A stretch of DNA of 64,000 bases, taken from the NCBI GenBank assembly GCA_000092065.1, contig CP000581.1, one strand, 5' to 3'. The stretch comes from Ostreococcus lucimarinus. Taxonomy: Eukaryota. The notes beneath the pieces are model-generated. The model did not search any database and had not been told where the DNA came from. It saw nothing but the letters and a program-made list of their open reading frames with translations. Both the position numbers and the translations under genes were made by a program. How positions within the stretch are numbered: position 1 is the stretch's first letter; every line of letters starts with the position of its first letter. Of the stretch, positions 1 to 64,000 are shown one piece after another.

Positions 1-1684
1 CCTCTAAAGGTGGGATTTCGCAGTATCCATCAATCTTCACGCCTCGCGACTGATCCGATTTTACCACCTCGCAACTGCTTCCTTCGGGGAAATCGGTGGC
101 GACAAGTACGCCTTTAGGCTGCACATTGATCCACGCGTACGCCGTGGCCATGTTCCCAGTGTTGCATGCCGAGTCCAGGTTGTCACACGACAACAAATGA
201 TACGGGCTGACAGCCATGCGAGAGCCCGTCGCAATCGCCTTGCTATCGCCAACAACTTGAGCGGTGGTGAACGCCCAGCATCCAGAGCACATCCCCTGAC
301 TATAAATAGGACCAATATCTATCTTTTTGCGCCAATCCATGGACTCATTAAATCCTTGGGAAGTGAATTCAAATTTTCCGAGCGAGCCGACGGCGTCAAA
401 CGCGTCGTCGCGGCGATGACGAGCTGAGCTGCTGAAGGAAATCCGCGAGCGCCGGGAGTGCGGCCGAGTGGCGTGCAACGCGGCAACGTCCTCAGCGGAC
501 AAATCGCCCAGTTTCGGCAATCTCACGACGTTGCTATCCTCAACTGTCGCGTTTGCATACGTGGCGTGATCACGCGCAAACTCGTCACTTTCTAAATCAG
601 CAAAGCGCGTCACGCGCTTAATCATGCCCCCTCGCTTGTTCGTCGCCTCGATGTCTCTCAAATTCTTCAAAAACACCGTCTGCCTTCGAAAAGCCTCGCC
701 GCACGGGTACGATTTATCCGCGCAATACGTTTTCTGCTTCCCGTAACGAGCGACGAAATCGACGAACCGCCTATCTAAACCATCCTTTTTGCCAAGCCGC
801 GCTTCATCCGCTTCGTCCGTCGGCGCCTCGACGGACGGCGTTTGCTTCTCCTTTTCCGCCTCGTTGTCCACAACCTTAGCTCGCACCACCTTCGCCCGCT
901 TCGCGTTCGCATCGACGTTCGACTTTTCTACCGTCGACGCTTCCGCGGATTGCGGGTTTTTGCTCTGATTCGCTGCCGACTTCGCCTTGGTCGGCTTGAC
1001 GCCCAACGCCGCGACCTCGACGCCGCGCTTCTTGTGATGCGTTCTTCGCTCGTACGCCACGTGCCTTTGCTCAAACTCCTCCTCAGTCAAATCAGCGAAC
1101 TTGCCAACGCGCATGCGCATCCCATTTGGCGGTACATTCGCGTTATGTGCGTCCACCTTGGCCACGTTTGCCTCGAAAATCCTCTCCCTTCGCAGACTCT
1201 CCTCGCACGGCAGTCGTTCCTCACCGCAATACCTCTTCGCCCGTTCCCCGTGACGCGACAACCACGCCAAAAACCGATCACCGTGTCGCGCCGGCGCATC
1301 GACGCCGTCCCGATCGTCCCCACCCGCGTCCGTTCGCGTCGTCGTCGTCGCTTCCGCGTCGTCCGTCTTCAACACCCTCTCGGTCGCCCCGAGTTCGATC
1401 GCATCCTTCCTCTTCACCCGCGCCGCTTCGTCCAGCGCCTGCGCCCAGACGCTTCCCGGGATTATGAGTTCGTTCTCGATCGCCGCCGCCGCGCGCACGT
1501 CCGGGTCGATCAACGACGCCGCGGTCTCGCCCTTGACGTAGTGTCCAAAGCTCAGCAGCGGGGCGTCGGCGTCGACGTCGTCGGCGCTCGCGACGGCGCG
1601 CGCGACGGCGTCGATCGCGATCGCGACGATCGCGATTGTTTTGACGGCGCGCGCGGCGAAGCGCGCGCGGCGACCGCGGCGCAT
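1..1684 (-). CDS. Papain-family (C1A) cysteine protease precursor with a signal peptide and two tandem I29-type propeptide blocks. The 3' end runs off the window start.
   Basis: Minus-strand reading from an ATG near 1684 gives MRRGRRARFAARAVKTIAIVAIA (signal-like). Two ERFNIN-like prodomain blocks follow (ERIFEANVAKVDAHN, and a second with YCADKSYPCGEAFRRQTVF..IKRVTRFADL). The catalytic-Cys motif QGMCSGCWAF is present. There is no stop before position 1, so the ORF track does not list it. Confidence 0.75.
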   Translation of the reverse strand, partial: MRRGRRARFAARAVKTIAIVAIAIDAVARAVASADDVDADAPLLSFGHYVKGETAASLIDPDVRAAAAIENELIIPGSVWAQALDEAARVKRKDAIELGATERVLKTDDAEATTTTRTDAGGDDRDGVDAPARHGDRFLAWLSRHGERAKRYCGEERLPCEESLRRERIFEANVAKVDAHNANVPPNGMRMRVGKFADLTEEEFEQRHVAYERRTHHKKRGVEVAALGVKPTKAKSAANQSKNPQSAEASTVEKSNVDANAKRAKVVRAKVVDNEAEKEKQTPSVEAPTDEADEARLGKKDGLDRRFVDFVARYGKQKTYCADKSYPCGEAFRRQTVFLKNLRDIEATNKRGGMIKRVTRFADLESDEFARDHATYANATVEDSNVVRLPKLGDLSAEDVAALHATRPHSRRSRISFSSSARHRRDDAFDAVGSLGKFEFTSQGFNESMDWRKKIDIGPIYSQGMCSGCWAFTTAQVVGDSKAIATGSRMAVSPYHLLSCDNLDSACNTGNMATAYAWINVQPKGVLVATDFPEGSSCEVVKSDQSRGVKIDGYCEIPPLE

Positions 1685-1788
1685 CGCGCGCGGGCGTGTG
1701 CCGACGATCAAAATCAAAATCAAATGACTTTCGGGGTGTTGAGCTTTTTGAGACGAAGGCGCGCCGAGCTACGATTTCAGTCGTCTTC

Positions 1789-3481
1789 TTACAATTCTGA
1801 GTCTACGATGGGCGCTAGCGCCGCTCGAGCGTCTTCGATGACGCGATTCAAGTCGTGCGGGGCGCCGGCGATGAGCCTGGCGAAGGCGCGGACGAGGAAT
1901 GGGGCGGCGGCGTCGAGGTAGGCGCGGACGCACGCGAGGAAGGCGGCGCGCGCGCGGTCGTCTCGAGCCGCGGATGCATCCTTGGATTGGCCGTGCGCGA
2001 GCAAGGAGGCGGTGGCGCGGCTGAACGCAGACTCGAGGGAACGTGCGAGCCGAAGGTTGAGCTCGAGGGCGGGGGTGAGGTGTCGAAGCTCGTTGTACGC
2101 CAAGAGGACGCCGTTGACGAAGGCGGCGAGCGGGACGTGATCGGCCAACGTCGCGGGCGGACCCTCGACGTTATCGCCTGCCTCTGTTTTCGCAGCCAAA
2201 GGTGTGGATTCAGCGGTGGACGATGCCGCCGTCCATGTCGCCGATGCGAGCGCGCGCTCGAAATCATCACCCGCGGAAGCGAGCGCGGCGTCGAAGACGG
2301 CCATCGCCGCGTCGCCGAACACAGGGCGCAACAGCGGCCTCGTGTCCAATCCCACGCGCGCCAAGCTCGTGCCGCAATACTCGCAGTGCTCGTACACCGA
2401 CGCCAGCGCTCCACCTTCGTACACGCGCGGAAGCGTGGCCTTGACTAAGTCCAAATATTTGGAGATCCTATGCGTTGCCCAGCTGTACAACAACGCGCCG
2501 CCGTCTTCGCCCGCGTCGTCACCCGCTTCGTCTGAAAATATCGCCCTATACTGCATGACGACGTCGAACAGCGACACGCGATGGGTGTCCGTGAGCTTTT
2601 TCAAGTACTCGTATGCGTTCGTGTCATCCAACTCCCCGACCGTATTCGCGATGTACTCTTCTCGGCACGCCAAAAACGTCCTGCGCAGCGTCGTCTCGTC
2701 GTACGCGCTCAAACGCCTCAAATACCCCACCATCCGCAAGCACTCCGGCAACTGTATTCCCACTCGCAACCGCGCTAACAATGCTCGCAACATCTCCGCA
2801 CTCGACGCCCGCGCCTCGTCCGCTAACCTCTTCACCAACGCAATATCCCCGTGCGTCGCTTCCATCTTCGCCACGAAATTTTCCAAATCCAGCGCCTCGT
2901 CGTAGTGCCCGTTCCGCACGCACGCATCCAGCAACTTCGGCACCTCCAGCAATTCCGCCACCGCCCCAGAGTTATTCATCAGCGTCCGATTCATCGCTCG
3001 CGCTTTCGCGATCTCTTTCGCGCCTTTCACGAATCCATCGCATCCGCGCTTCAAATCCGGCAGTTGCGCCTCGAGCGTCTCCAACAGCGTCGCCGCGTCC
3101 TTCACCTCCGCCCTCACCGCCGCGTAGCACGCCGCGGCGTCGATGTACGCGCGGTAGTTTCGGACGCTGACGTCTTCAAGTCGTCGTTTAGCGCGCGCGG
3201 CGTCCTCTTCGAGTCGTTTGGGTTCCTACGCCGCGGAAAGATCATCACTCGTCAGTGGGCGGTCGGGACATTTCGTGAGATTTCGTCAAAGAATGCGTCG
3301 TCGCGCGCGCGTGGGCGAGCGCGCGCACCTCCGCGAGGTTCTCGACGCCGCGAGAGAGTAGCTGTGCGACGTAAGTCGCGTCGGAAGGGTGGCTCGACGT
3401 CATCGAGCGCGCGAGGCGCGACTTGAAGTGAGGATTACTGGACGCGCGAGGCGAGCTCGTCGGGGCGCGCGTCGGACTCAT
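1789..3481 (-). CDS. COG8: Conserved oligomeric Golgi complex subunit 8 (Dor1 family). Two exons: 3481..3329 and 3225..1789.
   Basis: Exon 2 (ORF 1789..3117, extended upstream in frame to 3225) reads EPKRLEEDAARAKRRLEDVSVRNYRAYIDAAACY...LPDLKRGCDGF...LPECLRMVGYLRRL, matching the Dor1 signature. Exon 1 (second Met of ORF 3245..3562) encodes MSPTRAP...YVAQLLSRGVENLAE. The junction LAE|EPKRL reproduces the Dor1 LeeLrkEPerL motif. Confidence 0.8.
3226..3328 (-). other. Spliceosomal intron of COG8 (103 nt).
   Basis: Minus-strand donor GAG|GTGCGCGCGC, branch-like CCACTGACGAGTG about 30 nt upstream of acceptor GCGTAG|GAACCC. An in-frame TAG just upstream of exon 2 forces the splice. Confidence 0.7.
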
Positions 3482-3575
3482 CGATGTCAAAACTCGTTGT
3501 AAATTACACACTAAGCGCGCGCGCTGTAAAAATGAAAGATATAAGTAAGTAGTAGTAGGCAAAGAGGGAGAGAGA

Positions 3576-6290
3576 TTACAGGAGAGTGGCCCAAGCCTTG
3601 GCGGGCTGGACGCCGCGAGGGGCGTCGGCGGCGCCGCCGGTAGCGAGGGACGGAAACGCCTCCTCGCATTCGACGACTGGGACTCTCGTTTTGCCTTTAC
3701 GCGAACGAACGCGCTTGGTCTTGGACTGTGCGTTTGATGAATCGTTCCCGGCGGCGGAATCGTCGGACTGCGGGGTGATGGTGTGCTCCCCGGGAGACCC
3801 TTCCATCGGCGAGGACTGGGAGGAGTCTTCGGCGACGAGCGCTGGCGTCTTGGGGCGATCGTCCACGACGGGTTTCTCCGCGTTGGCCTTGAGAACGTCG
3901 ATAGGTGCTGATCCTTTCGGACCCCACGAAGGCTTTACCGTCGATGGCGTCGCCGCCACGTCGTCAAGCGAAGCCGAAGATGTATCCGTCAACGCGACAT
4001 TGACAGCCAGCTTGTCCTCGATGTCTTTTTTCAGCATGGCCGCCATCGTGACTGCTTTGTCTTCCTCGCTCGTCGGCTGCTCGTTCATGAACTTGGCCGG
4101 AAGCTTTGCGACTCCGCTCCACGCTTGTGGAAACGTGGGCGACGGCCTCGGCGATCGAGTTCGCCGCGGCGCGTCATCCTCGATCGAGGATGACGCCTCT
4201 TTGGCTGGATCGACCTCTTTGGCTGGATCGACGTGCGGAAAGTGCGCGCTCATATCCTCGAAAACAGCAGTAGAGTTGTTGTCGCTCGCGTAACCACGCT
4301 TCGCCGTGCCCAGTGGCGGCACTCCCGGAGGAGGAGGTGGTGGAACAGCCGATTGGAAACTTTGTTGCGCCGCGCTCTTGCTCGCCTTGTTGCTCCTAGA
4401 CGCGTTTCGAGAACGGTTGTACGGAGGACGATTACCGTTGCCTCGTCGATTATTGTTGTTGGAACTTCGACGCCGGTCATCACCACTTCGTCTTGCCGCG
4501 ATCGTTCGCTCGTGCGCGCGTCGGTGGTGGAACACACCAAAAGCCAAATGCTCACGAATGGTGTCAAGACATCCGGTAAAGATGTCATTGATGCCCGGCG
4601 CGGTGGCGTCCTCGGGGATGGGCGGCTGCTTACTATCTGCACCATCGCACGAGTCGTGCTGTTCGCCAGAATCGTCCGAAAAAAAACTCTGAGGCGGTGA
4701 TGTGGACATTTGCGCGCTGTCGTCGTCGATTGATCGTCGCTCGTCACTCGTCGGAACTCGCTGCTCATCCCCGAGAGCGTCCCAGCGACCCCAGTGGATG
4801 CCGCGCTCTTGTTCAGAGAGTGAACCCATGGACTCGCTTCGCTTGTGAAGACCGCCGCGCTCTGGCGAGGGTGGATCGCCGAGCGTGGGCCAATGGTTCG
4901 CCGCGACGGCTGACGACTCGTCGGCTTCCGCGTCCTTCGACTCCGAGTCTTCCATGTTCAGCTGTCTCGGTTGTAACTCGTCCACGACCGAGCGCGTGTG
5001 AGGATGCGTCGCGAGCGCGGTCGCCGGTGTCGTGCCTTCGACGAGGCAGCTTCTCGAACGTAAAGCGATGGCGCTTGTCGGCATTCCCATGGGCGTCATT
5101 GAAACCTCATCGGCGTGCGAGCATCCCCCCGGCGTGTCCGGCGCGTGCGGAAGCGGGTAAAGTAAACGCCTGTGACGTAAGATGTTCCCAAACATTTCCA
5201 CGAACCCTCGCAACACACCGACGTCATCGCGCGCCGCAGAAGAGGCCATCAGCGCATCCAGACGTTGCGCTCCAAGCTTGAGCGCCGCGCGCACGCGTCT
5301 ATAATTGCCGCAAGATACAGAGCGGCCTAAGTTGTTATTGGGTAAAAGAGGATCGATGATGTTCATGTACTTCACGGTCACGGGCGCTGAGCTCGCCGCC
5401 GCGCGCATGAACTCGCAACTGTACGTCGACAACATCGTCCGCATGAACTCTTCGGTGATCAAACCACCCTCCAGACACTCGTCGGGCGGCGTCGCGATGC
5501 CCTCGATCGCCACCGGTCCGTGAATCGTGAGCGCGTAGCCTTCCCAATCAAACTCGGCGAAAACGCTCAAAAGCTTGTGCAACACGGACAACGGGCACGT
5601 CAAGTCGGCGTGATACTTGTTGATGATGTACAAAACGAGCGTCTCCAACGCGTACGTGGAAATCAAGGCGTGATGCGCTCCTAAGATGCGCCCCTCGTAA
5701 AATCCCCAAGCCTTGACGAGAATGATCGAGCGCACGAACAAATCGTCCCTACCGATGAACGCGTTCATCTCTTCTAAAAATCCGAGCGACGCCAAGCCAC
5801 CAAACTGATTGGCGCTCACGTCCACCATCATCCCGTCCACGATGCACTTCATCAGCCGTACCTCTGCGTTGATCACGCTCACCTCACTCACCGCGAACTC
5901 GTGGGGCGGATCCGCCTCCGCCTCCGCCTTCTCGATGTGTTTCCTAAACTTGGTCGTCCACTGCGCCTTATCGATCACGCGATGATCACCCAGCAAGCAC
6001 ACGTCGATGTCGCCGTCCGGAAGATACGCCCGCAGCGGCACGCTCCCGTACGCGCTCACCAGCGTGTGCGCCGTCCCGAAGCACTCCTGCGCCAACTGTT
6101 TGATGTGCTCAAACACCGCCCGTCGCCGAATCTCGCTCATCTCCGTCGGCCGCAGCGACGCCACGAGCTCGTTCGTCAGCGTCTCCAGTCCGCCCGCGTC
6201 CCCGCTCGCGCTCGCGCGTCCGCTCCCCGCGCTCCGCTCCCGTTTCGCCCCTCCCGGCGCGCGTTCGCTCGCGTACGGGCACCTCGACAT
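3576..6290 (-). CDS. Pol-beta-superfamily nucleotidyltransferase (non-canonical poly(A) polymerase / PAP-OAS1 substrate-binding-domain type) with a long low-complexity C-terminal tail.
   Basis: N-terminal region reads HIKQLAQECFGTAHTLVSAYGSVPLRAYLPDGDIDVCLLG, the GS...DxD nucleotidyltransferase signature. It is followed by a PAP-associated-like region and a P/S/R/N-rich tail. Confidence 0.55.
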   Translation of the reverse strand: MSRCPYASERAPGGAKRERSAGSGRASASGDAGGLETLTNELVASLRPTEMSEIRRRAVFEHIKQLAQECFGTAHTLVSAYGSVPLRAYLPDGDIDVCLLGDHRVIDKAQWTTKFRKHIEKAEAEADPPHEFAVSEVSVINAEVRLMKCIVDGMMVDVSANQFGGLASLGFLEEMNAFIGRDDLFVRSIILVKAWGFYEGRILGAHHALISTYALETLVLYIINKYHADLTCPLSVLHKLLSVFAEFDWEGYALTIHGPVAIEGIATPPDECLEGGLITEEFMRTMLSTYSCEFMRAAASSAPVTVKYMNIIDPLLPNNNLGRSVSCGNYRRVRAALKLGAQRLDALMASSAARDDVGVLRGFVEMFGNILRHRRLLYPLPHAPDTPGGCSHADEVSMTPMGMPTSAIALRSRSCLVEGTTPATALATHPHTRSVVDELQPRQLNMEDSESKDAEADESSAVAANHWPTLGDPPSPERGGLHKRSESMGSLSEQERGIHWGRWDALGDEQRVPTSDERRSIDDDSAQMSTSPPQSFFSDDSGEQHDSCDGADSKQPPIPEDATAPGINDIFTGCLDTIREHLAFGVFHHRRAHERTIAARRSGDDRRRSSNNNNRRGNGNRPPYNRSRNASRSNKASKSAAQQSFQSAVPPPPPPGVPPLGTAKRGYASDNNSTAVFEDMSAHFPHVDPAKEVDPAKEASSSIEDDAPRRTRSPRPSPTFPQAWSGVAKLPAKFMNEQPTSEEDKAVTMAAMLKKDIEDKLAVNVALTDTSSASLDDVAATPSTVKPSWGPKGSAPIDVLKANAEKPVVDDRPKTPALVAEDSSQSSPMEGSPGEHTITPQSDDSAAGNDSSNAQSKTKRVRSRKGKTRVPVVECEEAFPSLATGGAADAPRGVQPAKAWATLL

Positions 6291-6739
6291 CGTCGTCCGT
6301 CGTCCGTCGCGCCCGTCGCCCTCGCCCGCGTCCCTCTCGCGTGCCTTTCGCGCGTCGTCGGCGTCGCGCGTCGGCGCCGCTCGAATCCGTCGTCGCGTCG
6401 CGATCGCGTCGGCGTCGTCGTCTCGCGTCGATCGCGCGCGCCGTCGGGTCGATCGCGCGCGAGAGTTCGCCCGCGCGCGCGTCGCGCGCCTCGGCGCGCT
6501 CGCGCGTCGTCGTCTCGCGCCGGCGCCGTCGCGCGCGCGGTGCCGCCCTATCCGGACGGGGCGTCGCGCGCGTGATTCCGCTGTCTCACTGTTTGCCCAT
6601 AGGATGGGCGTCCGCCGCGGCGACCGCGCGTCGCGCGCCGCAGAGCGCGGCGCGCGGCGACGCGAGCGCGCGTTTTCGAAGGCGCGACTCGCGCGCGCGC
6701 GGCGACCGCGACTCGCGCGCGCGCGCGGGCGCGACGGCG

Positions 6740-7399
6740 ATGGCGCGGCGACGCCAACGTTCGAAGTGGCGGTTGACGACGACGCTGACGGCGACGACGC
6801 TCGCGACGGCGATCGGACGCGCGCGCGTGGGCCGAGCGCAGTTCCAGCGCGCGACGGATTACGAGTATCGCGTGTGCGCGGAACAGCCGGGAGAGTACGC
6901 GACGACGCAGACGGACGGGACGACGGCGACGCGGGCGCGGTGCGTGTCGCTGGACGCGGGCGAGCTCGGGTTCTGCGCGGGGATCGCGTACGACGCGTGC
7001 GTGCGCACGAATCCGCCGTCGACGCAGGATAAACGCGTGCTGAGCGCGTTCGAGAGGATGACGAAGATGCAAAGCGCGATGGCGCCGGAATTAGCGGGGG
7101 AGCCGACGTGCCTGGTGGTGATGGCGGAGTACATGTGCGCGGTGGCGTTTCCGAGGTGCGATCCGGATCCGTTGGAGGCGACGAAGTACAACGAGGTGCC
7201 GGCGTGTTGGGATTATTGCACGAATTCGGTGTTCGGGTGCACGGGGGAGATGGCGACGGCGATGGACGTGTGTAATCGTTCGGTGTACGCGGGGGTGGTG
7301 GTGGCGCAAGACAGGCCAGACGTTAAGTGCGTGAGCGGGGCGGGCGAGTTGGTGTTGATCACCGTCGCGATGATGACCGTCGCGCTCGTGCTCCTGTAG
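6740..7399 (+). CDS. Secreted cysteine-rich protein A: signal peptide, 12-Cys domain with Frizzled-CRD-like spacing, and a hydrophobic GPI-anchor-like C-terminus.
   Basis: Met 134 of ORF 6341..7399. The core reads TC-LVVMAEYM-C-AVAFPR-C-x15-C-WDY-C-TNSVFG-C. The C-terminus KCVSGAGELVLITVAMMTVALVLL resembles an omega site plus hydrophobic tail. It is paralogous to the convergent gene at 7445..8296. Confidence 0.6.
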   Translation: MARRRQRSKWRLTTTLTATTLATAIGRARVGRAQFQRATDYEYRVCAEQPGEYATTQTDGTTATRARCVSLDAGELGFCAGIAYDACVRTNPPSTQDKRVLSAFERMTKMQSAMAPELAGEPTCLVVMAEYMCAVAFPRCDPDPLEATKYNEVPACWDYCTNSVFGCTGEMATAMDVCNRSVYAGVVVAQDRPDVKCVSGAGELVLITVAMMTVALVLL

Positions 7400-7444
7400 A
7401 TTTGGGTTTAGCTAGGTACCCGTACTGTACAATACTATCGCGCG

Positions 7445-8296
7445 CTAAGCTGCTATCGACGCGAACGACGCGAAAACCGTCGCGGCGAACAACGCGACTC
7501 GCGCGCTCGCGAGGGCGGCGCCGCCCGTGCACTTACCCGGCGACGGCTCGAAAATCGCCGTGCCGTTTTCCCCGTTCGGTTTCCTGCCGTAAATATAATT
7601 CCCATTCGCTTTCCCTTCGGCGTCGTTGTAGTACGTGCCGTTGCCGTCGTACGAGCCGCCCGTGTAAAACGTCGCCGGCGTGTTTCCGCCGAAATCTTGC
7701 TCCTCGTACTCCAAACCACAGTTTATGAACGCTGAGTTCGCCTCCCCGCACGATTTTTTCACCGCGATGCACGTCGCCGTGCACGTGGGCATGAACCGCG
7801 TCTCGTCCACGTTGCACCGACTAAAGTATTCGAAACAAAACCATCGTCGCAGCGTCGCTCGACACCCCGCCGTCGGTTCGAACGTCAGCTGTCGAATCAA
7901 ATTCAAGTACTGCTTTCGCAGCGCTTGCTCCATCAGATCCACGCTCGCTTGATCGCTCGTCCCCGCCGCCAGCGTCGCCGCGCTCCCTCGTTTACAAAAC
8001 GTGTACTGCACGCGTTCGTCGCAAAACTCGAGCGTCACCGCGTCGCTCGACACGCACCCGTGTCGGCACTTGAAGTACTCCGCGGAGTCCGTGGAGCCGC
8101 CGATCGCGGAGGCGTCGGCGAAGAAGTCGGCGCTGACGTCGGTGTTGATGTTGGAGACGTCGAACGACAGGTACGGATGCGGCGACGACGCGCTCGTCGC
8201 GTCCGCGCGCGCGAGGCGAGCGAACGCCGCGCACGAAGCGATGAGCGACGCGACGACGCGCGCGCGGGCGCGAGGACGAGGACCCGCGCGCGACAT
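7445..8296 (-). CDS. Secreted cysteine-rich protein B, paralog of A: signal peptide, 12-Cys domain with identical Frizzled-CRD-like spacing, GPI-anchor-like C-terminus.
   Basis: Met 91 of ORF 7445..8566 gives MSRAGPRPRARARVVASLIASCAAFARLARA (signal). The core reads GC-RATLRRWF-C-FEYFSR-C-NVDETRFMPT-C-TAT-C-IAVKKS-C. The C-terminus is GKCTGGAALASARVALFAATVFASFASIAA. Confidence 0.6.
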   Translation of the reverse strand: MSRAGPRPRARARVVASLIASCAAFARLARADATSASSPHPYLSFDVSNINTDVSADFFADASAIGGSTDSAEYFKCRHGCVSSDAVTLEFCDERVQYTFCKRGSAATLAAGTSDQASVDLMEQALRKQYLNLIRQLTFEPTAGCRATLRRWFCFEYFSRCNVDETRFMPTCTATCIAVKKSCGEANSAFINCGLEYEEQDFGGNTPATFYTGGSYDGNGTYYNDAEGKANGNYIYGRKPNGENGTAIFEPSPGKCTGGAALASARVALFAATVFASFASIAA

Positions 8297-8415
8297 CGTC
8301 GAGACGACGGACGCGAAGTGACGCGCGCGCGTCGAGCGCCGCGAGGGGAGCGTAGCTATTTCGTCGTCTGATGTTTCAACGGATTTCAACGCCGAGGAGC
8401 GAAGGGGCGTCGCGG

Positions 8416-9506
8416 TCAGGCGCGTCGCGCGGCGTCGCGAAGGCCGCCCTGCTTGGCGAGCATTTTGTCTTTGATGGCGCGGACGCTCTTGTCGCGGCCG
8501 GACCATAAATCGTCGTCGTCGCCCTTTCGCGCCGCGCTCGTGTCTTCCGCGGCCAAGTGCGTCCATTTGGTTTGGCCGGCGCGACCGAATTTTCCCTTGC
8601 GAACTTGCATGGCGGCGGGGAGGATGGACTTGTCGAACTTTTCCTCCGCCGTCGGGGCGGAGAAGTCGCGCTTGTAAATTTCATCTGGGCCCGCGGTGCC
8701 GAACGCGTCGTCGGCCGATTCTTGGAAGAACGCGCCCTTGTGGTAATACTTCTGCATGAACGCCATCTTGGGTTTTTCCTTTTCCTGCTCCGCGCGTTTC
8801 GCGAGGCGTTTGGCGTGATACAAGTCGCGCTCTTCCTCGGTCATCGAGCGGATGCGTTCTTGCTCTTCGCGTTCGCGGAAAATCAATTCGCGCTGGATCC
8901 TATCCGTTTTCAAACGCTCGAGCTCGCGGGACTTCCACGCGTCGAATTCGAGGGCATCGTCGAGCTCGTCGTCGGTGTCCACGTCGCTCGGTTCCATCTC
9001 GTCCATCGCCGCCGCGAGAGCCTCTTCGCGCTTGACTTCGACTTCGACCAACTTTTTGCTCTCCGCCTTCTTCGCCGCCTTGGCCGCCTCCGTCTTCGCC
9101 GCCTCGGCGTCGAGTTCGGCCAGCATCTTATCCCGCTCCTCGATCGTGTCTCGCTCAATCTTACGCACGAACACGGGCTTGAACATTTTCCGCGCGCCGC
9201 CGCCGCCGGAATCGCTCGCGTCGCTATCCGTCTCGTATTCGCTATCCGTTTCGTACGACGACGACGACGCCCCACCGTTCCCCGGTTCGCCCGTCGCCAA
9301 CGCACCGTCGCGTCGCGCTACCGCAACCGCGCCGCCCGCGCCGCCGTCCTCCGCATCCTCCTCGTCGTCGTCCTCCGCGCGTTCCGTCTCTCGAGCCGCC
9401 GCGCGCGCTCGAATCGCCGCCCGTCTCGCGTCTCGCGCCTCCTCGTCCTCGCTCTCCGACGAGCTCGCGTCGCTCGCGCTCGACGACGCGTTCCCTCGCG
9501 CGCGTC

Positions 9507-9544
<38 letters not shown>

Positions 9545-9903
9545 TCGCGTTCCGTTCGCGTCCGCGCGAACCCGAGCGCGTCCTCGTCCTCTTCCTCGCT
9601 CTCGCTCTCGCGCGTCGCGCGTCCGTCGTCGACGCCCGCGCGGTGTCTCCGCACCACCGTCGTCGCGCGTCGCATCGCGTCCTCGCGCGCGCCGCTTCGC
9701 GCCGCTTCCTCGCGCGCGCGATCGACCGCGAAGGCGTTGGCGGCCGCCCTCAATTTCGACGCCCGCTCGTCGTCCATCGCCGCGCGCGCGGCGCCCGCGC
9801 GCCCCATTTTCGCGCGCGTTTCTTCGCGTCCGTCTCGCGCGCGCGTTTCTTCGCGACGTCGGCGCGCGCGCGTGTGCCGACGCGGCGCGTCGCGCGCGCG
9901 CAC
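8416..9903 (-). CDS. MFAP1: Microfibrillar-associated protein 1 family (spliceosomal B-complex protein). The start may instead be the internal Met at 9807.
   Basis: The C-terminal half matches the MFAP1 domain: KYYHKGAFFQE...IYKRDFSAPTAEEKFDKSILPAAMQVRKGKFGRAGQTKWTHLAAEDTS. The N-terminal half is an acidic/low-complexity region. Confidence 0.75.
9508..9543. repeat. (GTC)12 coding microsatellite.
   Basis: A perfect GTC trinucleotide run on the plus strand encodes a 12-residue poly-Thr tract in the minus-strand MFAP1 gene. Confidence 0.85.
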
Positions 9904-9940
9904 CCCTCGGCGCGCACACGCCGACGCGCGGCGTCGCGCG
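9904..9940. promoter_or_regulatory. Very short head-to-head intergenic region shared by MFAP1 (minus) and beta-carbonic anhydrase (plus); candidate bidirectional promoter.
   Basis: The two start codons lie 40-130 nt apart on opposite strands. Confidence 0.3.
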
Positions 9941-10735
9941 ATGCCGTCCGACGCGATCCGCGACTTGATCGCGGGCTACCGCGATTTTCGCGCCGCGCAC
10001 TTCGACGCGCGCCGGGACGCGCGCGCGCGCGACGGCGGCGCGAGCGGCGCGCGATGCGTGCGGTCGACGCTTCGCGAGCTGTCCGAGCGCGGACAAAACC
10101 CGCGCGCGCTCGTCGTGGCGTGCTGCGACAGCCGCGCGGACCCGGCGATCGTGTTCGACACCGCGCCCGGGGACGTGTTCGTGGTGCGGAACGTCGCGAA
10201 CCTGGTGCCGCCGTACACGGGGGTCGATTTCGGGCACCACGGGACGTGCGCGGCGGTGGAGTACAGCGTCGCGCACCTGGAGGTGCCGCTCATCGTCGTC
10301 ATGGGACACACGCAGTGCGGCGGCGCCGCGGCGGGACTGCGAAAGTACGGTGGCGACCCGAACGGCGATCCCGCGGTGTTCGCGGCGAACGAGGCGACCG
10401 GGGAGGGGTTCATCGGATCGTGGGTCGCGCTCACGAAGACGAGCGTGCGCGAGGTGTGCGAAAAGTACGACCCGGACATTCGCGCGCGAATGCTCGAGCA
10501 CGAGTTGGTGCGAAACAGCGTGAGGAATTTAGCGACGTTTCCGTTCGTGCGGGAGCGAATGGATAAGGGGACGCTGGAGGTGATCGGCGCGGTGTTCAAC
10601 GTCTTCGACGGGACGTTGACAATTTTAGACGCCGAGACGGGCGAGTTCGTCGCGCCGGATATATTCGACGACGACGCCCGCGCGTCGGGCGGCGACGACG
10701 TCGCACCGGATGCGAAGCGCGCGAAAGCGGCGTGA
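9941..10735 (+). CDS. Beta-class carbonic anhydrase.
   Basis: Internal Met of ORF 8852..10735, in frame. Motifs include VVACCDSRADPAIVFDTAPGDVFVVRNVANLV and HTQCGGAAAG, the beta-CA zinc ligands Cys/His/Cys. Confidence 0.8.
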   Translation: MPSDAIRDLIAGYRDFRAAHFDARRDARARDGGASGARCVRSTLRELSERGQNPRALVVACCDSRADPAIVFDTAPGDVFVVRNVANLVPPYTGVDFGHHGTCAAVEYSVAHLEVPLIVVMGHTQCGGAAAGLRKYGGDPNGDPAVFAANEATGEGFIGSWVALTKTSVREVCEKYDPDIRARMLEHELVRNSVRNLATFPFVRERMDKGTLEVIGAVFNVFDGTLTILDAETGEFVAPDIFDDDARASGGDDVAPDAKRAKAA

Positions 10736-10882
10736 CGTGGCGTCCGTCGTCGCGCGCGCGCGCGAGCCGCTGTAAATTACGAATCATTCATTCGCGCGTT
10801 CGCTCGCGTTCGCCGCGCGTCCCGCTCGACCCCTCTCGCCGCACACCGCGCCCCGCGCGCGCGCCCGGGGGCGCCGTTCGCC

Positions 10883-12220
10883 ATGCCGCACGCGCGCGCG
10901 CATCGCGCGCGCGCGTCCGCGTCCGTTCGCGCGTCCTCGCGCGGCGCGCGCTCGACGTCGTCGTCCCGCCGCCGCGCGCCGCGTCGAAAAAGCGCACTTT
11001 TCGCCACGAGTGGATCCGCCGACGCCCGACCGTGGGTCGACGACGTCGAGCGCGCGATCCCCGCGCTGTCGAACGTGCGGTTCGTGATGTGCGCGCCGCA
11101 AGGCCCCGCGAACGTGGGCGCGGCGGCGCGCGTGATGCAAAATTTTGGCATCTACGACTTGGCGCTCGTGGACGTCGGGCCGTTCGTGCTGACGACGACG
11201 ACGCGGAGCGGCGACGCGACGCGAGAAATCTCGGACGAGGCGAGCGAAGGCGAGGGACGCGCGCCCGAACGGGCGAGCGAAGTTCTGGGAAGCGAGGCGC
11301 GGACGACGCCGCTTTGCGAGGAGGCGATGCGGTACGCGTGCGCGGCGGATTGGTTGTTGGCGGACGCCGAGCGATGCGACGACGCGGAGGAGGCGCTGCG
11401 AGGGTGCTCGTTCGTGTTGGCGACGACGGCGAGACCGAGGAGCGGAACACCGCTGATGACGGCGAGGGAGGCGGCGGAGAGAGTGCGCGAGGAGGCGAAA
11501 CGAGGGAAAGTCGCGGTGCTGTTCGGGAACGAGCGCACGGGGTTGACGAACGACGAGTTGAGTTGGGCGCACGCCGCGGTGGCCATTCCGACGGCGGGGG
11601 CGGGTAAGATTTGCCGCAAGAGTTTAAAATATACCGGCGGCACCGGTCCGACGAGCTTAAACTTATCGCACGCGGTCGGCATATTAGCGTACGAAATATT
11701 CATGGCGTGCGGCGGCGAAGCGACGAACGGCGAAATTTTACCGGAGAAGGCAAAGCTCCTCACCGTGGACGAAAAGGTGACGCTGCGAAACGAAATCGTC
11801 GCCGCGCGACGAACGCTCGACGTGTTGCGATCGGACGTCGGCGCATCCACGTCGAGCGCGAGCGCTGACGACGGCGATGGCGAAGACGGCGACGACGAAG
11901 ACGACGAGGAAATCATCGCGCGAGAGGAACGCGCCTTTGAGCGCATCCTCGCGGCGGCGCCCATGCACCGCAGCGACGCCGCCGCGCTCTTCCAGCTTTC
12001 GCGCCGCGTCACCGCCATGGCCAAAGGCGCCGTCGTCGCCCCTCGCGACGGAGAGAATCTGCTCGACGAGACCGTCGTGCAGTGCGTGAGATCCCTCGTC
12101 GACGAAAATCAAGCCGTGACGATTAAATCCGCGCGAAACCGTCTTCGCGCGCGTCTCGGCGTCAGTCTGACCAACCGCGAGATCGCGCGCGCCATCGCGC
12201 GCGCCGCGAGCGACTTGTGA
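10883..12220 (+). CDS. SpoU/TrmH-class RNA 2'-O-methyltransferase (TrmJ-like) with an N-terminal targeting-like extension.
   Basis: Matches TrmJ: VRFVMCAPQGPANVGAAARVMQNFGIYDLALVDV and VLFGNERTGLTNDEL...SLNLSHAVGILAYEI. The Ser/Arg-rich N-terminus suggests an organelle presequence. Confidence 0.6.
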   Translation: MPHARAHRARASASVRASSRGARSTSSSRRRAPRRKSALFATSGSADARPWVDDVERAIPALSNVRFVMCAPQGPANVGAAARVMQNFGIYDLALVDVGPFVLTTTTRSGDATREISDEASEGEGRAPERASEVLGSEARTTPLCEEAMRYACAADWLLADAERCDDAEEALRGCSFVLATTARPRSGTPLMTAREAAERVREEAKRGKVAVLFGNERTGLTNDELSWAHAAVAIPTAGAGKICRKSLKYTGGTGPTSLNLSHAVGILAYEIFMACGGEATNGEILPEKAKLLTVDEKVTLRNEIVAARRTLDVLRSDVGASTSSASADDGDGEDGDDEDDEEIIAREERAFERILAAAPMHRSDAAALFQLSRRVTAMAKGAVVAPRDGENLLDETVVQCVRSLVDENQAVTIKSARNRLRARLGVSLTNREIARAIARAASDL

Positions 12221-12268
12221 AACGAGCCAATCCAGCGTCTCCGCCGTCTGTTCGACTCCCGCGTCGCC

Positions 12269-13486
12269 GTGGACGCCATCGACGTCTCGCGCTTCGCCTC
12301 GCGCCGCTTCGCGTCCCCACTCGCCGCCGCGCGCGCCATGGCCCCCACCGTCATCCTCGACCTCGACGGCACGCTGATCAACACCGAGCAGCTCGTCGAT
12401 GAGATTTGCACCGCCGTCGTCCTCGAGATCGCGCCGCGCCTGTCCCCGTCCGTCGTCCACGACGCCCTCGAGCGCGTGCGAGGGATGCGTCCGCTCGAAG
12501 CGTCGCGCGCGCTGTGCGCCTCGCTCGAGCTCTCGACGCTCGAGCGCGTCACCGGGGAGGCCCTGCTCGAGCGCACGTCACCGCTGCTCGACGCCAGATG
12601 GCGGGAGGTCAGGCTCATGCCGGGCGCGCGGCGTTTGTTGGAACATCTGCGCGCGCGCGGCGTCCCGTTCGGCTTGGCGACGAGCACGCCGGCGACGTAT
12701 TTAAAGGAGAAGATGCGCGGACACGAGGACGTGCTGGCGATGATGGATTGCGTCGTTACGGGATGCATGGTGAATCGAGGGAAACCCGATCCGGAGATAT
12801 TCGTCGCCGCGAGCGCGAAATTGGGCGCGGAGGCGAGCGCGTGCGTGGTTTTGGAGGATACGCCGGTGGGATGCGAAGCGGCGCGGCGTGCGGGGTGTAA
12901 AACGATTGCGATTCCATCGATACGCGATCGGAAGTGCTTCGAAGCGTGGAGCGATGTGGTTCTGCACTCGTTGTACGACTTGGAGTTGGAAAAGTTTGGT
13001 CTGCCGGCGTTCGACGACTGGTTGCCGGTCGGCGACGGGAGCGCGGATCGCGTGTTGCCGGTGCCGACGATCGAGATGCGAGGGCCGGTGGTGAAGGGAT
13101 TCGGTCGGGGATCAACGCAGCTCGGGATTCCGACGGCGAACTTGGACATTGTGCCGTTGAAGCATCAAGTCGACTCGCTCGCGCCGGGCATTTATCTAGG
13201 ATTCGCGTCGATTCGAGGCGAGACGCACAAGATGGTGATGAGCATAGGATGGAATCCGTACTTTGACAACTCGAAGAAGACGATCGAGCCGTGGCTCCTG
13301 CATGAATTCGAAAGTGACTTTTACGGAGAAGAGCTCAGTCTCGTTGTCGTGGGGTACATTCGCCCTGAGGCTGATTTCACGACGCTAGAGGCGCTCGTTG
13401 AGCGCATTCATCGCGACGCTGAAGTCGCTCGCGTCGTGCTCGAACGGGAGCCTTTCGTGGGGAAGCGGCAGATGTTGATGCCTTGA
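12269..13486 (+). CDS. Bifunctional HAD-type FMN hydrolase / riboflavin kinase (plant FHy-RFK architecture).
   Basis: N-terminal HAD motif VILDLDGTLINTE...GKPDPEIF. C-terminal riboflavin kinase motif GFGRGSTQLGIPTANL...MSIGWNPYF...EPWLLHEF. Confidence 0.75.
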   Translation: MDAIDVSRFASRRFASPLAAARAMAPTVILDLDGTLINTEQLVDEICTAVVLEIAPRLSPSVVHDALERVRGMRPLEASRALCASLELSTLERVTGEALLERTSPLLDARWREVRLMPGARRLLEHLRARGVPFGLATSTPATYLKEKMRGHEDVLAMMDCVVTGCMVNRGKPDPEIFVAASAKLGAEASACVVLEDTPVGCEAARRAGCKTIAIPSIRDRKCFEAWSDVVLHSLYDLELEKFGLPAFDDWLPVGDGSADRVLPVPTIEMRGPVVKGFGRGSTQLGIPTANLDIVPLKHQVDSLAPGIYLGFASIRGETHKMVMSIGWNPYFDNSKKTIEPWLLHEFESDFYGEELSLVVVGYIRPEADFTTLEALVERIHRDAEVARVVLEREPFVGKRQMLMP

Positions 13487-13518
13487 TTTCATTGTACAGA
13501 TACTAATGTTACAGATAG

Positions 13519-14751
13519 CTAGGTTTGCGTTTGTGTCCCCCGCGCTTTGACTTGTGCCACGGATTTGCGCACGAAATGCAACGCGCTCGAAGCGAAGTCG
13601 ATGGCGCGTTCGTGCGCGTGCATGCCTCCGCCCTCGTCTAGCGGCTTCGGTGCACGCGCCGCGCGCAATTGCGCTGAAATAGCGGCGGCGTGCTCTGCGT
13701 CGTGTGCGTCCGCGGCCGCCTTCGCGCGCTTGTACTCGACGTTATTGGTGCTTGCCTCGAGTGGTTCGCGCAGAGACGGCAACACGCTCGCGTCGTAATC
13801 CTTCGCTCCGCCTTCCAAAAACAATCGATACGCCTCACCGTCGCGACTCTGCACTTCGAGCGCGAGCAGCGGTATTCCATACATTCCACCCCACTTGCGC
13901 GCGCCCAAGCTGACGACGCCGCGCTTGCGCGTGCCTCGTAATTCAAACGCGACGTGCGCCCATTTCGAGTCCACGCTCACGGGAAGCGTGACGGCGCCAA
14001 AAACTCTAGAAGTCGTGCGCTTAAACAGCGCGAGACCTCCACCTGAAGTGACGATAACGCGCGATTCTCCCAAAGTCACCGGTCCACCGAGCAGCTCGCG
14101 CACGCCCGAGTGCGCTTCGAGCCTGCGCATCGCGAGCGTCACCGCGTAATCGACGTCCAAACGCCACCGTTGCCGCAACGCGAACGCCCCGACGCCCGCG
14201 AGTAACATCGACCCACCGAGCATCGACGGATCGCCAAACGCCACGTCAAACACCGCACTATCGCACGGCACGCCCATGACATCGCTCTTAAACGCCCGCG
14301 CCGCGCGCCACGTCGCCGTCCCGCACGCCGCCGCGCTCGCCGCCTCCAAACTCCGCCAATGCCTCGCGATCGCGCTCAGCGCCCGCTGTTCCACCGCTCG
14401 CTTCACGACGCCGGGATTCATCGACGACGCCGTCCACAAATACTCGCTCGCCCGTTTCCCGAGCACCCGATCCGTGGCGTCGCGCGCTCGTCGAGTCGCG
14501 TTCGCGCTCGCGCGCTCCGCCGCCGCGCGCGCCGATTCCATCGTTTTCGACGCCGCCTCCCGCGCGCGCCCGCGCGCGTCGCTCAAAACCTTCCCGTACG
14601 TCGCGGCGTCGCCCGAGGCGTACGCGCGCGACTCCCCGCGCGCGTGCGCCCCGCGCGCGCGCGCAGCTGTCAAAAGATTTGAAATCATCGCCGAGCTCTC
14701 TCGCGCGCGCGTCGCCCGCGTCGCCGCGGCGCGCGCGATGTCGGCGCGCAT
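13519..14751 (-). CDS. Hypothetical single-pass membrane protein; possible Tim21-like domain.
   Basis: Presequence-like N-terminus and one TM (GGSMLLAGVGAFALRQRW). The following domain, LGGPVTLGE...HVAFELRGTRKRGVVSLGARKWGG...YRLFLEGG, loosely matches the Tim21 intermembrane-space domain pattern. Family assignment is tentative. Confidence 0.35.
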   Translation of the reverse strand: MRADIARAAATRATRARESSAMISNLLTAARARGAHARGESRAYASGDAATYGKVLSDARGRAREAASKTMESARAAAERASANATRRARDATDRVLGKRASEYLWTASSMNPGVVKRAVEQRALSAIARHWRSLEAASAAACGTATWRAARAFKSDVMGVPCDSAVFDVAFGDPSMLGGSMLLAGVGAFALRQRWRLDVDYAVTLAMRRLEAHSGVRELLGGPVTLGESRVIVTSGGGLALFKRTTSRVFGAVTLPVSVDSKWAHVAFELRGTRKRGVVSLGARKWGGMYGIPLLALEVQSRDGEAYRLFLEGGAKDYDASVLPSLREPLEASTNNVEYKRAKAAADAHDAEHAAAISAQLRAARAPKPLDEGGGMHAHERAIDFASSALHFVRKSVAQVKARGTQTQT

Positions 14752-14885
14752 CGCGCGTTTTCGCGCCCTCGCGCGGTTCGCCCACGCGTCGCGCGCCCCG
14801 CGCGCCGTGCTGTGCGGCGCTGCGCGATCGTCATCGCGCGGTCGATCGCCATTCGGCCGCGCGCGGCGCCGCCCTCGCGCGCGCG

Positions 14886-17534
14886 ATGTCGCACGACCCG
14901 CACGCGCTTCCCAATCGCGAGCGCGCGCTGTTCACCGCCGTCGTCGACGCGTACGAGACGAAAAAGTACGCCGAGGGCGTCGCGGCGGCGGATGCCATCC
15001 TGAAGAAATTTCCCGAGCACGGCGAAACGCTGGCGATGAAGGGGCTGATCGTGCGCTCGATGGACGAGGGACACGAGCGCCACGACGAGGCGCACGCGCT
15101 GTGCGCGCGAGGGATCGAGTGCCACCCGGGATCGCACGTGTGCTGGCACGTGCTCGGGTTGGTGCACCGAGCGGAGCGGAACCACGCGGAGAGCGCGAAG
15201 TGCTACGCGCAAGCGCTGAAGATCGATCCCGAGAACTCGCTGGTGATGAAGGATTTGTCGCTGGTGTACGCGCAGACGAGAAACGTGAAGGCGTTCGTGG
15301 AGCTGAGATGGAAGATTTTGTCGAGGAAGCGCGATCAGCGAATGTCGTACGTGGCGTTGGCGTGCGGGTTACATTTGATGGGGGAGCACGAGAACGCGTA
15401 TGAGGTGTTGGACAGTTACGAGAAGATACGAAGAGGGGCGAATATCGATCACCGCGGGGCGTGGAGGGATGAAGATCCCTTGATGAAGCGATTCGACGCG
15501 AGCGAGCTCGCGTTGTTCAAGGCGAAGCTGAAGCGCGCGGCGGGGAAGGAAAAAGACGCCTTGGCACTGTTAGAGCGCGGTGAGGAGACGATCGTGGACA
15601 AAGTGGCATATCTGACGTTTAAGGGCGAGGTGCAAGTCGCGCTCGGCATGAACGCTGCGGCTGAGGAGACGTATTGGAAGTTGCTCGAACGTTTGCCTGA
15701 CAGTTACGATTATCACGAGGCCCTGCGCGTCGTCAAGGGGCTTCCCGAGAAGGTGCACGACGGCGCGAAGGAGATTTCAGACGATGATATCGCAAAGTTG
15801 AAATCGCTTTACGAAGAAATCGGTTCGAAGTTGCAGTACTGCGCCGCGGCGAAGCGTTTGCCCTTATCGTTCACCAAAGCGGGCGAAGAGTTTAAGAAGC
15901 TCATCGTGACATACGTGGAAAAACCACTTCGTAAAGGCGTGCCGAGCTTGTTTGAGGATTTGAGGAATTTGTACGAAAATTCGGCGAAAGCGACACTGTT
16001 GGAAGACATTTTTACTGACACCGTGCGCTCGCTCAAGGAAAGTGGCAAGTTTTTATCCGGCGGTGCGACAAAGTCCGAGGACGAAAAGAAGGAATGCGTC
16101 ATGTACGCGGTCAACCTGCTCGCCATGCATTACGACGAGATGGGGCGTAGATCAAGCGACGGTGGCGCCAAAGAGTTCGCCAAGGCGATCGAGTGCATCG
16201 ACGAAGCGATCGCATCGAACGACTCGTGCGTGGAGTTGTACTTGAACAAGGCGACAATTCTCGAGCACGCAGGCGATTTGCAAGGCGCCGCGAACGCCGC
16301 GGAAACCTCTCGCAAACTCGATCTCGCCGATAGGTACTTGAACTCTAACTGTGTGCGACACATGTTGCGTGCCGGGCGTTACGCTTACGCGGAACAGCTC
16401 GCAGCCATGTTTGCGCGTGATGGCGATCAGGCGACGAATTCGTTCGACATGGAGGCGACGTGGTTCGAGCTCGAGGCGGCCAAGTGCCACATCAGAGGGA
16501 AGAAGTACGGGCGTGCGTTAAAATATTACCACGCAGTGCTCACGCATTTTGACCAGTTTATCGAAGATGAATTCGACTTTCACGGGTACTGTTTGCGACG
16601 AACGTCCATTAGCGCGTACTTGGACTTGTTACGAGCGGAGGATCGCATGTTCGCGAGACCGGAATTCCGCGAAGCGGCGCGGGGCGCGATCACACTTTAC
16701 GTCAACCTGTTCGACGAGCCACCGGCTAAGAAAGTGGCTGATTTAGAAGCAAAGCTCGCTGCCATGTCATCTGACGACGCCGCGAAATTCCGCGAGCACA
16801 TGCGCGTCGAGAGAGAACGCGAGGAAGCGGCGGAGAAGGCGCGCCTCGAGGCGTTGGAGGAGCAAAAGAAGATAGCCGCGGCGCAGGAAAGCAAGAACAA
16901 AAGCCCCAAGGACACCCCGCAGAAGGTTGATCCAGACCCTGTCGGTGAGGCTTTGGAAAACACCAATCAGCCGCTCGAACAAGCGATGAAATTCGTCGAA
17001 CCGCTGTTGAAGCACGCCGCTGATTACGAGGAGACGCAGCTTCTCGCGTTCGAAGTATTCATTCGTCAAGGCAAACCGATACTGGCGCTCAAAACGGTAA
17101 ATGAGGCATTAAAGATCGCCCCCAGCAGCTTCAGAGCGAAACGTAATATCGTTCGGCTGGCGCGTTCGGTCGAGAAGATGGACGAGTCGAATGCGATGAA
17201 GAAGATTTTGACGATGCAAGTCGGGAAATTGATGGGCGATAAAACGGCTTCTGAGTTCGCAGCTTCGATGTCGTTCGAAGAAGCGTCGCACCCGGTCGAC
17301 ATCGCGGCCGTTGCTTTCGCTAAGCGCGAGGTTGGCGATGACTCCGCCTTGGTTGAAGGCGCCAAGGCGACCAAGATGGGTGCAGAGTTCTCACTTGATG
17401 ATTACTTGAACGCTTTGGACACGTACGCCGACGCGAGTGAAGCCGCCGCTGAAGCGCTCACGAAAACGTGCGCTCAAGCGTTCCCGTACGCGACGTGTTT
17501 TGGTGGGGCCAAGTGCACCGCGCGCGAAAACTAG
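14886..17534 (+). CDS. NAA15: N-alpha-acetyltransferase 15, NatA auxiliary subunit (TPR protein).
   Basis: In-frame internal Met of ORF 14679..17534. Strongly similar to NAA15: FPEHGETLAMKGLIV...HVCWHVLGLVHRAERNHAESAKCYAQALKIDPENSLVMKDLSLVYAQTRN. Confidence 0.8.
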   Translation: MSHDPHALPNRERALFTAVVDAYETKKYAEGVAAADAILKKFPEHGETLAMKGLIVRSMDEGHERHDEAHALCARGIECHPGSHVCWHVLGLVHRAERNHAESAKCYAQALKIDPENSLVMKDLSLVYAQTRNVKAFVELRWKILSRKRDQRMSYVALACGLHLMGEHENAYEVLDSYEKIRRGANIDHRGAWRDEDPLMKRFDASELALFKAKLKRAAGKEKDALALLERGEETIVDKVAYLTFKGEVQVALGMNAAAEETYWKLLERLPDSYDYHEALRVVKGLPEKVHDGAKEISDDDIAKLKSLYEEIGSKLQYCAAAKRLPLSFTKAGEEFKKLIVTYVEKPLRKGVPSLFEDLRNLYENSAKATLLEDIFTDTVRSLKESGKFLSGGATKSEDEKKECVMYAVNLLAMHYDEMGRRSSDGGAKEFAKAIECIDEAIASNDSCVELYLNKATILEHAGDLQGAANAAETSRKLDLADRYLNSNCVRHMLRAGRYAYAEQLAAMFARDGDQATNSFDMEATWFELEAAKCHIRGKKYGRALKYYHAVLTHFDQFIEDEFDFHGYCLRRTSISAYLDLLRAEDRMFARPEFREAARGAITLYVNLFDEPPAKKVADLEAKLAAMSSDDAAKFREHMRVEREREEAAEKARLEALEEQKKIAAAQESKNKSPKDTPQKVDPDPVGEALENTNQPLEQAMKFVEPLLKHAADYEETQLLAFEVFIRQGKPILALKTVNEALKIAPSSFRAKRNIVRLARSVEKMDESNAMKKILTMQVGKLMGDKTASEFAASMSFEEASHPVDIAAVAFAKREVGDDSALVEGAKATKMGAEFSLDDYLNALDTYADASEAAAEALTKTCAQAFPYATCFGGAKCTAREN

Positions 17535-17614
17535 AGCGCGCATAGTAGACTGCGATTCTGTGAAACACAATATTCTTACAATTCTCTCCGCGGTGCTGGT
17601 CGCGACTCGCGGAA

Positions 17615-18396
17615 TCACGTCCCCTTCAGCGTCTCGAGACGGTTCGCTAAATCCGCTTCCGCTTGTTTCGCCGCTGGAATCGTCGTCCCTGCCGCGGGTA
17701 AATCACTCGCAAACTCCAACCCGTGCTCATCCGCGATTTGCTGCATCAGCAACGCCACGTCCTCCGGCGGCGTCGACAACGCCGACGTGTTCCCCATCGC
17801 CTGCTCCACGAATTCCGTCTGAACGTCCAAATTCTCGAACTGTTTCTCGAATTCATCCATCGTCTCCGAAACCTTCTCCAAATTGTTTGTGTTCAAGCTC
17901 TTCTCCAACGATTTCACGATGCCAGACATGTCTGCGTTGACCGCGTTCATCTTCGCCTGCGTCTCCAAACGCGCCACCACGCCGTCCAATCGACTCGCCA
18001 ACCGCAGCATATTCAACCCCTCGTTCTTCTTGCGTATCGCATCTTGCGCGTGTATTTTCGCCCCATCGATATTTCCGCGCTCGATCGCGCGCTTCACCTG
18101 CGAGCGTCGTCGATTCGCCGCGCGTCTCGTCGTCAGTTGCGCGTTCTCCGCCACCTGGCTCGTTCGCGTCCCGTCACCCGCCGCGCGCGGCGTCCAACGC
18201 GCGCGCGGCGTCCGCGCGTCGACCGCGAGCGTCGCGGCGTTAAAACGCGCACCTTTGATTTGTTCGCGCGCTCCTCGGCCTCGCACTTCTTCGCCGCGCG
18301 CGCGAGTGATTTCGCGGTGAATTTCAGATTGAAAATTTGATCTTGCAGCTTGGCGTCCGCGCTGCCGCGACCGAACAGGTTCGAAAGCAGACCCAT
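17615..18396 (-). CDS. CHMP1: Charged multivesicular body protein 1 (ESCRT-III, Snf7 family). Two exons: 18396..18253 and 18097..17615.
   Basis: Exon 1 (ORF 18133..18396) reads MGLLSNLFGRGSADAKLQDQIFNLKFTAKSLARAAKKCEAEERANKSK. Exon 2 reads VKRAIERGNIDGAKIHAQDAIRKKNEGLNMLRL...LEKVSETMDEFEKQFENLDVQTEFVEQAM. The combined sequence matches CHMP1/Did2 end to end. Confidence 0.8.
18098..18252 (-). other. Spliceosomal intron of CHMP1 (155 nt).
   Basis: Donor AAG|GTGCGCGTTTTAACGCCGCG, branch-like CAACTGACGACGAG 31 nt upstream of acceptor CTCGCAG|GTG. Without splicing, exon 1 reads through into non-homologous sequence. Confidence 0.7.
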
Positions 18397-18586
18397 GGCG
18401 CGGAGTCGCGCTTTGTTCGTTTCGTGCGCGCGCGCGTGCGGAAACGACGGAGACGCCGAGGTGGGTTTTGAGGACTGAGACGAGAGCGAGGCAACTGTCG
18501 GCGGACGCGACGGCGCCGGCGAGGACAGCTGAGCGTTGAACAGCGTGAATGAATTAAAATAAATGAGTGCGCGCGTCCTAGTTCAA

Positions 18587-19558
18587 CTACACGGACCAGA
18601 CCGCGCCGGTGAGCTTCACAGAGTCCTTCCACAGACGCGCCCATGCTTCGGCGTCGTACGCGCGCTCGTTGGCGCGTTTCGGCTCGTGCACCCCCGGCTT
18701 GCCGTCGTCGCTCAGCTCGCTCACGTACACGCCGCTCACGCCACGGTACTTCTCGTCCATGGCTAACGCGATCTGGCCGCGCGCGCCTTGCTCCGGAGTG
18801 ATGAGTTTGCCCGCGGCTTTTAACTGCGGATAAAAGTCGAGCGAAAGCGAACGATTCAACTCTGTGTCGACGACGCCAGGATGCACGGCGTTCACGGCGA
18901 CGTTCGTCACCCCTTTGGCTTTCAATCGACGATCGAGCTCAAACGTGAACATGATGTTGGCCATCTTCGTGCGCCCGTACGTGGCCCATCCTAGAAAAGG
19001 ATACCCGAAGACTCCCTCCGAGTTGACGTTGTGGAAATCGAGCGTGCCAAAGTTGTGCGCGATGCTCGACAGATTCACGATGCGCTTATCGTCCGACGGC
19101 GTGTTCACCATCGTGTCGAGCAGCAGCGACGTCAGCAAAAAGTGCCCCAGATGATTCACTTGCATCTGCAATTCGTTCCCGTCCTTCGTCTCGCTTCGCG
19201 ACGGCGGCGCCATGACGCCCGAGTTATTCACCAGCGCGTCCAATCGATCGTACTTCGCCTCGAACGCCCTCGCGAACGCGCGCACCGATTCAAAATCCGC
19301 CAAATCCACGAGCATGACGTCCACCTTCGCCTCCGGCACCGCCGCGAGCACGCGCGTCTTCGCCCGCTCGCCTCGCGCTTCGTCCCGCACCGCCGCGACG
19401 ACCCGTCGTCCAGCCTTCGCCGCCGCCTTCGCCGTCTCGTACCCGAGTCCGGTGTTCGCGCCCGTGATCACCACCACCTCGTCCCCGCGCGCGCCGCGCG
19501 TCGTCGCCGCACGTCGCTTCGTCACCGTCGTCGTCGCGCGACGCTCGCGCGACGTCAT
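18587..19558 (-). CDS. Short-chain dehydrogenase/reductase (retinol dehydrogenase / WWOX-like). Start taken at Met 214 of ORF 18587..20197; it could lie further 5'.
   Basis: The Rossmann motif VVITGANTGLGYETAKAAAKAG, NNSG and the catalytic YGRTK are all present. Upstream of Met 214 the ORF is Ala/Arg/Thr-rich low complexity. Confidence 0.6.
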   Translation of the reverse strand: MTSRERRATTTVTKRRAATTRGARGDEVVVITGANTGLGYETAKAAAKAGRRVVAAVRDEARGERAKTRVLAAVPEAKVDVMLVDLADFESVRAFARAFEAKYDRLDALVNNSGVMAPPSRSETKDGNELQMQVNHLGHFLLTSLLLDTMVNTPSDDKRIVNLSSIAHNFGTLDFHNVNSEGVFGYPFLGWATYGRTKMANIMFTFELDRRLKAKGVTNVAVNAVHPGVVDTELNRSLSLDFYPQLKAAGKLITPEQGARGQIALAMDEKYRGVSGVYVSELSDDGKPGVHEPKRANERAYDAEAWARLWKDSVKLTGAVWSV

Positions 19559-19655
19559 CGTCGTCGTCTTTCCATCCTTCGCTCCCGTCGCGCGCGTCGC
19601 GCGCGTCGCGCGCCGCGTCGGCGTCGCGCGCGCCGCGCATCGCGCGCGCATCGCT

Positions 19656-19687
<32 letters not shown>

Positions 19688-19754
19688 TGTGCTTTCGCCG
19701 CGTCGCGTCGCGTCGTCGCCGTGACGCTTTTTCGTCACATCGCGCCGCGCCGCG
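19559..19754. promoter_or_regulatory. Head-to-head intergenic region between the SDR gene (minus) and WDR83 (plus); candidate bidirectional promoter.
   Basis: About 195 nt separate the divergent start codons. Confidence 0.3.
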
Positions 19755-20708
19755 ATGTCGCTGCCGACGCACCGCGCGCGCGACCTCGCGGGCGCGCACG
19801 ACGGCGCCGTCCTCGCCGCGCGCTTCTCGCGCGACGCCGCGCACTGCGTGACGTGCGGGCGCGACCGCGCGTTCGCGCTCTGGAACGCGCGCAAGGGGAC
19901 GCTGCTCCGAGTGTACCGCGGCGGACACGCGCGAGAGGTTCGCGACGCGTCGTGCGCGCGAGACGGCGCGCGAATCGCCACGTGCGGCGGCGACCGAGGC
20001 GTGTTTCTGTGGGACGTCGCCACGGGGGCGAGCGTGCGACGGTGGAGCGGACACGAGGGCGAGGGAGGCGCGAACGCGACGGCGCTGTGCGGACCGGGGG
20101 ACGCGCTGTGCGCGAGCGCGGGGTACGACGCGAGCGTCAGACTGTGGGATTGTCGAGCGAGCGGCGCGAGGGCGATGCAGGTGATGCACGCGCGCACGGG
20201 AGTGGCGTTCGGGGACAGCGTGACGAGCCTGAGCGTGGACGAGGACGGGGCGAAAATCGCGGCGGGGTGCGTGGACGGATGCGCGAGGACGATTGATTTA
20301 AGAAACGGGAAATGTCACGTCGACAGCGTCGGCGCGCCGGTGACGAGCGTGTGCTTCAGTCACGATAAACAGTGTTTGATCGTGGGGTGCCTGACCTCGC
20401 GCGTCGCGCTGCTCGATTGCGCGAGCGGGAACGCGATGGCGACGTATCGCGGGCACGTCGCCGAGCGCGCGAAAACCGAGTGTCGATTCTCAAATACCGA
20501 CGCCCACGTCGTCGCGTCCTCCGAAGACGGCCGCGTGGTGTTTTGGGATTTAGTCACGGGCGACGTCGTGCGCGAGCTTCAGGCCCACGACCGATCCACG
20601 GTGGTGTGCTCGATCGATTACGCCCCGGAGGGCGCCGAGCCCGCGATGGCGACGTGCGCCGCCGACGGTACGGCGCGGTACTGGACCGCGCCACCAACCA
20701 CACAATAG
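19755..20708 (+). CDS. WDR83: WD40-repeat protein WDR83 / MORG1 (MAPK organizer 1).
   Basis: Colinear with WDR83 over the full length: GAHDGAVLAARFSRDAAHCVTCGRDRAFALWNARKGTLLRVYRGGH...VFLWDVATG...VVASSEDGRVVFWDLVTGDVV. Confidence 0.75.
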   Translation: MSLPTHRARDLAGAHDGAVLAARFSRDAAHCVTCGRDRAFALWNARKGTLLRVYRGGHAREVRDASCARDGARIATCGGDRGVFLWDVATGASVRRWSGHEGEGGANATALCGPGDALCASAGYDASVRLWDCRASGARAMQVMHARTGVAFGDSVTSLSVDEDGAKIAAGCVDGCARTIDLRNGKCHVDSVGAPVTSVCFSHDKQCLIVGCLTSRVALLDCASGNAMATYRGHVAERAKTECRFSNTDAHVVASSEDGRVVFWDLVTGDVVRELQAHDRSTVVCSIDYAPEGAEPAMATCAADGTARYWTAPPTTQ

Positions 20709-20728
20709 ACGCGTAAACTCGCTGCACA

Positions 20729-21520
20729 TTGGCTGTAAATTGTACATATCGCTGTAACATCGCCCATCTTCGCGCGCCCATCTTCGCGCGCGCGCCGCGT
20801 CTCGCCGCCGACGAAAATCAACCGAAAAACGCCGCCGCCCGCGCGCCGCCCCATCATCCGCCAGACGCCGCCGCGCCCGCGCGCGCGACGATGCGCGCGA
20901 CGCCGCGCGCGCGCGGGGCGTCGAAGCGCGACGACGCGGACGCGCGACGCTCGACGCGCGCGACGCGCGCGCGGCGTTTGGTGGTTTTCCGACGCGGCGC
21001 GTACAAAGGTTTAAAGGAAAAACCGCCGTTTCGCACGACGTGGGACGTGCCCTGCGAGCGCCTGGACGTCAAGCTCGGACACCGCGACGGGACGGCGTCG
21101 CGGTTCGGGTCGATCGTCACCGTGTCGTGCGACGTCGAGCCCGTGGGGGCGCACGGCTTTTTTCTCGCCGCCGCGATTCGCGGCGCCGTCGACTGCGCGT
21201 GCGCGTCGTGCGGCGTCGTCTTCGCGCACGCGCTTCCGGAACACCGCGACGACGGCGACGACGACGATGACGTCGTCGTCGTCGACGCGCCGTGCGCGTT
21301 CACCGCTTGGCTCGATCCAGATTTCGTCTCCACCGCGGACGGCGCGTCGAGCGCGAGCGGCGACGCCGAGGTGTTCCCGTTCCCTCCCTCTCGCGACGCC
21401 GTCGATCTCACCGATCTCGTCGTCGACACGATCGACGCCTTCGGCGTGCCCGACGAGTGCGTGTGCGACGCCTGTCGCGCCGCCGAACCGCGCGCGTGGT
21501 CCACCGAGCGCGCGATGTAA
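20729..21520 (+). CDS. DUF177 / YceD-like protein (plastid large-subunit rRNA accumulation family), probably organelle-targeted. The true start may be the internal Met near 20891.
   Basis: VSCDVEPVGAHGFFLAAAIRGAVDCACASCGVVF and the C-terminal CVCDACR block match the YceD CxxC...CxxC architecture. It fills the gap between WDR83 and DHRS12. Confidence 0.45.
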   Translation: MAVNCTYRCNIAHLRAPIFARAPRLAADENQPKNAAARAPPHHPPDAAAPARATMRATPRARGASKRDDADARRSTRATRARRLVVFRRGAYKGLKEKPPFRTTWDVPCERLDVKLGHRDGTASRFGSIVTVSCDVEPVGAHGFFLAAAIRGAVDCACASCGVVFAHALPEHRDDGDDDDDVVVVDAPCAFTAWLDPDFVSTADGASSASGDAEVFPFPPSRDAVDLTDLVVDTIDAFGVPDECVCDACRAAEPRAWSTERAM

Positions 21521-21604
21521 AAAAAAAACAATCGACGCGACGCTTCGCGTCCCGAGGTCGACCTCGGCGACGCTTCGGCGCGGCGTCAGATTCGGGCGCG
21601 CGCG

Positions 21605-22786
21605 ATGACGAGCGCGTACCGCGCGCTCGCGTTCGCGGCGCACGGCTACAGGGCGTACCTCGGCGACGCGTTCGAGCGCCTCAGGCTGCCGGCGCTGCCC
21701 GAGCGCGACCTGAGCGGCGCGGAGTGCGTCGTCACGGGCGCGAACCAGGGCATCGGATTCGAGGTCGCCGGCGCGCTCGTCGAGCGCGGCGCGCGCGTGC
21801 ACTGCGTGTGCCGGGACGAGGCGCGCGGAAGCGCGGCGGTGGAGGCGCTGAACGCGCGCGCGAGCCAGACGGGACGCGGACGCGGACGCGCGGAGCTGCA
21901 CGCGTGCGATCTGAGCTCGCTCGCGCAGACGCGGCGGTTCGTCGAGCGGTACACGGCGAGCGGACGAGCGCTGCACGCGCTGGTGTGCAACGCGGGAGCG
22001 ATGGTGCACGAACGAGGGAACACGAGCGAGGGATTCGAGCGGAACTTCGCGGTGAACACGCTCGGGACGCACGTCCTCGTCGCGGGGCTGCGGCCGGTGC
22101 TGGGACGCACGGCGCAGGGGGACGCGAACCTGGAGGGCGAGGGAGGGTACTACGCGCCGAGGGTCGTCGTCGTGTCGAGCGCGGGGATGATGACGGAGCC
22201 GCTGGAGGTGAAGGATTTGGAGATGCGGAGGACGAAGAAGTTTGACGGGGTGAAGCAGTACGCGCGCGGGAAGCGACACCAGACGGCGATGATGGAGCGT
22301 TGGGCGCGATTGGAGCTAGAGAACGTGGGCGAGGAGCGCGTGAAGAGCGGAAGGGGATACGTGGGGTATTATTCCATGCATCCGGGGTGGGTGGCGACGA
22401 CCGGGGTGGCGAACGCGTTGCCGAAATTTTACGCGTCCATGGCGGGGAAGCTTCGGACGACCGCGCAGGGCGCGGATACGATTCTCTACCTCTTGACGGC
22501 CGGGACGGAAGACTTGCAACCGGGAGCGTTTTACTTCGATCGTGCTCCCGTGGCGAAGCACATCACCTGCGGGTTCACGCGGTACGAGCCGAAGCAGGTG
22601 GACGCCCTCGTGAGCAAGCTCGACGCGTTGCAGGCGGAAGGTTCCGTGCGGAGCGAAAAGAACCTTCTCAAAGCGTCTGGCTCGTTTACGAAGGGCTCGG
22701 CGACTAAGGACGCGTCGACCAAGGACGCTTCGCCGTCGAGTGAGACGAAGACGAAACGCAGCAATCCGTCGTGGAACATTCGATGA
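21605..22786 (+). CDS. DHRS12: Dehydrogenase/reductase SDR family member 12-like oxidoreductase.
   Basis: Colinear with DHRS12: VVTGANQGIGFEVAGALVERGARVHCVCRDEARG...CNAGAMVHERGNTSEGFERNFAVNTLGTHVL...YSMHPGWVATTGV...AQGADTILYL...FYFDRAPV. Confidence 0.75.
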   Translation: MTSAYRALAFAAHGYRAYLGDAFERLRLPALPERDLSGAECVVTGANQGIGFEVAGALVERGARVHCVCRDEARGSAAVEALNARASQTGRGRGRAELHACDLSSLAQTRRFVERYTASGRALHALVCNAGAMVHERGNTSEGFERNFAVNTLGTHVLVAGLRPVLGRTAQGDANLEGEGGYYAPRVVVVSSAGMMTEPLEVKDLEMRRTKKFDGVKQYARGKRHQTAMMERWARLELENVGEERVKSGRGYVGYYSMHPGWVATTGVANALPKFYASMAGKLRTTAQGADTILYLLTAGTEDLQPGAFYFDRAPVAKHITCGFTRYEPKQVDALVSKLDALQAEGSVRSEKNLLKASGSFTKGSATKDASTKDASPSSETKTKRSNPSWNIR

Positions 22787-23088
22787 GCCAAACAGCGAAA
22801 TGAAAAAAAAGTACAAAAAAGCCACCGGCTGGCACGAGCCGTTGCGCGCGCGCATTCTGACAATCGTTCTTCACAATTCAATTCTTGTTATATCAAAATA
22901 TTATTTGCCCATCGTTCGCAAGTGCACGACTCGCACATCTCGAGCGAATCGTCCTGCATGCGTCGTCTTCTTCGTGTCTCTCGGATCGCGGTGTCGCGAG
23001 CAAAGCGAATCGAATCGGCGCGGAAACAAAAACTGTTTTCCTACAATCACCTTGTGATCGACAACTTTTTAGCTAAATTCTATGTGTG

Positions 23089-26000
23089 CTAGCGGCCAAT
23101 CGGCGGTGGGCCCGCGGAAGGGGATCCGCCGGTATCGAGACCGAATTTCTTTGCCTGTTGGTTTACCGCGATGGTGACGTACGCGCCGATGAAATCGTTG
23201 ATGATGAACACGGACAAACCAGCGAACATGCCGATGAAGAGCAGACAGCAACCGACGATGAGAATCTTTCGAAGCATCTCTGGGCCCAGAATTAAAGAAA
23301 GCGATCCGAGCGGGTCCATGAGACTCAATCTCGCGCGCACCGGTTCTCTGAGTTCCGGATCTCGGTTCGGCGCATCGCGCCCGGCGCCGACGGGCCTGAC
23401 TTCAGCTTTGCGCACCGGCATGAGTGAGAGCATTATCTCCACCTCGCCTTGGCACTCGTTGGGCTTGCTCGGGTGATACAACTTCAACCACCTTCCTTCA
23501 GCCGCGCCGTCGAAGATGTTGAAAGTCGATAAACTGTCTGTGAAAGACGACTTAAACTCCACAGTCGCCTCGGTGGCCAACTCTCCATCAGGCGAGTTGT
23601 CCACCGCGCGCATGAGCTGTCGGCACATGCCCGTCAATGGAATCGTAACTTCCCCGATGGCATCGTTAGCGCTGAACAAATCTCTGTCGTACGCTGAGAT
23701 TCGCAAAGCCCCTCGAGCGATCGGAAGCTCAAACCTGAAGATGTTTCTAAAGTTGAAGCTGCCTCGACCATCCGTGGCGAACCAGTGCGTGTCGGTTTCT
23801 TGCGCCTCCGTGAAGCGAGTTTGCGTCCTATCGAGACCGACGAGGGTAAGCTTGAAGAACAAGTCATTTTTACCACCGACATCTTTGTTCATGACTTTTC
23901 GCGCGCCAAACGTGACGCATCGAAGTTCAACTTCCATCACCGGAGGCGGCTGCAACGGAAACGCCGGCGGAGGCGCGTCGTGACCTTCATGGATCTCAAC
24001 GAACATTTCTAAAAAGCCTTGTGGAGTGTCGCTGTCCGGAAGAAGTAACGGTCTCATCTCCAGTGGTGGCGTTTCAGAGAGGTTTTGCACCCACACTGGG
24101 GAGAAGAATCTGTCCTCGATGTCGATGGAGCACGTGCCCAATAATATATCCTTGCCTCTCTTTTCCCAATCGTACACGTTGATGTCTACGATGGAGTCAC
24201 CAGGGACGTCGGTCTGAAACTGGAAAACCTTGTAAAACCACGGCGAAAGAGTTCGTTCGACTCGATCTTCACGCTTACCGTAACGCTTCTTCAAACCACG
24301 TTGATTGACGATGAGATACGGATCGCACAAACCCGTCGGGTCGGACGTTCGAAGGTCTCTTCCGCGAATCACGTACACGCGAACCGTGACCTCCGTTGGT
24401 GCGGAAGCCAAATCGCCTCCTCCCGCAATTCGCTGTACTTCAAGAAACTCATCTTTACCCATGGTTGCGAAATCTTCCTCTGGTTCCCATCTCGCCATCT
24501 CTTCCTCGTGAATTCTATCCAGGCGCCTCTTCTTTTCCTTCTTGTTCAGCGCCTCCTTGAGAGCTCTTTTTCGGTTGACCTTATTTTCGAGAAGGTTTTC
24601 TGCGACAAAACTCGTGTCTTCCCGAAGTGGTACGCTTCGGATGGCAACCTTGACGACACCCGCGAGTTCTTTTTCAGATGTGTTGTCCGCGAATCCTTTC
24701 GCATGGTACACTGGGATGGACATGAACTGCAAGGGCCGCAGCTCGTCCTCGAGTAAGCCGCCTGCGAGGATCATTCGGCCCTCCATCCAAATCGGGAGCT
24801 TACCGGTGCCGTCGTCAAAGGTGATGGCGTCTTGTTGCTCCGCATCGGAGTCACTCGATTCTTCTTCCACCGACTCCGCGTCATCGTTGTCGTCCTTCGA
24901 CGTACTACTGCCGAGGTCGTCGCTATCGCTCTCGCTGCTGGCGTACGACTTTTCCGTCTCCGTCCCGCTAATTTCAGTCTTGTCCGAGTCTGACTCGGAA
25001 GAATCTGGACGCTCGACTTCTTTGATAGACATCAGCTGATTTTTAGACTTGCGTCTTTCCTTACTGAAATCTTCAAGCGGAATGTATTTCCGCTTGCCAT
25101 CCATTGAGCGAATCATGTGATAACCCGCGGCAGACTCCGGCTCCGTCAATTTTTTTCCCTGTTTTTGCCCTTTTTGCATAGACTTCGAACTCGCCAATCG
25201 CGACATCTTACTCTTAGAGCTACCCAGCATGCTTGTCGACTGGTTTATAGCTGTACTCGACCGTTTCATGGATCCACTTTTATTCTTAAAAGTAACACTC
25301 GCGCCGAATAACTCAGAGTCGTCGTCGGCGTCGCTGAACTCGTTTGTGACTGTGTCAGAGTCGTCCTCGTACAAAGTAGTGTTCGTACCGAAAGTTCTCT
25401 CCGACTCGGATACAGTCGCGGACATCTCCGCCATGAGCTTCTCGCGAATCTCGTCTGGAGTCAATTTACGAATCTTGACTGACTTCAGTTTACTCACGAA
25501 TTCAGCCTCTTCGACTTTTTCGGAATCGCGGACACGAAGTGCATGCTCGGCAGTCGCGATGATGTGCGTCGAACTGTTCCGACCATCCATCACACGGATG
25601 GATAAACTGAGACGGACTTTATTGAGCCTCGTCATCATTCCGCTCAGTCTGAGAATCTCTCCCTTGAAGTTTGCGTTCGGTCCGTTTGGATACATTTGCT
25701 GACGTGTTCGTGCGAGATGAGCGCGCGAACCAAAGTACAAGGGCGTCACACCGTTGAGCTCAAACTCGACGCAAGGACGATGGACTGGAGTACCTCTGTA
25801 AGGTGTCAACCCGCGCACACCCAACACAACGAGCTCTACTGCGATAGCGGTTGCGCCGTAATGGTCCTCGAGCGGACGTACTGCAGAGTTGAGCCTCATC
25901 AACGCGAGCGCCTTGAAGGAAGAGTCTGCGACACCGGCGTACGCTGCGATGCCTTCCTTGGGCATCGGTAACAACTCATAAAACATGAGAATGTAACCGC

Positions 26001-28767
26001 CCGCGTCTATTGGTGAGACGCTCAAACCTTTCTTTGGATTCAACTGGCGCATCGGATACCATTCGGGTTCAGCCGACAACGCACCGACTTCGTAATTTGC
26101 AATGTCATCGTATCTATCTGGGAATTCAGAATCAAGACTGAACTTTGAATAGAAGGACAAAATAGATGACGCGATGACGCTAAAGTTATCGTCGCCACGC
26201 CGCTCGGCTTCCGCAGCGGCAGGATGAATCAAAGGCAACGAGAGCACAGATAACGGATCGTTGTCCATCATGAGCAATCCTTCGTCTCTGTCAAAAACCA
26301 TGACATTCAAGGATGGCGCCGCCCACCATGCAATTCCTTCAAACTCTTGCCCCACACCGCCGCCGCCGCCTTTACCGACGAACTTCTCTTTCTTCTTTTG
26401 AGGTTTTGTCGACGTTTCAGCCATCTCCACATCGTAATCGCGCGAATCAAAACTGGCATCGCTCGAGTTGCCATCATTTGCCGCGTTAATTTCCGCCATT
26501 CGAGACGGATCAAGTAGGACATCCTCGCTATCCTCATCCGAGTCGTCGCCGTCGGTGACAAGCGTACCATCAGGCAGACGTTTCTTGTCCTTAACTACGA
26601 GTGGAAGATCCACTTGAACGAATAACTCTCGGAACCAAGAAGGTGACGTCGTTGAATTCACCACATTCGTCTCCGCGATGTTGCGACCGACTCGGAGCAC
26701 CGCAAAAGGGTCGCTTGAACCGTGAGCGTCAGCGGCCGGTAAATCGCGCGCTTGATACAACTCCATCCGAAGCATGAATGGACGAGTTGGAAGAGGTTCA
26801 ACGAACTCTGATTCTAAATTTGCAGCGAGGCGCTCGCCACGAAGCTCTGCTTTGCGCTCCAAATCCCCGCGCCGATCGTCCATGGCTGCTTCAGCGTCGG
26901 AAGCCACGCTCTTGACGTCATCTTCGTCGACGTATGCTTCACCCGCCGCGTGCTTTCCAGCGCTTGATCCTCGAATCATGAGACGCAGAAGTACCTGCCC
27001 AATCGGTTTGACGTTTTCGGCGCGGCGACTATGAAACCACTTGTGATTGCTGAGTGCATCCGCTCTGAGAGGAAACCACCCTTGCACTTTCCAGCCGTAC
27101 GGGAATTCCGCGTTCGTCGGCGGCGCCCTCGGTCGCAACGTTTCGTTCACCGGCACGAGCTCGGTGACTGGGATGCGACAATAACCCACACGTCGAGAGC
27201 CGTTTCCACTCAAAATATTAACGTTCACAAAGACGTCTGGCGACCCTGTACCCGCGAGTGGTCCCTCGAAAGGCGTTGGAATCTTGACCAACAACGGCGC
27301 CAAGTTACACTGAACGTTGGCGTAGCACTCGGCGCTGAGCGATCCACCTTCGCCTCGAAGTATAACTGAGGGCGATGACGTGGATTCAAGCCCCATGCGG
27401 ACGTCGACGGATAACATTTTGCCCGTAGCTTTCGTTTGGAAGAGTTCCACGTTCATGATTTGCGAGTGAAGAAAACAACGCCACTCCTTGCCCATCTTCG
27501 CCAACACCGGAGGAATCGATTTCTTCGCCCGCGCGTGCTTGTTTCTTCGGTTCTCTGGCTCTAATGTGAACGATATCAACGTCCGACCGCGGTATGCTGC
27601 ACCGTCCACGTATCCCGCGTTCATTCTCTTGGCTAACTTTGACATGCGACTAAAAAACGCAACTTCCATGCCACGTAAACCGCCGTAGAAGCAGTACCAT
27701 TTCGGTTTTTCGTACGCCTTCGGGCGATCTAAGATATCCTTCAAACTAATTGCCGTCGAAGCGACGTGATCATCCGCGTCCATGACGTCTCTATCCATGA
27801 CGCTCATACGCAAGGGCGGCATCGCATCGATACCTTGCTCGCCGCCCGGCACTAAAAGTCGCAAGACAATCTCCTGGTTCCAATCCGGGTTCTTACTCGT
27901 GATCACTCGCGTCTTCGCCTCTTTCGCCGACCCACAGGATATCTTGAGATACGCATCCAAGCCTCCCGCGCCGAACCTATCCATCCTCGGAAACTCTCTA
28001 CCGCTGTACACGCACGCCTTTAGAATGTAAGCTTGCACATTCTTGCGAGTCATTTCCGCCTCGTCATGTTGCAACTTCTCCAACGCTTTTTTCTCAGCGC
28101 GTTTAACGCGCTTTGCGCGAGCTTTGGCGGTTTCAAACTGTCCGACTTCGACCATTTCCTCCTCGCCGTCGCTAAATTTCTCATCCAAGTGCAGCGGCGG
28201 AGAGTCGCCGTCTCGCAGCACCGTCACGCACAGGCACAACTCCCCTTGACTCCCCGATCGCCTCCCCGAGAAATCCGTCAACGTGTACCACTCGTTCCAA
28301 ATCTCGTGCGTCTTCGACAAGTACACCGCGGCGAGATTTATGTCCACGCTCCCGATCACCATGTCCTTGCCGATTCTCGACTTATCGCACACGTTCACCA
28401 CCACGTTACACGCCTCCAGCTCATCCTCTGCCACCTCGACTCGATCAAAATAAAACAACTGATTCCACAGCGGCGACGCCGTCTCCTTCTCGATCACCGT
28501 CCTTCGCTTCTGCGGTTCGAACCCCGCGCGCTGCAGCTTCACCTTGCCCACCACGTTCGGCAACCGATCGGCGTGCACCGTCTGCGTCTTCAGCCTAAAG
28601 CTCATCAGCGTCTGCAGCAGGCTGAACGCTTGTATCGCCTGCAGGTTTTTCGCCTCCACCAGGCGCACGGCGACGCTGTACGCGCCCGCGGGCGTCGTGT
28701 GTCGCGCGGGCGCTTGCAATTCCTGTCCATCGACGACCGACGCTTTGTCGCCCCACAGCCACCCCAT
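23089..28767 (-). CDS. Ferlin-family multi-C2-domain protein (dysferlin/otoferlin-like) with a C-terminal transmembrane anchor; 1892 aa in a single exon.
   Basis: Several C2-type blocks, for example VRVYVIRGRDLRTSDPTGLCDPYLIVN and ISAYDRDLFSANDAIGEVTIPL. The C-terminal ferlin signature VGAGRDAPNRDPELREPVRARLSLMDP is followed by the TM segment ILIVGCCLLFIGMFAGLSVFII. Confidence 0.75.
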   Translation of the reverse strand: MGWLWGDKASVVDGQELQAPARHTTPAGAYSVAVRLVEAKNLQAIQAFSLLQTLMSFRLKTQTVHADRLPNVVGKVKLQRAGFEPQKRRTVIEKETASPLWNQLFYFDRVEVAEDELEACNVVVNVCDKSRIGKDMVIGSVDINLAAVYLSKTHEIWNEWYTLTDFSGRRSGSQGELCLCVTVLRDGDSPPLHLDEKFSDGEEEMVEVGQFETAKARAKRVKRAEKKALEKLQHDEAEMTRKNVQAYILKACVYSGREFPRMDRFGAGGLDAYLKISCGSAKEAKTRVITSKNPDWNQEIVLRLLVPGGEQGIDAMPPLRMSVMDRDVMDADDHVASTAISLKDILDRPKAYEKPKWYCFYGGLRGMEVAFFSRMSKLAKRMNAGYVDGAAYRGRTLISFTLEPENRRNKHARAKKSIPPVLAKMGKEWRCFLHSQIMNVELFQTKATGKMLSVDVRMGLESTSSPSVILRGEGGSLSAECYANVQCNLAPLLVKIPTPFEGPLAGTGSPDVFVNVNILSGNGSRRVGYCRIPVTELVPVNETLRPRAPPTNAEFPYGWKVQGWFPLRADALSNHKWFHSRRAENVKPIGQVLLRLMIRGSSAGKHAAGEAYVDEDDVKSVASDAEAAMDDRRGDLERKAELRGERLAANLESEFVEPLPTRPFMLRMELYQARDLPAADAHGSSDPFAVLRVGRNIAETNVVNSTTSPSWFRELFVQVDLPLVVKDKKRLPDGTLVTDGDDSDEDSEDVLLDPSRMAEINAANDGNSSDASFDSRDYDVEMAETSTKPQKKKEKFVGKGGGGGVGQEFEGIAWWAAPSLNVMVFDRDEGLLMMDNDPLSVLSLPLIHPAAAEAERRGDDNFSVIASSILSFYSKFSLDSEFPDRYDDIANYEVGALSAEPEWYPMRQLNPKKGLSVSPIDAGGYILMFYELLPMPKEGIAAYAGVADSSFKALALMRLNSAVRPLEDHYGATAIAVELVVLGVRGLTPYRGTPVHRPCVEFELNGVTPLYFGSRAHLARTRQQMYPNGPNANFKGEILRLSGMMTRLNKVRLSLSIRVMDGRNSSTHIIATAEHALRVRDSEKVEEAEFVSKLKSVKIRKLTPDEIREKLMAEMSATVSESERTFGTNTTLYEDDSDTVTNEFSDADDDSELFGASVTFKNKSGSMKRSSTAINQSTSMLGSSKSKMSRLASSKSMQKGQKQGKKLTEPESAAGYHMIRSMDGKRKYIPLEDFSKERRKSKNQLMSIKEVERPDSSESDSDKTEISGTETEKSYASSESDSDDLGSSTSKDDNDDAESVEEESSDSDAEQQDAITFDDGTGKLPIWMEGRMILAGGLLEDELRPLQFMSIPVYHAKGFADNTSEKELAGVVKVAIRSVPLREDTSFVAENLLENKVNRKRALKEALNKKEKKRRLDRIHEEEMARWEPEEDFATMGKDEFLEVQRIAGGGDLASAPTEVTVRVYVIRGRDLRTSDPTGLCDPYLIVNQRGLKKRYGKREDRVERTLSPWFYKVFQFQTDVPGDSIVDINVYDWEKRGKDILLGTCSIDIEDRFFSPVWVQNLSETPPLEMRPLLLPDSDTPQGFLEMFVEIHEGHDAPPPAFPLQPPPVMEVELRCVTFGARKVMNKDVGGKNDLFFKLTLVGLDRTQTRFTEAQETDTHWFATDGRGSFNFRNIFRFELPIARGALRISAYDRDLFSANDAIGEVTIPLTGMCRQLMRAVDNSPDGELATEATVEFKSSFTDSLSTFNIFDGAAEGRWLKLYHPSKPNECQGEVEIMLSLMPVRKAEVRPVGAGRDAPNRDPELREPVRARLSLMDPLGSLSLILGPEMLRKILIVGCCLLFIGMFAGLSVFIINDFIGAYVTIAVNQQAKKFGLDTGGSPSAGPPPIGR

Positions 28768-29065
28768 GGCGCCGGGCGCGCGCGCGCGGCCGCCGACGCG
28801 CGCCGGGCGCGCGTTCGCGTCCTTCCGAGCGCGCGCGACCGCCGAGCGCGCGCGCGTCGCGGCGGCGCGTGCGGAAGATGACGCCGCGTCAAGCCTTTTT
28901 AGTGTTGGGTCGCGGGCGCGCCCGTCCGTGACGGAGCCCTTATATGGGCCAAAATGAGCTTAAATACGTGACGCGCGACCGACGTCACACATCGACGCGC
29001 GCCTCGACGCGCCGCGACGCCGCGCGACCGCGCGCGCGCGGAGCGACGCGAAGACGAGACGCGCG

Positions 29066-29839
29066 ATGTCCGTCCTCGCCCTCGACGTCGCGCGCGACGT
29101 CGCCGCGCCGCGGCGCGCGGAGATTTTAGAAACCCTGCGCGCGCTCGCGGACGGCGCCGACGCGACGACGCGCGAGATCGCGAGCGACGACGACGCGGAC
29201 GCGCTCGAGCGCGCGTCGTGCGACGCGTACTTCGCGCGCGCGCGCGACGCGAGCGAGGCGCGACGGGCGTGCGCGCGCGCGAGCGAAAAGCTGCGCGCGG
29301 GGGGGGCGCTGGGCGTCGTCGTCGACGACGAGCGCACGGCGACGGCGACGACGGAGGCGATGGTGCTGGCGGGATTCACGACGGTCACGCGCGAGGACGA
29401 TGGGGTGGTGCGATGCGTGAAACCGAACTGGGCGCGAGGGACGGCGTTCGCGCTGAAATCGCGAGCGGTGAGGGTGAACGCGACGGCGGCGGACGCGGCG
29501 GACGCGTGGGGCGCGAGCGCGGCGGCGGACGACGACGAGCTCATCGACGAGAGCGCGCTGCTCACGGAGCTGGACGTGAACACGGCGCCGGTGAAGTATG
29601 ATGATTGCGACGTCGGGGCGGGGAAGAAGGCGTGTAAGAATTGTACGTGCGGGCGCGCGGAGGCGGAAGCCGCGGAGGAGGCGACGACGGCGGCGAGCGA
29701 GGAAACCTTCGTGAGCGCGTGCGGGAACTGCGCGCTGGGCGACGCGTTCCGGTGCGCGGGGTGTCCGTACTTGGGCCAGCCCGCGTTTAAGGATCAACCC
29801 GGGACGAAAGTCGAGCTCGATCTCGGCGATGATTTGTAA
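29066..29839 (+). CDS. CIAPIN1: Anamorsin / Dre2 (cytosolic Fe-S assembly, CIAPIN1 family).
   Basis: C-terminal twin Cys motifs: [16 protein letters not shown] and [24 protein letters not shown]. Confidence 0.8.
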
Positions 29840-29916
29840 GACATTTTGTGACTCGTCTAAAATATCTCGCGCGGACGCGCGCCGCGGCGTCGCGACACTT
29901 CGGAACGCGCCGAGCC

Positions 29917-30705
29917 ATGCCCGCGCTCGGCGGACTCGCGCTCCAGCGCGCGCACGTGCGCGCGCCGACGCGTCGCGCGCGTCGATCGGGCCGCGCATCG
30001 CCGCGCGCGTCCGCGACCGCGCGCGATGTCGGCGCGAGTGCTGACGTCCCCGAAAACCATCGCGACGGTTCCAGCTCGAGGCGCGCGCTTCTCGCGTCCG
30101 CGCTCGTCGTCGTCGGCGCGTCGGCGATGGGCGAACCCGAGGCCGCGCGCGCGGAGGCGGCGCTGACGACGTACGAGGACGACAAGCTGAAATTCAAAGT
30201 GCAGTACCCGAGCGACTGGACGACGTCCACGGGCGAGACGCCGGCGAGCGAGGAAATCCTCGGTGGAGGCGCCCGTGACTTGTTCACGATCTCCCCTCCC
30301 GGTGCGAACGCGAGGGATGTGAACGTGACGATCGTCGCGACGCCGGCGGGGGCGGATTTCACGAAGATGGGCTCGCTCGGCGACGCGTACGGGTTCGGAT
30401 ACGGCTTGGTGGTGCCGTTGAACAAACCGCGGGCGAAGAAAGGACAAGAGGACAGGATTCAATTCGCCGAGTTGATCGATTCGGTAGGTAAGGGCGATTA
30501 CTACAAGGTTGAGTACAAGTTTGCCAAGCCGTCGACTGGAATTAACAGCATTTTCTTTGTTCTCGCCGGTCTCGGCTACGACGGACGAGTCAGTCACCTG
30601 TACACGGCCACCGCGCAGTATCCGCGCGCGGAGGAAGACAAGTGGCGCGCGCAAGTCGAGGCAATCATTGACTCTGTAGTGTATCCGCCGACTATTTACG
30701 GGTAA
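29917..30705 (+). CDS. PsbP-domain protein (thylakoid lumen, Tat-targeted).
   Basis: Second Met of ORF 29848..30705; the first ATG lies only 8 nt after the anamorsin stop codon. A twin-arginine motif SRRALLASALVVVGASA precedes a PsbP-like fold: YEDDKLKFKVQYPSDW...NVTIVATPA...GDYYKVEY. Confidence 0.65.
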   Translation: MPALGGLALQRAHVRAPTRRARRSGRASPRASATARDVGASADVPENHRDGSSSRRALLASALVVVGASAMGEPEAARAEAALTTYEDDKLKFKVQYPSDWTTSTGETPASEEILGGGARDLFTISPPGANARDVNVTIVATPAGADFTKMGSLGDAYGFGYGLVVPLNKPRAKKGQEDRIQFAELIDSVGKGDYYKVEYKFAKPSTGINSIFFVLAGLGYDGRVSHLYTATAQYPRAEEDKWRAQVEAIIDSVVYPPTIYG

Positions 30706-30772
30706 ATGGCGGAAGGAGTAAGCGGGCGTCCCTCATGGCCGGCGTCGCCCCTACGAGCGAGACGAGACCACG

Positions 30773-31468
30773 TTAGACCGCGGTATTTAATTGTTGTAAT
30801 CTCTGGGAGAGTAATCTGCGCATCAAACGTCGTTTCCCGCGTCGCCCGCGCGCGCTTCGTTTGACTGATCGTCTCACGGCCATACGCACGTAAGTTCTAT
30901 CACGCACCACGCGAGCGAGCTCGATGCCGCGACTGCACGTCTCGGTTTGCGCGTCGGTTTCGTTGACGTAGAGAATCAACGGTGACTCCTCGAGCAACTG
31001 CACCCCCACGGGCTGCAGCTCGATCTTGGACATCCCACTCCCGTCTGCATCGGTCCAGTTGTAAATGCTTCCATCGATGGTGACAAACAGACCGCGATAC
31101 CCGACGGAGACGTTGCCGTACGCGATGTATTGCCGAAGAATCTCTTGCACGTACGCCTTATTCTCGAGCACGGATTCCTCCCCCGTAAGTTCGAGGATGT
31201 CTTTCCAGTACTCGATTTCGTCTTCGAGATCGTCGTCAGAAGGCACGAAGAAGGTCAAATCGCCCGTGACTTCGTAGAAAAGGCCGCCAGGCACGACGAG
31301 CGCGTCGAGCTCACTGAACTTGGCCAACGTCGCAAAAAGAGAATCCTTGGAGGCGTCGCGCAGGGCGGAGCCGATGACGACGTTAACATCGGAGCAGTTT
31401 AGCGTGGCGTTTGAGGCGGCGATCGAGCCGGGAAAGATGGCGAGAAAGGCGAGGAAGATGAGGAACAT
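30773..31468 (-). CDS. Secreted fasciclin (FAS1)-like domain protein; low GC.
   Basis: Signal peptide MFLIFLAFLAIFPGSIAAS. A FAS1 H1-like motif LTFFVPSDDDL is present with N-glycosylation sites. The R/K-rich C-terminus may be read-through, so the 3' boundary is uncertain. Confidence 0.4.
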   Translation of the reverse strand: MFLIFLAFLAIFPGSIAASNATLNCSDVNVVIGSALRDASKDSLFATLAKFSELDALVVPGGLFYEVTGDLTFFVPSDDDLEDEIEYWKDILELTGEESVLENKAYVQEILRQYIAYGNVSVGYRGLFVTIDGSIYNWTDADGSGMSKIELQPVGVQLLEESPLILYVNETDAQTETCSRGIELARVVRDRTYVRMAVRRSVKRSARGRRGKRRLMRRLLSQRLQQLNTAV

Positions 31469-31581
31469 CGAGCGTGTGGAGAAATGAAGGCACTCTTCGA
31501 GATGAGACGAGACGAGACGCGGACGAGGACTGAATATTTCTAAAGTTTTAAATACACGTTCCCGCGATGCAATCGATTTAA

Positions 31582-33369
31582 TTAAGCCGCTTCTTTCATG
31601 ATTTGTTCGGCGACAACCTTGACGCCCATGAGCACGAGCGGAACGCCGTTACCCGGTCGCGTCGACGCGCCTACGAAATGCAAGCCGTCGACGACGGGCG
31701 AGTCAAGCTGCTTGATGCCCGTGCGCACCGGCGGTCGGAACGCGGCGAGCTGCAACAACCCGTGAGACAAACCAAAGACAGCGCCGTTCTTAATGTTGAA
31801 CTTGTCGCGCCATTCCGAGGGCACGGTGACGGATTCGTGCGCGATGATTTCTGTGAGGTCGCCGTGACCCGCTTCCTTGAAGCGTCGCAAGATGGCTTGT
31901 CGGCCAGCCTCGACGAGTTCGGTCTCACTCGGCACCGGAACGCCCCGTTTCTTGCAAATATTTTCTTGCTCTTTAATGTTCGCAATGGGGAGCAAAATCA
32001 TCAGCGAGGCACCGCCCTCCGGCGCGCACGTCTTATCCGTGTACACCGGGTTGTGGCAGTAAAAGTTGTGTTGACGCGGCGCTGCAAAGTCATCCACCGT
32101 CGCCGGACGCTCCCAGCTTCCCTTGTAGTCACCAGATAGAAAAACGTTGTGGTGCAACAATCCAGGGATTTCCTTCTTCAAGCACCAGTTGAACTCGAGC
32201 ACGGAGCACGAATAATCGGCGTTTTCCCACTTTTCGCTCTCCTTCTTCGCCGGCTCGCCCACCGAGTCGAGCATTTGATCCCACACGCACGGTAAATCCG
32301 GATTAGCGACGACGACGTCTGCGTTCATTATCTCGCCCGAAGCCAAGCGCACGCCGGTGACTTTTCGTCCCGTGTGCGAGCCGCCCTTGGCGTCCGCCAA
32401 ACCGCTCACTTCCTCGGTGAGAATCTCGGCGACTTCGCTGTTGAGGCGAACCTTGGCGCCCTTCTTCTCCGCTAGCGCGTTGAAGCTTTCGCGCACTTTG
32501 GTGAACCCGCCCTTGGGGTACCACACCCCGTCCGTGAGCTCGGTGGCGGCGAGCAAAGAGAAGACGCCCGGCGCGTTGTACGGGCTCAAGCCGACGTACA
32601 ACTCTTGGTACGAGAAGAGCGCGCGCAAGCGCTCATCCTTGAAATACTTGGCCATTTGGTTAAACTGCGGAAGCAACAAATCGATCGGGTTCACCGCGAG
32701 CGCGAGCGGACCGACGCGAGAGAGATCCACAAAATCCAGAATAGAGTTCGCGTCTCGCTCGATGAACGCCGCGACGCCGTAATCCAAACTCGCCCGCGCG
32801 CGTCCGAGCCAATCGATGTATCTCCCTCCCGCCCCGAACTCGACTTCATCTAACTGCTTACGCATCGCCTCGATGTCGTACAACAAATCGAGCGTCGTGT
32901 GATCGCCAAAGTGCGCGCGATACGCCGGGTCCACGCGTTCGACGTCCATGTAATCCTCCATCTTCTCCCCCACCGACGTGAACTGCTCCATGTACCGCTC
33001 CGGAAGCAGCATCAACGACGGTCCGGTGTCAAACCTGTACCCTTCCCCCCCCCCCGCGAACGTCTCGCTTCGACACCGTCCCCCCACGTCGCCGTTCTTC
33101 TCCAAAAGCGTCACCTCAAACCCGGCGTTCGCCAGCCGCGACGCCATCCCGAGTCCTCCGACCCCCCCCCCGACGACGATCGCCGCTTTCCCGCGCCCGA
33201 CGTCCGACGCCGTCGCCGTCGCCCGCGTCGTCGCGCCCGCGCGTCGCGCGCGCGCGCCGTCGCGCGCCGCGCGCCGGTCCCGTCCCGCGCCGGCCCGCGC
33301 GCGCGTCGCGTCCGCGCCGCGCGCGCCGCCCGCGCGCGTCGCGCGCGACGACCGCGCCATCGCGCGCAT
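31582..33369 (-). CDS. CrtI-family FAD-dependent desaturase/isomerase (bacterial-type phytoene-desaturase-like or CRTISO-like) with a transit-peptide-like N-terminus.
   Basis: FAD-binding motif AAIVVGGGVGGLGMASRLANAGFEVTLLEKNGDVGGRCRS, GYRFDTGPSLMLLPE, and the CrtI hallmark VWYPKGGF. Confidence 0.65.
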   Translation of the reverse strand: MRAMARSSRATRAGGARGADATRARAGAGRDRRAARDGARARRAGATTRATATASDVGRGKAAIVVGGGVGGLGMASRLANAGFEVTLLEKNGDVGGRCRSETFAGGGEGYRFDTGPSLMLLPERYMEQFTSVGEKMEDYMDVERVDPAYRAHFGDHTTLDLLYDIEAMRKQLDEVEFGAGGRYIDWLGRARASLDYGVAAFIERDANSILDFVDLSRVGPLALAVNPIDLLLPQFNQMAKYFKDERLRALFSYQELYVGLSPYNAPGVFSLLAATELTDGVWYPKGGFTKVRESFNALAEKKGAKVRLNSEVAEILTEEVSGLADAKGGSHTGRKVTGVRLASGEIMNADVVVANPDLPCVWDQMLDSVGEPAKKESEKWENADYSCSVLEFNWCLKKEIPGLLHHNVFLSGDYKGSWERPATVDDFAAPRQHNFYCHNPVYTDKTCAPEGGASLMILLPIANIKEQENICKKRGVPVPSETELVEAGRQAILRRFKEAGHGDLTEIIAHESVTVPSEWRDKFNIKNGAVFGLSHGLLQLAAFRPPVRTGIKQLDSPVVDGLHFVGASTRPGNGVPLVLMGVKVVAEQIMKEAA

Positions 33370-33482
33370 CGAACCGAACCCAATCGCCTCGCTCGCGCCG
33401 CGCTCGCGTCCGCGCGCGATCGACGACGCGCGCGTCCGTCGACGTGTGACGCGCGCGACGCGACGACGCCGACGGGCCTATC

Positions 33483-33590
33483 CGCGGCGACCGATCGCGA
33501 TCGATCGATCGATCGCGGGCGATCGATCGCGCGTCGATCGCGATCGCGAGCGATCGACGCGATCGATCGATCGCGTGGCGTAAAAAAATA
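33483..33590. repeat. GATCG/CGAT-rich degenerate tandem array in the intergenic spacer.
   Basis: Sequence reads ccgatcgcgatcgatcgatcgatcgcgggcgatcgatcgcgcgtcgatcgcgatcgcgagcgatcgacgcgatcgatcgatcgcg. An 11-nt G homopolymer follows at about 34019..34030. Confidence 0.7.
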
Positions 33591-33744
33591 GAAGAGAAAA
33601 GCGCGATCGCGTCGTAGTCGACGCCGCGCGAGCGCCATCGGATGCGCGACGATATCGACGCGAAACCCTCGCGCGCGCGCGCGCGCGACGGGACGTCACA
33701 GCGCGACGACGATGCACGCGACGACGATGACGACGCTCGGTGGG

Positions 33745-34500
33745 ATGAACACCGCGCGTCCGTGCGAGATTTCGCGAAGAGGTGCGCGCGAGAATTCGTG
33801 GCCGCGATCGAGCGCGCGTGGGGACCGCGCGAGGGGTCGCCGAACGCGCGCGCGCGAGGGATGGGGCGACGACGCGTGGGGTCGCGACGGGGGGGCGACG
33901 ACGCGCGACGGCGCGCGACGGCGCGCGCGGGCGGCGCGGGCGGGACGATGGGAGGTCGCGCGCGAGGTTCGGGCGGCGCGCGGCGTTCGCGCGCGCGGGG
34001 GGTCGCGGCGGCGCGCGCGCGGGGGGGGGGGCGCGCCGCGGCGCGCGGGGGGCGTTTGAGGGTTTTAGGTCTTGTGACTGACGGGTTTCGCGTACGCAGG
34101 CGCGGGGGCGACGTTCGGCGTGGAGACCGAGCAAGGGAAGTGGACCATGATGCGCCACGGGAACAAGAACGCGAAGCTTAACAAGCCGGCGGATCAACGT
34201 AAGGCGCTCATTCGAGGGTTGACGACGGAGTTGCTTCGCCACGGAACGGTGACGACGACGATGGCGCGCGCGAAGGCGATGCGAAAGCCGGTGGAGCACA
34301 TGATTCAATTAGCCAAGGATGGTGATGACTACAAGCGACGCATGGCGGAGGCGTTCATTTACGATAAGGAAGTCGTCGAGGCGCTCTTTGAGCAAGCGCC
34401 GAAGCGATATGCTGATCGTAACGGTGGTTACACACGCATCGTGCGCACGTTGAGCCGCCGCGGGGATAACGCGGAGATGGGCGTCATTCGCCTTGTGTAA
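33745..34500 (+). CDS. Bacterial-type ribosomal protein L17 (organellar, nuclear-encoded). Conserved exon 34100..34500; putative short first exon about 33745..33781.
   Basis: ORF 34120..34500 reads [37 protein letters not shown]...GGYTRIV...[13 protein letters not shown]17/rplQ-like. An in-frame TGA lies upstream of the conserved region. A CGCAG| acceptor at about 34099 with a GACTGACGG branch, and an AG|GTGCGCGCGAG donor at about 33782, would join the exon [12 protein letters not shown] in phase. The first exon is a hypothesis. Confidence 0.6.
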
Positions 34501-34627
34501 ACCGCTTGACTAGAGCGACGCGAGCGCAATTTAATAGGATCACGAATTATTTGTTCATCGCCTCCATCGTTTCGACGTATCGCGTGATTTCAGCGTTCTA
34601 TTACAACACGAAGGGGCGAAAACAATC

Positions 34628-35023
34628 TCACTTCTTCGACTTCGTCTTCGCCGCCTTGGTCGTCTTACCCTTCTTACTCTTCGGTTCTTCTTTTTCGCCC
34701 TCCGCGGCGGCGCGTTTCTTCTCTTTGTGCTCGTTAGCCAATCTCGTGAGCTCGGCCGCGCGTTTCTCCTTCTTCGCGATACCGATTTGCATGGCTTTGT
34801 ACAGCTCTCTCTTTTTGCGAGGCAAGAGCATGTACGACATCTTCTTCATCTGTTCCTCGTCCGAACCCTTGGCGAGCTGATCGCGCATGATTTTGTCCTT
34901 TTCGCTCAGCGCCATGTCGAACGTGAGGCGACTCTTCGGGTCGCCGTTCTCGTCCTCTGATGACGACTCGTCCGAGGCGTCCTCGTCTTCGGAGGCGTCG
35001 TCGTCCGAGGCGTCGTCGTCCGA

Positions 35024-35055
<32 letters not shown>

Positions 35056-36649
35056 TCTTCTCCAAAGACTTTGAGTACGAAACCCCCTTTATTTCCGCTT
35101 CTAGTTCTTTTCTGTAACGCTTCTCTTCCGCCGCGGCCTCCGCTTCTTCGTCCATTTCCGCGTCCGCGTCGTCGAGCACCTTGATCATCGGCACGCCGTT
35201 TTTAATGGCGCGCGTCTCTTCTTGGAGCTTCAACAGCGTCTTGGCGTACTCGGGCGTGTACCCATCGTCATCGGCGCCGACGAATGGACTCAAGTGAGGC
35301 GGTGGCTCGCATTCGGGAGCGTAGTCTTTGGGCGGAATGAGCACGCGCCAGTTGGCGCAATCGCACACCCATTGCGGCTGCACGTACACGACTTTGGGAT
35401 TCAGCTTCATGTTCTTCGTCGGGCGATCTATGACGACGTGCGTGATGCGCGAGTCATCGGCGTCGTACGGGGAACCGTCGCCATCCCAGCACACCTCGCC
35501 ACCGAAAGATTTGATGATGAAGACCATCATGTTACGCGGAACCTCGCGATTGATAAAGAAGACGAGACCGTCGAAGAGTCGCGCGCACTCGCGTTGCTCG
35601 GGTGTCATCTCTTCGTCTCCGCCATCTTCGTCGTCATCGTTCGCCATGTGCGCGTCTTCGTCGTCGTCTTCTTCTTCGTCTTGATGTTCGGCGATCAACG
35701 CGAGCTTTTCCTTGAGGGATTGCGCACGCGATTCTACGGCGCGCGCCGCTTCGCTATTCGCCGGCAGCGCGCGCGCGTTCGCCGCGTCGGCTTGCTTCGC
35801 GAGCTTGTGCACGACGGCAGCCAGACCCGCCGCGGCGTCGTCCATCTCCTCGTTCAAAGTCGGTGGATATTGCAATCCAGCGTCTTTGTACAGCTTAAAG
35901 TTCACGAACGACATCAAGTCGTGGTAAAACTCGAGAAACGTGAGCATGACGCGGTAGTCCACGTCCTCGGGCATGGTTTGCGCCAACGCGTGCGGCTCGA
36001 GCCACGTGATCTTTTCTCCTTGAATCTCCGCCTCGTAGTAAATCCCCTTGACAGAAATAAAAACCTTTCGCAAAGCGTGCGTTCGCACGCAAAACGACTT
36101 AAACTCTCGACTCAAACGCTCCGACTTCTCCACGATTTCGGGCGCGATGTCGTGCCGATTCACCGTCGGCAGCACCGCGAACAGCGCGCACATCGCCATC
36201 GGGTCATCCAGATCCCCCAGCGCGTCCTGAAACGTCGGATACCGCTCCAGCACCAAATGACTCAGCTCATACCGCGGCGTGTTATCCCTCAACCGATCGA
36301 GCGCTACGTAATTTTGTTTCGCCTTGGCCCGCTTCAGCTTTCTCGCGTACGCCCTCAACTCCCGAAACTTCTCCAACAGCGGCTCGTGATGCAAGAACGC
36401 GATGTCCTTGACGTGATAATACGTCTTCCCCTGCCCCTGGTGCTTCCTTCGCGGCTCGCGCGGGTGAATCCCCTTCAGTATGCACAGCCTTCGAAAGTCC
36501 CCGAGCTTGAGCTGCAGTCGATGCAGCGCTTGATTCCGCGTCACGTATCGCGACGACGCGGACCGCGTCGTCCCTCGCTTCGCCTTGAGCGTCGACTTCG
36601 GGATCACTCGCCCCGTGGCGCTCACTTTTTTCGCCTTTCCGCCGCCCAT
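34628..36649 (-). CDS. PES1: Pescadillo (ribosome biogenesis, PeBoW complex).
   Basis: Met 34 of ORF 34628..36748. Colinear with PES1: MGGGKAKK...YVTRNQALHRLQLKLGDFRRLCILKGIHPREP...TFYLIKDI-like block, a BRCT region (FFINREVPRNMMVFIIKSFGGEV), and an acidic tail. Confidence 0.85.
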
Positions 36650-37134
36650 CGCGCCTACGCGCCGCGGTTCGCGGGCCGCCGGCGGTCGCCTCGCCGGGCC
36701 GGCGGCGGCGCGCGCGCGCGCGCGATTTATGCGTCGCGCGGTGTACATCGCACCGAGGACGCGTATACCGTTTTTCTATACTTACATATGTATCATTTTA
36801 TACATTATTTTATAGTTAGTACGTATACTTCAATACGCGTCGTATATGCTTCCAGCACCGTGATACATAAAAAAAAGCATCCGTTCCGAAGCGCGTGTCC
36901 GTTCCGAGCGCTCGGACACCCGACCGATACCTCGACGCGCGGGAGGACGCGCGTCGACGCGCGCGCCGCGCCGCGCGACGCGACGCGACGCGTCGCCGCG
37001 ACGCGCGCGAATTCGCGATTCGCGAGCGCCGCGTCGCGCGACGGGACGCGACGACGGCGCGCGACGCGACGCGGAAACGAAAGACGTTCATTCGAGCGCG
37101 TCGGAGACGCGCGAGGATCGAACGTCGCGCGACG
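36650..37134. promoter_or_regulatory. Divergent intergenic region between PES1 (minus) and a coiled-coil gene (plus), with an AT-rich core at about 36760..36860.
   Basis: The core, ttttctatacttacatatgtatcattttatacattattttatagttagtacgtatacttcaatacg...ataaaaaaaagc, is a sharp AT island in roughly 70% GC surroundings. Confidence 0.35.
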
Positions 37135-39162
37135 ATGGCGTCGACGTCGACGGCGCGCGACGCGGTGACGTGCGAGATAAAGATAGACCCGGCGACGATC
37201 GCGCGGGCGGTGTCGCACGCGACGAAACACATCGCGCGCGAACCGGAGGACGCGTACGAGTTTCCGGGACGGGAGCGCGACGGCGAGCGCGGCGGCGACG
37301 CGGGCGAGACGACGACGAGGCGAGGGACGGCGGCGCGGGACGACGCGGAGGCGCGAAGAGAGACGATGGAGAGAGGCGCGGGCGAGGGACGGGCGACGAG
37401 CGGGATGGGGGAGGTGAACGCGAGACGAGGACGCGATCGCGAGACGTCGAGCGGGGAGACGGGGGAGGTGACGATGCGGTCGAGGGGCGACGAGAGGGGA
37501 GGGAGAACGGCGCGGAAGGCGGGCGAGGACGCGGACGCGGACGAACCGTACGTGCGGTTTGAGGATTTGTTCGGGGCGAAGGCGTTGTTCGCCAAGTCGA
37601 ACTCGCGCGCGCGCGGGATTCAGGCGGACATGTACATTCAAGACTATCTCGAGCGCAAGGTGTACGGCTACGCCCACGTCAGCGTTAAGCGCAAGTCGCG
37701 AAAGAAAGAAGTCGTCATGGAGCGAAGAGTCGTGGGCGTGGGTCGACCGGAAGACGCGCTGGATTTCGCGGCGGACGAGAACCCAGCCTGCGCGGCGCGG
37801 CATCCGCCCTTGCAGTCGCTGCCTCCCGCGTTTTCTTTAGCGCGCGGCGACGCGATCAAGGCGAGCGAGTTCCTCGAACCACCGACGTGGATCCAGCGAA
37901 GAGGCGATTTGGAGGCTGTGGCGGCGGCGACAGCGACGAAACTTTCGGCGTTGTCGAGAAAGGAGTCGACGGCGGATTTCAAGAAGGCGAAGAAGACGCC
38001 GACGGTGGCGGAGGTGGCCGAGCGCGCGACGACGCCGATTCGGCCGCTGAAGCGCGCGGCGGAAGTTCTCGCCGCCAAGGGACTCAAGGCAACGCCGTCG
38101 CCCGATCGTCAAAAGACGCCGAACCCCGCGCCAGGGATGTCGCCGTTCAGCGCGCTCAAGATGCCGGGGACGATTTTTGACAGCTCAGATTTCTTGGGCG
38201 ACGCGCACGACGACATGCTGTTCTGGGATGCGCTCAACGATATCGATCACCCCACGCATGCCGCCACGCATCGTACGACGTCTGCGATGCCGTCAAAACG
38301 CCGCAAGGCGCGGGAAGCGACCCGAAGTCCATCGGTCAGGAGCGACGCGACGGGCTCGCCCAAGTCAGAGGCGAAGCTCACCGCGGTGGAGAAGCGCCTG
38401 CGCGACCTCGAAGCCAAGTTGTCGCGCGGCGAGTACCACGTTTCCGAGCGCGTTGGAGCTGCAGATGCGGTGCCAGCGACGCGCCCGATGACTTTCGACG
38501 ACACCGCCCGCGCGGAAGCGAGCGGCAAGAAGCGTACGCTCTCCGGCGGAAGCGACGAGCGCGAAAACGCGACGAGCGTTCGCGAGCAATCGACGCAAAG
38601 CGAACTTCAGAGACTCAACGACACAATCTTGGCGCTTGTGCAGCGTCAAGATAAGTACGAGATCGAGCGCCACAGGCATCAAAAGCAAATGTATGAACTT
38701 TGCCAGACTCACAAGGAGCACACGGCGAGTTTGGAGTCCATCATCGCCGCGTACGAGAAGAGGTTCTCGGCGATATCGCCGCAGACGCCGCGAAAGTGGG
38801 ATGGACCTCCGTTGTCCATTCCGCCGCGTTTTGCGCGTGACGAACCGGCGTTGTCGACGCCGCTAGAAGAGTTCCACGCGCCGCGAGACGATCCACGCGC
38901 GTACAACTCCGCGGGACCTGCTTGGGGTCGATCAAGCCCGACAGAGCGCTTCGATCGATCTTTCCACGATCAAGCGCCGTACTCGGAGAACAAGCGCAAC
39001 GAACGCTCGCGCGATGTCGAAGCTATTTTGGAGCGCGAGATGCGATTCCTCCAGGAATCGCTCGCGCGCAAGAACGAAGTCATCGCGTCCCTGGCCAGCG
39101 AGCTCGGCTCCGCCAAACAGAAACACACTAAATCTCGATGGGATTCAGTCGGATTGAATTAA
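37135..39162 (+). CDS. Hypothetical coiled-coil protein; no recognised domain.
   Basis: Met 81 of ORF 36895..39162. Low-complexity N-terminus; the C-terminal third has heptad-like segments (LQRLNDTILALVQRQDKYEIERHRHQKQMYELCQ). The coding call rests mainly on ORF length and its position in an otherwise empty interval. Confidence 0.4.
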   Translation: MASTSTARDAVTCEIKIDPATIARAVSHATKHIAREPEDAYEFPGRERDGERGGDAGETTTRRGTAARDDAEARRETMERGAGEGRATSGMGEVNARRGRDRETSSGETGEVTMRSRGDERGGRTARKAGEDADADEPYVRFEDLFGAKALFAKSNSRARGIQADMYIQDYLERKVYGYAHVSVKRKSRKKEVVMERRVVGVGRPEDALDFAADENPACAARHPPLQSLPPAFSLARGDAIKASEFLEPPTWIQRRGDLEAVAAATATKLSALSRKESTADFKKAKKTPTVAEVAERATTPIRPLKRAAEVLAAKGLKATPSPDRQKTPNPAPGMSPFSALKMPGTIFDSSDFLGDAHDDMLFWDALNDIDHPTHAATHRTTSAMPSKRRKAREATRSPSVRSDATGSPKSEAKLTAVEKRLRDLEAKLSRGEYHVSERVGAADAVPATRPMTFDDTARAEASGKKRTLSGGSDERENATSVREQSTQSELQRLNDTILALVQRQDKYEIERHRHQKQMYELCQTHKEHTASLESIIAAYEKRFSAISPQTPRKWDGPPLSIPPRFARDEPALSTPLEEFHAPRDDPRAYNSAGPAWGRSSPTERFDRSFHDQAPYSENKRNERSRDVEAILEREMRFLQESLARKNEVIASLASELGSAKQKHTKSRWDSVGLN

Positions 39163-39408
39163 TCGCAGGCAGCATTTGCCCGCGTACACCGCACACAACA
39201 CGCTGTATTAGCACTCATACCATATTCATGATGTAATAAAGTTGCCATTAATTGCGATGAAACCACGCCGTTCGAACACTTCCATGTTCTCGACGCCCGT
39301 CTCGCCGCGCGCGAAACCGTTCTCGACGCACAGCTGGAGAAACGTCACTCCTCGCCTCGCACGTCCATCCGAAGGTCGTCAGCGCTTGACGCGCGAGGAC
39401 GCACTCAT

Positions 39409-40605
39409 TTGTTAGTACGTGTCTCTCACGCGCTTCAAGGCGGCGTTCGCGCGTTGATGACGGATTTGCGCACGTTTGAGAATTCTGAAACGGACTCGAG
39501 AGCCTCGGCGCCAGCGGCGCGCGGCGGCGAAGACAACGCACTCGACGCGCCCACGCGCGAGCCGCTCGCGTCCGCGCAGGCGTGTCAGCGCGCGAATCAT
39601 AACGATACCGCGACGACGCGCGTTGACCTCGCGTTGGACGAGGGCGCGGCCGAAGTGTTGAAGGTGGGCGAGCTGCGTCTCGGGTGGGCCTCGGCGCCGG
39701 GATCGACGACGCGCGCGTGCTTGAAACACGCCATCACGTGTACGTGCGATTTCAGCGCTATCGATCAGACCTTAACGTGTGCAAACATGCTCGCGCGCGA
39801 AAGAGCGGAGAACGATGAGATGTGGGGGCGAGTTACGCGTGAGGACTATAACTCAAGACTGCGCGCGGTCCAACACGTGCGCTACAGATTGGTCGAAGGC
39901 ATCGTTCGAAGCGGCATCATGAATGATTTTTCCGTCGTCACAGCGTCGCTGGCGGTTAGATACATGGACTATTTCTTGACCACGAGCGGATACCAGATCG
40001 GAAACGATTCATTTTGGCTGTATCAGTTGCTGTCGGCGGCCTGTCTGTTCATCGCTTGCAAATTCGAAGAACCCGCGAACAATCTTCGAAATAGTGTGGG
40101 TACGAGATTGCAGCTGTCGAACGATATCTCGTTTGACCTCGCATCGCTGAAGAAGATGGAAGCCATCGTCCTTCGGGAGTTGAAGTGGAAAGTCTCGCGT
40201 ATAACGCCGCTTTGTTTCGTCCCGATCTTCTTTCGGTTAGTCGACTGCAAAGGGTTAGTTTGGCCGCAGCGAGACGGTTTCGATATCGACATGAGAATCG
40301 CCATCTTGAGAGAAGCCGAGCTTCTGACGACGACGGTGTTGTACGATGCAAGTGCACTGTGTTACTTCGAAAGCAGCGTGATCGCGAAGGCCATCATTTG
40401 CATTTTACTGGCAAAATTTTGTGACGACATCGGCAGCGATGAAATTGTGCCCACGGTAACGATGAACATCTTGAAGAAAGTGTACGCGGACGGCGACGCC
40501 GATTACTTTTCCTACGTGATTCGTCGGGTGACAGAATGCGTGCGCATTATCGAAGGAATGAAGGCGACTCTGAAACAGTACGCAGAGTCGATGGAACATT
40601 TGTGA
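39409..40605 (+). CDS. Cyclin (cyclin-box N-terminal domain).
   Basis: Cyclin-box pattern RLRAVQHVRYRLVEGIVRSGIMNDFSVVTASLAVRYMDYFL...LYQLLSAACLFIACKFEEP. Lower GC than neighbouring genes. Confidence 0.6.
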   Translation: MLVRVSHALQGGVRALMTDLRTFENSETDSRASAPAARGGEDNALDAPTREPLASAQACQRANHNDTATTRVDLALDEGAAEVLKVGELRLGWASAPGSTTRACLKHAITCTCDFSAIDQTLTCANMLARERAENDEMWGRVTREDYNSRLRAVQHVRYRLVEGIVRSGIMNDFSVVTASLAVRYMDYFLTTSGYQIGNDSFWLYQLLSAACLFIACKFEEPANNLRNSVGTRLQLSNDISFDLASLKKMEAIVLRELKWKVSRITPLCFVPIFFRLVDCKGLVWPQRDGFDIDMRIAILREAELLTTTVLYDASALCYFESSVIAKAIICILLAKFCDDIGSDEIVPTVTMNILKKVYADGDADYFSYVIRRVTECVRIIEGMKATLKQYAESMEHL

Positions 40606-40696
40606 GCGCGCGTGTTCGTGACGAAACGAGTATTCGAGATGATTGATGCGCTACCGATCGATGATTTGCTGCTTTGATAAAATACCTCCTTCACTT

Positions 40697-43661
40697 TTAC
40701 TTTCGAGAACCGCGCGTTCTACTACTTTCTTCCAACCTTGAATTCTTTAACTTTTCCAACATGATACACGCGCGTTCTCCTATCCAACCGCATATAGTTT
40801 TGAGCTTCCAGTCTTCGCCCTCGGGACCGAGCGTGATTAAAAGAAGCGATATGAAGACGAGCGCCCACACGAGAGAGCTCGCGATTGTCGTGGTGATCAA
40901 AAACGCGAATTTCGCGAAAAATTGTAGGGTACATAGCCAAAGGATCGAACCACTTATAACAGTCGTCACCGCTGAGGCGACGATCGACACGCCCATCGTT
41001 GCGAGCGCGTATTGCGTTCGATCGCCTCTCGACTTCATCGCCGCCGGCGCCTCGACGTAAGCGTTTCCTAAATGCACGCCGTAATCCACGCTGAGGCCGA
41101 TGAGAATGACCGCCGCAATAGTTTCGCGAATCCCTAAACTCCAGTGCATGACTCGATAAACGCCGATCCCAAGCACGCTTACCACGACGCCGGCGACGCT
41201 CACTGAACAAATGGACGCGACCAACACGTTCCCCGTGCTGATGCATAAGACGACAAACGCCATACAAAAGCAGATGCTAATTCCTTGAAATGTATTATCC
41301 ACCAACGTCTCTTGCATTCGCATCCATGTCCAAGCGACGTATGCAGTTTGTGACCCGCTCTTTACGCCGTCTGGGGCGACTTCATTCAGATTTCGGATCA
41401 AACCTTCGAATTCGTCGTGCACCCCTCGAGAGACGCTCGCTGGCGCTTGATGCATGAGGGTCGATTTCGTGGATACTTTCACAAAAAATAATTCGGGTTC
41501 ACCAGAGTTTTTGTTTGGTCGAAATCCAATTTGATGCGCGTATCGTGATCCCACCGACGACGAGCGAAACTCCCAAAGCTCGTCGAGGAAGCTGTCTCGA
41601 GGAACTGGAAAGTTTTCTTCGCCCACGTAATCGCGAAACGCCTCCATGAAACAATCCACGTCGCGCGTGAGTCGACCATCTCTACATCCTCTCGAAGAGC
41701 AGCTCGCGTGACGAAGCGTGAGACAGCTATTCAAAATGTGTACCTGCGATACCTCTGCGGAAACGTCGAAAGATTCGTCCAATTGCAATCTGCCCCTCGA
41801 CGCCAAATCCCATTGCGAAACGCTCGACATGTCCACGCCGAGCAAGCCCCAGAACACGTCCACAGCCACAACCAAGTCGTCGTCTGAACGCAAAAAGGCA
41901 GTCTGGTCGCGATCACTAAACTGCTGTACGAGGTGTTTCGATGAGTACCAGCGCTCGATTTTGGAGGGTGTCTCAAGACGCACGCAAAATCGTGCCGCGA
42001 CGATGAACATAGCCGTGAACGCACCGATCGTAACGAATCGTACGAATGGCCGCCTGAGCGTTTGATAGAACGGCCCGTGGAAGAATCGTTCAACACGACC
42101 GAGTTCTTTTGATTCGACGATCTCACTTTCGTTGATTTCTTTGCTCGCCGGCAAGAATTGGCGCCACGTCATGTTCTCGAAGTATCGTGCAAAAAGCACG
42201 AGAGCGGCTGGGAACAAGAGCACGTTTACGACGAACAATACAGCGATCATCGTCGCCGAAACTATCCCAAAAGCCGCCAGTGGCGTTATCGGTGACCACG
42301 CTGTGGCTAAAAACGCTCCTGTGGTTGTGAAAGACGTCACGAAGATGGCTTTCGACGCCCTGTCGGTGGAGTACATCAGGCGGTCGAAGAGAGCATCGCC
42401 GACTTCCGCTTCCGTCGCGCTCTGACGAAACGCATCAAAGTACACGAAAACATCATCGGCACCAATGCCGAGACAAATGAATATACTGAGCGCTTGAATG
42501 TTTCCGACGTATGGGATGCGAAAAATGAAACGGTAGATGAGCAACGCGATCGGGAAGGACACGAGAATCTCAAACATGCCGCACGTTGCGATGAACAGAG
42601 ATCTCGTGTTGAACGCCATGTACAGCCACACCGCGGCGATCGAGGCAATGGCCCACGCCAAGTCGCTCGCAATCACTCGGGCTGAGTCGCGCTCACGCAA
42701 GAATTCAGCATCCCAACGGGTGATCAAAGTAGCCCCCTTCGCGCGTTCGCGCGTTGACGTCATGTAAGGAGAGCTGACGAAGCTCCCTCGCATGCCGTAT
42801 CGACGAAACAGCGCGGTCTCGATGGGGTCAAGAAACGAAGCGAGCATCGCCTCTTGTTCATCCGGTCTGTCACTCGAACTCACGAATCCACGAAACGGTG
42901 TCCCAACGGGATACTTGGCGCGCGTGATTCCGACAGTCGCCGCGGTCGAGTCGAAATCGCCTAGAAAATATCCAAACGCGCTTAAATTGGTCGCGAATAC
43001 GTCCCGCACAACGGCGTCGACGTCGTCGACCATCGTTCCATCTTGATCGAAGAAATACGTCAGCGGCGAGAGATACGGCACACATCCGCGCGCGATGCCG
43101 AGCTCATCGTACTCGATTTGACAAAAATCTTCGTACCTGGCGAGCGCGATGGCTTCCACGTCTCGCATCGCCAGCAAGTTTTCTCTCGTAAACACACTCT
43201 TTCCGCGCACCGAGCTTTCCCACTGAAACATAAACGTCCCGCGTGCATTTTCTTCCGACCTCTCGCGCGTCTGGTGCGCCGTCGCCGCGCTTCCATTCGA
43301 CGCGTACCTGCGTTCGCGCCGCCGACGCGCGTTTCGTCAGTCTCGCCTCGCCTCGACGACGCCGACCGCCGCGCCTCGACCCCCCTCATCTCCCTCGTTC
43401 GACCCCCTCCCGCTCCGTCCTCGATCACGCGATCTCGTCTCGTCGCGCGCACCCGTCCAGCGTCTTCATCGCCATCCGCGCCGCGTCCGCGACGCTCGTG
43501 ATCCCATCCCTCGCGATGACCCACTCGCGCTCGCTCGGCGCTTGAAACTCCATCGCGCCGCCCAGGTACGACGCGAGCGCGCACGCCGTCGTCGCGATCG
43601 CGACGCACGACGCGCACGCGATCGGGCGTTCGTGCGCCGTCCTCGCGCATCGTCGCAGCAT
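40697..43661 (-). CDS. Patched/Dispatched-family RND-type membrane protein with a sterol-sensing domain. Two exons, about 43661..43453 and about 43307..40697.
   Basis: SSD motifs include SIFICLGIGADDVFVYFDAF, two TM bundles and two large loops. The main ORF lacks TM1, which lies in an upstream exon (MLRRCARTAHERPIACASCVAIATTACALASYLGG...KTLDG). Donor GG|GTGCGCGCGACG, branch GAGACTGACGAAACG and acceptor GCGAACGCAG|G join the two in phase. Confidence 0.65.
43308..43452 (-). other. Putative intron of the Patched-like gene (about 145 nt).
   Basis: Same donor, branch and acceptor grammar as the other introns in the window, and the phase is compatible. Exact boundaries are plus or minus a few nt. 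Confidence 0.5.
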
Positions 43662-43864
43662 CGCCGTCGCGCGCGCCGCTGTATCGAGCACCCAATCGCT
43701 CAATCCACGCGAATCGTCGCCCCGAGAACGCGAACCGTCACCGCCTCGATCGCCGCGATCGACCTCGCCGCGTCGCCGACGACGACGAGATTCAAACCAT
43801 CGCGCGGACCGCGGCGCGACGACGACGACGCGGACGACGACGCGCGATCGCGACGATCGACGCG

Positions 43865-45754
43865 ATGGCGACGATGGCGACCCGCGACGCGCGCGCGACG
43901 GCGCGACCGACGCGCGACGCGATGCTCTGGACGATCGAAGAGCTCGCGAGCGCGGGCGTCGACGCGACGACGCTGCGAAACCTGCTGCCGGTGGGACTCG
44001 CGGGCGAGGGCGCGCGGGCGGCGCGCGCGCGGAAGCGCGTGCGACATTTTTTTCTGCTGAGCGCGTCGATCGCGGCGATCGAAGGGGCGGAGGGAGAGGA
44101 GACGGAGAAGAGTCTGGAGGCGCATCGAGACGCGATGGCGCGCGCGAGAGACGCGTGCTTTCAGGAGGACGACGGCGACGAGGAGGATTTGATCGGCGAG
44201 GATACGGAGGCGTTTCGGGCGTACGTGAAGGCGGCGGAACGAGCGATCGAGGTGCTGGGGATGCGGGAGGCGTGCGAAGGGCTCGATGAGCGCCGTTCGG
44301 CGCGCGACGAGACGCCGCGAGACGCGGTGCGACGGGTGGTCGAGGAGTGGAAGGACGCTTTGCTCGGCGTCCACGGTCGGGACGTGGACGAGCACTTGGA
44401 TCGCATCGAGGACGCGTGGACGCGCAAGGCTGCGGATCGTTATCACAGATTGTGCGAGGTTGAGGAGTGGGACGAGCCGTCGCGCGCGTTGGTGAAAAAG
44501 GCGCTCGAGCTCTTGCGCGCCGAGCTTTGCGGGAAAGCGACGACGTTGACGACGGTGCAGGAGCACTTGGCGAACTCGTATTACGTGCCTTCGCGCGCAA
44601 AGCCAGGGTTCACGCTGGGTAAGCGTGATGATGGCGTGCGCGAGTGGGTTGACGTCGGCGCGCGTGGCGTGAAGCGCCGAGCCGAGACGAACGCGGACGC
44701 TTTCGTCTCGTCGCCATCGACCAAGCGAGTTCATTCAGAAGAAACATCTCCGGCCAAACCTCGTTCGTCTCCGGGACGATTAGGCGCCTTGCTGTCGAAG
44801 ACTATTTCGTGGGTGCGCAAATCGGTGGACGCGCCAGCGTTCATCAAATCACCCTTCGGCAAATCACCGCTCGGCAAGTCATCGCGGATCACGGCGTCGC
44901 AAACCATCGACGACGTAGAAGAAAGACGTACAGACGAAGTAGAAACTCTTGAAGACGACACGCCCCCCAGCGAGCACGAATCAGAAGAAGAAATAATGCC
45001 GACGCAAGTGCCTACGGGCTCGTATACTGACGAAGATGACGAAGACGAAGACGAAGATGAAGACAAAGACAAAGACCCGGAGCCATCTCCGACGCAAGTG
45101 CATACGGGCTCGTATACTGACGAAGATGACGAAGACGACGACGAAGATGAAGATGAAGACCCGGAGCCATCTCCGGCGCCGACGGAGCCGTCTCCGGCGC
45201 CGACGCAGACAATACAACCGGCTCCGCTCAAACGGCAAGGAAAAGTGTATCCGAAGGCACAACGACTGGTGTCGGTGAGAGCAGCACACGCGCGCTCACC
45301 TTTAACCGGCTCCGACGACGAGTACGACGAAATCGAAATCGAGGCGACGCCTGGCAATTACCTCGTGCCCCGCGTCAATCGACTCCAGCCAGTGAAGACC
45401 AGTGTCAAGCAATCCCCAACTCGTAAGAGAAAATACGAGAGACAAACAACAAGACGCGCGCCTGGACGCCCGAAGAACTGGACGCCCGAGGAAGAGACCG
45501 CCCTGATCGAGGGCGTGGAAAAGTTTGGCAGTGGCAAGTGGAAAACGATTTTAGCAGACGACGCGCGCGGTAAGAACGTTTTCGCCGCCAACGCCCGGAC
45601 AAACGTCGATTTGGCGAAAAAATGGTACCATCTACGCCCATCTCATTTGAGCAACATGTGGCGACAGCACGAGCAAGATCAAGAAATAGTGGCACGCCAA
45701 GAGAAACCTAAGTTGGATTACATTATCGACGCAATCCTAGAGGGCAGTCATTGA
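43865..45754 (+). CDS. Myb/SANT (telobox-type, TRF-like) DNA-binding protein with an acidic internal tandem repeat.
   Basis: C-terminal domain KNWTPEEETALIEGVEKFGSGKWKTILADDARGKNVFAANARTNVDLAKKWYHL resembles the telomere-repeat-binding Myb (VDLKDKW type). The central region is acidic. Confidence 0.6.
   Translation: MATMATRDARATARPTRDAMLWTIEELASAGVDATTLRNLLPVGLAGEGARAARARKRVRHFFLLSASIAAIEGAEGEETEKSLEAHRDAMARARDACFQEDDGDEEDLIGEDTEAFRAYVKAAERAIEVLGMREACEGLDERRSARDETPRDAVRRVVEEWKDALLGVHGRDVDEHLDRIEDAWTRKAADRYHRLCEVEEWDEPSRALVKKALELLRAELCGKATTLTTVQEHLANSYYVPSRAKPGFTLGKRDDGVREWVDVGARGVKRRAETNADAFVSSPSTKRVHSEETSPAKPRSSPGRLGALLSKTISWVRKSVDAPAFIKSPFGKSPLGKSSRITASQTIDDVEERRTDEVETLEDDTPPSEHESEEEIMPTQVPTGSYTDEDDEDEDEDEDKDKDPEPSPTQVHTGSYTDEDDEDDDEDEDEDPEPSPAPTEPSPAPTQTIQPAPLKRQGKVYPKAQRLVSVRAAHARSPLTGSDDEYDEIEIEATPGNYLVPRVNRLQPVKTSVKQSPTRKRKYERQTTRRAPGRPKNWTPEEETALIEGVEKFGSGKWKTILADDARGKNVFAANARTNVDLAKKWYHLRPSHLSNMWRQHEQDQEIVARQEKPKLDYIIDAILEGSH
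44998..45180. repeat. Tandem duplication of about 90 bp inside the Myb gene.
   Basis: Two near-identical units encode PTQVPTGSYTDEDDEDEDEDEDKDKDPEPS and PTQVHTGSYTDEDDEDDDEDEDEDPEPS. Confidence 0.8.
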
Positions 45755-45877
45755 CTTCGATGGCACTGTAAGAAAAAGAAACGCGAACTCCAACACTATA
45801 ACTCGTCTTCACTCGTCCGCTCGCAACAACCGCGCACGCAGTCCCATCTCTCGCGCCCAAACGCTCGAAGACTCTCC

Positions 45878-47029
45878 ATGGAGACGTTTACGCAGGGCGC
45901 GCGCAAGGCGCGCGCCACAGACGCGCTCATGCGCGATGAAAACGAAGTCGCCCAGCGCATTCGCAAGGATCGATTCAAAACCGTCGTCGTCTTGCTCACG
46001 CTCGGCGTCTTCGCCGCCGCGTTCCTGATGCTGAGCACGACCAACGTCGTCGCGTCACTCGGCGTGCGCGGCGGCGCGGTGAACGCCCTCGGACGCACGC
46101 TTCGAACGGGACGACAGGGCGGTCGCGCGCGATCCGGGGTGTTGGCGGGCCTGGGGTCGTCGCTCGAGCGCGGTCGGTCGGTCATGGCGCGGTTCGGAGC
46201 GCCCGAATTGAATACGCCGATATTTTTCGTTTCTGTCGGCACGACGGATGACGAAACGCAGATGAAGGATAGCTTGGAACGCATGCGCGTGAGATCGGGG
46301 TTGGAGCCGGAGACGCTGAAGCGGTTGGTGACGGTTTCTAAAGGCGTCGACGCCACGGCGTGGCCGGATAACACGCACTTGGTGGAGTATGCGGTGAAAG
46401 ATATTCGTACGTTAGCCGCCCAGCACGGCAACGTCCTCGCCGAGCTGCCGTGGGTGCAAATCATCGAGTTGAGTAAACAAACGCAGGATGGCAGGTTGCC
46501 CGTGGAGTGGCGACGGTTGGCGCATCACGTCGGTTGCATGTACGCCCACTTGTTCCAATGGCAGCTTGTCAAGGAGCAAAAGTTGAAGAAGGCGCTGATT
46601 TTTGAGTCCGACGGCGTGCAACAAACCGATCTACCCTTCGCTGAGGCGCAGAAAGCGATCGATCGCTTACCCGAAGACGCGGATTTATTGTTGTTCTCGT
46701 TTGGTAACACCCCCGGCGGCGACTTGGTGGACCAGTGGAAAGGCCACGGCGACGACGGCACTCCCGTTGACGTGCACTTATACAAGTGGAACAAATGGAA
46801 CGCCGTCGCGGGGTTACAATCTTACGTCATCACCGACAATTTCGTGCGCAAAGTACAGGAATACATCAGCCACAAGGGCGCCGACATGATCGACGCGTGG
46901 CTGTTGGGCAAGATGTGCGTCGTCGGTAAGGACAAGGATTGGAACATGCGCGGGTTAGGTGAGACGCAATTCATGCCCCCGGGGTCGAAACCCATCTTAA
47001 ACTGCTACCACGCCACGACGTGGAGTTGA
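45878..47029 (+). CDS. Type II membrane glycosyltransferase family 25-like protein.
   Basis: N-terminal signal anchor VVVLLTLGVFAAAFLML. The GT25-like core reads LAHHVGCMYAHLFQWQLVKEQKLKKALIFESDGV, following the G-C-x-x-(S/A)H...EDD pattern. Confidence 0.5.
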   Translation: METFTQGARKARATDALMRDENEVAQRIRKDRFKTVVVLLTLGVFAAAFLMLSTTNVVASLGVRGGAVNALGRTLRTGRQGGRARSGVLAGLGSSLERGRSVMARFGAPELNTPIFFVSVGTTDDETQMKDSLERMRVRSGLEPETLKRLVTVSKGVDATAWPDNTHLVEYAVKDIRTLAAQHGNVLAELPWVQIIELSKQTQDGRLPVEWRRLAHHVGCMYAHLFQWQLVKEQKLKKALIFESDGVQQTDLPFAEAQKAIDRLPEDADLLLFSFGNTPGGDLVDQWKGHGDDGTPVDVHLYKWNKWNAVAGLQSYVITDNFVRKVQEYISHKGADMIDAWLLGKMCVVGKDKDWNMRGLGETQFMPPGSKPILNCYHATTWS

Positions 47030-47153
47030 GCGTCGTCAGCGCCGCGATCATAGCGACGCGCGTTTGTCTCGCGTCTGTAGTCCCAATACTAGAATCCAAA
47101 CGAAATTGCATCGCTCCACACGCCGACGCGCGCCCTGCGCGCGCCCTCGCGCG

Positions 47154-48611
47154 ATGCCGCCGGACGCAACGCGACTCGTATCGTCTCCCACGCCGCACGG
47201 CTGCCTCAACGTCGTCGTCCACGGCGCGCGAAACGTCAAAAGTTCGAGCGCGTTGCGCATCCTGCGACTGCTCTGCGTCGTCGAATGCGCGGGCGCGCGC
47301 TTCAAAACCCGCTCTAAACGCACGCGCGGCGCACCGGACTGGCACGCCGCGGGACGTTTGACGTTTTCGTCCGCGCGCGACGCGCTCGAGGACGACGTCG
47401 TGCGGGTGAGCGTGTGGGACAAGCGGCACGGGGGACACAAGTGCATGGGGAGCGCCGAGACGCCGCTGCGAGACGTGGCGCTCGATTCCGGACGCGAACA
47501 GTGCGTGATGCTGACTGGGGGGAAATTTGATGGAGCGTACGTAACGCTGACGATGTGGAGGAGCGCGGGTGAGGCGAACAAAGGCGGAGAGGCGGCGGTG
47601 GAGGAGCCGGGAGACGCGCGCGCGAGCGACGAGGAGACGACGGCGATCGAAACGACGGCGACGAAGGATGCGGATGAGGCGAGCGAGGATGCCGCGCGAG
47701 AGGTCGTGGAGACGTTTGAGAGTTTTACTGCGGATGAGAATGACGATGAGGAACAGGTTGTGGTGGAGTCAGAGTCGACGCGGGCGGAGGAAGTCGCGGA
47801 GGACGAGGACGAGGACGAGTGGAGCGCGGCGTTGCGGCCTTCGAAACGCGCGACGGAGGAGGAAGCCACGGAGATGGAACCGACGACGGCGGATGAAAGT
47901 GATGCGCACGTGCACGATGAGGCGATGCGTGCTAATGCGGTCGCGCGCGCGTCGGAGATCGCTGATATATGGGCTGAGGATTCGATGGATGACATCGTCG
48001 TGGTGTCGCCGCCGCCTCAGCCGCGCGACCGGCCGCTGGACGAGCGGAGTGACGCGAGGGCAAATCGCGACGGAGCCGCGGACGAGCGAGCTAAGGCAAT
48101 AAATGAACTTCACACCGTGCGTCACGTGGTTTCGCCCGCAAAGCCGGTGTCAGCTCTGAAAGACGCGGATGTCGAGGTGTGCAGACTCGAGTCGGCGTCT
48201 CCCGAGCGGCCAATGAAATCAGCCATAAAGACGCCTCCGATGGTTTCCCCGCGTCAGCCGAAACAAATAGAAAACGAAGACGATTTAGTAGCTGCGCTGC
48301 TATCGCCAGGTCGAATGAACGGTGCGCGTGTGACGTTTGATGAACGTTTGATGCGAACGCAACTGCCCACGCGAACCGCAGCATCGCCAAAGACACCAAC
48401 GGCGCCGAAGACCGTGGCGCACAAAGTACCGATCGCGAACGGCGCGCCGAGGACACCATCGAGCGCACATCGTGGTGTGTTTGCAAAGAAGCTATTCGCT
48501 GAACAAGTCAAGCCGTTTTCGATGCCGACGAAGGCAGAGATCGACGAGGCACGACAACTCGCGATGATGTACGAACGCGCGGAAGCAGTGTTCGCCAGTT
48601 GGACGTTTTAG
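47154..48611 (+). CDS. C2-domain protein with a long acidic low-complexity region.
   Basis: Met 31 of ORF 47064..48611. The N-terminal C2-like block is GCLNVVVHGARNV...VRVSVWDKRHGGHKCMGSAETPLRDV. The remainder is E/D/A-rich. Confidence 0.45.
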   Translation: MPPDATRLVSSPTPHGCLNVVVHGARNVKSSSALRILRLLCVVECAGARFKTRSKRTRGAPDWHAAGRLTFSSARDALEDDVVRVSVWDKRHGGHKCMGSAETPLRDVALDSGREQCVMLTGGKFDGAYVTLTMWRSAGEANKGGEAAVEEPGDARASDEETTAIETTATKDADEASEDAAREVVETFESFTADENDDEEQVVVESESTRAEEVAEDEDEDEWSAALRPSKRATEEEATEMEPTTADESDAHVHDEAMRANAVARASEIADIWAEDSMDDIVVVSPPPQPRDRPLDERSDARANRDGAADERAKAINELHTVRHVVSPAKPVSALKDADVEVCRLESASPERPMKSAIKTPPMVSPRQPKQIENEDDLVAALLSPGRMNGARVTFDERLMRTQLPTRTAASPKTPTAPKTVAHKVPIANGAPRTPSSAHRGVFAKKLFAEQVKPFSMPTKAEIDEARQLAMMYERAEAVFASWTF

Positions 48612-48658
48612 TAGCAGTGAAATTAATAGGGTATCTAGGTTCTAAGACAACATATCCA

Positions 48659-49852
48659 TTAGGTTCCGTGCGTTTTTTGGATTTGAACGACGTCCTCGTC
48701 CTCGAGCACGTGCTCCTTACCCACGCGTTGCGGACGATGCTTCACGCTCGTCCCCCACACCAAGGCGTGCTTGAACGTGCGAATAATCGTCTTGTGCAAC
48801 TTGTTACAGAAATCTTCAACCGTGCAATTCTTCTTGTGCAGAATGATTGGTTCGTCGAAGTTCGGCTGCGTACCTCGCGGCATCGTGTACACGCGAATCA
48901 AATCGAGATACTCCCAAACCTTCTCCAACAAACCGTCCAAGTTCCACTCTTTTTCAGAAGACGTCATGACGTAGTGCTTCATGTCATCCATGAGCTGCAA
49001 TTCTTCCAACGAAACGGAGTCCATCTTATTCACCGCGTACACCGCAGGGGTGTAGATGCGGTTACCCTCGATGACATCAATCAATTCCTCATCCGTGCAA
49101 TCCGCGAAGAGCTTGACGTCGGCGTTGTGAATCTTGTACTCGGCGCAAATGCTCTTCACCGTCTCTTCGTCCAAGAAGGTTGTCTTCCCGTTGGGGTTAG
49201 GCGTGAACGCGATCCCACCTTTTTCTTTCCTGTTAAAAGTGATCGCCGGCGGTTTCTTGTTCAAGCGTATGCCCACACCCTCCAATTCGTGTTCGATTAA
49301 TTTGCGGTGCGTAAACGGCTTCAACGCGTCGAGCACGATGATTATCACGTCGCACGTTCTCGCCGTGGAAATCACCTGTCGACCGCGACCTTTGTTATCC
49401 TTCGCGCCTTCGATGATACCGGGAAGATCGAGCAACTGAATGCGAGCGCCTCTGTATTTAATCTATCGAGTCGAAGCAAAATCGTCGTCAGTCCTTCGTC
49501 GCCGAGCTCGACCGCGAACGTTAAAACTCACCACTCCCGGCACGCACGTCAGCGTCGTGAACTCATACGCCGCCGCCTCTGAAAAGACCCCCGTCAACTT
49601 CGTCAACAGCGTCGACTTTCCAACGGACGGAAACCCTACCAATCCCACTCGACAGTCCCCAGTCTTCGTGACGTCGAAGCCCTCGCCTTTGGGTCCACCC
49701 TTCGGTCCCGCGAGCTCGACCAGCTCTCGCTGCAGCTTACACAACCGCGCGCGAAGCGAACCGATGTGTGAGCTCGTCGCCTTGTTCACCTGCGTTCGGC
49801 TGATCTCCAGCTCGATCGCGGCGATTTTATCCATGATGGCGCCGTCACTCAT
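48659..49852 (-). CDS. DRG1: Developmentally regulated GTP-binding protein (Obg-family GTPase). Two exons: 49852..49532 and 49462..48659.
   Basis: Exon 1 reads [26 protein letters not shown]...[26 protein letters not shown]...TTLTCVPGV. Exon 2 reads [31 protein letters not shown]...TGS domain. The junction VPGV|[17 protein letters not shown] matches human DRG1 [21 protein letters not shown]. Confidence 0.85.
49463..49531 (-). other. Spliceosomal intron of DRG1 (69 nt).
   Basis: Donor GTG|GTGAGTTTTAACGTTCGCGG, branch GGACTGACGACGA, acceptor CTCGATAG|ATT. An in-frame TAG sits immediately upstream of exon 2. Confidence 0.8.
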
Positions 49853-50117
49853 GGTTCGATCTTTTATCCGACTCGAATCGCACGCGCGCGCGCGCGCTGC
49901 CGCTCGGTGATTCGCGCGCGTCGATCGACGGTGCGCGTCGTGTTTTCGCGCGTGGAAGCTTTCGCTCGCGCTCGTTCGCGCGCGTCGCGCTCTGCGGCGT
50001 CCGTCCCGAGCGATGTCCCAGCGAAAGCGTCCCGCCGACATTTGGACTTTTGGCGCTTCGCCACTTTTCGCCACATTCCGCGCCGCGCGGGCGCCGCGCG
50101 GGCGCCGCGCGGGCGCG

Positions 50118-51164
50118 ATGCTCGTGCTGCCGCGAGACGACGACGCGAGCGACGCGGCGGACGCGCGAACGGCGGTCGCGCGCGCGTGGGGACGGACGTT
50201 GCGCGTCGGGACAGACGAGGAAAAGCTCGAGTGCCTGCGAGAGATGCGAAGACGCGTCGACGACGACGAGGAGTGGACGCGCGCGATCGGGTGCGTCGAT
50301 CAGAGCCTGATGCGCGTGATCGATGGCGATGGATCGTCGAGCGAGGTGCGAGCGAGCGCGTCGGAGGTGTTCGAGGCGTGCTCGAAGCCGCCGCCGGGGG
50401 CGGCGTGGCCGGCGTTCGGGCGCGCGCAAGAGGCGACGTGGGTCGCGGCGCACGTGGGCTCGCAGTGGCGGCCGTTGAGTTTGAGATTGCGCGTGCGAAA
50501 CGATCGAACGGTGTCGGCGATGGTCTGGCACAGTTGTTTAGTTCTCGGAAGATGGTTTTCAAGGGCCGAAGTTGCGCGATGGTTCGCGGACACGTTCGCG
50601 GGAGCGACGAGGCGGTTTTTAGAGATTGGTGGCGGAAACTGCATCGCGGGCATGGCGTTCGCGGCGCAGATCGGCGATGGGAAATGGGACGTAGTGTTGA
50701 CCGACGCTGACGCGGAAGCGGTTCGAAATACGATGTACAACGCGTCGAAGCAGGACAGTTTGCGAAATCGCTCGGTTCGATGCGAGACGCTCGATTGGAA
50801 CGCCGATGAAGATTTCTGCGCGCGACACGGCGCGAGAACGTTTGACGTCATCATAGGTACGGATGTCGTGCACGAAGAGTCCATGGCTCCCGGTGTGTTG
50901 CGCGCCCTCGATAGATACCTGGCTCCGGATGGACTCGCCATCGTCGTCAATCCGGCACCGCACTCGCGAGGGGGCGCGGCGAGCTTCCAGAAATTGCTCG
51001 ATGAGCGCGCGTGGCGCGTCGAGACGCATCACGGTATTTCTAATAGTATCCTATGCGTCGGGATTGAAGAAGAGTGTGAGGATGTACCGCTAGACTTTTA
51101 CGTCATCCGGCGCCGTGAGACAATAGACCTCGACCTGCCGCCGATGCAAAACTTGGGAAAATAG
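50118..51164 (+). CDS. Methyltransf_16-family (METTL21/EEF2KMT-like) putative protein-lysine methyltransferase.
   Basis: Internal Met of ORF 50013..51164. SAM-binding core [43 protein letters not shown]; DW motif in [10 protein letters not shown]. Confidence 0.5.
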
Positions 51165-51220
51165 AATCTGTATATTAACAAATCGAGTTGCCTGTGTTGT
51201 ATTATTAACTTATTGTGTGT

Positions 51221-52759
51221 CTATGCCGCACCGATGATACCGATGAGCGCGGCTTGGATGAAAGGCACGGCGACAAGGACGCTGGAGATGATGCCGCTGA
51301 GCGCGTAAGCGAGCGCGCAGTACGGCAACGCATTCGGCTCGCTACCCACGAGCGCGGCGGTACCTAAACCGTGCGCCGAAGCCGCCGTAGCGAGACCTCT
51401 GGTGATCGGATCCTTCGCACCAACCTTGTTGAGAATTGGGATGCACAGAGAGCTACCGATGAGACCGGTGAGAACGACGCCTGCTGCGGTGACGCTCACC
51501 ATCTCCGGATGTCCCAAAAGCGTCGTGACCGGAATTGCCAGCGCCACGGTCACCGACCGCGGAACGAGCGCGGCAGTGAGCGCAGACGACAATCCGAGAT
51601 ATTTACCCGCGACTGCGGTGGTAAACATGGCAAACATGGACGTAGAGACGAGGCATCCGAAAATTTCGACGGCGTGTCGAGCGATGATTTTCCGCGCCTC
51701 AAACACCTTGAACGCAAAGCTCAAGATGACACTCCCCAGGAAAGTCATCAAGATATCGCCAGCGCCGAGACCGGCGATGTTGTTCAGTCCAAACGGAACC
51801 CCGGTGCGATAAAGACCGAGCATACCCATCCACCCGTCACCCGTCACGAGACCGAGCGCTGCCGCGTATACGTTGGCCAAAACCGATGTCGTCACAATCG
51901 GGTTCATCTTCGCCTTAACATCGGGACTGTTGCCGACAAGAAATGAACACACCGTGGCGGCGAGCATTGTCACCACTTTCGCCGAATTCGCGCCCGTCGC
52001 GAGAGCAGCGACGGTGGAGACGGCCAAAATTCCACCCCACATTTTGTAGACGTAATCCTCCGTCGGCGGCGCCGCCTTCGCGGGCGCCACCGGCAAAAGT
52101 GTCGTCCCAGTCATGCCACGAATCGCGTTCGCGCTCGTGGCACTGAAAGCGATCGTACTCACGAACCCCACGACGACGATCACTAAAACTTTCGCGATGG
52201 CGCTCGGCGCGATTTTCGTCAGCACCAACGGCGTCACAACCAGGCTCGGCACGTAAAACACCGGCAACCACGACGTAATCCAATTCAGCGCTGGACTCAC
52301 CGTGCTCTTCAGTTTATTAGCTGCGTCCTCGCCGACGAGTTTCTCCGTCACCATCAAAATCACCAGCGCCCCGAACATGCCGATAAGCGCGCTCGGAAAG
52401 CTCACGCCCGCGGCTTTCAGCCCGTTCTCGAGTCCTTTATCCAGCGCGAAGAGCGCGCCGACCGACGCGACGAGATGCGCGTGCTCGCGCGCCTCCGTCG
52501 CGCGCGTCGCGACGGATGTGCGCGCGTGCGGTCGTGCGAGCGGCACGACGCGCGCGGTCGCGCGTCTTCGCGGCGGCACGACAGTCTTTCGTTCGTCGCG
52601 TCCCAACGCTGGGACAACTGTCCCGAACGACGCGGTCGAGACGCGCGCGGACGCGTGCGGGCGCACGCCGGTCGTTCGCGCGCGACGAATCGATCGTGCG
52701 TGGGTGTTTACGCGCGCGGGTGACGCGAGCGTTCGCGCGAGCATGTTTAAGACGTTCAC
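51221..52759 (-). CDS. PLGG1: Fused LrgA/LrgB-family transporter (plastidial glycolate/glycerate translocator PLGG1-like) with a transit-peptide-like N-terminus.
   Basis: About 12 predicted TM helices. LrgB-like blocks MLGLYRTGVPFG and GHPEMVSVTAAGVVLTGLIGSSL. N-terminal 90 aa are S/R/A/T-rich. Confidence 0.7.
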   Translation of the reverse strand: MNVLNMLARTLASPARVNTHARSIRRARTTGVRPHASARVSTASFGTVVPALGRDERKTVVPPRRRATARVVPLARPHARTSVATRATEAREHAHLVASVGALFALDKGLENGLKAAGVSFPSALIGMFGALVILMVTEKLVGEDAANKLKSTVSPALNWITSWLPVFYVPSLVVTPLVLTKIAPSAIAKVLVIVVVGFVSTIAFSATSANAIRGMTGTTLLPVAPAKAAPPTEDYVYKMWGGILAVSTVAALATGANSAKVVTMLAATVCSFLVGNSPDVKAKMNPIVTTSVLANVYAAALGLVTGDGWMGMLGLYRTGVPFGLNNIAGLGAGDILMTFLGSVILSFAFKVFEARKIIARHAVEIFGCLVSTSMFAMFTTAVAGKYLGLSSALTAALVPRSVTVALAIPVTTLLGHPEMVSVTAAGVVLTGLIGSSLCIPILNKVGAKDPITRGLATAASAHGLGTAALVGSEPNALPYCALAYALSGIISSVLVAVPFIQAALIGIIGAA

Positions 52760-52845
52760 GCGCGATTGTGGGGAATCGCATTGGGGGCCTCAGTTGGTTA
52801 GCGACGAACCACGGCGAGCGAGCGTCGTTCGTGTATTGATTACAA

Positions 52846-55800
52846 TCAGTTGTTCTTGGACGTCACGCCCGGATAACCGCGCCAGACCTTGCCGATATCC
52901 GGGAACCATCCCGAGGCGGCGGGGCGAAGCGCGGGATGGGTGTAGATTTCGCCACCGAAATCTGTCGGCGGCGCCGCAGTGGCTTCGCTGAGAGGGACGG
53001 CCCAAGAGCTCGCGCTGCCGAATTCGGCGCGGAACTTTCTGTAGACCTTGAAGAGGTAATAGGGGACGGTGGCGTACAAAACGGCGCCTTGAATGTACGC
53101 CTGTTTGCTGAATAGCACGCAGGACAAGAACGTCTGGGCGACGACGAGAGACAGGATGACGAGCTGAGTAAACGTGAACCATACCGAACCGTTTGATTCG
53201 TATCCTCGCTCGTACACGTACAAGACGTGGTAACGCCAGATGACGAAGTTGGTGATGTAAAACAAGGCGGCGGCGAGTGGAATGAGCGGTGCGATGCAAA
53301 CGAATGTCAAACCAATGACCATGATGAGCATAAAGACGCCGGTTTCGCGACCCATGCGAACGGCTCGTGGAGAGTACAGACGAGTCTTGTCTCGCGACGT
53401 TCGCGCGCACGAGCCGCGTTTTTCGCACCAGAAAATATCAGCCGCCAGACAGAATGATCCCGGGTGGGGGAGCAACAGGCGCTGCACGGGGAGGTAGATT
53501 GCGCGGAAAACGATGAAAAGCAAGAAGAAATTGCTGCTCAGCGGCAAGACGCGACCAAATTGTAACTGTACCTCGTTCAACGAAACGTTGCTCGAGCTAA
53601 GCGTCGTCGTGAAGAGACTTAACGCGCCGCCAAAGATACCTCCAAGCAATACGTTCAACGCCCCCCACGCCCAATAGAAACGTAGAAATCGACGATCTGT
53701 AGCGGCTAACGATACATGAACGTTTTGTCTCTGCACCAAATACATCATGTAGAAGGAGATGACAAAAACTTCCCAGAGCGTAAGGATAATCGGTGGGAGG
53801 ACGCCCGAGATTATCGCGGCGTAAACCTTGGCATCATCCGAGCAATACCAGTCCAAAGCTGCCCCGCTATTGATAACATCATCTCCTTCGCGCACCTGAC
53901 ACACACTGGTCACCGCTGTCGCGAACATACCGGTCGGGAAGATCATCAAAGCTATGATGAAGGGCCAGATAGCGAGCGCTCGGGCACGGTTATCTGTCGA
54001 ATTGTGTAGAAGCGTCGGCCAATTGACGTCATCCGGACCGGGTGCGGGTAGAGCGCGGTATACTCTGTGCGACGCGCGCGAAATAACACACTGCGCTGCC
54101 GTACTCGCGGAGACCTGGTTTTCAAAGACTGCAAAGGCGCAAGGTCCCGGGGACCCTTCCCAAGTCGTCTTGCGCACGCAGATGATTGCCTCATCAATTG
54201 CTTCGAGCTGCGCTTCCAAAACCGCAACCTGCTCTGACAACGCGAGCTTACGCAAATTTTTCGGAGGCCTAAGCACATCGGCGAAAGCTTTTTTGAATTC
54301 TTTCCAGTTGTGGCCCAATTGCAATGTTCCTTTTTCAACCTCGCAAAGTCTCGTCCCAAATTTGTACGTCAACGCCTTCGGCGACTGCGTTTCCGGTATC
54401 ATGCCCTCGCGCGCCATTAACATCCTAATTCTCGTTATCATATTCTTACATTCATCACGGCTGTCCAAAAGCGCATCCGCTGGACGGTGATCAAAGATGG
54501 GTATTAAGCCTCTGAACTCATCGCCGTAAATATACTCGAGCGTCGCCTCAACTTCTCGCAAGCCGCGTACTCTCACCTCTTCGCCATTTTCGCCCATGGC
54601 TCGAACGAATGGGATATCGGTGATTAAAACCGTGTAGCTGGACGCCCAGACACTCACGATTTGATTCGTGTTCGTATCAAACGCGTTGACGGTGCGTATA
54701 CTGTCAACATCGGGCACCGCCGACGGAGCTTCTTGTAGATAATCGCCCACGCACAAGGACGCCCGCGTCACCGGAGACGTCGCGCTGAGAGGAGACTCTG
54801 GATCGTCGAATAAAGATGTCAGATTTCTCTTCGGCTCTTCGCCCTCCATCGTTTGTCGCTCTGGAACTTCTAGTGGTCGTCCATCAGTGCGAGGATTAGG
54901 TTTGGATCCCGTTCCTTTAAACTGGTGCGTAACGTCCAGGCCGACCCACCAATCGTGCGCGATCGATGTTTCGGCGCGAATTTGGACACCTTCACTGCCA
55001 CGGCCGCCGCAGCGAACGGCCTCGCCCGCGTCTTCGAGAGACTTTACTCTCGCGAGCGCTTTCTTCACAGCTGGAGTGAGCGCAATATTCTCCACAGGCA
55101 AGTCCTCCATCGTAGGCATTCGATTGTGTTTACCACGTCGCGGCGATTTCGTAGGGCTTACGAGCCAGGCCAAATTGTCAGCACTCCCTCGTTGATTGAT
55201 GACACCTTCCATGAGCTGCTTCGTGCCGATATCTTCGCGAGAAGTCACGCGGTGCATACCAGACGCCTGCGCCGCCTCGTGCTCTCGAAGCGTTTGACTA
55301 ACGGAAGCCGGCATCGCTCCCAACGATCCAAACGAACCCATCCGGAGCTTTCGTCGTTCTCTTCGTTTAGCAACTGCTGGCGGCTCTGAAACAGGCGGAT
55401 TGACATTCAGATCCAGGTCGTCCGAGTTTTCACCCGAAGTAAACGAAGTAAAGTGCCGTGATTCCGTCACCGGTCCCGGCTCTGTTTTGTTTTCAGGTTG
55501 TGAAGAAGCTTGACTCGTCGACGCCCGGCCGAGCGTCGGTGTTACAGGTACCGAAGGTCTCCGGGCCATTTGGCGATCGTCTGCGTCGGCAGATGCGGGC
55601 GACTTGAACAAAGTTCCAGCTCCCTTCAAGCCTTGCGCGACGTTGCCAACCTGCGGAGGCGTGAGTCGCCGCGCTGTCGGCCCACCAAAAGGCGATAGAT
55701 GAGGGGTACTCGCGAAAGGTGATATCTTCACCGTCGATGACGCTAGCGTATCGCCATATGCATGCGTGGGCGATGGCTCAGTGTCGAGCTCGTGCAAACT

Positions 55801-56685
55801 CTGACGCCGCTCTTTATCTTCAAGCCTCTTGTCTACGAGCCGTGTCGACGCCGCGCGAGTGAGCAACGACTTTGCCTTGTGTGAAGTTACGTCCACAGCG
55901 CGCTTCAACAAGCCTCTTTGCTCATCTTCATACTCGTCCATCGCCGCCAGCGCATCGCATGCCGCGTTAATGTCGTCTGAATTGGCACTTTTCATCTTGC
56001 GCAATTCATCGTCGTCGATTTCAGCTCCCGCCTGCGTTCCTTGCACGAGCAACTGCTCTATGAAGTTCGACGGTTGGTGCACCACTCGCCACAGATTGGT
56101 GTCGCCGCGAGTGGTTAAATAAAGTGTTCTAAGTACCACAAACGTCGCACTGTGCTGCTTCAGAAGCCAAGTCGTGTATAAGACCATCAACCACATCCCC
56201 ACAGTGTGCAACCAAAGCACGCCTTGCTTACCTGGTATGTTTGCCACCGTTGTTAAGATCAACCCGCCTGGCACTTCCGCAGTCGTGTTCACTTTCGCGA
56301 CAATATACTGTGCGTGTTGGCGCACCATATCGTCCCCGTTCACGTGAATAGGCAACAAAATCATCATTGAAAAAATCGACAACGGCACGAATAATTGTAA
56401 CCCGAACTGACACACGCGTAAAAACGCAAACGCATCCAGCCCCGCCGTCTGGATCAGCGTCTTATCGTCCACGCGCAAAATGTGCGGAATCCAACCAAAG
56501 TAGTATCGCATCACACGCTTAAACACGCCGTCTTTTGTCGTACCATCGCGCTTCCGCGAGTGAAACGGCGGCGGCGGCTTCGTCAAATTTCGCAGTCGCA
56601 ACCGTCCGAAATAAATAGGCATCACGTGTCGCATGCGTCCGAAGAGAAGCAACCCCAAGAACGCGATTGTGGCGTAAATGCCCAA
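52846..56685 (-). CDS. CSC1/OSCA/TMEM63-family calcium-permeable stress-gated cation channel (RSN1_TM, cytosolic PHM7 domain, RSN1_7TM) with a large low-complexity insertion.
   Basis: N-terminal TM plus YYFGWIPHILRVDDKTLIQTAGLDAFAFLRVCQFGLQLF, typical of DUF221 proteins. The C-terminal 7TM block contains FLRFYWAWGALNVLLGG. A roughly 400-aa Ser/Pro/Thr-rich insertion lies between the domains. Confidence 0.7.
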   Translation of the reverse strand: MGIYATIAFLGLLLFGRMRHVMPIYFGRLRLRNLTKPPPPFHSRKRDGTTKDGVFKRVMRYYFGWIPHILRVDDKTLIQTAGLDAFAFLRVCQFGLQLFVPLSIFSMMILLPIHVNGDDMVRQHAQYIVAKVNTTAEVPGGLILTTVANIPGKQGVLWLHTVGMWLMVLYTTWLLKQHSATFVVLRTLYLTTRGDTNLWRVVHQPSNFIEQLLVQGTQAGAEIDDDELRKMKSANSDDINAACDALAAMDEYEDEQRGLLKRAVDVTSHKAKSLLTRAASTRLVDKRLEDKERRQSLHELDTEPSPTHAYGDTLASSTVKISPFASTPHLSPFGGPTARRLTPPQVGNVAQGLKGAGTLFKSPASADADDRQMARRPSVPVTPTLGRASTSQASSQPENKTEPGPVTESRHFTSFTSGENSDDLDLNVNPPVSEPPAVAKRRERRKLRMGSFGSLGAMPASVSQTLREHEAAQASGMHRVTSREDIGTKQLMEGVINQRGSADNLAWLVSPTKSPRRGKHNRMPTMEDLPVENIALTPAVKKALARVKSLEDAGEAVRCGGRGSEGVQIRAETSIAHDWWVGLDVTHQFKGTGSKPNPRTDGRPLEVPERQTMEGEEPKRNLTSLFDDPESPLSATSPVTRASLCVGDYLQEAPSAVPDVDSIRTVNAFDTNTNQIVSVWASSYTVLITDIPFVRAMGENGEEVRVRGLREVEATLEYIYGDEFRGLIPIFDHRPADALLDSRDECKNMITRIRMLMAREGMIPETQSPKALTYKFGTRLCEVEKGTLQLGHNWKEFKKAFADVLRPPKNLRKLALSEQVAVLEAQLEAIDEAIICVRKTTWEGSPGPCAFAVFENQVSASTAAQCVISRASHRVYRALPAPGPDDVNWPTLLHNSTDNRARALAIWPFIIALMIFPTGMFATAVTSVCQVREGDDVINSGAALDWYCSDDAKVYAAIISGVLPPIILTLWEVFVISFYMMYLVQRQNVHVSLAATDRRFLRFYWAWGALNVLLGGIFGGALSLFTTTLSSSNVSLNEVQLQFGRVLPLSSNFFLLFIVFRAIYLPVQRLLLPHPGSFCLAADIFWCEKRGSCARTSRDKTRLYSPRAVRMGRETGVFMLIMVIGLTFVCIAPLIPLAAALFYITNFVIWRYHVLYVYERGYESNGSVWFTFTQLVILSLVVAQTFLSCVLFSKQAYIQGAVLYATVPYYLFKVYRKFRAEFGSASSWAVPLSEATAAPPTDFGGEIYTHPALRPAASGWFPDIGKVWRGYPGVTSKNN

Positions 56686-57177
56686 ACTACGTTTCGCGCG
56701 CGCGTCGCGCCTCGTCGTCAGTCGTTTTTTCGAGCGCGTGTCGAGTCAACGTCGGTAAAAGTTCGTTTAAACGCTCGTCCGTGTCCCAAAGCTCTCTCGA
56801 CGCGCGCGTCGCGTCGCGCGCGCGCGGCGCGCGGTCACGACGTGAGGTTGCCGCATTATACGCGTCATCACGCACCCAACGTATATATCGCGGTCGCTCG
56901 TCGCGAAACGAACGCATGAAGTTCCGCTGCAGCCACTGCCGCTGGACGCGCCGCTCATGTCGCCGGAAGACGACGGAGCGCGCGAGACGATGCGACGGTG
57001 CGAGCGTTAGATGCGCAGACGCGATGTCGTTCGGTTCGACCGCGGCCTGTCGGCTCGCGCGCTGCCGCGCGCGCGGACGTGTGCGGCGCATGTAGGGGCG
57101 CATGTAGGCGCCAGCTGGAGGCGACGAGGCGTGGAGAGTTGGTCCAAGTCAGTTGGATTCGTTCTACTAAATGTCTT

Positions 57178-60100
57178 CTAAGCCTCGGTCAAAGATAACC
57201 GAGGTGCTATGTTCATGGATTGCAACTCTTGGAATAAGAGCTTGCACGCGTACGGGAGCTTTAACGTCGCGACTTCGGCCTCAGTTTTGCACAGCGTGCA
57301 CGCGTTCCTGCGGGTGATGTGGTGCTGGAATCCGAGCAAGCCGCACTTGGTGCAGACTTGCGCTTCGAATTGATCGGAAGAGATCATCAAACGCTCCAAA
57401 ATAAGTTGTGATGCGCCATAACCGATGAGGCAATCGCGTTCCATCTCGCCGAGGCGCAAACCACCGTCGCGGGCTCGACCTTCGGTGGGTTGGCGTGTGA
57501 GGACGACGCGAGGACCGCGCGCGCGAGCGTGCATCTTGTCCTGAACCATGTGTTTGAGCTTTTGATAGTACACTGGACCCATGAAAACGTTGACTTCAAG
57601 CGCTTCGCCGGTGATTCCACAGTGAAGCATGTCCTTGCCTTTGTAAGAGTACCCGGATTCAACCAAGGTTTGTTGAATGGCTTCAACCGTGTCTCCACCA
57701 AACGCGGTTCCGTCGTGGAAGCGGCCGCTCTCGAGTCCAGCCTTACCGCCGAGAAGTTCGATCATCTTTCCGACCGTCATACGTGACGGGAACCCGTGCG
57801 GGTTCATGATGAGGTCAGGAGTAATCCCACGTTCGCTGAACGGGAAATCTTCCTGATCGAGGATGATGCCGCAAACGCCTTTCTGGCCATGACGAGAAGA
57901 AAACTTATCACCAACTTCTGGTCGACGCGTCTGACGCACGAGCGTCTTGATATTGAATTGCCCTTCATCCGTCATTGTGAGTAAGACTTTATCAACAATC
58001 GCCGATTCACCTGCGGGACCTTTGTATGAAAGCGGATTCGAGCGATACATGGTGTCTGGCATCGCGTGCGGATTCGCCATCGGATCCCGAGTGTTCACCG
58101 GCGTTTGCTTGTTGACATAAATGTCACCAGGCTTGATGCGACCACCGACGGCGGCGATGCCATCATCATCTAATAAGTGATGTCGACTATTTTGGTTCGC
58201 GCGATGATCATCTTTGGGCCCGACGATTCGGTCCATGGTTCTATTGCTATACTTTTTCACCTGCGCAGAGTATTTGCGCAACACCGTGCACCGGCCAAAA
58301 CCTCGGTCAAGAGACGCGCGATTCATCACGATGGCGTCTTCGATGTCGTACCCACTATACGACATCACGGCAATTGTCGCATTTTGACCCGCACCGAGAC
58401 GATCATAGCCTATTAACTCTATGGTCTTTGTCTTGACGATTGGCTTTTGCGGGTATACGAGCAAGTACATCAACGTGTCCATTCGGTTTAATTGATTGAA
58501 CGCAATATTACCCATCGCTTGCTTACCCATGGCGCATTGATATGTATTTCGCGGTGACTGATTGTGATGAGGATACGGGATGATGCCAGCACAAACGCCA
58601 AGCAAAGTGAAAGGTTCAATCTCCAAGTGCGTCGTCTCGTCGTTCACCTCGTCTTCGTACAACGCAATGTACGAATTGTTCTCTTCATTCACGTCCAGGT
58701 ACTCGACTAATCCTTCGCGTAGGAAATCATTGAACGTACGATGACCATCTTTCAGCTCGTCGAGATGTTCTTGAGTCAGTAAAGGCTCACCACGCTCGAT
58801 GATGATGAGTGGTCGACACACTCGTCCACCGTCTGAAGAAATGTACACGCATCCATCCGCAGTGTACACAGAAACGAACTCACCAATTCGCCCCGCCCGT
58901 CGCAGCTTTCTAAACGCGTGCGAGAACGCTTCGGGTTGCGCGTGCACGCCGAGCAGGGAACCGTTCATCAAAACGTGCGCACCAGACGGCGAATGCATCT
59001 CACCGGCGTTTAACCACGTAAGCGGTTCTACACCGAGCGCGTGTGCTAAACGGCGAAGCGGCTCCTCCTCGTCATCCGTCGTGACGTGCGTCATCAGCGC
59101 CAAGTTTTTTACGAGCCCGCATGACTCTCCTTCGGGAGTGTCACTCGGGCAGAGCATCCCCCATTGACTCGGTTGTAACGCCCGCGGACCGGAAACCTTT
59201 CTGGTCTTTTCAAACTGAGACGTTATGCGCGTCATCATACCGAGCGCGCTGATGAAACTCAGTCGACTCAGCACTTGAGTCACGCCTTTTCGTTCCATTC
59301 TAAAACGCTTTACCGTCCAGTTACCGCTCGAAATTGCGTGTTCCAGGCCGTTACTCAGGGTGTCTTGACGAATGCACTTTAAGATGTCAAACTGCGTCGC
59401 ACGATTTGCTTTGGAAAGCACGGCGTCGGCTTGTCGCTTCAAATCAGCGTTCAAACGTTTGAAGCAATCTTCAAACAATAGGGCAATGAGCTGACCGGCG
59501 AGTTCAAGACGCTTGTTACCATAGTAGTCCTTGTCATCGATCTGCGTCGGGTCGAGCATCGCGTTCAGAATTCTGCGAACCATGATGGAAATGTAAGCGC
59601 ACTTTTGCCTAAAGTCATACGACGTCACGGGCACGTGTGCGAGTACGACGCCGGCAAGAATGTCGCGCGCTTCATCTACGCGCGATCTACCGAAGTTTCG
59701 CACACCCGGTCTATTCGTCATGTGCGTCTTCACCACGCGCACCTTGTTCGCGCAATACTCTAGCGCCTGCTGCGTAGTGAAAACTCCAGCTGCTTGACAC
59801 TCCTGTAAAGTCGGCCCCAAAAGCATCGCGTACGCTGGTTCCGATCCGATCATTTGCACCGCTTCTTGATCGCTCTCCAACCCCATTGCCTTGAGAACGA
59901 TCATGATTGGAATGTCGTCCGCAAACGTGTTGTGTCGAAGGTAGAACTTTCCGTGCTTGACTACGATGTTTGTCTTACTCTTCCGTTCGTGCGTCGACGA
60001 AGTCACCGATGCCCCAATCTCTCCTTTGGCGTCGACTTCTATGATAATTCTATTCTTGCTCAACTGCTCTTGAATCAAAATCACTTTCTCCACGCCCTTG

Positions 60101-60696
60101 ACGATGAAGTATCCACCCGGATCCAACGGACACTCCCCCAACCTCGCCAATTCGTCCTCATTTTTTCCGGTCAACACACACCGCGAGCTTCGCAGCATCA
60201 AAGGAATCCGTCCAATAACGACGCCACCCACACCATTCTTCGCCTGACGCGTCACGATCTCCTTCCCACGCGTGTACTCCACATCCACCGTAATCGGCGC
60301 CGCGTACGTCATGTCTCGCAATCGACACTGCTGCGGCGTTATTTCCTCCACCACGTAATCTTCCTCCACGCTCGGTCGTCCAACGTGTATATTCGTGTAC
60401 TTCAGGTAAAAGTTTGGATCACTATCGCACGTCACTCGCTCGTTCGCCTTGGCGTGAATGATTTTTTTGATCTCCTCGTTCACCAGGTAGTTGAACGAGT
60501 CGATGTGCTGCCTGACCAGCCCTCTCACCTTGAGAAACGCCGGCAGGAGCTCGTATTTATCCTCCAACGTCGCGATCGGAGCGGTGATCTTCGAGGGGTC
60601 GCGCGTGAGGCAGTCCATGGCGCTCGCATCGCTCGCATCCGGCGCTCGCGCGCTCGATTTGCGCGGCTTTTTCGCGCCGCCGCCGGTATTCGTCAT
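57178..60696 (-). CDS. POLR3B: DNA-directed RNA polymerase III second-largest subunit (RPC2). Start taken at Met 81 of ORF 57178..60936; Met 107 (60618) is an alternative.
   Basis: Near-identical blocks to POLR3B: [74 protein letters not shown], and the C-terminal zinc ribbon CTKCGLLG...CTLC. Confidence 0.85.
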
Positions 60697-60954
60697 GCCG
60701 GCGGCGATGTCGTCGATCGTCGCGTCGCTCGCGCGCTGTGACGGCGCGCGACTGCGCACGGCGCGGCGAACGGTCGATCGATCGCGTTCGGTGCGCCGCG
60801 AAGCGCGTCGGGCGTCGCGGCCGACGATCGAGGCGCTGCGAGGCGCGGTATGACGCGCCGCCCCAGAGAGCACAAGCCTCGAGCGGGACGAAGGCGGACG
60901 CGAGGCGAGGCGAACGGCGCTTCGAGATGCGAGCAAAGACGCGCGAGGACGTGA

Positions 60955-62703
60955 TCATTCCAAGAGTCTATCTATACGCTTAATTAAGGGTGAAGACGTC
61001 GTCTCGCGCGATGGCGTCGCGCTCGGTAAGCGCGGCGCGTCTTGAGCGGCGGCGGCGGCGAGTCGATTTTGCTCGTCGCGAAGCTGGTCGGGGGGAAGCG
61101 ACGGTTTGGTCGGGAGTCCGGCAAGCTCGGCGCGCGTGAGGCCGTCTTCACCGGATGCGCCCAACATTGCGTGATCGGTGTCTTTTTCTTCGAAGAAGCC
61201 CGAACCCGGGTCGATGCGTTCCTCGGGAAGAGCCGCGAATTTGTCGCGACCGCCGTTCGGCAGTAAGCCTTGCGTGCCCTTGCCTTTGAGCGCCTTGACC
61301 TCGTCCCAAGTGAGAGTTGGGGTTTTGTACGTCGCCAAGTACTCGCCACCTTCACGTTTGTACACGTCGAGGAATTCTTCGGTTTGGCCCCGAATCGCGC
61401 GCGGGTATTGGAGTAAGAGATCCAACTCGCCGGCGTCGAGCGATAACAACTTGTCCATGACGGGTTGCGGGAGCTCGGGGTAGTGCTCGTAAATCCGCGC
61501 CTTCATCATCTCGTAAAAGTAGTAGTATTTGGGACGCGGGCGAATGTACTCTGGCACGTTTTCCCATTTGTCCTCATCGAGCCACTTCAGCGCGTCCTCG
61601 ACGCTGGTTTCTTCGCGCGAGAGCACGTCGCGAATCTCACTCGAGAGCTTGGCGACAAGTCGAAGAAATTCTCGTCCGTACTCTTCCACGGTAGCATCCA
61701 ACTCCAACGCACGCTTCATCCACAGCGCCGACGCGACTTGGGCGTCGACGATCAGAGCGTCACTGTACGCACCTCGCGACGACTGGCTCGCCACTTCAAC
61801 GCGCGACACGTGGTTGTGCACGAGGTCTTGTTCGATGGCGAGCGCGTAACCGTGATACGCGCGCGCCCACGCGGGATAGTACGCCAACGCCACGCGATAG
61901 TCCTTCACAGCCTGAGCGTAGTTACCGACGTGTGCGTACGCCTCGGCGCGCAAGCCGCTCAAGAAGCCTCGTCGCATCGCGCTCGTCTTGAGAGAATCGC
62001 CTATGGAGAGGAAAAATATTTCGGCGAGCTCGGAGCGCCAACGAGATTCTACACCCACGGCACAATCCACCAACGTCTGCGCCATCGCGTGTAGACTCAT
62101 GCGCTCTGACTCCGGTTTCACCGGTTTCAGCCATTTCCCATCCCGCGGCGAAACTGGGTTGGGCATTTCGCCCTCCGAAATCGTCGACGCGTACATGGCG
62201 CACGCCTCCGTCATCTCCACGCGCGCCGCGCACTCAACCAACTTCAACCGCACATCCTCATCTTTCGGCGCCATTCTCCTCGCGTCTAACAAAACCGCGA
62301 CAGCGTCCAAGGTCGCTCCCAATCCCATGCTCGCCACGCCCGAGCGATACAACGCCTTCGCCATCAACCTCGCCGCGTTCGACTCTCCTTCGCGCTCGCT
62401 CGCGACCAGGCCCTTCAACAGCTCCACCGCCCCATTCGCGTCCCTTCGCGCGCCATCGTAATCCGTCAACTTCAACGCCATCAACGACCGATTCACGAGC
62501 GCTCTCGCGAGATCCAACTCCTCCGCGTGCGCCGTGCGATCGTTCACGCACAGCGTAAAGTGCATGTACGCATCCATCCAGTTTTCAGTCCGCGCCAAGT
62601 GTTTCGCCGCCCGGTCGATCGCGTCGTACTCCCCCTTGGACGCGACGACGCGCGTCGCTTTTTTTCCCGCGTCCTCCGCGATCGCGTCCACCGCGCGCAC
62701 CAT
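60955..62703 (-). CDS. TPR-repeat protein of unknown function.
   Basis: Met 249 of ORF 60955..63447; upstream of it the ORF is an R-rich antisense artefact. TPR-like helices (YYPAWARAYHGYALAIEQD, AYAHVGNYAQAVKDYRVALAYYP). The conserved-looking C-terminal block reads KYYYFYEMMKARIYEHYPELP. Confidence 0.45.
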   Translation of the reverse strand: MVRAVDAIAEDAGKKATRVVASKGEYDAIDRAAKHLARTENWMDAYMHFTLCVNDRTAHAEELDLARALVNRSLMALKLTDYDGARRDANGAVELLKGLVASEREGESNAARLMAKALYRSGVASMGLGATLDAVAVLLDARRMAPKDEDVRLKLVECAARVEMTEACAMYASTISEGEMPNPVSPRDGKWLKPVKPESERMSLHAMAQTLVDCAVGVESRWRSELAEIFFLSIGDSLKTSAMRRGFLSGLRAEAYAHVGNYAQAVKDYRVALAYYPAWARAYHGYALAIEQDLVHNHVSRVEVASQSSRGAYSDALIVDAQVASALWMKRALELDATVEEYGREFLRLVAKLSSEIRDVLSREETSVEDALKWLDEDKWENVPEYIRPRPKYYYFYEMMKARIYEHYPELPQPVMDKLLSLDAGELDLLLQYPRAIRGQTEEFLDVYKREGGEYLATYKTPTLTWDEVKALKGKGTQGLLPNGGRDKFAALPEERIDPGSGFFEEKDTDHAMLGASGEDGLTRAELAGLPTKPSLPPDQLRDEQNRLAAAAAQDAPRLPSATPSRETTSSPLIKRIDRLLE

Positions 62704-62784
62704 CTCGCGCCGTCGCGGTGTGCCGTTCGGTCGTTCGAAACGCTTCAAAAACGCTCGCGAAACCGGCGACCGGAAAAGCGTCAC

Positions 62785-64000
62785 ATGTCGGCGCGTCCGC
62801 ACGTCGTCGATCGCGCGCTCGCGGCGTACGGCGGCGCGCGCGACGCGCGGACGGGCGCATACATCGGCGGTGCGCGCGCCGACGCCGCGCTCGCGACGTA
62901 CGCGCGCGACGACACGCGCGACGCGCGCGCGACGAAACGCGCGACGAATGGGTTGGCGTTCGCGCGGTCGGTCGACGCGACGGCGCGCGATCTCGCGGGA
63001 TTCGGCGCGAGAAACGCGGTCGTCGCGCTCGGGATAGAGTGCTCGGAGACGTTCCTGAGGTACTGGTTGGCGTGCGCGCAGTGCGGGGCGTGCGCGGCGC
63101 CGTTGAATGGGCGCTGGGACGCGGCGGAGGCGGCGGCGGCGGCGCGAGACGCGGGCGCGGAGGTGGTGATTCTGGACGACGCGCACGACGCGCGGTGGTC
63201 GAAAGCGGGATTTAGGGACGTTGGAATCGTAGTGTTCGATGCGTCGCCCGAGGAGGGGTCGGGCGATGAGGATGAGGGTTGGACAAAGGCGTACAGACGC
63301 CGCGCGGACGACGCGTGCGCGATGTGCTACACGAGCGGAACGTCGGGGTCGCCGAAGGCGGTGATGCTGTCGCACGGTAGCGTGTGCGCGGCGACGCGGG
63401 CGAAGTTGGAGGTAGTGGGATACGACGCGGGGGATACGTATCTGCACGTCGCGCCTCTATATCACGTCGGTGGGTTGTCGAGCGCGCACGCGACGCTCGC
63501 CGCGGGCGCGAATCACGTGTTCGTGAATAAGTTTGATCCGGACCTCGTGTTGCGCATCATCGTCGACGAAGGCGTCACGGCGTTCATCGCTGTGCCTGCG
63601 ATGATGCGCGAGCTCGTGGACTCGCGCGGTGGCGACACAGTGTTTCCGACGGTGAGGAAAATTCTCGTAGGCGCCGGGCGGCTGACCGACGAATTGTACA
63701 ACTCGATTCGGCACGTCTTTCCGAACGCTAAGGTCACGATGGCGTACGGTATGACGGAAACGACATCATCGGTGACGTTTCTTTCGCCAGAGGACGCGCG
63801 GTTTGAACTGGATGCGGATTCAACGTTTGCGGGAAACGCGGCTCCAGGGGTTGAGGTGAAAACGGACGCCGAAGGACAGCTTCTCGTTCGGGGGTCGTCG
63901 CTCATGCTCGGCTACGTCGGCGTTGATCGCACGGAGACATTCGATGCAGACGGATGGTTTGCCACGGGTGATCTCGGCGCGGTTGGGGAGGCACGGGGCG
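62785..64000 (+). CDS. AMP-dependent synthetase/ligase (acyl-CoA synthetase family); 5' part only, continues past the window end.
   Basis: From an ATG near 62785, one open frame runs to the window end. It contains LACAQCGACAAPLNGRW (CoA ligase N-domain), the AMP-binding P-loop CYTSGTSGSPKAVMLSHG, and GWFATGDLG. It is not in the ORF track because no stop falls inside the window. Confidence 0.65.
   Translation, partial: MSARPHVVDRALAAYGGARDARTGAYIGGARADAALATYARDDTRDARATKRATNGLAFARSVDATARDLAGFGARNAVVALGIECSETFLRYWLACAQCGACAAPLNGRWDAAEAAAAARDAGAEVVILDDAHDARWSKAGFRDVGIVVFDASPEEGSGDEDEGWTKAYRRRADDACAMCYTSGTSGSPKAVMLSHGSVCAATRAKLEVVGYDAGDTYLHVAPLYHVGGLSSAHATLAAGANHVFVNKFDPDLVLRIIVDEGVTAFIAVPAMMRELVDSRGGDTVFPTVRKILVGAGRLTDELYNSIRHVFPNAKVTMAYGMTETTSSVTFLSPEDARFELDADSTFAGNAAPGVEVKTDAEGQLLVRGSSLMLGYVGVDRTETFDADGWFATGDLGAVGEARG

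Follow-up and report, generated by a model that had tools for sequence, protein, structure and literature searches.

Two convergent genes of Ostreococcus lucimarinus encode single-domain Frizzled-type cysteine-rich proteins with GPI-signal-like tails

Two convergent genes, A and B, in a 64-kb window of Ostreococcus lucimarinus DNA (the whole stretch of 64,000 nucleotides analysed here, from contig CP000581.1) are real, conserved genes of this Mamiellophyceae-type picoalga, and the sequences of their products indicate that each is essentially one Frizzled-type (Fz) cysteine-rich domain (CRD) carrying the ten canonical Fz cysteines and an extra N-terminal pair. As originally predicted, the two open reading frames are present and lie tail to tail (Table 1). 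The ATG at position 6740 is the sole in-frame ATG of gene A, an identical copy of which was found on each of the metagenome scaffolds L001 and L008. Further upstream in-frame ATGs of gene B fall within the adjoining MFAP1 gene, which ends at 8416, and a called gene B of the same 283-aa length is carried by L001. Since the two genes are convergent, a shared promoter is absent. The Patched/SSD gene noted about 33 kb downstream is indeed present, but unrelated housekeeping genes intervene and nothing ties it to the A/B pair, and a functional linkage with the pair was thus rejected.

Table 1. Features of the convergent gene pair; positions refer to the 64-kb window
Feature	Position	Strand	Evidence or remark
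Gene A, A-type Fz-CRD protein, compact, 219 aa, one exon	6740..7399	+	ORF list
A signal peptide, aa 1-33	6740..6838	+	sequence reading and A-family alignment; predicted cleavage site
A cysteine-rich domain, C46 to C197, 12 Cys, conserved sequon N179-x-S181	6875..7330	+	
A Fz core motif C-x8-C-x6-C-x15-C-x3-C-x6-C (Fz C3 to C8)	7109..7240	+	six-frame regular-expression scan
A GPI-signal-like C-terminal tail: VSGAG (small omega triad), then ELVLITVAMMTVALVLL up to the C-terminus	7331..7396	+	same layout in 18/18 A orthologues
45-bp spacer, stop codon to stop codon	7400..7444	.	identical in L008
Gene B, B-type Fz-CRD protein, 283 aa, one exon	7445..8296	-	ORF list
B GPI-signal-like C-terminal tail: TGGAA (small triad), LASAR spacer, then VALFAATVFASFASIAA up to the C-terminus	7448..7528	-	same layout in 11/11 B orthologues
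B cysteine-rich domain, C77 to C256, 12 Cys	7529..8068	-	Pfam Fz E 1.9e-5; 11 Cys columns in common with A
B-type-specific 62-aa insert, Gly/Asn/Tyr-rich, between Fz cysteines 9 and 10, two conserved NGT sequons	7532..7717	-	invariant residues in B alignment
B Fz core motif C-x8-C-x6-C-x10-C-x3-C-x6-C	7748..7864	-	six-frame regular-expression scan
B variable N-terminal linker, aa 32-76	8069..8203	-	B-family alignment
B signal peptide, aa 1-31, MSRAGPRPRARARVVASLIASCAAFARLARA, cut before D	8204..8296	-	hydrophobic core and A-x-A before the predicted cut; putative

The 12 matching cysteines claimed for the two proteins were found at residues 46, 68, 79, 87, 124, 133, 140, 156, 160, 167, 178 and 197 of A and at residues 77, 81, 92, 101, 145, 154, 161, 172, 176, 183, 193 and 256 of mature B; B carries 13 cysteines in total, and since C22 sits in the signal peptide, 12 remain in the mature protein. 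The core spacing C-x8-C-x6-C-x10/15-C-x3-C-x6-C is exact in both proteins (x15 in A, x10 in B), and the six-frame translation of the window contains the motif exactly twice, at genes A and B, compared with no occurrence in 200 composition-matched random windows. The published definition of the FZ-CRD is the ten-cysteine pattern C*C*CX8CX6C*CX3CX6,7C*C*C (PMC4256011), to which both A (C68, C79, C124-x8-C133-x6-C140-x15-C156-x3-C160-x6-C167, C178, C197) and B (C81, C92, C145-x8-C154-x6-C161-x10-C172-x3-C176-x6-C183, C193, C256) conform, with all ten cysteines invariant among the orthologues. The cysteines beyond these ten are C46 and C87 in A and C77 and C101 in B. The earlier assignment of Fz C1 and C2 to C79 and C87 of A is probably one cysteine off, because Fz C2 falls at C79 both in the alignment of the family profile to FZD8 and in the Pfam alignment of A, so that C68 would correspond to C1 and C46 plus C87 would make up the extra pair; the C1/C2 mapping is ambiguous between alignments, that of B in Pfam included. 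The C-x7/8-C pair thought to precede the core by about 36 residues does so in A (36 residues) but not in B (43 residues). Analysis of cysteine co-occurrence gave no signal for the partners of the extra cysteines, as all 12 positions are nearly invariant.

Profile searches also pointed to a Frizzled-type domain. Pfam Fz (PF01392) was the sole Pfam match for A (E 1.6e-4, 22.6 bits) and for B (E 1.9e-5, 25.6 bits), both below its gathering cut-off of 32.1 bits, and it was also the best match for all 10 orthologues tested, with scores of 14-30.5 bits, again all below the cut-off, and E-values down to 6e-7. Using a profile made from the A and B families alone, an exhaustive search of 1.84e9 representatives yielded 154 proteins at E<=1e-3, and 113 of the 130 that were scanned matched Pfam Fz; weak matches to FZ_RECK (18 proteins) and Folate_rec (9) were found among the same 130, as were matches to Pfam Mid1 (6). 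This profile also retrieved, at library-wide E-values of 1e-12 to 1e-4, proteins carrying three to nine Pfam Fz domains that score 131-851 bits. With a wider family profile, 49 PDB sequences were matched at E<=0.01, every one of them an FZ-CRD protein and the best of them FZD8 (4.1e-6), while the PDB profile matches of B were Frizzled-5, -8 and -10.

The predicted structure of A pointed in the same direction. A template-free AlphaFold model of residues 30-200 reached a pLDDT of 93.2 and a pTM of 0.86, the underlying alignment including more canonical Fz-like relatives that may bias the prediction towards the Fz fold. In this model the four core helices of the Fz fold are predicted, and its top Foldseek match was the Fz-CRD of MuSK (E 7.5e-4), with modest TM-scores of 0.40-0.47 to solved CRDs; against a viral structure library the model gave no match, the best E-value being 0.68. 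The model of full-length B, built with only 24 Mamiellales-type sequences, had a pLDDT of 44.6 and was unusable, and it was left out of the fold search. The confident prediction of the FZ-CRD fold thus concerns A alone. Taken together, sequence, profile and predicted-fold evidence bear out the original prediction of a Frizzled-type CRD in both proteins.

A and B are also related to each other as proposed, but distantly. BLASTP aligned them with an E-value of 5e-5 (31% identity over 87 aa), hhalign profile-profile comparison gave 2.9e-5, and 11 cysteine columns are invariant in a joint A/B alignment of 24 orthologues. The overall identity is about 23%, and each protein is far closer to proteins of its own type from more distant organisms; the A/B split is therefore old, and by sequence comparison the two are ancient paralogues that represent two old subtypes, an A-type that is compact and a B-type with a 62-aa insert that is predicted to be glycosylated. 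On the same two observations, the recent inverted duplication that the tail-to-tail arrangement had suggested was rejected. Three lineages retain the convergent pair and in one the adjacency is broken, a degree of conservation no better than that of the synteny nearby, and special conservation of the A-B adjacency was accordingly rejected. A candidate second A-type gene beside a distant B-type relative on L009 was rejected as well.

The A orthologues (n=18) align end to end, and 11 orthologues were collected for B; orthologue identity is 51-94%, and all cysteines are invariant. The N-glycosylation sequons N179-x-S181 of A and N219-G-T221 plus N244-G-T246 of B are invariant as well. The insert of B has no match in Pfam or PDB and is shared by more distant B-type relatives. 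The linker of B (aa 32-76) varies in both length and sequence even among near-identical strains, and comparison with L008 revealed a 19-codon Pro/Asn-rich indel and clustered replacements. Among the relatives, the source could be traced for two, an orthologue from O. tauri and a transcript from MMETSP. A single named database entry came to light, an O. tauri 'hypothetical protein' with a truncated gene model; this, together with the sub-threshold Pfam Fz scores of all members tested, shows that standard annotation misses the group.

Signal peptides are present in both proteins by a rule-based reading, in which small residues occupy positions -3 and -1 before the conserved mature N-terminus of both families. 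The signal peptide of A consists of an Arg-rich n-region, a Thr/Ala/Leu h-region and G-R-A, followed by the conserved mature start QF.RA.DY.YRVC; in this strain it is weak, with a Thr-rich hydrophobic core and a maximum Kyte-Doolittle value of 1.47 versus 2-3.5 in most orthologues, and the hydrophobic core of B has a value of 2.3. The omega-like sites and hydrophobic tails, from which GPI anchoring had been suggested, were likewise found, and are kept in all 29 orthologues examined with a rule-based script of our own: the last cysteine lies 22-27 residues from the C-terminus and is followed at +2 to +4 by a triad of small residues, a short spacer and 12-17 hydrophobic residues that reach the C-terminus. 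Of 118 small distant relatives, 44 showed this layout as well, and many of those that did not are fragments. The sequence of the tail is not conserved; the small triad after the last cysteine is. The GPI core glycosyltransferases PIG-A, -M, -V and -B have been reported in Ostreococcus and Micromonas (PMC3797821). From these sequence features, both proteins are probably GPI-anchored, with attachment and a surface location predicted.

Several other explanations were weighed. A coincidence of cysteine spacing between two ORFs that are unrelated or without function might be suspected in a GC-rich genome, as many long spurious ORFs arise here from GC-rich sequence and the Pfam scores are sub-threshold; this view is effectively refuted by the absence of the motif from the 200 random windows and from all other frames of the window, the invariance of cysteines and sequons across dozens of orthologues, the conserved synteny, the reciprocal profile search that arrives at genuine Fz proteins and the confident structure model of A. 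It is decidedly improbable that the two proteins, like fungal Mid1 and animal FAM155A, assist a four-domain cation channel (Cch1/NALCN/Cav type) from outside the cell as its auxiliary subunits. Domains of the Mid1/FAM155 type also have about 12 cysteines and Mamiellales do encode four-domain channels, both of which count for such a role, as do the Mid1 matches of six distant relatives and the presence of FAM155A among the PDB matches of the family profile (E 0.002, nearly the whole domain aligned). Against it, Pfam Mid1 (PF12929) gave no match to either protein even at E<=10, FAM155A was not reached by the A-only or the B-only profile, and no channel gene was noticed in passing near the pair.

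Placement of the domain in the folate-receptor/NPC1-N/HHIP branch (HFN-CRD), which would imply vitamin or sterol transport, could account for a build (signal peptide, one CRD, GPI tail, 12 cysteines) like that of folate receptors and Juno and for the nine weak Folate_rec matches among the relatives. It is nevertheless very improbable, since neither protein gave a Folate_rec or NPC1_N match at E<=10, every one of the best matches in sequence and in fold is FZ-type, and the C4-C5 spacing, which is x6 in FZ-CRDs and x2-3 in HFN-CRDs (PMC4256011), is x6 in both proteins. As to the tether, the 12-17 hydrophobic tail residues could span a membrane and GPI biosynthesis has been described as atypical in some chlorophytes (PMC3797821), so that the C-terminal stretch might remain in the protein permanently, as a tail-less transmembrane anchor or a segment retained in the ER, instead of serving as a GPI signal. 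We regard this as quite unlikely: the hydrophobic run stops at, or 1-3 residues from, the C-terminus and cytoplasmic stop-transfer residues are absent, a conserved small triad followed by an unconserved tail in every orthologue and many distant relatives is the classic signature of a GPI signal, and the full set of core GPI mannosyltransferases has been reported in Ostreococcus and Micromonas (PMC3797821).

Contrary to the initial view that Fz-type CRDs are not expected in green algae, FZ-CRD homologues had already been described as widespread among eukaryotes and as having arisen early in eukaryotic history (PMC4256011). Literature searches turned up nothing specific on Frizzled-type domains of Micromonas or Ostreococcus. 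Pei and Grishin in 2012 reportedly listed FZ-CRD proteins of plants and chromalveolates and Fz-like proteins of Dictyostelium, which belong to the same superfamily as A and B outside the animals. The CRDs of MuSK and ROR2/Nrk have x7 between C7 and C8 (PMC6938638), whereas A and B have x6, at an identity of 14-19%. MuSK and ROR2/Nrk are large transmembrane kinases of which the CRD forms a single module, whereas A and B consist of the CRD alone, to which an N-terminal cysteine pair and beta-strands and, at the end, a GPI-type signal are added. The CRDs of MuSK and ROR2 are not known to have an open lipid groove, and with these as the nearest structural relatives, a lipid ligand for A and B is not implied. 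Compared with the ten-cysteine CRDs of Frizzled, Smoothened and sFRP, the algal proteins have 12 cysteines, lack the 7TM or NTR module and, in B, carry the insert in the C9-C10 loop; on inspection of alignments, the lipid-groove residues of FZD are not recognisably conserved. The folate receptors and Juno, the glypicans and RECK follow the same logic as A and B, a signal peptide and a disulfide-rich CRD of the Fz/NPC1 superfamily with a GPI tail displaying the binding domain at the cell surface. Fungal Mid1 and animal FAM155A (NALF1), the latter aligning with the family profile over the whole domain, are divergent non-Wnt FZ-CRD relatives that also occur outside animals.

We consider it reasonably likely that A and B are small, secretory-pathway, GPI-anchored surface proteins in which a single FZ-CRD acts as a binding module. 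After removal of the signal peptide and N-glycosylation, the C-terminal 20-25 residues would most likely be exchanged for a GPI anchor, and the CRD would then face outwards from the plasma membrane of a cell presumed to be wall-less. By analogy with the characterised members of the fold, the domain would most likely work at the surface to bind either a partner protein or a ligand that is hydrophobic or small. The role of A and B would be capture or sensing and not Wnt reception, because these algae have, to our knowledge, no Wnt or Hedgehog.

A and B are members of a large family of small Fz-domain proteins, probably GPI-anchored, that occurs in marine protists and has gone unannotated; it comprises at least about 150 sequence clusters. 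More speculatively, and on balance unlikely to be right in full, they may represent a pre-animal minimal Frizzled domain, a GPI-anchored 12-cysteine single CRD kept as two ancient subtypes across marine protists and serving wall-less picoplankton as a surface receptor that captures or senses a lipidic or vitamin-like molecule, perhaps with A and B working as a pair. On this reading, viruses or other partners might be the source of pressure behind the localised divergence between strains in the exposed N-terminal part of B. If this reading were true, the ancestral job of the Frizzled CRD would be open to direct study in a transformable alga, Ostreococcus being transformable and amenable to gene targeting. 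In animals the Frizzled CRD is chiefly known from signalling receptors, where it binds Wnt and sterols. The finding that this animal 'Wnt-receptor' module also stands alone, probably GPI-anchored, in picoalgae taken to lack both Wnt and Hedgehog supports the view that the fold arose long ago and independently of signalling, and the picoalgal A and B proteins offer a simple system for asking what the domain originally bound.

Both open reading frames predicted at 6740-7399 (gene A) and 7445-8296 (gene B) were found, with 45 bp between the two stop codons. The A frame has a single in-frame ATG, at 6740, and the further in-frame ATGs of B upstream of 8296 fall within the adjoining MFAP1 gene (end at 8416). 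Marine metagenomes and Ostreococcus tauri gave 18 orthologues of A and 11 of B (51-94% identity); invariant in these are all the cysteines, the N-glycosylation sequons, and several prolines, glycines and aromatic residues.

Features of the A/B region and of the Patched-like gene, with positions in the window
Feature	Position	Strand	Description
Gene A	6740-7399	+	ORF, 219 aa, 12 cysteines
Gene B	7445-8296	-	ORF, 283 aa, 13 cysteines, 1 within the signal peptide
B-type insert	7532-7717 (B aa 194-255)		62 aa, Gly/Asn/Tyr-rich, between the 9th and 10th Fz cysteines
Divergent island against L008	7800-8550, roughly 750 bp		5' half of B, its upstream intergenic region, MFAP1 3' end
Gene order round the pair	3576-10735		cysteine protease, Dor1, poly(A)-polymerase-like, A, B, MFAP1, beta-carbonic anhydrase, SpoU methylase, flavokinase/HAD
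Patched/SSD/RND-type gene	40697-43231	-	844-aa ORF; Pfam Patched SSD, MMPL and Sterol-sensing domains above cut-offs

The core spacing C-x8-C-x6-C-x15/10-C-x3-C-x6-C reported for both proteins is exact (x15 in A and x10 in B), and a regular expression for it matched only A and B when the 64-kb window was translated in six frames, with no match in 200 composition-matched random windows. The cysteine pattern agrees with the published definition of the Frizzled-type cysteine-rich domain (FZ-CRD) (PMC4256011, PMC6938638), and the folate-receptor/NPC1 variant pattern, with x2-3 where A and B have x6, did not fit. The original prediction of such a domain in both proteins was supported by the Pfam search, in which Fz (PF01392) was the sole family reported at E<=10 for A (E 1.6e-4, 22.6 bits) and for B (E 1.9e-5, 25.6 bits), and was the best match for ten orthologues (14-30.5 bits), all these scores being below the gathering cut-off of 32.1. 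Profiles of the A family only or the B family only gave weak matches in PDB, consistently to Frizzled and Smoothened CRDs. When a profile of the A and B families only was run without pre-filter on 1.84 billion representative proteins, 154 passed E<=1e-3, of which 29 passed E<=1e-10, and some of the matches hold 3-9 genuine Fz domains (131-851 bits); Pfam Fz was detected at E<=0.01 in 113 of the 130 matches scanned, and the Fz core spacing in 152 of the 178 proteins gathered. The profile of the wider, 109-member family matched 49 distinct PDB sequences at E<=0.01, all from FZ-CRD proteins (FZD1/2/3/5/6/7/8/10, MuSK, Smoothened, Ror2/Nrk, sFRP3 and FAM155A), the best being FZD8 (4.1e-6).

Using the 109-sequence alignment, which includes more canonical Fz relatives, template-free AlphaFold2 gave a confident model of A residues 30-200 (mean pLDDT 93.2, pTM 0.86), for which Foldseek ranked the MuSK Fz-CRD first (E 7.5e-4); this model is evidence for A and not for B, which gave no usable model with a shallow alignment. 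More distant superfamily members follow in the fold comparison (NPC1L1 5.1, NPC1 4.9, FAM155A 4.8, Dally-like 4.6 and Juno 4.3). The closest structural relatives of the modelled A are MuSK and ROR2; on inspection of the alignments, the Frizzled groove residues show no recognisable conservation in the A/B family. Five giant relatives of 2,000-3,400 aa (P0074, P0097, P0110, P0143 and P0172) carry a single C-terminal CRD of the A/B family with the signature 'CNDTLxRFACYExFxRCD…', followed by a hydrophobic segment; P0074 had no Pfam match at E<=1e-4. Other relatives join the CRD to papain-type protease, TM2, kringle or LDL-receptor-A domains.

The proposed assignment of C79 and C87 of A to Fz C1 and C2 is permitted by the Pfam alignment of B, but the alignment of the 109-member profile with FZD8, which sets 'lsfC..V.Y' opposite FZD8 'VPLCKGIGYNY', and the Pfam alignment of A, which sets residue 76 opposite profile position 6, both assign Fz C2 to A C79 (B C92), which is the more probable mapping. 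C1 is then probably A C68 (B C81), which would leave A C46 with C87 (B C77 with C101) as an additional, sixth pair. Since all 12 positions are kept across the 109-sequence family, the 12-Cys form is the norm in the protist group of A/B relatives.

Both families begin with a basic n-region and then a hydrophobic core, with small residues at -3/-1 ahead of a conserved mature N-terminus; the core in A is unusually Thr-rich and weak in the source strain. The conserved sequons, N179-x-S181 of A and N219-G-T221 and N244-G-T246 of B, are consistent with a lumenal or extracellular protein. In all 29 orthologues the C-terminus lies 22-27 residues past the last cysteine, the tail consisting of a small-residue triad at +2 to +4, a short spacer, often with Arg/Lys, and 12-17 terminal hydrophobic residues, a layout kept while the sequence itself varies. 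The layout 'last Cys - Thr - Gly/Ser/Pro - small residues - hydrophobic end' was seen in no fewer than 44 of the 118 small distant relatives. Textbook GPI-attachment signals have just such a layout. Both predicted hallmarks, signal peptide and GPI tail, are hence present in both families, from which we infer that A and B are probably GPI-anchored. Core GPI glycosyltransferases have been reported in Ostreococcus and Micromonas (PMC3797821).

A and B are indeed paralogous (BLASTP E 5e-5; hhalign of the two family profiles, E 2.9e-5) but distant: their identity is about 23%, and 11 Cys columns are invariant when the two families are aligned together. In the exhaustive profile search, an A-like group of distant relatives scored 93-133 bits with the A-family HMM and at most 14 with the B-family HMM, and a B-like group showed the reverse pattern (84-186 bits). 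Because each type has closer same-type relatives in more distant organisms, the duplication is old, and a recent inverted duplication is rejected. Two further lineages (contigs L003/4 and L006/7) share the convergent order PAP - A(+) - B(-) - MFAP1 - carbonic anhydrase - SpoU, together with the whole neighbourhood. In one lineage (L005 and L002, same JGI sample 3300033183) the pair is split, B being flanked by MFAP1 and the poly(A)-polymerase-like gene without adjacent A, and an A-type gene lying on the other contig between coatomer-epsilon and a methyltransferase. Since the entire neighbourhood is kept and A is relocated elsewhere, the A-B adjacency carries no special functional message; the convergent arrangement makes a shared promoter impossible. 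The tabulated gene order is common to several Mamiellophyceae-type metagenome contigs (L001, L003 and L006). The Patched/SSD gene noted downstream is present, but no evidence links it to the pair: unrelated housekeeping genes (pescadillo, cyclin and others) intervene, and a Myb-domain gene lies beyond it.

Compared with L008, a strain-level match to the window, gene A is identical at 659/660 nt, the 45-bp spacer throughout and B from codon 145 on. The drop in identity (82-95%, with indels) is confined to the divergent island, the flanks of which are 99-100% identical; the island contains 16 replacement and 10 silent codon differences and a 19-codon Pro/Asn-rich insertion directly after the B signal peptide. 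Possible origins of the island are recombination with a divergent allele, chimeric assembly, or selection, either relaxed or diversifying, acting on B in its exposed N-terminal part. The B-type insert (…TYYTGG.Y..NGTYVN…YI.G.KPNGENGT.VFE…), with two conserved NGT sequons, is conserved in B-type proteins including distant ones, had no match in Pfam or PDB, and was modelled by AlphaFold with low confidence.

Pei and Grishin are said to have described FZ-CRD homologues in plants and chromalveolates in 2012. The view that this domain is unexpected in green algae was overstated, since its homologues have already been described as widespread among eukaryotes and of ancient origin (PMC4256011). The A/B group itself appears to have been missed by annotation: all members tested score below the Pfam cut-off, the one named database entry, an O. 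tauri protein, is labelled 'hypothetical protein', and the open-access literature gave no paper tying Frizzled-type domains to Micromonas or Ostreococcus. In the alignment of A-family orthologues (A2), the deposited O. tauri protein BE221DRAFT_208596 (P0032) lacks two short segments, one of 7 aa and a 13-aa stretch with two Fz cysteines, relative to the otherwise identical assembly-derived P0016, which suggests falsely predicted introns; this error, if real, would hide the Fz domain further from annotation.

Among the characterised proteins of the superfamily, Frizzled binds lipid adducts, Smoothened and NPC1 bind sterols, the folate and riboflavin binders bind vitamins, and MuSK, ROR2 and FAM155A bind partner proteins. 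Wnt reception would be excluded on biological grounds, since these algae are not known to have Wnt. The only rival with a concrete mechanism, that A and B are Mid1/FAM155-like channel subunits, is weakly supported: FAM155A is among the distant matches by fold and by the 109-member profile, and 6 of the 130 relatives match Pfam Mid1, but A and B do not, and both are clearly nearer Frizzled, MuSK and ROR2. The best-supported picture is that A and B would each be a small glycoprotein with a single FZ-type CRD, tethered by a GPI anchor to the outer plasma-membrane leaflet, in which the CRD, by analogy with the superfamily, would act as a binding module.

Follow-up and report, generated by a model that had tools for sequence, protein, structure and literature searches.

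The DNA analysed here, referred to as the window, is a stretch of 64 kb with about 60% G+C that carries compact eukaryotic genes. Among their products are COG8/Dor1, a NatA auxiliary subunit, CHMP1/Snf7, a C2-domain protein, a CrtI-like amine oxidase and the ribosomal protein L17, as well as Pescadillo, a Patched/SSD protein, DRG1, an ERD4/RSN1-type channel and an Rpb2-family subunit. Seven of the window proteins are residue-identical to RefSeq proteins of Ostreococcus lucimarinus CCE9901, and the window is nuclear DNA of this strain.

The L17 gene lies on the plus strand and consists of two exons (a slash outside brackets marks a splice boundary throughout). The coding part of exon 1 spans 33712..33781 and comprises 23 codons plus the first base of a Gly codon (70 coding bases); in the version given by RefSeq, and equally by the initial annotation of this DNA, the exon is counted from 33745 and holds 12 codons plus one base. 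It is followed by a spliceosomal GT-AG intron at 33782..34099, which is 318 nt long, interrupts the frame in phase 1 and has 81% G+C with a strong G skew. The 5' splice site GTGCGCG (33782..33788) comes directly after the exon base G at 33781, in the context AG/GTGCGCGCGAG. The branch-point motif ACTGACG occupies 34077..34083; its branch A, at 34081, is 18 nt away from the end of the intron, and the extended form of the motif, as taken from the sequence, is GTGACTGACGG (34074-34084). The 3' splice site CAG/ (34097..34099) stands in the context TACGCAG/. Exon 2 (34100..34500) encodes a plastid-specific N-terminal segment and the L17 domain, and closes with the stop codon TAA at 34498-34500. An in-frame TGA at 34075-34077 overlaps the 5' flank of the branch motif.

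Regarding the identity of the product, the Pfam profile Ribosomal_L17 (PF01196) is covered end to end (E = 2.4e-32), and the internal ATG at 34147 corresponds to the point at which both bacterial L17 proteins and the L17 domain start. Among solved structures, the best match is the spinach chloroplast protein bL17c (E = 2e-45; PDB 5MLC, 5MMM, 5H1S and 4V61); bacterial L17 structures match with E about 1e-26, and mitochondrial bL17m structures far more weakly (E = 1e-14 to 3e-20). The named homologues are chloroplastic or cyanobacterial. Judged by sequence similarity, the protein is of the plastid type, nearer to the L17 of chloroplasts and cyanobacteria than to bL17m of mitochondria, which upholds the organellar L17 of the initial annotation and sharpens it. 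The resemblance to spinach bL17c extends upstream of MxHG, where the algal segment aligns with its spinach counterpart (spinach letters FTVIDNGGRVFAMRHG), whereas the presequence ahead of the conserved segment is only about 25-30 residues long in the alga as against about 77 in spinach, whose precursor chain has 205 aa. The N-terminal extension of the algal protein comprises 40 aa (29 aa from the annotated start) and is hydroxyl-rich; exon 1 probably encodes most of a short, putative plastid transit peptide.

When spliced from ATG 33745, the model gives a protein of 145 aa that agrees at every residue with XP_001415668.1 / ABO93960.1 (exact protein look-up; UniRef A4RS28), whose title is 'Plastid ribosomal protein L17 large ribosomal subunit', from O. 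lucimarinus CCE9901. The initial annotation, which had been made from the letters of the sequence, proposed a phase-matched join between a donor at about 33782 and an acceptor at about 34099. Both sites prove exact to the base, as judged by this RefSeq protein and by the cDNA-like contigs described below, and the two models have the same start (33745), donor, acceptor and stop. The in-frame TGA that it had noted upstream of the conserved L17 start, and had accounted for by splicing, is indeed intronic and falls within the branch motif. It had also called the first exon cryptic, which does not hold, the exon being already annotated in RefSeq. As for the 12 codons assigned to this exon, the exon itself and its donor stand, but translation more likely begins at ATG 33712, with 23 codons; in this respect our analysis departs from XP_001415668.1 as well, favouring a start 11 codons further upstream.

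Several observations indicate that the upstream exon is spliced on. The segment xTFGVExxGKWxM, located upstream of the internal ATG, is conserved in close and distant relatives and aligns with FTVIDNGGRVFAM in the precursor of bL17c from spinach chloroplasts. With the reading frame closed by the TGA at 34075, this segment can be translated only through an exon spliced to an acceptor lying between 34078 and about 34108. Two contigs from separate sequencing runs, L008 (SRR17229554) and L009 (ERR9850603), contain the junction itself, ...ATTTCGCGAAGAG/GCGCGGGGGCGACG, in which position 33781 is joined to 34100; across the junction, the cDNA-like contigs read ...GAAGAG/GCGCGGGGG. Both contigs are head-to-tail arrays of unrelated mRNAs (G-alpha, L17 and HSP90 in one; LHC and L17 in the other), and as strings of this kind they would be cDNA assemblies and not intron-less genomic alleles, the cDNA nature of these Logan contigs being deduced from their structure and not from their library type. 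The L17 unit of L008 runs from about 33705 to 34536, which would correspond to an mRNA whose 5' UTR is very short and whose 3' UTR measures about 36 nt. An equivalent junction, ...AGCAGAAACG/GTGTCGCTTCC, is present in L010, a JGI contig from a sister clade, when set against its genomic counterpart (L013). Among metagenome variants of O. lucimarinus, exon 1 differs by substitutions alone, and the intron has many indels that are not multiples of three.

It could be argued that the intron-less contigs represent genomic alleles from which the intron was lost, or artefacts of template switching by reverse transcriptase, considering that their library types are unverified and that clade-level presence or absence of an intron does occur nearby, in the Patched-like gene. 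We regard both possibilities as very improbable. The intron is contained in all 40-odd genomic contigs of L17, which come from many samples and clades, and in the intron-less contigs unrelated mRNAs adjoin L17 precisely where the ends of its transcript are expected. The deleted stretch, moreover, matches canonical GT..AG boundaries, and a single G is the only direct repeat at the junction.

The same arrangement is found in other Mamiellales. The loci compared were those of O. tauri (L007), of three further Ostreococcus clades (L011, L013 and L015) and of a divergent O. lucimarinus-like variant (L004), together with two Micromonas-like loci (L016 and L017) and one Bathycoccus-like locus (L018). 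Synteny is kept in all of them, with the amine oxidase (-), L17 (+) and Pescadillo (-), and all have a short ATG-initiated exon that ends in a phase-1 Gly codon at G/GT(G/A)CG. Exon 1 and the position and phase of the intron are common to six Ostreococcus lineages and to the Micromonas- and Bathycoccus-like contigs. The orthologous introns measure 307-457 nt; their bodies cannot be aligned and their lengths do not keep the reading frame, and each has an ACTGAC or CTGAC branch motif followed by YAG/ and then by the xxFGVE segment. On the strength of these sequence comparisons, the L17 intron is considered ancient, occupying the same position across genera. The annotation of L17 in O. tauri RCC1115 (P0007, labelled 'partial') invokes a non-canonical TC..GT intron of 70 nt. 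The conserved exon at 2744-2815 of the O. tauri locus yields a canonical L17 model, and the RCC1115 model is faulty.

An alternative view would dispense with a functional upstream exon altogether, so that a 117-aa L17 of bacterial length is made from ATG 34147 on an unspliced or internally initiated mRNA. An ORF of this length has been called hundreds of times on metagenome contigs, and an MMETSP transcript ORF of O. mediterraneus is of the 117-aa form only and flagged 'complete', as might be seen if some transcripts were unspliced or cut short at the 5' end. However, the callers applied to those contigs are prokaryote-style and blind to introns. A 117-aa protein, in addition, would be devoid of any presequence and of the conserved FGVE..GKW that aligns to plant bL17c. 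The existence of spliced cDNA-like contigs and the conservation of exon 1 and of the splice signals across genera further argue against this view, to which we attach hardly any weight.

Taken together, a two-exon bL17c gene at 33712-34500, with a 318-nt intron bearing genus-typical signals, is the best explanation of the locus, with a probability that we put at roughly 0.93. In this explanation, exon 1, with its 70 coding bases, would provide the start codon and most of the short transit peptide. The 318-nt intron, of the U2 type with GT-AG ends, is removed by means of GTGCGYG, of (G)ACTGACG placed 18-35 nt before the acceptor, and of YAG. Exon 2 contributes the conserved plastid-specific N-terminal segment together with the L17 domain.

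The position of the start codon deserves separate consideration. We favour ATG 33712, located 11 codons upstream of the annotated ATG 33745, as the probable translation start, which would give a protein of 156 aa. In all six Ostreococcus lineages (6/6), an in-frame ATG is found 23-25 codons ahead of the donor, and the respective N-termini read MHATTMTT..., MMMTTTIST..., MALFVAHQCA..., MSLFVSQQCA..., MSALVHASMS... and MYAALSASSS.... One cDNA-like contig encodes an L17 of 156 aa starting with MYATT..., and L008 includes ATG 33712. The Met chosen by RefSeq and by the initial annotation lies at codon -12 in O. lucimarinus and at -11 in others.

A start at ATG 33745, with exon and intron as described above and a first exon of 12 codons, is the less likely option, though one with arguments in its favour. 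Of the five main Ostreococcus clades, four have the ATG at -11/-12 codons, and the surroundings of 33745, CTCGGNGGGATGAAC, are nearly identical in O. tauri. In addition, L009 matches the genome only from about 33715, past the upstream ATG, and the 5' UTR of L008 would be of about 7 nt or less. In this regard, both L008 and L009 turn into unrelated sequence 0-7 nt from ATG 33712, and because of this divergence it may be that the 5' UTR is very short, or that some mRNAs do not include ATG 33712. Against the downstream start, clade B has no Met at that position, and its frame is open from a retained ATG at -23. In the Micromonas-like genes, the counterpart of this Met falls within the 49-codon exon 1, as seen in full-length proteins derived from transcripts. 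In the variant L004, the upstream ORF is free of indels in spite of a 7-nt insertion just before the ATG. Furthermore, initiation at 33745 would leave seven residues before the first acidic residue, which would make an unusually poor transit peptide. The upstream start at 33712 thus remains the one that we prefer.

The signals of the L17 intron recur in the other introns of the window, all of which lie on the minus strand. The COG8 intron (3226-3328, 103 nt) reads gag/GTGCGCGCG ... CCACTGACGAG ... GCGTAG/, and its removal gives a protein identical to XP_001415998.1; a spliced form of COG8 with a longer start is also present in Logan contigs. The intron of CHMP1, of the Snf7 family (18098-18252, 155 nt), reads aag/GTGCGCGTT ... 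CAACTGACGAC ... CTCGCAG/ (spliced protein XP_001416003.1), and that of DRG1 (49463-49531, 69 nt) reads gtg/GTGAGTTTT ... GGACTGACGAC ... CGATAG/ (spliced protein XP_001416010.1). In the Patched-like (SSD/RND) gene, the intron (43308-43452, 145 nt) reads cgg/GTGCGCGCG ... AGACTGACGAA ... AACGCAG/. For the spliced protein of this gene, an exact match to an annotated protein was not found with four alternative starts. Its orthologue on the sister-clade contig L026 is intron-less, the homologues of exon 1 and exon 2 forming one unbroken ORF; since this ORF is unbroken and 145 is not a multiple of three, the insert must be spliced out. The presence of this intron differs between clades.

These data bear out most of what the initial annotation had claimed about a uniform intron grammar. 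The five introns that it listed are real, given that the spliced products of COG8, CHMP1, DRG1 and L17 equal RefSeq proteins exactly and that the Patched-like intron is supported by the intron-less orthologue. The donors are as it had described, G/GTGCGCG in COG8, CHMP1, the Patched-like gene and L17 and GTGAGT in DRG1, and the distances of 18-35 nt from branch motif to acceptor are likewise exact. Its rule for acceptors, CGCAG/ or (A/T)TAG/, agrees with the sequence except in COG8, where the acceptor is GTAG/. It had further suggested a scan for motif triplets which, when run on the window, disclosed a sixth conforming intron in the gene of the ERD4/RSN1-type channel (56687-56875, minus strand, 189 nt), with the sequence tgg/GTGCGTGAT ... 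CGACTGACGAC ... ACGTAG/; the resulting protein of 1307 aa is identical to XP_001416012.1.

Altogether, five of the six introns use G/GTGCG(C/T)G and one, that of DRG1, uses G/GTGAGT, while ACTGACG is present in all six, its branch A lying 18-35 nt ahead of a YAG/ acceptor. The six introns are G+C-rich (54-81%). Neither of the two main motifs is enriched in the window when taken alone, with 16 occurrences of GGTGCGCG against 11.8 expected and nine of ACTGACG against 10.4 expected. The ordered combination GGTGCG[CT]G ... ACTGACG ... YAG, in contrast, occurs five times; 300 first-order Markov simulations gave 0.19 occurrences on average and never more than 2. All five matches are real introns, with no false positives in 64 kb; the strict donor-branch-acceptor scan recovered five of the six introns confirmed here, and further introns may exist. 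A relaxed scan for ACTGAC brought up one more candidate, at about 30576-30889 on the minus strand, which was rejected, the unspliced ORF there being the annotated FAS1 protein XP_001416006.1.

The rigid grammar observed in the window is a known property of Ostreococcus introns other than those in the intron-rich half of chromosome 2. For the non-chromosome-2 introns of O. lucimarinus, Irimia and Roy (2008; PLoS Genet, PMC2483917) described a strong and atypical 5' splice site, GTGCGTG (4.8 bits), an extended branch point consensus, GACTGACG, and the presence of ACTGAC in 87% of EST-confirmed introns, which they read as convergence with the constrained introns of yeast-like type. Donors and branch motifs of the window match GTGCGTG and GACTGACG, with the difference that position 6 of the donor is mostly C in the window (GTGCGCG) and T genome-wide, and that DRG1 uses GTGAGT. 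The L17 intron fits this U2-type class in every aspect considered, namely its donor, its branch motif, its removal in cDNA-like contigs and its non-coding mode of evolution. As in Saccharomyces, near-invariant 5' splice site and branch motifs occur here in an intron-poor genome, and the distance from branch to acceptor is short and fairly fixed. The motifs themselves differ, however, being GTATGT ... TACTAAC ... YAG in the Saccharomyces type and GTGCGYG with ACTGAC(G) in Ostreococcus, where the window introns are in addition G+C-rich.

Within the Mamiellales, Micromonas reportedly harbours introner elements, that is, families of repeated, recently inserted introns. The window introns differ from these: apart from the splice signals the six have no sequence in common, and none is repeated within the window. 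An origin from introner elements was rejected on the grounds that comparison of the window introns with one another gave no matches and that the position of the L17 intron is common to Ostreococcus, Micromonas-like and Bathycoccus-like genes.

Although the bodies of the orthologous L17 introns cannot be aligned, one element stands out. A 19-nt sequence, TTGAGGGTTTTAGGTCTTG (34056..34074, plus strand), is invariant in every Ostreococcus lineage sampled; it is the sole k-mer of 10 nt or more common to the L17 introns of five Ostreococcus lineages, and its conservation exceeds that of the adjacent coding sequence. The 19-mer is unique in the window, even when three mismatches are allowed. An exact scan of metagenome contigs gave 32 matches, 29 of which are L17 introns representing at least nine intron lineages, the other three being unrelated and due to chance. 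In 396 kb of Mamiellales DNA there is no further copy apart from a related block in the L17 introns of Micromonas-like algae; this block, present in two such introns, reads TTTTCAGGGTTTTGGGGTTT(A/G)GGCGGGC and has the core AGGGTTTTRGG. Prasinovirus and other viral contigs contain no copies. The distance from the 19-mer to the start codon is 325-361 nt in eight of eight lineages, and between 25 and 252 nt separate it from the acceptor. Exon 1 measures 70-76 nt in Ostreococcus as against 148 nt in Micromonas, a difference of 78 nt between the genera.

The plant-type telo-box, AAACCCTA(A/G), is found near the transcription start of genes for the translation apparatus. The core that the 19-mer has in common with Micromonas, AGGGTTTT, presents on the minus strand the telo-box heptamer AAACCCT without the final A. 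Other lineages do not conserve the copy of AAACCCTC located in the promoter (33663-33670), which probably arose by chance. Slightly further upstream, at 33490-33575, miRNA-like Rfam matches correspond to palindromic CGATCG repeats and fall far under the gathering thresholds.

Other functions were considered for the 19-mer. A snoRNA hosted by the intron, which would be marked by C/D boxes (RUGAUGA, CUGA) or H/ACA boxes, was rejected, there being no Rfam match and neither TGATGA nor ACA in the L17 intron of the window; an Rfam search returned no match inside this intron at E <= 1, and the motif was not found in the supplements of the O. tauri snoRNA paper. A role as the template of telomerase RNA, which would have to be complementary to one or more full telomere repeats and a few further nt, was also discarded, as the reverse complement of the 19-mer, CCTAAAACCCT, has four A in comparison with the telomere motif of O. 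lucimarinus, CCCTAAA (Fajkus et al., 2021, Table 1). No consistent RNA pairing partner was predicted for the 19-mer across lineages. We tentatively suggest that the first intron of L17 carries a gene-specific regulatory element, namely the 19-mer TTGAGGGTTTTAGGTCTTG. As a candidate function, it could be an intronic transcription-factor site resembling the telo-box, or an RNA site that controls the splicing or expression of L17. In the literature, we found no description of such an intronic element.

With respect to its significance, the L17 gene model and the rules of its splice signals are already known, the former from the RefSeq annotation and the latter from Irimia and Roy (2008). The model has been available in GenBank/RefSeq since the genome of 2007 and the signals were published in 2008, so that both carry little weight as a discovery; they are useful as a check that a true eukaryotic gene structure can be recovered from raw sequence in the O. 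lucimarinus genome. What our findings add to the existing record is the probable 11-codon N-terminal extension of the protein, the recognition that the O. tauri model is faulty, and the element conserved in the intron, the 19-mer offering a concrete target for the gene-replacement tools of O. tauri.

The intron of the plastid ribosomal protein L17 gene (window 33782-34099, plus strand) contains a 19-nt element, TTGAGGGTTTTAGGTCTTG, at window 34056-34074 on the same strand. This element is invariant across all Ostreococcus lineages sampled, with further copies in the L17 introns of O. tauri (L007, 3070-3088), of another Ostreococcus clade (L013, about 2361-2379), and of L011, L015 and L019-L050, and in these lineages no gene other than L17 carries a copy. 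Micromonas-like L17 introns present a related core, AGGGTTTTRGG, and the spacing from the start codon to the element or core, 325-361 nt, is alike in both groups. The Ostreococcus L17 introns are 2-4 times as long as the remaining introns in the window. Their sense strand shows a strong G skew (GC skew between +0.31 and +0.42, G runs reaching 11 nt) in the window and in the orthologous introns of L004, L007, L011, L013 and L015, whereas the Micromonas-like and Bathycoccus-like introns lack such a skew.

With respect to the 5' end of the gene, a conserved in-frame ATG defines a probable N-terminal extension at window 33712-33744 (plus strand), and the RefSeq start codon (33745) probably lies 11 codons downstream of the true start. 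In 6/6 Ostreococcus lineages an ATG is kept in frame 23 to 25 codons before the donor, and one cDNA-like contig encodes a 156-aa form of L17. Codon 2 of this form of the gene is variable: at 33715 the window has C, whereas all five close metagenome variants of the species have T, changing His to Tyr. Since both cDNA-like contigs also carry T and the divergent O. lucimarinus-like variant L004 likewise departs from the window, the allele of the cultured strain looks like the minority one. The public cDNA-like assemblies with spliced L17 (L008, L009 and L010) consist of unrelated abundant mRNAs chained head-to-tail (G-alpha, L17 and HSP90; LHC and L17; rRNA-like, L17 and S19); these chimeras are good for junctions and unreliable for transcript ends.

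The deposited L17 model of O. tauri RCC1115 (L007 2744-3124; GCA_002158475.1, KZ155838.1) is marked 'partial' and has a 70-nt non-canonical TC..GT intron. A canonical 307-nt intron is obtained instead when MALFVAHQCALGGMNARRVDISRP is taken as the conserved exon 1, with G|GTGCGCG as its donor, AGACTGACGA as the branch and GATAG| as the acceptor.

Upstream of the L17 ATG lies GACGTCA (window 33692-33698). The GACGTC motif, ACGT-core and bZIP/CRE-like, occurs about 10-110 nt 5' of the start codon in most lineages, at the equivalent place in L004, L007, L011, L013 and the Micromonas-like L016 and L017; this recurrence may be due to chance, the DNA being CG-rich. The divergent promoter region also holds palindromic (CGAT)n/CGATCG repeats (33480-33575), whose miRNA-like Rfam matches were weak, far under gathering scores, and were judged to be chance. 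The order CrtI-like amine oxidase (-), L17 (+), Pescadillo (-), at window 31582-36748, is kept in Ostreococcus, Micromonas-like and Bathycoccus-like contigs (L001-L007, L013, L016-L018).

In addition to the five introns of the initial annotation, a sixth with the same signals interrupts an ERD4/RSN1-type channel gene (56687-56875, minus strand; donor G|GTGCGTG, branch GACTGACGA, acceptor CGTAG|), whose spliced product is XP_001416012.1. In another Ostreococcus clade (L026, about 9890-10420, minus strand) the orthologue of the Patched-like gene lacks the first intron (window 43308-43452, minus strand) and has both exon homologues in a single ORF, an intra-genus difference in intron gain or loss.

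Follow-up and report, generated by a model that had tools for sequence, protein, structure and literature searches.

A two-exon gene that very probably encodes a Dispatched-branch RND protein in Ostreococcus lucimarinus

Genes are tightly packed in the 64,000-nucleotide stretch of Ostreococcus lucimarinus DNA analysed here (GenBank assembly GCA_000092065.1, contig CP000581.1; hereafter the window), which is eukaryotic in character with a GC content of 51-70%. On its minus strand lies what is very probably a nuclear gene of two exons (43661..43453 joined to 43307..40697), separated by a 145-nt spliceosomal intron and encoding a Dispatched-branch protein. The predicted structure of the gene is established by comparison with relatives. 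Any work on topology, localisation or expression needs the gene model that includes the first transmembrane segment (TM1). Both the O. tauri model CEF96894.1, which is widely used, and all prokaryote-style metagenome gene calls miss this segment.

Gene model

An earlier note, made from the letters of the window, had described an 844-aa open reading frame (ORF) that starts inside the first loop of a Patched/Dispatched-type protein, with TM1 on a separate exon about 220 nt upstream. Both elements are present, and the last base of exon 1 (43453) precedes the ATG of the 844-aa ORF by 222 nt. The features of the locus are as follows.

43865..45754, plus strand: Myb-domain gene, a divergent neighbour whose ATG is 203 nt from the ATG at 43661
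43453..43661, minus strand: exon 1, 209 nt, ATG at 43659..43661; residues 1-69 and two bases of codon 70
43557..43625, minus strand: coding sequence of TM1 (PIACASCVAIATTACALASYLGG), residues 13-35, translation checked
43308..43452, minus strand: intron, 145 nt, phase 2, with stops in frame for both adjoining exon frames
40697..43307, minus strand: exon 2, 2611 nt including the TAA stop at 40697..40699; residues 70-939
40697..43231, minus strand: main ORF, 844 aa, within exon 2, with its start inside extracellular domain 1 (ECD1)
42179..42706, minus strand: sterol-sensing domain (SSD), TM2-TM6, residues 271-446, placed by Pfam PF02460/PF12349, alignment to mouse DISP1 and model helices
42443..42469, minus strand: GIGADDVFV in TM4, inside the SSD, which also has VTSFTT in TM5
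41336..41980, minus strand: extracellular domain 2 (ECD2), residues 513-727, an alpha+beta fold, placed by model secondary structure and phmmer alignment to DISP1 ECD2
40829..41335, minus strand: second TM bundle, TM8-TM12, residues 728-896, placed by Pfam MMPL, DISP1 alignment and model
41072..41098, minus strand: GLSVDYGVH in TM10 of the second TM bundle, which also has a TT pair in TM11
39409..40605, plus strand: Cyclin_N gene, flanking the transporter gene on its downstream side

Exon 1 carries a short cytoplasmic N-terminus, TM1 and the beginning of ECD1. Its frame on the minus strand reads MLRRCARTAHERPIACASCVAIATTACALASYLGGAMEFQAPSEREWVIARDGITSVADAARMAMKTLDG, with the ATG at 43661 as its first in-frame ATG, and meets a stop soon after the GTGCGC at 43452. 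The frame of the main ORF is open upstream as far as a stop inside ACTGACGAA. The intron between them has a GTGCGC donor (43447..43452), a branch-like ACTGAC (43336..43341) and a CGCAG acceptor ending at 43308, in the pattern GTGCGC...ACTGAC...29 nt...CGCAG. The in-phase join that had been claimed across these signals holds, as the 43453-43307 junction completes the split codon GG|G. The 2820 nt of spliced coding sequence are open throughout and yield 939 aa, which replaces the initial estimate of about 920 aa. Homologs align without a break as far as the C-terminus, and the model therefore requires no second intron.

Protein architecture and relationship to Dispatched

The predicted fold and the family placement of the transporter are demonstrated jointly by sequence comparison and a structural model. 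The SSD is represented by GIGADDVFVYFDAF at residues 350-363 of the spliced protein, and two Pfam models for it match above their curated cut-offs, namely Patched SSD PF02460 (9.2e-8, 32.4 bits, cut-off 23) and Sterol-sensing PF12349 (1.1e-6, 29.1 bits, cut-off 22.3). Pfam MMPL also matches above its curated cut-off (3.1e-7), at 652-804 of the 844-aa ORF. An AlphaFold2 model built on 36 homologs has a mean pLDDT of 88.3 and a pTM of 0.82. Its helices lie at residues 13-33 (TM1, pLDDT >90; hydropathy peak 1.73), 271-446 (TM2-6), 490-512 (TM7) and 728-896 (TM8-12). ECD1 is alpha+beta in the model and includes a strand at 88-101. The two extracytoplasmic loops and the second TM bundle that had been read from the sequence correspond in the model to ECD1, ECD2 and TM8-TM12. 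The pseudo-symmetric 12-TM order (TM1, ECD1, TM2-6, TM7, ECD2, TM8-12) arises only with exon 1 included, and hydropathy agrees.

By its sequence and structure scores, the predicted 939-aa, 12-TM RND-superfamily protein is clearly of Dispatched type among the Patched/Dispatched/NPC1 proteins. A sequence search of the PDB matched mouse and human DISP1 at 2.9e-44 to 3e-39 over residues 284-901 (TM2-TM12 including ECD2), followed by tardigrade Disp (3e-35) and fly Disp (4e-26). NPC1 (7e-10) and PTCH1 (∼3e-7) matched over TM segments only, and MmpL3 reached 3e-3. In bits, DISP1 scored 154, NPC1 41 and PTCH1 32. The best eight matches of a Foldseek search against the PDB were all Dispatched, with 7rph at E 6.4e-34, TM 0.69/0.70 and 20% identity, whereas NPC1, NCR1, NPC1L1 and PTCH1 followed some ten orders of magnitude behind (E 1e-23 to 1e-18). 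In a large protein search, the relatives that carry a name are ‘dispatched homolog 3-like’ from Haliotis and a Mytilus protein called ‘dispatched homolog 1-like’.

It is therefore very unlikely that this protein is a sterol transporter or receptor of the Patched or NPC1 type. The names Patched and Sterol-sensing on the matching Pfam models suggest it, and Chlamydomonas RND/SSD proteins have been called PTCH homologs (PMC9222137). The best NCBIfam match is also a Patched subfamily, at a far sub-threshold 51 bits against a cut-off of 1120. However, neither NPC1 nor PTCH1 aligns as DISP1 does through ECD2, the leading structural matches and the named relatives point to Dispatched, and the algal protein is without the NPC1-type N-terminal domain. 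Of the original Patched/Dispatched-type assignment, the RND/SSD membership stands on Pfam, the Dispatched part is refined and the Patched part falls away. The suggestion that the protein is minimal is likewise dropped: its 939 aa equal the ordered DISP1 core (926 modelled residues in 7rph), so it is not a reduced version.

Evidence for the intron from related loci

A splice-signal regular expression (GTG[CA]G[TC]...[AG]CTGAC...YAG) matched 11 times in the window and 10.5 +/- 3.5 times in shuffles that preserved composition, which is no excess. With the motif at chance level, it is the comparison with relatives that supports the intron. Three related Ostreococcus-type loci, L001 (O. tauri-like), L002 and L003, were compared with the window gene at 60-68% identity, and they retain the Myb - transporter - cyclin order. 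In each, a homolog of exon 1 is separated from the main ORF by a gap that contains stops, and the relative frame of the two varies. The intron occupies an identical codon position in the window gene and all three loci. Counted from the first R-codon base of REWV, a GTG[CA]G donor comes after exactly 77 nt in four of four sequences, and in the same four an ACTGAC follows the donor with the first YAG 22-34 nt beyond it. Intron lengths are 145 nt in the window and 133, 138 and 107 nt in L001-L003 (1, 1, 0 and 2 modulo 3), and the frame is restored every time.

Other relatives carry the same N-terminus uninterrupted. Two homologs with 53% identity, P0010 and P0011, are encoded by single ORFs of 930 and 954 aa. 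Their N-termini align with exon 1 as MRRYATLAHDRPW-TM1-EF..P..REWV...DAG and continue directly into ...ER....GTF.FQWES. The locus of P0011 (L004), on a 43-kb contig, is intronless, with TM1 contiguous with the rest of the 954-aa ORF. It has the same downstream Cyclin_N neighbour, and P0011 is therefore regarded as a syntenic ortholog without the intron. The marks of a spliceosomal intron are accordingly present at this locus, with GT-AG ends, a branch site, a restored frame and a position shared by orthologs and missing in some.

Exon 1 is itself conserved as protein. The N-terminus M(L)RR.A..AH.RP, TM1 and EF..P..REWV recur in relatives, and identity across species is 53-68%. A population variant of the exon 1 ORF is identical at 70/70 exon 1 residues and diverges just past the proposed donor. 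Separate exon 1 ORFs of 78-92 aa occur on hundreds of marine metagenome contigs. The annotated O. tauri protein OUS42386.1 contains the homologous junction (...AMANE|YAGRG...GTFMFQWES). By comparison, CEF96894.1/XP_022838363.1 (‘Sterol-sensing domain’) starts with translated intron and has no TM1, and this intron-derived start is not conserved.

These data bear on a simpler reading, in which the gene would be the 844-aa ORF alone, starting at the ATG at 43231, and the upstream ‘exon’ would have arisen by chance as an ORF in intergenic DNA of high GC content. Such a reading is scarcely credible. Its product would begin within the ECD1 beta-strand 88-101 of the model and would be without a signal-anchor, and would therefore have an odd number of TM segments and the wrong topology for an RND fold. 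It is true that prokaryote-style gene callers give just the 844-aa ORF, as in P0001 and many cluster members, and the missing TM1 of CEF96894.1 and the chance-level splice motif are also in keeping with it. Against these stand the cross-species conservation of exon 1, its contiguity in the intronless syntenic relative and the non-conserved, intron-translated start of CEF96894.1. The 28-nt spliced junction had 0 matches in JGI metagenome contigs, a search with no positive control for transcripts of this organism. Residues 1-156 matched only unspliced exon 1 ORFs and ORF starts in a protein collection of unestablished transcript content, from which the exact 939-aa model is absent by exact look-up. 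This lack of a spliced sequence among the JGI contigs and proteins searched can be counted for the 844-aa reading, with the same limit on their transcript content.

In the two-exon model, several other GT/GC-AG pairs would also preserve the reading frame, and AG sites 18 or 48 nt downstream of the proposed acceptor are likewise in frame. The junction adjoins a variable linker (residues 76-81, pLDDT <50 in the AlphaFold model), so the exact acceptor cannot be fixed by homology. Its assignment follows from the first-AG-after-branch rule, from the O. tauri model and from the conserved CAG|GTACGCG that the window shares with L001. DNA identity of exon versus intron between the window and L001 (67%, 64%, 63%) was uninformative. 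An introner-type repeat was considered and rejected, as the window holds no second copy of the intron.

A bacterial-type RND exporter (HAE3, HpnN or MMPL) acquired by contamination or recent horizontal transfer has a practically negligible chance of being the correct reading: some fragments carry the JGI name ‘predicted RND superfamily exporter protein’, NCBIfam gives weak matches to HAE3, MMPL and HpnN, and Hausmann et al. noted a reciprocal-best-match relation between HpnN and Disp (PMC2698682), but these family scores (21-43 bits) are so far under the cut-offs of 352-875 that membership was rejected, the gene is split by a predicted spliceosomal intron, its neighbours in the conserved gene order are eukaryotic cyclin and Myb genes, and its best relatives are eukaryotic.

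Cation sites and possible function

Mouse DISP1 coordinates three Na+ ions through D571/D572 in TM4 and D1049 in TM10, with further ligands from T610, S611, T613 and T614 in TM5 and T1087 and T1088 in TM11, and mutations of these sites block Hedgehog release (bioRxiv 10.1101/2020.09.05.284026). The algal residues D354, D355, D811, T394, S395, T397, T398, T851 and T852 correspond to mouse D571, D572, D1049, T610, S611, T613, T614, T1087 and T1088, and 9/9 are identical. The correspondence was taken from a phmmer alignment, with residue spacing checked across alignment gaps. Among 36 homologs, all nine residues are invariant or at least 90% conserved. The full Na+-site set of DISP is thus conserved in a green picoalga without Hedgehog.

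From the conserved Na+-site residues we infer a cation-gradient-driven lipid extraction of the DISP/PTCH type. Judged from the sequence, the protein would probably use a cation gradient to extract or export a sterol or another lipid. TM1 would serve as a signal-anchor and put loop 1 on the outer side of the membrane. Na+ (or H+) running down its gradient via the Asp/Thr/Ser sites in TM4, TM5, TM10 and TM11 would then drive movements of ECD1 and ECD2. These movements could lift a sterol, some other lipid or a molecule with a lipid anchor out of the outer leaflet and then release it. Na+ as the coupling ion would plausibly fit a marine cell, the ion coupling itself being read from the conserved residues alone. 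Our confidence in the ion coupling and the substrate is lower than in the gene model and the family.

The cargo cannot be canonical Hedgehog and must differ from that of DISP1, because the canonical pathway is absent from single-celled eukaryotes and protists (PMC9222137), the host included. DISP1 requires a furin site (RERR) and a linker arm in its TM1-TM2 loop for Hedgehog release (bioRxiv 10.1101/2020.09.05.284026). By comparison, no R-X-[KR]-R site was found anywhere in the 939-aa protein, and the DISP1 linker arm is also absent. A more ambitious reading, which we consider unlikely in this specific form, is that Hedgehog-less marine Mamiellales keep a Dispatched-type transporter with an intact three-site Na+ relay that performs the ancestral, pre-metazoan job of DISP. 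At the plasma membrane of such a wall-less cell in seawater, that job might be to export a sterol or other lipid with the power of the Na+ gradient, or to set free a surface protein that bears a lipid anchor. If so, the transporter would provide a simple unicellular model in which to study how ion flux is coupled to lipid extraction in DISP-type RND proteins. The gene is a compact candidate for functional study.

Relation to known proteins

Metazoan Dispatched (DISP1 and Drosophila Disp; TCDB RND superfamily; PDB 7rph, 6xe6, 6tbu), the best match in both sequence and structure, shares with the algal protein the 12-TM RND fold, the SSD, two alpha+beta extracellular domains, GxxxDD in TM4, GxxxD in TM10 and all nine Na+-coordinating side chains. 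The differences lie in an overall identity of ∼20%, in an ECD1 for which phmmer gave no sequence alignment to DISP1, and in the long disordered cytoplasmic tails and extra domains of animal DISP1, which the algal protein does not have. PTCH1, NPC1/NCR1 and bacterial HpnN/MmpL share the RND/SSD superfamily and the overall architecture, but match much more weakly, at 30-40 bits, and the bacterial family scores fall far under their cut-offs.

The best named full-length relative is a DISP3/PTCHD2-like protein of Haliotis rufescens (27% identity, 86% of the query, E 2e-72). The role associated with DISP3 is in the handling of lipids and cholesterol, not in the release of Hedgehog, and DISP3 differs from the algal protein in being an animal protein expressed in neural tissue. 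It has been described as an SSD protein (PMC5278513).

The closest annotated proteins are the O. tauri orthologs CEF96894.1/XP_022838363.1 (865 aa) and OUS42386.1 (771 aa), with 68% identity and the same gene order and intron position. Both are incomplete. CEF96894.1, besides its intronic start and missing TM1, drops 22 residues of ECD1, and OUS42386.1 diverges and stops after TM8. The present model is complete where both public O. tauri models are defective. The gene is thus an ortholog of annotated but uncharacterised O. tauri proteins and is otherwise an ordinary two-exon gene, and current understanding is not overturned.

RND/SSD proteins have been noted in green algae before, the Chlamydomonas PTCH homologs being one example (PMC9222137), and the PTCH/DISP/NPC1 group has been argued to be ancient and linked to bacterial HpnN (PMC2698682). 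A Dispatched-branch gene in an alga without Hedgehog fits the view that PTCH/DISP-type lipid transporters are older than Hedgehog signalling (PMC2698682, PMC9222137). A literature search for Dispatched in Ostreococcus or algae found nothing relevant. The family is widespread on Mamiellales-type metagenome contigs. The Ostreococcus-type lineage of the window is abundant in Tara and other marine metagenomes.

Genomic neighbourhood of the transporter gene

The Dispatched-family transporter gene lies between two neighbours, one divergent and one convergent:

43865..45754, + strand: Myb-domain gene, 629 aa, divergent from the transporter gene
39409..40605, + strand: Cyclin_N-domain protein gene (4e-12), convergent with the transporter gene

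The 629-aa neighbour carries a Myb-like DNA-binding domain at its C-terminus (Pfam 9.6e-8) and a duplicated acidic stretch, PTQV.TGSYTDEDDEDEDEDED...PEPSP, present in two copies. The 203-bp intergenic region that the Myb-domain gene shares with the transporter gene is probably a bidirectional promoter. On the other side, just 91 nt separate the stop codons of the cyclin and transporter genes. The order Myb–transporter–cyclin is conserved in the O. tauri-like locus L001, and the cyclin neighbour is likewise retained in both the related intron-bearing locus L002 and the syntenic, intronless relative L004.

Two long ORFs run antisense to the Myb-domain gene:

43425..44600, - strand: 391-aa ORF
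43700..44734, - strand: 344-aa ORF

Both have a high content of Arg, Pro, Ser and Ala and look like artefacts of GC-rich reading frames. At its 3′ end, the 391-aa ORF happens to include the real exon 1 of the transporter gene.

Elsewhere, the window holds three very long ORFs:

23089..28767, - strand: 1892 aa
52846..56685, - strand: 1279 aa
57178..60936, - strand: 1252 aa

Gene models of the orthologs

Two transporter orthologs bear on gene structure:

L001 2193..5161: O. tauri-like ortholog, proteins P0091 and P0092
L005 2500..3300 (GC 66%): more distant Micromonas-like ortholog, protein P0012

Both public O. tauri models appear defective. CEF96894.1/XP_022838363.1 (P0091) starts within the intron, lacks TM1 and leaves out 22 residues of extracellular domain 1 (ECD1), while OUS42386.1 (P0092; 771 aa) has a correct 5′ end, then diverges and ends after TM8. 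In L005, the called ORF of P0012 begins shortly before ...PPRQEWVILED. Upstream of this ORF, a different frame encodes a TM1-like segment (HDRPCTVFTAVSSFVLIITAIVGAANLASF), and an intron may therefore occupy another position at this locus, between TM1 and the conserved REWV motif.
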